From a virus (taxonomy: Duplodnaviria; Heunggongvirae; Uroviricota; Caudoviricetes), in IMG/VR virus record IMGVR_UViG_2698536519_000007, positions 1-15,617 of that record: DNA of 15,617 nucleotides, one strand, 5' to 3'. The position numbers and the translations under genes are program-made. Positions 1 through 15,617 of the stretch are shown in pieces. The notes under the pieces were generated by a model. It was not told where the DNA came from, ran no database searches, and worked only from the letters and a program-made list of their open reading frames with translations. Positions within the stretch are counted from its first letter, which is position 1. The number at the start of each line of letters is the position of its first letter.

Positions 1-285
1 TTTACGCTACGTAATACGGGATAGTTACGATACGCAGCGATAGCGCTAAGTTTTAGTTAAAATCCCCCATCAGCGGGATATGGGGATCTCTGGGAGGTTC
101 AGGTTTTAGCATCGCGATTAATACGACAGACGCTGGTGACGATGATGCCAAGTAGTGGCTCTTCCGAATAAGGTTCCCACTGACCAATTGGCGCGCGATT
201 CGCAATAACATCTCCCTTCGCCCAGTATTGGGAAAAGTAGATACATTCAAACTGTGTACGCTGTTTCGTCTCACAGTTCACGACA

Positions 286-534
286 TTGCTGGCCGATGAG
301 CTGACCATTGGGCCTATCCGGGCTGTCCCGATGGATATTACGCCGAAGTATGTGGGAATTGCCAGCGGATTGATGAACGCCGGTTCCGCTGTCGCCGACA
401 TTATTTCACCTATCGCCTTTGGCATTATTATCGATAAAACAGGCAACTGGAGTTTACCATTCTACGGTTCCGTCGCATTGCTTGTTATTGGTATATTCCT
501 GACGTTCTTCATGCGTCCAGATAAGTCATTGTAA
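286..534 (+). pseudogene. C-terminal remnant of an MFS-type transporter (hydrophobic TM-like segments); upstream frame is closed by stops
   Basis: ORF 286-534 translates to hydrophobic helices (e.g. IISPIAFGIIIDKTGNWSLPFYGSVALLVIGIFLTFF) typical of an MFS C-terminus. The in-frame sequence upstream hits a stop at 238-240 and the ORF begins with TTG; neighbouring frames carry short fragments, so this is a truncated or frameshifted gene. Family assignment is from recalled pattern, not a search. Confidence 0.45.
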
Positions 535-550
535 AAGTCGAATTCAGGGC

Positions 551-877
551 TGAAGTGGTCTACTGAATTTGGCCATCTGAACAGGGTGATATGCTCACCT
601 TAGAACAACACAGGTGCACCAATGAAAAGAAGAAATTTCAGTCCTGAATTCAAACGTGAATCCGCTCAGTTGGTTGTCGATCAAAATTACACTGTTTCTG
701 ACGCTGCTAAGGCTATGGATGTTGGTCTTTCCACGATGACGGAATGGTTCAAACAACTGCGTGATGAGCGTCAGGGCAAACGCCAAAAGCCTTCCTGATA
801 ACACCGGAACAAATCGAACTACGTGAGCTAAAGAAAAAGCTACAACGAATTGAAATGGAAACGAAATATTAAAAAAC
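551..877 (+). mobile_element. IS3-family (IS911-like) element, left segment with terminal inverted repeat
   Basis: Sequence from 551 (TGAAGTGGTCTACTGAATTTGGCCATCTGAACAGGGTGATATG) matches the IS911-type left IR as I recall it, followed by an orfA-like reading frame. The segment ends in ATATTAAAAAA at 867-877, where unrelated sequence begins. Confidence 0.7.
622..798 (+). pseudogene. IS3-family orfA (HTH transposase subunit), frameshifted
   Basis: ATG at 622 gives [53 protein letters not shown]..., an IS911 OrfA-like N-terminus, stopping at 796-798. The expected continuation ([21 protein letters not shown]) lies in another frame at 799-868, so there is at least one indel. Confidence 0.7.
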
Positions 878-2455
878 TTTCCATGTGTGAAACCCCGTCC
901 CGAGTCTCAGAAACTCCCCGGTAAAGCTGGCAGTCTAATATAGCGAAGGAAGCAGTCGTCGGCCTTTTGGTGGTATGACCCTTAAAAAACATGGTTCAGG
1001 GGCTGTGGCGGATCCGACGGTGGTAGCTTGATCCCGTTCAGGAAGGTGATTTCTCCGTCGTCTCCTCCTTCGTTCATTAAAAATGAGCAAGGAGATTTAT
1101 ATGAAAAAATCCTCCCGAATGTCTATTGTCCATTCTCATGCTGCGGGCGTTGATATTGGGGCCAAATTTCACGTTGTGGCCGTACCGCCTGATGCTGACG
1201 CCGAGCCAATAAGGACTTTTCAAAGTTTCACCGGCGACCTTCATCGTATGTCTGACTGGCTCAAAACCTGTCATATTACAACCGTCGCCATGGAGTCCAC
1301 CGGCGTTTACTGGTTGCCTGCTTTTGAGATCCTTGAAGCAGCGGGTTTTAATATGATACTCGTTAATGTCAGTGCCGCAAAAAATGTTCCCGGTCGCAAG
1401 ACTGATGTCAACGACGCACAGTGGTTGCAGAGACGACATGCATTTGGTCTTCTCCGGGCCAGTTTCAGACCTGTACACGACATTTCAGTCCTCAGGTCTT
1501 ATCTGAGGCAACGAGAACGCTTGACTGAATACCGGGCTGCGCATATTCAGCATATGCAGAAAGCGCTGATGCAGATGAATGTGCAATTGCATCATGCCGT
1601 ATCGGATATCACTGGCGTCACCGGTCTCTCGATCGTCAGAGCTATTGTCAGCGGTGAGCCCGATCCTTCAGTATTGATCCAGTACCGTGATGTGAGATGT
1701 AAGAAGACGCCAGAAGTACTTCAGCAGGCACTGACAGGGAACTGGCAACCTGAGCATCTTTTTGCACTTGAGCAGTCGGTGGCATTTTTCTATTTTTACC
1801 AGGAAAAGATCCGTGAACGTGACGATCAAATCGAAATTCATTAATACAACTCAGCACCGGGACTGAAAATCCTGAAGGAGTATTACCCTGCGCCAGACAT
1901 CGTACAAAGCAACCCAATCAGCTTTCCTTGATGTCAGACCGTTACTCTGGAAAATTACCACGGCAGATCTGACACAAATACATGGGGTTGGGCCTTATCT
2001 GGCACTAAAATTCGTTGCCGAACGCGGTACTGACATGAATCGCTGGCCTGATGCGAGCCATTTTACCTCGTGGCTATTTTGTCCACGGGAAATAAGATCT
2101 CCGGTGGAAAAGTGTTGTCCTCGAAAACGAGACGTTCATCCAGTTGAATTGCTGCTGCACTCAGGCTGGCAGCCACAACGATTGGTCGGAGCGATACTGC
2201 GTTGGGTGCTTTTTATCGTCGATTATCATCCCGTATAGGTAAAGCAAAAGCAGTCACTGCAACGGCAAGAAAACTGGCAACACTGTTCTACAATGCCTTG
2301 AAATATGGTAAAAAATATGTCGACAATTGTGCTGATTACTATGAAGAGCGTTACCGTAGTTGCGTACTCAATGGACTTAAACGAAGAGTAAAATCACTGG
2401 GTTATTCTCTCCAGCAAGACCCTGAATTATGAGAGTGAACCAGGAGTTTCTCAGG
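878..2455 (+). mobile_element. IS110-family insertion sequence (DEDD recombinase type) inserted into the IS911-like element; boundaries approximate
   Basis: IS911-like sequence stops at 877 and resumes at about 2456 (AAGGCTACCGCGCTCTTGATGTCAGA, encoding KATALLMSD, the OrfA C-terminus). The intervening about 1.58 kb has a roughly 220 bp non-coding left end, a recombinase with IS110-family signatures and a very short right end, which is the typical IS110-group layout. No terminal inverted repeats, as expected for this family. Confidence 0.6.
1101..2432 (+). pseudogene. IS110-family DEDD recombinase/transposase, disrupted by stops and frameshifts
   Basis: N-terminal frame 1083/1101-1844 carries the RuvC-like DEDD signatures (GVDIGAKFHVVAV, VAMESTGVYW, KTDVNDAQ). 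The C-terminal HhH/Transposase_20-like motifs are split across frames: GVGPYLALKFVAERGTDMNRWPDASHFTSWL (about 1990-2090), GNKISGGKVLSSKTRR (about 2085-2140) and GAFYRRLSSRIGKAKAVTATARKLATLFYNALKYG (2202-2432). There is an in-frame stop at 1842-1844 and another near 2146. Likely start is ATG 1101, with AAGGAG 6 nt upstream. Confidence 0.7.
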
Positions 2456-3289
<834 letters not shown>

Positions 3290-3319
3290 GTAAGCGACTC
3301 GTCAGAACCGTATTGATAT

Positions 3320-4891
3320 TTACTGAGAGCTCAGATCAACTTTCCAGGGCAACAGATCGCGTACCCGGTTTGCCGGCCAGTCCTGGATATGTTCAATGAC
3401 GTAACGCAGCCACTTTTCTGGCTCCACATTGTTCAGACGGCATGTGCCGATCAGCGAGTACAACACCGCCGCATGTTCACCACCGCTGTTGGAACCCGCG
3501 AACATCCAGTTTTTCCGGCCTACGGCCACTCCCCGTAAGGCGTTCTCTGCGATGTTGTTGTCGATTTCCACCCAGCCATTACTGCAGTACACGTTCAGTG
3601 CATCCCACTGTTTCAGCAGGTATGCGAACGCTTTTGCCGTATCTGAGTGACGCGACAGTGTTTTCATCTGTTGCTGTATCCAGTCATACAGTGACTGCAT
3701 CAGTGGCGCGGCTCTGGCTTTTCTTGCCGCCAGACGCTGTTCTGCTGAACAGCCCCGGACCTCTGCCTCGATGGCATACAGTTCACCGATACGCTGCAGG
3801 GCTTCCGTGGTGATGTAGGTGGGCGCTCTTGCATGCACATCGTGGATTTTTCTCCGGGCATGAGCCATACACGCGGCTTCCGTTATTCTGCCGGATTCGT
3901 ATAACGCCCGGTAACCACCGTAAGCATCGGCCTGAAGCACACCGCTGTAACCGGCCAGGTGATTTTGTGGATGGATACCTTTCCGGTCCGGACTGTACGC
4001 GAACCAGACCGCCGGGGGCATCTGTGAACCGGCGTTACGGTCATCACGGACGTAGACCCACAGCCGGGCTGTCCGGGTTTTACCGCTGCCCGGCTCCTGG
4101 ACCGGGACGGGGATATCATCAGCATGGACTTTACCGGGCATCAGCACATACTGGCGCAGGACGTCATACAGCGGCTCCAGCAGTTCAGCAACAGCACCTG
4201 TCCAGCGCCCCAGTGTGGCACGGCTCAGCTCCACTCCCTGACGACGGTATATTTCTGACTGGCGGTATAACGGCAGATGGTCTGCATATTTCCCGGTGAC
4301 AACATGGGCCAGAAGCCCCGCTCCGGCATAACTGCGTGCAATGGGTTTTGAAGGTACTGGTGCCTGCACGATATGGTCGCACCGGCAACAGGCCTGTTTC
4401 GGACGTTGTGTTTCGATAACCTTAAAGGCGCTGCTGATAAGCTCCAGTTGCTCTGACACATCACATCCCAGAGAACTGAGTTCACCACCACAGGCAGGAC
4501 AGCATTCCTCTTCCGGCCGGATAACCCGGGTTTCACGGGGAAGTGAGGCCGGTAACGGTTTACGGGCTGAAGACTGGCGCAGGGCGGATGGCAGTACCGG
4601 GTCATATTGCTCACCCAGCGTTTCCGCCATTTCTTCCTGAAGTGCGCTGATTCGCTCCTGTGCTTCCTGTATCTGCCGTTCGGTTTTTGCACGAAGTTTT
4701 TCTGAGCTTTTACCGAACTGCATACGTTGCAGTTTCGCAACCAGCGCCTTCAGCCGGTTGATTTCGGAAGCATAAGCCGCCACCCGCTGTGAGAGCAGGC
4801 GGTTGTATTCAGCCATCTGGCGGATGGTGTCCTGTTGCGTCTGCAACAGTGCCCGCAGGCGGGCGTTCTCATGAGCAAGTGAGGTGTCCAT
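3320..4891 (-). CDS. tnpC: IS66-family transposase TnpC
   Basis: 523 aa ORF with N-terminal coiled-coil/leucine-zipper-like region, a Cys-rich zinc-finger-like segment (CCPACGGEL...CCRCDH) and a DDE-type core, as I recall for IS66 TnpC. ATG start with GAGG-containing RBS upstream. Confidence 0.9.
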
Positions 4892-4910
4892 ATCCTCACT
4901 TTACAACGGG

Positions 4911-5258
4911 TTATATGCGGATTCCAGCGCGTTCCGTTCGTTTCGGGTGCTTCCAGTTGATACCTTCAAGAAGCATGGATAACTGAGCCGGAGTAAGGTG
5001 CACCTTGCCGTCACGGGTGACTGGCCAGACGAAGCGGCCCCGCTCCAGGCGTTTGGTGAAGAGGCACAGTCCGTCACTGTCAGCCCACAACACTTTTATC
5101 TGGTCACCCCGGCGTCCGCGGAAGATGAACAGGTGTCCGGAGAACGGGTCATCCTTCAGGACGTTCTGAACTTTTGATGCCAGGCCGTTAAAGCCATTTC
5201 GCATATCGGTGATACCTGCAACCAGCCAGATACGCGAACCTGCAGGGAGAGATATCAT
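4911..5258 (-). CDS. tnpB: IS66-family TnpB (Orf2)
   Basis: 115 aa ORF (MISLPAGSRIWLVAGITDMRNGFNGLA...) placed between tnpA and tnpC. Its ATG overlaps the tnpA stop (TGATG), the usual IS66 arrangement. Confidence 0.85.
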   Translation of the reverse strand: MISLPAGSRIWLVAGITDMRNGFNGLASKVQNVLKDDPFSGHLFIFRGRRGDQIKVLWADSDGLCLFTKRLERGRFVWPVTRDGKVHLTPAQLSMLLEGINWKHPKRTERAGIRI

Positions 5259-5935
5259 CAGTGGCTGCTCCCTTTTATTTCGCGGATAAGTGTCTGTAAT
5301 AACGCCGGCGTCAGTTTACCTTTAAGCCTGAGAGTTCCGGCCGGCAGAACCAGCTCACAACACAGACTGTCGGACGGTGTATTTATCTGCTCTGGTTCCT
5401 GTGCGGGGGCCGGGATTTTATTATCCGGCTCCGGCGTTAACGTCACGGGAAGCAGTGCCGGCATATTTTTTCCGGAAGGCAGCAGGCCACCTTTCCGGTA
5501 TTGATGGCGCCAGTTGAAGAGCAGGTTATCGTTGATTCCGTTTTCCCGGGCGATCTGCGCCACACAGGCTCCGGGCTGCAGTGACTGCTCCACTAAGGCG
5601 ATTTTAAACTCATAAGGGAAGTTGGGCCGCCGGGGACGTTTTTTTACCACGGGGGCTTCGGATATAACGGTGCTTTCAGGACGTACGACTGGTACCGTGG
5701 AAAATTGTCCGTAAAGGCAGGCATCAAGTTCCTGCTCCGACATGCCTGCGGGCAAAGGCCACGAAAGGCCAGCTCTCCGAAAGCGCACGAACATACTACA
5801 AACTGTTGATTTTGGTACACCCAGGCGACGCCCGGCCACAACCCGGGGTAAATGTTCTTCAAAGTGAAGACGTAAAGCTTCAGTGATCCAGGTCCGGTGT
5901 TTCATACGATAGTGTCCATTAAAAATGATGGACAT
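5258..5935 (-). CDS. tnpA: IS66-family TnpA (Orf1) with an N-terminal extension of about 95 aa; true start uncertain (ATG 5935, or internal GTG near 5649)
   Basis: The C-terminal about 127 aa (RPRRPNFPYEFKIALVEQSLQPGACVAQIARENGINDNLLFNWRHQYRK...LLPVTLTPEP...) has the IS66 TnpA layout. The frame stays open upstream to ATG 5935 and encodes an extra HTH-like segment. No ATG sits at the canonical start position. Confidence 0.6.
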   Translation of the reverse strand: MSIIFNGHYRMKHRTWITEALRLHFEEHLPRVVAGRRLGVPKSTVCSMFVRFRRAGLSWPLPAGMSEQELDACLYGQFSTVPVVRPESTVISEAPVVKKRPRRPNFPYEFKIALVEQSLQPGACVAQIARENGINDNLLFNWRHQYRKGGLLPSGKNMPALLPVTLTPEPDNKIPAPAQEPEQINTPSDSLCCELVLPAGTLRLKGKLTPALLQTLIREIKGSSH

Positions 5936-6015
5936 TATTTTTGTAGAGCCGGAGGAAACAGACCAGACGGTTTAAATGAGCCGGTTACGCAATATCTGCA
6001 GGTCGTCTGACACAG

Positions 6016-6336
6016 ATGATAAGTGTTCTGAAGCCGGTGTTAACCCGTAATGCTGCCGGAGAAATGACGGAAGAATGGGTGTCATGCGGGAAAATTCATG
6101 CGGATATCCGTGGCAGGAGCAGCCGGGAGCGGATGCAGTCCGGTGCGGAAATGGCGCAGGCGGAAATCCGCATCTGGGTGCGCGGTCAGTCCGGCCGGGA
6201 AATCACGGCAGCGTCACGACTTCATGTGCTGAGTGGTCCATGGCGTGACCGGATCCTGAACGTTGTCGGGCTGCCCGTGCCGGATGCGACCGGCGGGCGT
6301 CTGGAAATTCTCTGTCGGCTGGGAGGGGAAAAATGA
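6016..6336 (+). CDS. Phage head-tail adaptor / head-tail joining protein (HK97-type family), probably 5'-truncated
   Basis: 106 aa from the first ATG. The in-frame upstream sequence (AISAGRLTQ, 5989-6015) continues the conserved N-terminal motif of this family but has no start codon before it reaches the IS66 terminus at 5988. Stop overlaps the next start (ATGA). Confidence 0.7.
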   Translation: MISVLKPVLTRNAAGEMTEEWVSCGKIHADIRGRSSRERMQSGAEMAQAEIRIWVRGQSGREITAASRLHVLSGPWRDRILNVVGLPVPDATGGRLEILCRLGGEK

Positions 6337-6779
6337 TCGAAACCCTGCTGGATTTTTCGGGGCTGGAGGACATCAGCCGCGATTTGCAGCTTCTGAGTGG
6401 TGCGGAAAATAACCGGGTGCTGCGTGAGGCAACCCGTGCGGGTGCGAATGTGCTGAAAGAAGAAGTGGTGTCACGGGCACCGGTACGCAGGGGAAAACTG
6501 CGCCGCAATGTGGTGGTCCTTTCCCGGCGCTCCCGCGATGGCGGGATGGAATCCGGTGTGCATATCCGGGGTGTTAATCCGGACACCGGTAACAGCGATA
6601 ACACCATGAAGGCGGATAACCCGCGCAATGCTTTCTACTGGCGGTTTGTGGAAATGGGGACCGTGAATATGCCACCGCACCCGTTTGTGCGCCCGGCATT
6701 TGATGTGCGCAGTGAACAGGCGGCACAGGTGGCGATTGCGCGGATGAACCGGGCCATTGATGAGGTACTGAGACGATGA
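6333..6779 (+). CDS. Phage tail-proximal structural protein, HK97 gp10-like family
   Basis: 148 aa ORF, translationally coupled on both sides by ATGA overlaps, located between the head-tail adaptor and tail completion genes. Family assignment is from position and recalled similarity. Confidence 0.65.
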   Translation: MIETLLDFSGLEDISRDLQLLSGAENNRVLREATRAGANVLKEEVVSRAPVRRGKLRRNVVVLSRRSRDGGMESGVHIRGVNPDTGNSDNTMKADNPRNAFYWRFVEMGTVNMPPHPFVRPAFDVRSEQAAQVAIARMNRAIDEVLRR

Positions 6780-7120
6780 CGGAGGCGGATTTGTATCCTC
6801 ATCTGGCGCATCTTGCCGGCGGGCAGGTGTACCCGTATGTGGTCCCCCTGCTGGATGGCAGGCCGTCGGTGGCGCTTCCGTGGGTGGTTTTCAGCCTGAT
6901 TTCATCGGTGTCTGCGGACGTGATGGGCGGGCAGGCGGAGTCCTCAGTGTCGGTGCAGATCGACGTTTATGCCGGGACTGTGACGCAGGCGCGTCAGATA
7001 CGTCAGGACGCCCGTGAAGCCATAATGCTGCTGGCCCCGGGATCCGTCAGTGAAATGCAGGACTATATTCCGGAAAACCGCTGTTACCGTGCAACCCTGG
7101 AGTTTCAGGTCACGGTGTGA
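6776..7120 (+). CDS. Phage tail completion / tail terminator-like protein
   Basis: 114 aa ORF immediately upstream of the major tail protein gene, start overlapping the previous stop. Function inferred from conserved gene order in siphovirus tail modules. Confidence 0.6.
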   Translation: MTEADLYPHLAHLAGGQVYPYVVPLLDGRPSVALPWVVFSLISSVSADVMGGQAESSVSVQIDVYAGTVTQARQIRQDAREAIMLLAPGSVSEMQDYIPENRCYRATLEFQVTV

Positions 7121-7149
7121 CTTTTTCTTTTTTTCTACAAAACCCATAC

Positions 7150-7172
7150 CCCGCCGCGTGCGGGTTTTTTAT
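7150..7172 (+). terminator. Intrinsic terminator-like hairpin plus T-tract just upstream of the major tail protein gene
   Basis: CCCGC (7150-7154), 5-nt loop, GCGGG (7160-7164), followed by TTTTTTATT (7165-7173). The RBS AGGAGG and ATG 7187 follow immediately. Confidence 0.4.
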
Positions 7173-7186
7173 TATCAGGAGGCAGA

Positions 7187-7903
7187 ATGTCTGCTTTGTA
7201 TGAACGCTCACAGCTGACGCAGGTGATGATTTCATCTGCCCCGGCGACTGCTGAAACTATGGATAAGGCGGAATATCTGCGCCTGGACTGCACCATCAAG
7301 GAAGTCCAGTTCACCGCCGGTCAGAAACAGGATATTGATGTGACCACGCTCTGCTCCACAGAGCAGGAGAACATCAACGGTCTGGGGGCGTCGTCTGAGA
7401 TTTCCATGTCGGGTAATTTTTATCTGAATCAGGCCCAGAACGCCCTGCGTGATGCCTATGACAATGACGCGTTGTATGCGTTTAAGGTGCTGTTTCCGTC
7501 CGGTAAGGGCTTTAAGTTCCTGGCGGAAGTGCGTCAGCACACCTGGTCATCCGGTACCAACGGCGTGGTGGCAGCAACGTTTTCACTGCGTATGAAAGGC
7601 AAACCGGTGTCCTTTGTGGTACCGCTGGCGTTTGTGAAAAATCTGGATAAAACACTTACCGTGAATACAGGTGCGCTGCTGACAATGTCAGTCAGTGCCA
7701 ACGGGGGAACGCCGCCGTATAAATACGCCTGGAAGAAGGATGGTCAGCCGGTTGACGGGCAGACGACAGACACCTTCAGTAAGCCAGGTGCGCAGTCCGC
7801 TGATGCGGGGAAATATACCTGCGTGGTGACCGATTCGGCAGAGAAAGCACAGAGTGTGACGTCTGTTGAATGCACCGTGACAGTGAGCGCAGCCGCCGGA
7901 TAA
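7187..7903 (+). CDS. Major tail (tube) protein with C-terminal Ig-like domain
   Basis: 238 aa, strong RBS (CAGGAGG) before ATG 7187. The C-terminal about 85 aa (PPYKYAWKKDGQPV...AGKYTCVVTDS...) looks like an immunoglobulin-like fold, as often appended to siphovirus major tail proteins. Position is upstream of the G/GT chaperone. Confidence 0.85.
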   Translation: MSALYERSQLTQVMISSAPATAETMDKAEYLRLDCTIKEVQFTAGQKQDIDVTTLCSTEQENINGLGASSEISMSGNFYLNQAQNALRDAYDNDALYAFKVLFPSGKGFKFLAEVRQHTWSSGTNGVVAATFSLRMKGKPVSFVVPLAFVKNLDKTLTVNTGALLTMSVSANGGTPPYKYAWKKDGQPVDGQTTDTFSKPGAQSADAGKYTCVVTDSAEKAQSVTSVECTVTVSAAAG

Positions 7904-7917
7904 GGGGATGGGTCATC

Positions 7918-8292
7918 ATGAAAAAGGATCTGAAAACGCTGGCGCTGGCCAGACTGTCAGGGTTTCGTCATAAAACGGTGAAGGTGCCGGAATGGGGTAA
8001 TGTCAGCGTGGTGCTGCGGGAGCCTTCGGCAGAGGCCTGGTATCTGTGGCAGGAAGTGCTCAATGGTGATGGAGAGGATGACGATACCCTGTCGGTGGTG
8101 GCGAAAACCCGCCGTAACCTGGAAGCGGATGTGACGCTGTTCTGCGATGTCCTGTGTGATACTGACCTGCAACGGGTGTTCACTCCGGACGACCGTGAGC
8201 AGGTGCTGGCCGTCTATGGTCCGGTACATGCCCGGTTGCTGCGTCAGGCACTGGAACTGATCGCTGATGCAGAGTCGGCCAGAAAAAAGTAG
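7918..8292 (+). CDS. G: Tail assembly chaperone (lambda gpG analogue)
   Basis: ATG 7918 (MKKDLKTL...) with AAGGGGA RBS about 10 nt upstream. The ORF track's 7870 start is an upstream alternative-codon extension. Ends TAG 8290-8292 right after the slippery heptamer. Confidence 0.8.
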   Translation: MKKDLKTLALARLSGFRHKTVKVPEWGNVSVVLREPSAEAWYLWQEVLNGDGEDDDTLSVVAKTRRNLEADVTLFCDVLCDTDLQRVFTPDDREQVLAVYGPVHARLLRQALELIADAESARKK

Positions 8293-8597
8293 CCCGCCCG
8301 GAAATTCGCTTTCTGATGCGACTTGCGCTCCGTCTGGGGCGCACCTTATCCGAACTGCGGCACAGCCTGAGTGCGAGCGAGGCGATGATGTGGATGGAGT
8401 TTGACAGGGTGTCCCCGCTGGGTGATGAGCGCGGGGATATCCGTAATGCACAGATCGTGAAAGCGGTTTTCGGGGCACAGGGGATGAATGTTGCACTGAA
8501 GGACGCCATGCTCTGCTGGGGCGAGGATGAGGATAAGCCGGAGGTGGATCCGTTTGCGGCGCTGGAAGACGCGCTGAGCTTTGCAGCACAGTCATGA
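7918..8597 (+). CDS. Tail assembly chaperone frameshift fusion product (lambda gpGT analogue) via -1 frameshift at 8283-8289
   Basis: The -1 frame is open from 8268 to 8597 and encodes a lambda gpT-like segment (EAMMWMEFDRVSPLGDERGDIRNAQIVKAVF...). It can only be expressed by a shift from the G frame; the canonical A AAA AAG site sits at the G 3' end. Confidence 0.65.
8283..8289 (+). promoter_or_regulatory. Programmed -1 ribosomal frameshift slippery heptamer A AAA AAG
   Basis: Sequence AGA AAA AAG TAG in the G frame. The heptamer A_AAA_AAG matches the classic X XXY YYZ motif and lies in the overlap window between the G and T frames. Confidence 0.6.
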
Positions 8598-8605
8598 ATG
8601 ATGAG

Positions 8606-8627
8606 AACCGCTGAGGCGGTTTTTTTA
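8606..8627 (+). terminator. Rho-independent terminator between GT and tape measure gene
   Basis: AACCGC (8606-8611), loop TGAG, GCGGTT (8616-8621), then a T7 run (8621-8627), in the 47-bp intergenic gap after the GT stop (8595-8597). Confidence 0.55.

Positions 8628-15617: not shown

What the first reader, a model, noticed from the sequence alone, without database searches (positions are those of the whole stretch)
864..2462. IS110-family element sits at the programmed frameshift window of the IS911-like element
The IS911-like sequence is interrupted between ATATTAAAAAA (ends 877) and AAGGCTACC (from 2456). The uninterrupted sequence would read ATATTAAAAAAGGCTACC, which contains the A AAA AAG heptamer that IS3-family elements use for OrfAB frameshifting. 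IS110-family elements are typically sequence-specific integrators, often targeting repeats or other mobile elements. This may reflect specific targeting of a conserved IS911 motif rather than chance.
Basis: partly seen in the sequence, partly recalled or inferred. Interest (0 to 1): 0.4.

Follow-up and report, generated by a model that had tools for sequence, protein, structure and literature searches.

The report
Bridge-RNA IS that targets frameshift sites
A decayed RNA-guided (IS110-family) insertion sequence sits exactly inside the A-AAA-AAG frameshift signal of an IS911-like element, and its relatives across many bacterial phyla carry a guide RNA matched to that signal and sit at the same spot in other IS3- and IS630-family elements, so the position is programmed and not chance.

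Summary
An IS911-like IS3 element is split at ...ATATTAAAAAA (ends at 876, not 877) | AAGGCTACC (2456) by a 1.58-kb IS110-family element (877-2455). Uninterrupted IS911 copies read ATATTAAAAAAGGCTACC, so a 2-nt AA core is duplicated and the crossover lies inside A AAA AAG.

The element's upstream non-coding region encodes a covariation-supported two-loop RNA. One loop holds a sense copy of the left target (UUAAAAAA) and an antisense copy of the A-run plus right target (GGCCUUUU). The other loop holds a sense copy of the element's right end (UCAGGAA).

Among 55 relatives (62-98% aa identity, many phyla), 32 lie between IS3 orfA and orfB. Four to six lie at the equivalent A-run of IS630-family transposase genes. 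41 of 54 reconstructed sites contain A6(A/G). Nearly identical copies (99.6-100%) sit in unrelated host elements. Relatives with altered guides sit at correspondingly altered sites.

The window copy is a fossil with three frameshifts. IS110 elements targeting other mobile elements are known: ISEc21 hits IS3 DDE codons. I found no description of frameshift-window targeting. The order of the two target guides is the IS1111-type order, although the RNA is encoded upstream of the transposase gene. The right-donor guide and the promoter were not found.

The parts
551..876 (+). Left part of the IS911-like IS3-family host element. The IRL starts near 551 (TGAAGTGGTC...). The orfA remnant runs from 622 and carries an internal stop near 798. 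The piece ends in ...ATATTAAAAAA.
   Evidence: Sequence. HTH_Tnp_1 on 622-800. About 84% identity to uninterrupted IS911 across the reconstructed junction.
869..876 (+). Left target plus core: TTAAAA + AA. This is the first six bases of the A AAA AAG heptamer plus the preceding TT. The core AA is 875-876.
   Evidence: It is identical to the 8-nt sense guide at 982-989.
877..2455 (+). IS110-family element: left end, RNA gene, transposase pseudogene and right end. With one core copy it spans 877-2457. It is 89.3% identical to the intact NCTC9066 copy.
906..917 (+). Left sub-terminal inverted repeat CTCAGAAACTCC. Its partner is at 2443-2454.
   Evidence: Read from the sequence. The variable bases next to AGAAAC (left) and GTTTCT (right) covary across the family.
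943..1073 (+). Bridge/seek-RNA-like structured non-coding RNA. P1 is 943-950/1066-1073. P2 is 954-958/992-996 and closes the target-binding loop. P3 is 999-1003/1060-1064 and closes the donor-binding loop. The P4 hairpin is 1021-1036 and is damaged in this copy.
   Evidence: RNAalifold on 53 distinct homologues gave 32 pairs, 20 of them with compensatory changes. 94.6% of cells are paired, against 84.0% after shuffling and 41-51% after sliding; the covariation score is 0.362 against 0.174.
959..968 (+). 5' side of the target loop: right-target guide plus U-tract. GGCCUUUU (961-968) is complementary to the top strand AAAAGGCT of the reconstructed site (7 Watson-Crick pairs + 1 G-U).
   Evidence: Fixed-register permutation test across 49 loci: 186 pairs observed against 158.6 +/- 5.7 permuted, maximum 178 in 5000 permutations.
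982..989 (+). 3' side of the target loop: left-target guide UUAAAAAA, a sense copy of 869-876 that would pair with the bottom strand.
   Evidence: Relatives with altered guides sit at correspondingly altered left flanks.
1038..1044 (+). Left-donor guide UCAGGAA, a sense copy of the right end plus core (2451-2457).
   Evidence: The C/U position covaries with the right end (98% identical).
1101..2432 (+). IS110-family transposase pseudogene. The intact homologue is 446 aa. Single-base deletions lie near 1836, 1927 and 2077. The Shine-Dalgarno sequence is at 1089-1094.
   Evidence: ORFs. Pfam PF01548. Projection of the intact protein and the indel list.
2443..2454 (+). Right sub-terminal inverted repeat GGAGTTTCTCAG. 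It matches the reverse complement of 906-917 at 11 of 12 positions.
2456..2457 (+). Second copy of the AA core at the right junction.
   Evidence: 52 of 54 relatives have AA at this position.
2458..3289 (+). Right part of the IS911-like host. It starts GGCTACCGCGCTC... and holds decayed orfB remnants. It is cut at about 3290 by the end of an IS66-family element (GTAAGCG...).
   Evidence: (IS3 orfB tblastn, 3.7e-16).

Best explanation
The insert is a now-dead member of a widespread clade of IS110-family RNA-guided insertion sequences. Their guide RNA is programmed for the A-run recoding site (TTA AAA AAG GCN, the A AAA AAG slippery heptamer) of IS3-family elements, and for the equivalent A-run of IS630-family elements.

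Shown:
- The region upstream of the transposase gene encodes a conserved two-loop RNA.
- The first loop carries a sense copy of the left target plus core (UUAAAAAA) and, 5' of it, a segment antisense to the A-run, the core and about 5 nt of right target.
- The second loop carries a sense copy of the element's right end plus core.
- The crossover is at a 2-nt AA core inside the heptamer, with no other duplication.

Inferred by analogy with IS621 and ISEc21:
- The element excises as a circle joined RE-AA-LE.
- The transposase-RNA complex pairs one loop with that junction and the other with the target, and recombines them at the AA core.
- Because the target is asymmetric, insertion is always co-directional with the host genes. 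It separates orfA from orfB, so the host can no longer make the OrfAB transposase.
- The frameshift window is probably used because it is the one nucleotide motif held constant across very divergent, multicopy, dispensable and horizontally mobile elements.

The window copy, and the IS911-like host around it, have since decayed and are inherited vertically in E. coli.
For: Junctions and empty site:
-.

Family membership:
-.

Insertion sites of relatives:
- 80 relatives were fetched.
- Of the 55 analysed loci (54 relatives plus the window copy), 32 lie in IS3-family elements with orfA (HTH_Tnp_1) ending at the left junction and orfB (HTH_21 + rve; NF033516 positions about 84-369) starting at the right junction, on the same strand.
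- In 16 of 23 testable cases orfB is in the -1 frame.
- Four loci lie in IS630-family genes between profile positions about 132 and 134. Three of these four show a -1 shift.
- 41 of 54 reconstructed sites contain A6(A/G), and 52 of 54 have an AA core.

Independent events:
- Copies 99.6-100% identical lie in flanks without nucleotide similarity: L002 versus L087, and L018, L021 and L022.

RNA structure:
- 32 pairs, 20 compensatory, far above both controls.

Guides:
- The left-target guide is conserved as UUAAAAAA.
- Natural re-programming is seen in L009, L038, L057, L063 and L068/69. In each, the last 7 of 8 guide bases match the flank exactly, and no other locus's guide reaches that.
- The right-target guide pairs with its own flank more than with permuted flanks (0 of 5000 permutations reach the observed total).
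- The left-donor guide tracks the C/T polymorphism of the right end.
- In the window all three matches are present. Their joint frequency in shuffles is 5e-6.

Mechanistic precedent:
- PMC11208160 and PMC11187229.
Against: - No segment complementary to the left end of the element (a right-donor guide) was found in the RNA.
- No sigma-70-like promoter was found in the left end or across a natural RE-LE junction, so how the RNA is transcribed is unknown.
- Right-target pairing is imperfect in many loci, with a mean of 3.8 of 6 positions.
- About 15 of the 55 analysed loci sit at A-rich sites that are not in recognisable IS elements, or in sites I could not classify.
- For the window copy versus the NCTC9066 copy, element and flanks have diverged to a similar degree (89% versus 81-85%). 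Those two could descend from one nested ancestor.
- Nothing here is experimental.
Confidence: 0.88

Rival explanations
1. A single chance insertion into one ancestral IS3-family element. The nested pair then spread passively, either mobilised in trans as part of the IS3 element or carried on islands and plasmids. On this view the shared position reflects common descent and not targeting.
For: - In E. coli each genome has only one copy, and most copies are orthologous.
- The window and NCTC9066 copies differ by about as much as their IS911-like flanks do.
- 88 plasmid copies share one context.
Against: - Copies 99.6-100% identical lie in host elements with no nucleotide similarity outside the target motif.
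- The hosts belong to two unrelated IS families and to many IS3 subgroups.
- The guide RNA matches the site, and it changes together with the site in re-programmed relatives.
Confidence: 0.03
2. The site preference is real but is set by the protein or by DNA structure (A-tract bending or easy melting) and not by RNA-DNA pairing. The RNA matches would then be incidental, or the sense copies would be remnants of target capture.
For: - Several non-IS sites are also A-rich.
- The core is always AA.
- The right-donor guide could not be found.
- Sub-terminal inverted repeats exist that a protein could bind.
Against: - Relatives whose guide reads AUAUAUAA, UUUCUGAA, UAACUAAG, UCUAGAAG or UUUGUUAG sit at TTATATAA, CTTCTGAA, CAACTAAG, CCTAGAAG and CTTGTTAG. 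These are non-A-tract sites that track the guide.
- The right-flank guide covaries with the right flank.
- The guides lie in loops of a structure supported by covariation.
- RNA dependence is shown experimentally for IS621 and ISEc21 (PMC11208160, PMC11187229).
Confidence: 0.06
3. Pure coincidence in this window: a non-specific insertion that happened to fall in the 7-bp heptamer of a roughly 1.25-kb element.
For: Only that one copy alone cannot exclude it. The prior is about 0.6% (7 bp out of roughly 1250 bp).
Against: All of the comparative evidence.
Confidence: 0.01

Closest known systems
IS621 (IS110 family, E. coli): bridge RNA-guided recombinase (Durrant et al. 2024, PMC11208160)
   Same: - DEDD/RuvC-like N-terminal domain and PF02371 C-terminal domain with an SG motif.
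- The non-coding RNA is encoded upstream of the transposase gene.
- The RNA has two internal loops, one matching the target and one matching the element's joined ends.
- A 2-nt core is included in the guides, and there is no target duplication beyond the core.
- The target is a repeated sequence.
   Different: - The transposase is 446 aa, against 326 aa for the annotated IS621 CDS (981 nt, L085).
- The core is AA, not CT.
- The target is an IS recoding site, not a REP element.
- In the target loop the guide antisense to the right flank lies 5' and the sense copy of the left flank lies 3'. This is the opposite of IS621, which I checked on a real IS621 copy and against the paper.
- There are 12-bp sub-terminal inverted repeats.
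- No right-donor guide was identified.
- No Rfam family matches this RNA.
ISEc21 (IS110 type; Siddiquee et al. 2024, PMC11187229)
   Same: An IS110-type element with an upstream non-coding region whose seekRNA directs it into a conserved stretch of IS3-family transposase genes. This is the precedent for an IS110 element that parasitises IS3 elements.
   Different: [quoted passage not shown] This clade targets the orfA/orfB frameshift window, and also IS630-family elements.
- The ISEc21 transposase is 358 aa.
- In ISEc21 the bottom-strand match precedes the top-strand match. Here the order is reversed.
[quoted passage not shown]
   Same: - They target conserved sequences of other mobile elements.
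- They have sub-terminal inverted repeats.
[quoted passage not shown]
   Different: - Their RNA is encoded downstream of the transposase gene.
- Their transposases are 330-350 aa.
- Their targets are palindromic inverted repeats or attC sites, not a coding-region recoding signal.
IS911 / IS3-family programmed -1 frameshifting (A AAA AAG)
   Same: The interrupted sequence is this signal. PGAP annotates the uninterrupted relative with a programmed frameshift.
   Different: Here the signal serves as the DNA attachment site of another element, not as a translational signal.

Membership tests
IS110 family (RNA-guided DEDD transposase elements) | N-terminal DEDD/RuvC-like transposase domain (Pfam PF01548) | tested here: met
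   Window ORF 1083-1844: 2.4e-18. Intact homologue L002: 1.5e-20.
IS110 family (RNA-guided DEDD transposase elements) | C-terminal PF02371 domain with the conserved P----SG motif | tested here: met
   Met in the intact 89%-identical homologue: PF02371 at 5.1e-13, NF033542 at 258 bits against a cut-off of 140, and motif LSPGNKISGG. In the window this part is broken by frameshifts, and its fragments alone give no Pfam hit.
IS110 family (RNA-guided DEDD transposase elements) | No terminal inverted repeats and no target duplication other than a short core shared by target and joined ends | tested here: met
   The AA core is at both junctions and the empty site has six A. 52 of 54 relatives have AA.
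IS110 family (RNA-guided DEDD transposase elements) | Structured non-coding RNA with a loop complementary to both strands of the target | tested here: met
   Structure. Left-target guide. Right-target guide.
IS110 family (RNA-guided DEDD transposase elements) | Second loop complementary to both sides of the donor (RE-LE junction) | tested here: inconclusive
   A left-donor guide (sense copy of the right end plus core) is present and covaries. No right-donor guide was found.
IS110 family (RNA-guided DEDD transposase elements) | Excision as a circle with abutted ends; RNA bound by the transposase and required for transposition | not testable with these tools
   The only hint is a head-to-tail RE-AA-LE junction in L009.
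IS110-type subgroup as defined by IS621 / ISEc21 | Guide that pairs with the bottom strand (sense copy of the left flank) lies 5' of the guide that pairs with the top strand | tested here: not met
   Here the antisense (top-strand-pairing) segment is 5' (window 959-968) and the sense segment is 3' (982-989), in all 53 aligned RNAs. IS621 was checked and the papers.
IS110-type subgroup as defined by IS621 / ISEc21 | Long non-coding region upstream of the transposase gene | tested here: met
   224 nt upstream (877-1100) against 23 nt downstream (2433-2455).
IS1111 group | Sub-terminal inverted repeats of 7-17 bp | tested here: met
   906-917 versus 2443-2454 match at 11 of 12. The flanking variable bases covary across the family.
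IS1111 group | Long non-coding region / RNA downstream of the transposase gene; transposase of 330-350 aa | tested here: not met
   The RNA is upstream and the transposase is 446 aa.
IS3 family (host element, IS911-like) | orfA with HTH_Tnp_1, orfB with an rve domain in the -1 frame, and an A AAA AAG slippery site at the overlap | tested here: met
   HTH_Tnp_1. orfB similarity. The reconstructed site equals the IS911 site, and the uninterrupted relative is annotated 'programmed frameshift'. The window copy itself is decayed.

The most novel reading that the evidence does not exclude
A clade of IS110-family elements found across many bacterial phyla is a specialised hyperparasite of other insertion sequences. 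Its bridge RNA is hard-wired to the -1 recoding A-run that both IS3-family and IS630-family transposase genes must keep. It therefore inactivates its hosts at their one invariant nucleotide motif.

The clade combines an upstream (IS110-like) RNA gene with IS1111-like guide order and sub-terminal repeats. In addition, since no promoter was found and insertion is always co-directional, the RNA and transposase may be expressed from the host IS promoter, which would couple the parasite's activity to that of its host.

I found no published description of this targeting in the searchable library.
Probability: 0.55. Interest if true: 0.7.

Novelty: new member of a known kind. Interest (0 to 1): 0.55.

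Why it matters
**Annotation.** The result explains a recurrent annotation pattern: an 'IS110 family transposase' flanked by two 'IS3 family transposase, frameshifted/incomplete' pseudogenes. That pattern marks one programmed event.

**Biology.** A programmed-frameshift signal is constrained at the nucleotide level for translation. Here it doubles as an attachment site that another mobile element exploits across phyla and across two unrelated IS families. This is a clear case of parasitism among insertion sequences. Each insertion knocks out the host's fused transposase while leaving orfA.

**Engineering.** For work on bridge recombinases, the clade offers natural examples with three useful properties:
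- an AA core;
- a swapped order of the two target guides;
- a transposase of about 440 aa.

Dozens of natural guide/target pairs are available for comparison.

Tried and rejected
1. **First guess for the right-target guide.** I first took GGTAGC (window 1022-1027), which resembles the reverse complement of GGCTACC. I rejected it. It is a mutated copy of the family-invariant UGGUGAC, which forms the P4 stem.
2. **Search for a right-donor guide.** I used mutual information, sense and antisense diagonal scans, and a per-locus best-match search of the variable 9-nt 5' side of the donor loop. No consistent register emerged. There was only a weak GAGAG/CTGTC match in one subgroup.
3. **Rfam.** There were no hits at gathering thresholds in the window, and none at E <= 1 on two intact homologues.
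4. **Promoter scans.** I scanned the left end and a natural RE-LE junction. Nothing lies upstream of the RNA.
5. **Single-sequence MFE folds.** The folds of the non-coding region were no better than shuffled sequence (z = 0.19 and -0.56). The structure became visible only in the alignment.
6. **ISfinder name.** Cluster names say only 'IS110 family transposase'. The sequence file of PMC11187229 holds only more distant relatives: ISWpi13, ISCARN20 and ISAzo22.
7. **Literature searches.** I looked for IS110 elements in IS3 frameshift sites. I found only ISEc21, which targets DDE codons, and the classical IS1111 targets.
8. **Pfam on the broken C-terminal fragments of the window transposase.** No hits.
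9. **Independence of the window and NCTC9066 insertions.** I could not decide this. Element and flank divergence are similar.
Full report
**What is in the window**

Bases 551-876 and 2458-3289 are the two halves of a decayed IS911-like IS3-family element. It has an HTH_Tnp_1 orfA and orfB similarity, and it is about 84% identical to IS911. The left half ends ...GAAATATTAAAAAA at 876. The right half begins AAGGCTACC at 2456.

Uninterrupted IS911-type copies, including one that PGAP annotates with a programmed frameshift, read GAAATATTAAAAAAGGCTACCGCGCTC with six A. Two A are therefore present at both junctions. The pre-insertion site was ATATTAAAA[AA]GGCTACC, and the crossover lies inside the A AAA AAG heptamer. 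The role of this heptamer in IS911 OrfAB frameshifting is established knowledge, not a result obtained here.

**The insert**

Bases 877-2455 are an IS110-family element.
- The 5' ORF has PF01548.
- An 89%-identical copy in E. coli NCTC9066 is intact. It encodes 446 aa with PF01548 + PF02371, reaches NF033542 'IS110 family RNA-guided transposase' at 258 bits, and has the motif LSPGNKISGG.
- Relative to that copy, the window copy has 162 substitutions, three single-base deletions in the coding region, and small deletions in the RNA gene. It is a fossil.
- 546 of 5426 complete E. coli genomes carry some part of the element, and 74 carry the full length, with one copy per genome. About 390 genomes, mostly of the ST131 type, retain only the first 275 bases.

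**Other copies**

Every E. coli context has the same two junctions inside IS3-family remnants. These contexts are the window type, the intact type next to tRNA-Leu and an integrase, a 92.8% variant at another locus, a 3' fragment and a 5' fragment.

A 99.6%-identical copy occurs on 88 IncFIB plasmids of Citrobacter, Enterobacter, Klebsiella and Serratia, all in one context. There it follows ...RVTDERDILKK of a different IS3-group orfA, and the flanks share no nucleotide similarity with the E. coli flanks.

A Salmonella arizonae copy (98%) has yet another right flank.

**The wider clade**

A scan of one genome per species with the intact transposase returned 80 loci at 50-98% aa identity. They come from Gamma-, Beta- and Alphaproteobacteria, Chlorobiaceae, Acidobacteriota, Verrucomicrobiota, Actinomycetota, cyanobacteria and others. 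I analysed 55 loci: the 62-98% group (L005-L057 and L061, less L042), the window and L002. Their boundaries could be placed.

| Observation | Count |
|---|---|
| Element length | 1574-1622 bp |
| AA core at the right junction | 52 of 54 |
| Reconstructed site contains A6(A/G) | 41 of 54 |
| IS3 orfA ends at the left junction and/or orfB starts at the right junction, same strand as the IS110 gene | 32 of 55 |
| orfB similarity starts within 34 nt of the junction, in the -1 frame relative to orfA | 16 of 23 with both flanks |
| Insert inside an IS630-family gene, between profile positions about 132 and 134 of NF033545 | 4 confirmed, 2 probable |
| -1 frame change at the junction in the IS630 cases | 3 of 4 |

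- The IS3 right-flank ORFs match positions about 84-369 of NF033516.
- Two more loci, L010 and L011, have only a few flanking bases, but these read ...EILKK|A and ...DILKK|AAAYFAKE.
- The IS630 sites read ...F K K|.
- The remaining loci are in a TraG-like gene, in intergenic A-runs, or at sites I could not classify.
- Three copies in one genome are 99.9-100% identical and sit in three different IS630-family genes. This shows recent, repeated, site-specific transposition.

**The RNA**

The 224 nt upstream of the transposase gene align well across the clade. RNAalifold on 53 distinct sequences predicts 32 pairs, of which 20 have compensatory changes. On that structure, 94.6% of cells are paired, against 84.0% after shuffling and 41-51% after sliding. 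The covariation score is 0.362 against 0.174.

- P1 (window 943-950/1066-1073) closes the whole RNA.
- P2 (954-958/992-996) closes a first loop.
- P3 (999-1003/1060-1064) closes a second loop, which contains hairpin P4.

Single-sequence folds were uninformative, and Rfam has no matching family.

**The guides**

*Left-target guide.* On the 3' side of the first loop is UUAAAAAA (982-989), identical to the left flank plus core (869-876). It is conserved across the clade. Where it differs, the left flank differs with it:

| Guide | Left flank |
|---|---|
| AUAUAUAA | TTATATAA |
| UUUCUGAA | CTTCTGAA |
| UAACUAAG | CAACTAAG |
| UCUAGAAG | CCTAGAAG |
| UUUGUUAG | CTTGTTAG |

In each case the last seven bases match exactly and end at the junction. 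No other locus's guide ever reaches this match at that locus.

*Right-target guide.* On the 5' side of the same loop, five variable bases are followed by UU(A/U)UUGG. In the window, GGCCUUUU (961-968) is complementary to AAAAGGCT of the reconstructed site. In a fixed register, the variable bases pair with their own right flank at 186 positions in 49 loci. Permuted flanks give 158.6 +/- 5.7, with a maximum of 178 in 5000 permutations. Subgroups are visibly tuned to different IS3 subgroups: guide ...UCGAU with GTCGA flanks, and ...UGGCU with GGCCA flanks.

*Left-donor guide.* In the second loop, the 3' side carries U(C/U)AGGAA, a sense copy of the right end plus core. The C/U position tracks the right end.

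*Joint chance.* In the window all three matches are present. Their joint frequency in composition-preserving shuffles is 5e-6.

*Right-donor guide.* I could not find a segment complementary to the left end. What does covary with the right end is a sub-terminal inverted repeat, 906-917 against 2443-2454.

**Comparison with known systems**

The mechanism I infer is that of IS621 and ISEc21: a circle joined RE-core-LE, a two-loop RNA bridging donor and target, and exchange at the core. It is taken from PMC11208160 and PMC11187229 and is not shown here.

I checked the IS621 geometry on a real copy. The left flank TATCAGGCCT is followed by LE TGTATT..., and the sense guide AUCGGGCCU lies 5' of the antisense guide UGCGUAG. 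In the present clade the order is the opposite. That order is what Siddiquee et al. report for IS1111-type seekRNAs, and the clade also has IS1111-like sub-terminal repeats. However, the RNA is encoded upstream, and the transposase is of the long type (446 aa). Siddiquee et al. give 395-455 aa for the subgroup that includes IS110 itself.

[quoted passage not shown] I found no paper that describes targeting of the frameshift window or of IS630-family elements. ISfinder itself could not be searched, and no ISfinder name could be attached to this element.

**Consequences (inference)**

Because the site is asymmetric, every insertion is co-directional with the host genes. It separates orfA from orfB, so the fused OrfAB transposase cannot be made while a nearly complete OrfA can.

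The frameshift window is probably favoured because it is the one stretch of IS3 and IS630 elements that is constrained at the nucleotide level, and because these elements are multicopy, dispensable and mobile. No promoter was detected in the left end or across a natural RE-LE junction. Read-through from the host IS promoter is a possibility that remains untested.

**Verdict**

The window copy itself is an inactive relic. The element is a new member of the known class of RNA-guided IS110-family elements. Its target class appears to be undescribed, and its guide arrangement differs from that of IS621 and ISEc21.

Noticed in passing
L085:1570-1730 (E. coli 90-9280, IS621 copy): The IS621 left end is partly duplicated. 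A second LE (TGTATTATCC...) starts immediately after ...GCCGTATCGGGCCT, which is the left-target guide inside a first, truncated LE. It looks as if IS621 inserted into the sense copy of its own target within its own bridge-RNA gene.
   Followed up: no
L009:4320-4345 (Mycoavidus MAG): The right end ...GTTTCTTAGG-AA is followed directly by CCTCTTAAGGGG, the left end of another copy. This is either a head-to-tail tandem or an assembled circle junction. Its guide (AUAUAUAA) and left flank (TTATATAA) are both re-programmed.
   Followed up: partly
L004:3744-4275, and about 390 E. coli genomes: ST131-type genomes keep only bases 1-275 of the element (the RNA gene, 97.8% identity) after the IS3 orfA remnant. 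The element is cut there by a truncated ulaA-like PTS gene. The result is an orphan bridge-RNA gene without a transposase.
   Followed up: partly
L005 (Salmonella enterica subsp. arizonae), flanks of 2771-4360: The left flank is 96.7% identical to the IS911 orfA flank of E. coli NCTC9066. The right flank is an unrelated IS3-group orfB (AAAGCCACGGCGTACTTCGC...). This chimeric host suggests recombination between two nested copies.
   Followed up: partly
window 1064-1100 and alignment: The 3' strand of P1 (CCUCC/CCCUCC) could alternatively pair with the transposase Shine-Dalgarno GGAGG about 25 nt downstream. RNA folding and translation initiation may therefore be mutually exclusive.
   Followed up: no
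window 906-917 and 2443-2454: A 12-bp sub-terminal inverted repeat (11 of 12) lies about 30 nt inside the left end and 1 nt inside the right end. The bases flanking its AGAAAC/GTTTCT core covary across the clade. Its role, whether protein binding or an RNA or DNA hairpin across the circle junction, is unknown.
   Followed up: partly
window 3290-5935 (- strand): A complete IS66-family element (TnpA 225 aa, TnpB 115 aa, TnpC 523 aa). Its end GTAAGCG... truncates the IS911-like host. In the IncFIB plasmid copies another IS66 element cuts off the last base or bases of the IS110 right end.
   Followed up: partly
window 6016-14251 (+ strand): Prophage morphogenesis genes, truncated on the left by the IS66 element. 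They include a head-closure protein, an HK97 gp10-like protein, a 1080-aa tape-measure protein and an NlpC/P60-like tail protein.
   Followed up: partly
L057, L063, L068, L069 and other 50-58% relatives: The more distant branch of the family uses an AG core instead of AA (guides ...UAAG, ...GAAG, ...UUAG) and sits at non-IS sites. L068 and L069, in one MAG, share the left flank but have different right flanks.
   Followed up: partly

Follow-up and report, generated by a model that had tools for sequence, protein, structure and literature searches.

The 15,617-nt stretch of DNA analysed here (hereafter the window) was 100% identical to the E. coli chromosome NZ_CP083497, and it harbors an IS110-family insertion sequence hosted by an IS911-type remnant. 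When the flanks of the element (777–876 and 2458–2557) were joined, the resulting empty site aligned without gaps to an uninterrupted IS911 (GAAATATTAAAAAAGGCTACC, with six A), and removal of 877–2457 restored IS911 with no base gained or lost. Since this alignment was gapless, the element could be delimited to 877–2457, that is, 1581 bp with one of the two flanking AA copies counted. The AA dinucleotide is found on both sides, at 875–876 and 2456–2457, as a shared core; the insertion was orientation-specific and the duplication was restricted to this core. The insertion point corresponds to the programmed –1 frameshift motif of IS911, A AAA AAG, placed at the end of orfA. The asymmetric layout of the ends, noticed in the sequence-only reading, is real: the non-coding stretch upstream of the recombinase start, estimated there at about 220 bp (878–1100), measured 224 bp (877–1100), and the right end, estimated at about 23 bp, comprised 25 bp (2433–2457). 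The coordinates of all features are collected in Table 1.

Table 1. Features of the IS110-family element and of its junctions with IS911 (positions in the window).
Feature	Position	Strand	Remarks
Left half of IS911 target (TTAAAA) and left core AA (875–876)	869..876	+	Empty site; exact repeat of 982–989
IS110-family insertion sequence	877..2457	+	Right core AA copy (2456–2457) included; excision restores IS911
Non-coding left end (LE), 224 bp	877..1100	+	Without long ORF
Left arm (AGAAACTCC) of subterminal inverted repeat	909..917	.	33 nt inside left end; pairs with 2443–2451
Structured RNA domain (match of covariance model R1)	939..1076	+	Outer stem P1 (944–950/1066–1072) around two stem-loops with internal loops
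Loop 1 5′ side (UCGGCCUUU), right-target guide	959..967	+	Reverse complement AAAGGCCGA matches IS911 A-AA-GGC (874–876 and 2458–2460), 6 contiguous nt
Hairpin P3 of loop 1	968..981	+	3′ strand short by 2 nt here; lost pairs flagged in the model alignment
Loop 1 3′ side (UUAAAAAACA), left-target guide	982..991	+	982–989 equal left flank and core; 990 equals element base 1
Loop 2 5′ side (GAUCCGACGG), expected place of right-donor guide	1011..1020	+	
Hairpin P6 of loop 2 (UGGUAGC..GAUCCCG)	1021..1036	+	Distal part missing; conserved GAC changed to AGC; variant flagged in the model alignment
Start of loop 2 3′ side (UUCAGGAAGG), left-donor guide	1037..1046	+	1038–1044 equal last 5 right-end nt and core; 1045–1046 equal right IS911 flank bases 1–2
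Recombinase pseudogene (DEDD RuvC-like and Tnp domain)	1101..2432	+	ATG at 1101, stop at 2430–2432
Right arm (GGAGTTTCT) of subterminal inverted repeat	2443..2451	.	Ends 4 nt before core
Right junction: left-donor half TCAGG (2451–2455), core AA (2456–2457), right IS911 flank GGCTAC (2458–2463)	2451..2463	+	

The recombinase presented both domains of the family, DEDD_Tnp_IS110 (PF01548, E 1.5e-20) and Transposase_20 (PF02371, E 5e-13), and matched the NCBIfam model NF033542, 'IS110 family RNA-guided transposase', with 258 bits (cut-off 140), while the IS621 transposase (PDB 8wt6) gave a weak match restricted to the N-terminal domain. NCBI thus already names the protein RNA-guided, and the kind of system to which it belongs is known. 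Its relatives form a very large clade of well-conserved recombinases of about 450 aa spread over many phyla, with at least 8000 proteins among the matches, all at E 1e-20 or better. An intact 446-aa gene was found in an element of E. coli NCTC9066 (L002:2498–4085), which shares 89.8% DNA identity with the window copy and also occupies an IS911-type element at the same site. Compared with this gene, the one in the window has suffered single-base deletions near 1836, 1927, and 2077, which produce three frameshifts; its ORF ends at 1844, and it is annotated in RefSeq as two fragments. The left end has also lost nucleotides relative to the intact copy (2 nt at 981, 1 nt at 1027, and 1 nt at 1078), and the RNA helices P3 and P6 described below are damaged. 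The window copy is thus degraded and almost certainly inactive, a fossil. The genome carries no second copy; 62 E. coli genomes carry the element at 100–99.9% identity, one copy per genome, whereas about 390 genomes retain just a 276-bp left-end fragment and others just the right third.

The left end had been put forward as a candidate bridge (guide) RNA locus with potentially structured stretches. The search for a library bridge-RNA family that this proposal called for came back empty, with Rfam returning no relevant match either at gathering thresholds over the window or at permissive E-values over 700–2700. The structure itself was borne out by comparison with relatives and not by folding of the single sequence, whose minimum free energy (MFE) of –63.1 kcal/mol was indistinguishable from that of shuffled controls (–62.5 ± 4.1, z = –0.15; opposite strand, z = +0.14). 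With the window left end as query, nhmmer recovered upstream regions from about 45 loci with proteins of no more than 56–70% identity, and a MAFFT alignment of 42 left ends, analysed with RNAalifold, revealed a fold in which a stem, P1, encloses two arms, P2/P3 and P4-P5/P6, with compensatory changes in 19 of the 32 pairs. The loci collected for comparison comprised 80 of genomic and 80 of metagenomic origin, and a covariance model of the conserved core (R1; 154 positions, 38 pairs) gave 80 and 74 matches (about 150 loci from many phyla), all of them on the plus strand and upstream of the recombinase gene. These matches were full-length, one in nearly every locus, distant loci not used for training included. 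In the window, cmsearch with R1 produced a sole match, on the plus strand, with 83.8 bits (E 4e-17).

The conservation of pairing was measured in two kinds of alignment. In the MAFFT-only alignment, which is based on sequence alone, 90.1% of the cells could pair, against 82.5% after shuffling and 40–52% when the partners were slid, and cells with both bases changed numbered 113 against 37 in the control. Among 76 distinct model-aligned sequences the pairing reached 92.3% against 73.9%, with 481 double-change cells against 135; the large alignments, being fitted to R1, favor the structure, a bias that the MAFFT-only alignment mitigates. Conserved secondary structure with covariation is therefore present across homologous copies. 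Moreover, several G-U pairs are nearly invariant (for example, 74 of 75 sequences at three positions), and because these would become A-C on the opposite strand, the RNA is assigned to the plus strand only. The strands of P6, UGGUGAC and GAUCCCG, pair in 70–75 of the 76 sequences, and it is here that the window carries its 1-nt deletion at 1027. Scans of the left end for a σ70-like promoter and for a terminator were both blank, and a position matrix aligned on the start of the RNA displayed neither a fixed –10 motif nor any motif at constant distance; a TGnTAnnnT-like motif was noticed by eye in the alphaproteobacterial subset. A further candidate, a conserved hairpin at the terminus of the left end (its first 34 nt), was discarded (mean MFE –9.2 vs –8.6 for shuffled sequences).

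If this RNA were a guide, its internal loops should hold segments related to the junctions of the element, as the sequence-only reading had anticipated. The four single-stranded loop sides were taken from the model alignments and compared with the flanks and ends of each own locus. In the window, the 3′ side of loop 1 carries TTAAAAAAC (982–990), an exact copy of the left junction 869–877, for a 9-mer expectation of 0.13 per window. Across the family this loop side held an exact copy of at least 8 nt (8–10 nt) of the left junction in 43 of the 66 guides that are not A-rich, compared with 1.5% of mismatched RNA/locus pairs, and the copied junctions sit 41–122 nt upstream of the RNA. It corresponds to bases –5 to –1 of the left flank, followed by the core and element bases 1–2, with a Z of 5–10 per position, some of these position-wise values (here and below) being inflated by the subdivision into AA and AG clades. 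The 5′ side of the same loop is related to the other half of the target in the opposite sense, being antiparallel-complementary across the family to the second core base and right-flank positions 1–5. This complementarity, one of the two cases assessed by within-clade permutation, was not reached in any of 2000 permutations for the AA clade and gave p = 0.003 for the AG clade. Both loop 1 segments thus match the IS911 flanks and core, and the earlier expectation that the target of the RNA would relate to the IS911 site it occupies held good.

For the ends of the element itself the expectation was realized by half. In the 3′ side of loop 2, TCAGGAAGG (1038–1046) is an exact copy of the right junction 2451–2459 (9-mer expectation 0.17 in the 15.6-kb window), and across the family an exact match of at least 7 nt to the last 5 nt of the right end plus core was found in 74 of 93 cases, against 3.5% of mismatched pairs, with an identity Z of 4.7–7.8. 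The right-donor guide was not found: neither the 5′ side of loop 2 nor the 3′ tail showed a clean diagonal against the start of the left end, and within-clade permutation, here applied to the right-donor candidate, detected weak complementarity of the 5′ side to element bases 1–6 in the AA clade (2.58 vs 2.18 of 6, p = 0.002), the AG clade showing no such signal. The two junctions had the same core in 79 of 84 loci, and the two loops had the same core in 136 of 140 distinct RNAs (68 AA, 68 AG). In addition, guides extend past the core into the partner: the final guide base agreed with element base 2 (Z = 6.9), and the base that follows the core in the donor guide agreed with right-flank base 1 (Z = 3.5). 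Since the loop segments match those junctions, the RNA of the window is programmed for the IS911 site that it occupies and for its own right end, and the comparison with other copies revealed that the guide-junction relations hold across the family, tracking changes in targets and ends. Two further segments had been candidates from reading by eye: GGTAGCTT (1022–1029) as right-target guide was dropped, as UGGUGAC forms a conserved helix with GAUCCCG and the AGC of the window is a mutation of it, and TCTCAGAAAC (906–915) as donor guide turned out to be the left arm of the subterminal inverted repeat.

The targets reconstructed across the clade divide along the same cores. In the AA branch, A6 followed by G or A was observed in 38 of 45 distinct reconstructed targets, and the left flanks mostly encode a product ending in ..ER(D/E)ILKK; all eight of the left flanks tested corresponded to HTH_Tnp_1, the OrfA type of IS3-family elements, ending in ..ERDILKK. 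About half of the clade homes to the IS3-family frameshift site. In the AG branch the targets were many and different, each matching its own guide. An intact Salmonella copy (L005, S. enterica arizonae CCUG 6322T), whose protein is 98% identical to that of NCTC9066, was located at the homologous site of another IS3-family member, where the right flank differs, indicating that the shared position reflects targeting and not inheritance alone. Similarly, three copies in one genome (L012, L015, and L016) have three different flanks.

Another feature of the clade is a subterminal inverted repeat of 6–12 bp, detected in 80 of 82 loci and 9 bp long in the window. Its arms covary, as in GTTACTT/AAGTAAC, GTTAGT/ACTAAC, and CGTGGGTTCATT/AATGAACCCACG, and their position is asymmetric, 3–4 bp from the core on the right and 31–39 bp on the left. 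The right end of clade members measures 3–45 bp, and in most of them the stop codon lies inside the terminal GTTTCTTAG.

IS110-family proteins have been demonstrated by experiment to be RNA-guided (PMC11208160, PMC11187229), and the locus shares much with the best characterized of these systems, IS621 (PMC11208160, PMC11208158). In both, the RNA lies in the long left end, upstream of the DEDD/Tnp gene and on the same strand, with two internal loops that serve the target and the donor, respectively, and a segment in each that repeats the top strand of a left half plus core. Loop 1 of both also has a segment complementary to the top-strand core plus right half, although the loop 2 equivalent was not found here. 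One 2-nt core is present in all guides, guides reach 1–2 nt into the non-cognate partner (the handshake of IS621), insertion is orientation-specific, and the duplication is limited to the core. The order of the guides, in contrast, is reversed. Read on an actual IS621 copy (L167), the left junction is ATCAGGCCT|TGTATT, with AUCGGGCCU on the 5′ side of the target loop, and the right junction is ACAGTATCT|ACCCAC, with GUAGAU on the 3′ side of the loop, a reading that agrees with those of Durrant et al. (PMC11208160) and Hiraizumi et al. (PMC11208158). Each IS621 loop hence presents the long top-identical guide 5′ and the short complementary guide with the handshake 3′, whereas the present clade has the short complementary guide 5′ and the long top-identical guide with the extension 3′. 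This is the IS621 layout seen from the other DNA strand, so that the element is oriented oppositely relative to its guide frame and, the strands being swapped, the 1–2-nt extensions of the clade correspond to the handshake guides of IS621.

Further differences set the clade apart from IS621: no separate 5′ stem-loop was seen, the common stem P1 enclosing both loops; its core is AA or AG instead of CT; its subterminal inverted repeat has 6–12 bp instead of 2–3 bp; and the recombinase has 446 aa here against 326 aa in IS621, with similarity detectable in the N-terminal domain only. At the level of RNA sequence, R1 reached at most 5.5 bits on the IS621 locus with filters off and retrieved nothing on the ISEc21 left end. 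ISEc21, whose upstream non-coding region is required in cis or in trans, resembles the clade in that its natural target is also a conserved coding part of the transposase genes of IS3-family elements, though the insertions are at the DDE codons rather than at the frameshift site, and the order of its matches, with the bottom-strand one 5′ of the top-strand one, is contrary to that found here (PMC11187229). The ISEc21 transposase has 358 aa and shares only 32% identity over 96 aa; the ISEc21 guides, when read by eye, were ambiguous and were not used. The IS1111 group (ISEc11, IS4321/IS5075), considered here from the text of the papers (PMC11187229, PMC11208160), has long subterminal inverted repeats too. 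These repeats, regarded as typical of the group, measure 7–17 bp, a description that fits the repeat of the clade (6–12 bp; 9 bp in the window), and in the IS1111 seekRNA the top-strand-pairing segment lies 5′ of the bottom-strand-pairing one, as in the present clade (PMC11187229). The IS1111 transposases, according to the same papers, have 330–350 aa, and their RNA is in the right end, downstream of the gene, unlike the left-end RNA of the clade.

Considering the covarying fold together with the loops that match the junctions, the proposal of a guide RNA locus gains firm support, and it is very probable that 877–1100 is an IS110-family left end carrying a bridge-type guide RNA gene on the plus strand, with its structured core at 939–1076. 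The 3′ side of loop 1 would pair with the bottom strand, because it reads as the left target flank followed by the AA core and element base 1. By homology to IS621 and ISEc21, the RNA would be transcribed with the recombinase mRNA or just upstream of it and would bind the DEDD recombinase. By the same analogy, it would hold together the target and a circularized donor junction (right end-AA-left end), strand exchange occurring at the AA core, and the 1–2 nt extensions past the core could serve as a handshake, pairing with the recombinant product only. The link to the IS621 and ISEc21 RNAs is one of architecture and protein homology, not of RNA sequence.

Other explanations of the left end have been weighed against a guide RNA. 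It could act solely in cis, as the 5′ leader of the recombinase mRNA with a fold that controls translation or stability, the junction matches being sites recognized by the recombinase at the DNA level and repeated within the end. Several observations fit such a leader: P1 has an anti-Shine-Dalgarno-like 3′ strand (UCCUUCG in the window, CCCUCC in the family consensus), the MFE structure of the single sequence pairs 1064–1069 with the ribosome-binding site at 1089–1094, the left end has no separate promoter or terminator detected, and the covarying inverted repeat at the ends could itself be a DNA-level site. What a leader leaves unexplained is that the loop segments follow sequence lying outside the element, in the left and right flanks of unrelated targets, that the same core is kept in both loops, and that the relation to the target is one of complementarity for one segment and of identity for the others; the experiments on the homologous protein family cited above also speak for guidance by RNA. 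A leader role in place of the guide role is for these reasons very unlikely, though the two could coexist. That the left end is ordinary spacer DNA with chance repeats, as its unremarkable folding energy and the missing Rfam match might suggest, deserves next to no credence, this being refuted by the two exact 9-mers at predicted junctions, where 0.13 and 0.17 were expected, and by the family-wide statistics.

The distribution of the element in E. coli raises a different alternative, namely a single insertion into an ancestral IS911-like sequence followed by passive spread, which would make the guide-junction agreement in this species historical. All the E. coli copies and fragments are indeed found in IS3-type remnants at the same position, and the NCTC9066 copy and its IS911 flank have both diverged by about 10% from the window. 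Such a history may explain part of the E. coli distribution, but as a full account it appears even less plausible than a mere leader, given the Salmonella copy with its distinct host element and right flank, the three flanks of the three copies in one genome, and the dozens of members placed in unrelated IS3 elements or in non-IS sites, each matching its own guides.

The RNA of the clade, its swapped layout, the repeat, and the preference for the IS3 frameshift site could not be found described. We advance, tentatively and as a reading that may well prove wrong, that the clade of about 450 aa represents an undescribed bridge-RNA architecture, with an inverted guide frame, one outer stem, asymmetric IS1111-like repeats, and an AA/AG core, that it is an evolutionary link between the layouts of IS110 and IS1111, and that its AA branch is a natural 'IS killer'. 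With an inverted guide frame, the long handshake-bearing guides would read the upstream flank and the right end. If true, the AA branch homes to the A6G programmed-frameshift site common to IS3-family elements; the targeting of the most conserved nucleotides of this family by about half of the clade would be a further case of ISs policing ISs, for which ISEc21 is the precedent. At the locus itself, an unannotated remnant of a 138-nt RNA gene would account for the exact position of this dead IS110-family element within the IS911 slippery site. The long guide (7–9 nt plus a 2-nt extension), being on the loop side opposite to that of IS621, could matter for the order of strand exchange, which would be predicted to begin with the strand opposite to that of IS621 relative to gene orientation, and for the re-engineering of bridge systems. 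The covarying asymmetric subterminal repeat suggests that the ends are recognized through an element which the IS621 model lacks.

As to whether members of the clade have been reported before, the literature searched, whose coverage is incomplete, contained nothing linking IS110 elements to the IS3 frameshift site, and none of four conserved left-end DNA 13–15-mers appeared in the text of 200 of the 222 supplementary files of Durrant et al. The clade motif NKISGGK was present in 0 of the 274 ISfinder representatives of that study, and it occurs six times in its global-tree table, where the entries listed were Bacteroidetes proteins without an ISfinder name.

In the window, the 3′ strand of the outer guide-RNA stem P1 (UCCUUCG, within 1064-1094) resembled an anti-Shine-Dalgarno sequence, the family consensus being CCCUCC. 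In the single-sequence minimum free energy fold, the ribosome-binding site AAGGAG (1089-1094) paired with 1064-1069 in place of P1, and guide-RNA folding and recombinase translation may compete with each other.

The guide-encoding DNA itself appeared to have served as an insertion site in the case of IS621. In the copy carried by E. coli NN5 (locus L167, positions 1385-1649), the first ~72 bp of the left end were duplicated in tandem, and the duplicated stretch stopped exactly at the guide-encoding ATCGGGCCT, after which the left-end start TGTATTATCC recurred. The four other genomes at the top of the IS621 match list likewise gave matches split into two pieces. The pattern looks like that of an IS621 insertion into the stretch encoding its own target guide, a mimic of the target ATCAGGCCT. 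In the branch with an AA core dinucleotide, a single alphaproteobacterial MAG harbored three copies of one element (L012, L015, and L016), each occupying its own run of 7-8 A, and no IS3 OrfA context was recognizable around these runs. The guide of this branch may require the A-run itself rather than IS3.

Tandem or near-adjacent copies were observed in some family members, at loci L007 (2790-2860), L058, L081, L133, and L148. At L007, only AA separated the right end of one copy from the left end of the next (TTAGG-AA-CCTCTTAAGG), and this chromosomal junction is, as judged from its sequence, the one expected of a circle junction.

Immediately beyond the IS911 remnant, the window carried two ORFs, together spanning 3320-5935, which we take to be parts of a putative IS66-type element, based on IS66 annotations in related loci. 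If so, at least three IS families would be nested here.

ORFs located beyond the IS911 remnant in the window
Feature	Position	Strand	Location
ORF, 523 aa	3320-4891	minus	directly downstream of the IS911 remnant
ORF, 225 aa	5258-5935	minus	downstream of the IS911 remnant

Partial copies were also found in E. coli. A 276-bp fragment in strain AR_0055 (L003:2501-2776), also present in about 390 other genomes, ST131 included, corresponded to the left end only of the window element (97.8% identity), with a truncated PTS ascorbate-type IIC gene fused to it. The fragment preserved a full-length match to the guide-RNA covariance model R1 (86 bits) without the recombinase gene. In C9 and others, a variant with 94% identity to the window element was represented only by its right third (L004:2501-2914), still attached to an IS3 piece, with the right junction identical in position, and adjoining a group II intron maturase fragment.

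Follow-up and report, generated by a model that had tools for sequence, protein, structure and literature searches.

The window, by which we mean the whole stretch of 15,617 nucleotides that was analysed, comprises a segment of the leuX-tRNA genomic island (1..3289, plus strand), a complete copy of the IS66-family insertion sequence ISCro1 (3290..5988, minus strand), a phage head-closure gene now lacking its ATG (5989..6336, plus strand) and a lambdoid tail module (6333..15617, plus strand). Without a single mismatch, it equals the terminal 15.6 kb of the draft contig CYEY01000010.1 (GCA_001284105.1; 126,869 bp), which ends 2 nt beyond the window, inside gpJ.

ISCro1 was first named in Citrobacter rodentium and is widespread in E. 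coli. The full 2,699 bp of the window copy are 100% identical to numerous E. coli elements annotated as ISCro1, which bears out the assignment to the IS66 family made in the first-pass annotation. It carries the three genes of the family, all on the minus strand: tnpA (5258-5935; Pfam HTH_Tnp_1), tnpB (4911-5258; TnpB_IS66) and tnpC (3320-4891; LZ_Tnp_IS66, zf-IS66 and the transposase domain DDE_Tnp_IS66). The termini are imperfect inverted repeats, GTAAGCGACTCGTCAGAACCGT and ACGGTTTAAATGAGCCGGTTAC, at 3290-3311 and 5967-5988, with the starting motifs GTAAGCG and GTAACCG. In the tnpA-tnpB-tnpC layout, the terminal repeats and the entire sequence, the window copy is the same as ISCro1 elsewhere. 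E. coli genomes with any match to ISCro1 have a median of 2 and a maximum of 34, a count that includes partial matches and matches to related IS66 elements; given this median, the element is often present in several copies in E. coli.

The left flank, window positions 1-3289, recurs at 99.9% identity in ATCC 8739, elppa6 and about 60 other closed genomes. Nine further contigs (L016-L022, L024 and L025) match it with 0 mismatches over 3,289 nt, and L023 with one. In ATCC 8739, elppa6 and others, the upstream part of the island holds leuX, an integrase gene, nanX, nanY and ythA, and the gene order of the island runs from the integrase through nanX, nanY and ythA to an adhesin-E family gene, an IS110 remnant and an IS3-family remnant. 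The adhesin-E family gene lies at 99-401 (minus strand) in the window, the IS110-family remnant at about 1083-1844, with an MFS fragment listed between the two, and the remnant of an IS3-family, IS911-like orfB at about 2455-3289, where it breaks off 33 bp short of its right end. Looking up a lineage-specific adhesin-E allele retrieved uninterrupted islands only, with the empty site and no junction.

The sequence that abuts ISCro1 on the left is the 3' part of a degraded transposase gene, which the RefSeq annotation of the relatives describes as a frameshifted, N-terminally truncated IS3-family transposase. It shares about 78% DNA identity with annotated IS911 over 98% of the remnant. As judged from sequence, its membership of the IS3 family is firm and IS911 itself is only a distant relative. 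Matching relatives continue uninterrupted past window position 3289 with TGAAATTGTGACCA(G/T)TTTTTGTTGACCACTACA, 33 bases that are lost in the window, and then carry queD-dpdE or a DUF4432/aldose-epimerase gene; around the empty site, GGAAAAAATC runs directly into TGAAATTG. From their position at the end of the remnant, and from the known ends of IS911, these 33 bases are probably the right inverted repeat of the remnant. The position of ISCro1, 33 bp inside the remnant, explains the earlier remark that the remnant has no right IR; the last 33 bp are present in the relatives and missing here. Independent insertions of ISCro1 were found 25 bp upstream of the island site in BDSF8-3 and about 200 bp downstream of it in 21AR0173, each with a normal target-site duplication (TSD), so that a plain insertion at the island site would be unremarkable.

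More than 1,200 closed genomes hold lambdoid prophages that match the window, from position 5989 onward, at 97-100% identity. In intact prophages, the coding sequence annotated as 'phage head closure protein' reads ATG followed by GCAATATCTGCAGG, and the breakpoint lies between GGAGGAATG and GCAATATCTGCAGG. The window match begins directly after the ATG, at nucleotide 4 of the gene, which is cut 3 nt into its coding sequence (Pfam Phage_HCP); a residual head-closure ORF of 106 amino acids, from an internal ATG at 6016, remains on the plus strand. The first-pass annotation had placed this flank at the extreme 5' end of the first tail-module gene. The position is correct, but the gene is a head-closure or head-tail joining gene and not strictly a tail gene.

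The tail module was assigned from synteny, 97-100% identity to annotated prophages and Pfam matches. Reading along the plus strand, it consists of genes for an HK97-gp10-like protein (6333-6779), tail completion protein gp17 (6776-7120), the major tail protein (7187-7903), chaperones G and T (7918-8292 and 8316-8597), the tape measure protein (8645-11887), M (11880-12221), L (12221-12919), K (12930-13673), I (13670-14251) and J (gpJ, from 14490), the last interrupted by the end of the contig. The module keeps the conserved lambdoid order, with head closure first, followed by gp10-like, tail completion, major tail, G/T, tape measure and M-L-K-I-J. From the head-closure gene to gpJ it is syntenic with, and 97-100% identical to, that of the lambdoid prophages of EPEC/EHEC-type E. 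coli, which combine an HK97-like head with a lambda-like tail (e.g. S1-IND-01-A). A single SNP specific to the window was detected in the tail genes, at 13049, and it is synonymous. In the intact prophages, head-tail connector, portal, major capsid and terminase genes lie upstream of the head-closure gene. In the window, by contrast, the head-closure gene has no start codon and nothing phage-derived precedes it: there are no head, terminase or regulatory genes before the tail. With the start codon lost to ISCro1, the prophage is defective and cannot form normal virions, whatever made the join.

Perfect 8-bp direct repeats flank ISCro1 at all 11 independent sites sampled in closed E. coli genomes, where full-length copies were cut out by the window's own ends, GTAAGCGACT...AGCCGGTTAC. 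These TSDs are GTTAGTGT, AATTATGT, CATTAAAA, GGATGTCC, AGCAAAAC, GAATGTCT, GATTCACC, GAACGAAT, CGGGGTTC, CATGATAC and GGTAAAAA. The window copy differs from them in this respect. The 8-mers read directly at the expected TSD positions are AAAAAATC (3282-3289) and GCAATATC (5989-5996), which are the same at 5 of 8 positions, and a TSD is absent. Boundaries of ISCro1 shifted so as to conceal a TSD were considered and rejected, because the ends are fixed by the 11 other copies. The first-pass annotation had stated that the flanking 8-mers differ, and had named identical 8-bp repeats at precisely defined boundaries as the observation that would count against it; at the exact ends, 3290 and 5988, the flanks do differ. 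The absent TSD marks the window copy as something other than a simple insertion and leaves its membership of the IS66 family unaffected.

The two reciprocal half-junctions would read GGAATGGCAATATC/GTAAGCG on the head side and CCGGTTAC/AAAAAATCTGAAATTG on the island side, the latter being the form of a simple island insertion. A search of IMG/VR for GGAATGGCAATATC/GTAAGCGACTCG returned two contigs, L037 and L038. Both carry terS, terL, capsid, portal and connector genes that are 99.2-99.9% identical to those of the S1-IND-01-A prophage. They read from the terminase to the connector genes, then through ATGGCAATATC into the end of ISCro1, which has the same orientation as in the window, and they end after 87 and 124 nt of the element. 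The complementary flank that the first-pass annotation suggested looking for, head sequence joined to the other IS end, was therefore found, in two genomes that may be of another lineage than the window. Since the TSD on the head side of these junctions is GCAATATC, matching the right flank of the window, they show that the prophage insertion was an ordinary event with GCAATATC duplicated and the head genes in place.

The complete arrangement of island, ISCro1 and tail was present in none of 5,426 closed E. coli genomes searched with the whole window. The four half-junctions, submitted as 300-nt queries against the same genomes, were likewise absent, and the near-hits were independent nearby insertions. 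Z1322HEC0009 was considered as a case of ISCro1 next to the tail genes and set aside, as it holds a different insertion, which separates gp17 from the major tail gene and has a TSD of its own. In a one-genome-per-species collection, a degenerate pattern covering the two reciprocal junctions gave only a chance match in Xenorhabdus, and two metagenome scans were empty. The viral contigs contained neither the tail-side junction nor the island junction or its reciprocal; a tail-only pattern occurred in 10 viral contigs, none of them from the two genomes with the head-side junction. The left junction of the island with ISCro1, like its reciprocal, was found in no other sequence among the closed genomes, viral contigs and metagenomes. 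A literature search on the accession numbers found nothing.

Other draft assemblies place the right junction in context. The truncated 106-residue head-closure ORF is indexed in 82 blocks, in which CYEY01000010.1 is the only contig longer than 20 kb. Nine other contigs that were inspected share the junction of ISCro1 with GCAATATC, and all nine break inside the IS, with start points 0, 29, 63, 76 or 111 nt from its end. In several of them the tail genes show just 1-3 SNPs relative to the window. For the assembly GCA_907164175.1, 3 SNPs were counted across 9.7 kb of tail module. L010, one of the nine, has a neighbouring WGS prefix, CYFP01, and likewise stops in the IS. Such starts at 0-111 nt are the pattern of k-mer overlaps that de Bruijn assemblers give at a repeat. 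The right junction between ISCro1 and the tail genes is therefore real and common to a group of closely related isolates, in which ISCro1 would be multi-copy. By comparison with the nine, CYEY01000010.1 is the only assembly with this junction that passes through ISCro1, and it does so without Ns. The contig was presumably assembled from short reads, and ISCro1 is probably multi-copy in the window's own genome as well.

Taken together, these observations make it very probable that each flank derives from an insertion site of its own, irrespective of how they were joined. ISCro1 would have inserted once in the leuX island, where target AAAAAATC lies in the 3' end of the IS911-like element remnant, and once in the prophage, 3 nt into the lambdoid head-closure gene at target GCAATATC; we infer that the island event was a simple insertion. 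Mismatched IS flanks are a textbook sign of recombination between IS copies and are also a textbook product of repeat assembly from short reads, which cannot span a multi-copy repeat of 2.7 kb. Scaffolding and gap closing can consequently pair the wrong flanks. The combination of the left flank of one insertion with the right flank of another arises equally by deletion, inversion and mis-scaffolding, so that the window by itself does not separate these causes. An assembly artefact is as likely an origin of the join as a real rearrangement; the former we regard as somewhat probable, and recombination between ISCro1 copies, in whatever form, as less probable. A mis-join across multi-copy ISCro1 is the best explanation, one that we favour with restraint. 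The contig would link the left flank of the island insertion to the right flank of the prophage insertion via the identical 2.7-kb IS, the wrong pair having been connected across the repeat during scaffolding and gap closing, and the genome would still hold the head genes beside one ISCro1 and the rest of the island beside another. This explanation is preferred because the window comes from a draft contig, nine assemblies are broken at the IS, the simple prophage insertion exists elsewhere, TSDs flank all 11 sampled copies and the geometry of the alternative is awkward. The window resembles known chimeric contigs across multi-copy repeats in that it is draft sequence containing a 2.7-kb IS at which nine other assemblies stop, and in that its flanks are adjacent in no closed relative examined; it differs from them in having no Ns and no visible seam. 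Against the mis-join, assemblers usually stop at multi-copy repeats, and a read-through free of Ns is what a genuine junction at an IS present only once would give.

Hybrid IS copies produced by deletions or inversions through IS-IS recombination are known for IS1, IS5, IS629 and ISCro1-rich genomes. Like them, the window has one intact IS whose left flank belongs to one insertion site and whose right flank belongs to a second, and a partner half-junction with matching TSD exists, here in other genomes; unlike them, its linkage rests on one draft contig, and the geometry in relatives opposes a simple deletion. Of the forms that such recombination could take, a large inversion or translocation between inverted ISCro1 copies, or between copies on different replicons, is unlikely, although it is viable at any distance between the prophage and leuX, which a deletion is not. 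In that case the head genes would persist at another place, where a second hybrid ISCro1 connects them with the remaining part of the leuX island. Hybrid flanks of this kind are exactly as IS-IS recombination gives, and both parental insertions are plausible in view of the head-side junction with its TSD and the ISCro1 insertions near the island site. The frequent multiplicity of ISCro1 in E. coli and its expansion to 24 copies in the C. rodentium genome, which has undergone large rearrangements (PMC3072379), also speak for it. On the other hand, an inversion and two simple insertions give the same four half-junctions in short reads, between which the window does not discriminate; the contig adds only the choice made by the assembler. 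In addition, hybrid flanks occur at none of the 11 sites sampled in closed genomes, and no closed genome has any of the junctions. Less probable still is the model of the first-pass annotation, in which direct ISCro1 copies recombined and deleted the interval from the leuX island to the head-closure gene, including the early and head regions, leaving one hybrid IS. The window does hold hybrid flanks around a single intact IS, the flank orientation fits, the head, terminase and regulatory genes are missing from the contig before the tail, and a single remaining ISCro1 would account for the read-through seen in this assembly only. The model requires, however, a prophage near and downstream of the leuX island, and none of the intact relatives examined lies beside that island: the closest (S1-IND-01-A; 100% over the first 3 kb) is between potC and potB, another, at 99.8%, adjoins a P4-like element beside dsdA and emrY, and a more distant one is upstream of tRNA-Ser and hyaA. 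If the prophage occupied the potC/potB site in the same orientation, the deletion would, on K-12 map positions, presumably remove about 1.3 Mb and with it essential genes. Directly oriented parental sites on one replicon, separated by dispensable DNA alone, are not what the positions in these relatives would give, and other genomes with the same prophage insertion retain the head genes beside the IS. Accordingly, the earlier proposal of deletion or rearrangement by recombination between IS66 copies stands insofar as the element is a hybrid of two unrelated insertion sites; its more specific part, the deletion of the head region, is not supported, given the draft contig end, the nine assemblies broken at the IS, the equal fit of inversion and mis-scaffolding and the location of intact relatives away from leuX. 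A direct attack of the prophage ISCro1 on AAAAAATC in the island, by aberrant or intramolecular transposition that left an adjacent deletion or inversion and no TSD, would dispense with an earlier island copy. It would account for an island junction found nowhere else and for the simple form having been observed for the prophage insertion only. We consider it highly improbable: we found here no evidence of intramolecular replicative transposition by IS66-family elements, all 11 sampled insertions are simple ones with TSDs, and the objections to the deletion concerning distance and viability apply equally.

ISCro1 and the IS66 family are well known already, as are IS copies with hybrid flanks and mis-joins caused by repeats, and the finding is ordinary either way. 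If the junction is real, it adds one more IS-mediated chromosomal rearrangement, of little biological weight. For method, the lesson is that the absence of a TSD in a draft contig is no proof of deletion until the link across the IS has been confirmed. We give a low probability to the combination in which the junction is real and reflects a megabase-scale inversion or translocation through ISCro1, connecting the leuX island to a distant prophage, and in which ISCro1 may also prefer the stretch of ~230 bp at the 3' end of the remnant. With such a preference, the stretch would be an anchor for recurrent recombination in the chromosomes of E. coli. At least three independent ISCro1 insertions fall within these ~230 bp at the 3' end of the IS911-like remnant.

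The prophages related to that of the window are often targets of ISCro1, and in two close relatives the element occupies positions other than the one seen here. In the S1-IND-01-A prophage (locus L035, 6367-9065), ISCro1 lies within nleL, which is located downstream of the genes for the tail fibre; in the Z1322HEC0009 prophage (locus L005, 9197-11895) it has gp17 on one side and the major tail gene on the other. Both copies are flanked by a normal target-site duplication (TSD).

Several independent ISCro1 insertions were also observed at the 3' end of the IS911-like remnant and in its surroundings (window 3264-3289 and beyond). The copies in or near this end comprise L039 1952-4650, L053 3783-6481, L040 1952-4650 and L052 3920-6618, the handles denoting compared loci. 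BDSF8-3 carries ISCro1 25 bp upstream of the window's insertion site with the TSD GAACGAAT, 21AR0173 carries it ~200 bp downstream of that site with the TSD GGTAAAAA, and additional copies are located nearby in WWCOL-315 and 203740. The 3' end of the remnant and its surroundings may form a local hotspot of ISCro1 insertion.

The degenerate pattern representing the reciprocal junction also matched an IS66-type end in Xenorhabdus szentirmaii (NZ_NIBV01000001.1, locus L026, 5219-5248). The flank agrees here by chance, and the match shows that ISCro1-like terminal repeats are present well outside Escherichia.

G and T, the genes for the tail chaperones, are called as separate ORFs (window 7918-8292 and 8316-8597). 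In relatives, the annotation of the second ORF is either tail assembly protein T, with 93 residues, or a DUF4035 protein that is shorter, at 69 residues. These ORF calls and annotations would be consistent with the usual lambda-type G/GT frameshift arrangement. In the last 380 nt of L010 (CYFP01000063.1), a draft contig whose WGS prefix neighbours that of the window's contig, the sequence jumps back from a point downstream of tail gene I to within tail gene L, such that L010 8509-8890 corresponds to window 14434 followed by window 12734-13113. The jump reflects either a second, related prophage or a contig mis-join at a repeat.

In all three intact relatives of the window's prophage, the portal gene is annotated as 'frameshifted' (L001 3875-6459, L002 6080-8664 and L005 5081-7664), which could be a sign not of decay but of a frameshift or fusion that is conserved.

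The adhesin-E family gene (window 99-401, minus strand) has a 2-bp deletion at window 117 compared with ATCC 8739 and elppa6, which alters the C-terminus and yields a 100-residue variant. Precisely this variant is indexed in 642 blocks and hence widespread. Ten contigs that carry it were inspected, and there it accompanies a version of the island in which the IS3 remnant is followed by DUF4432/MFS genes and not by queD-dpd.
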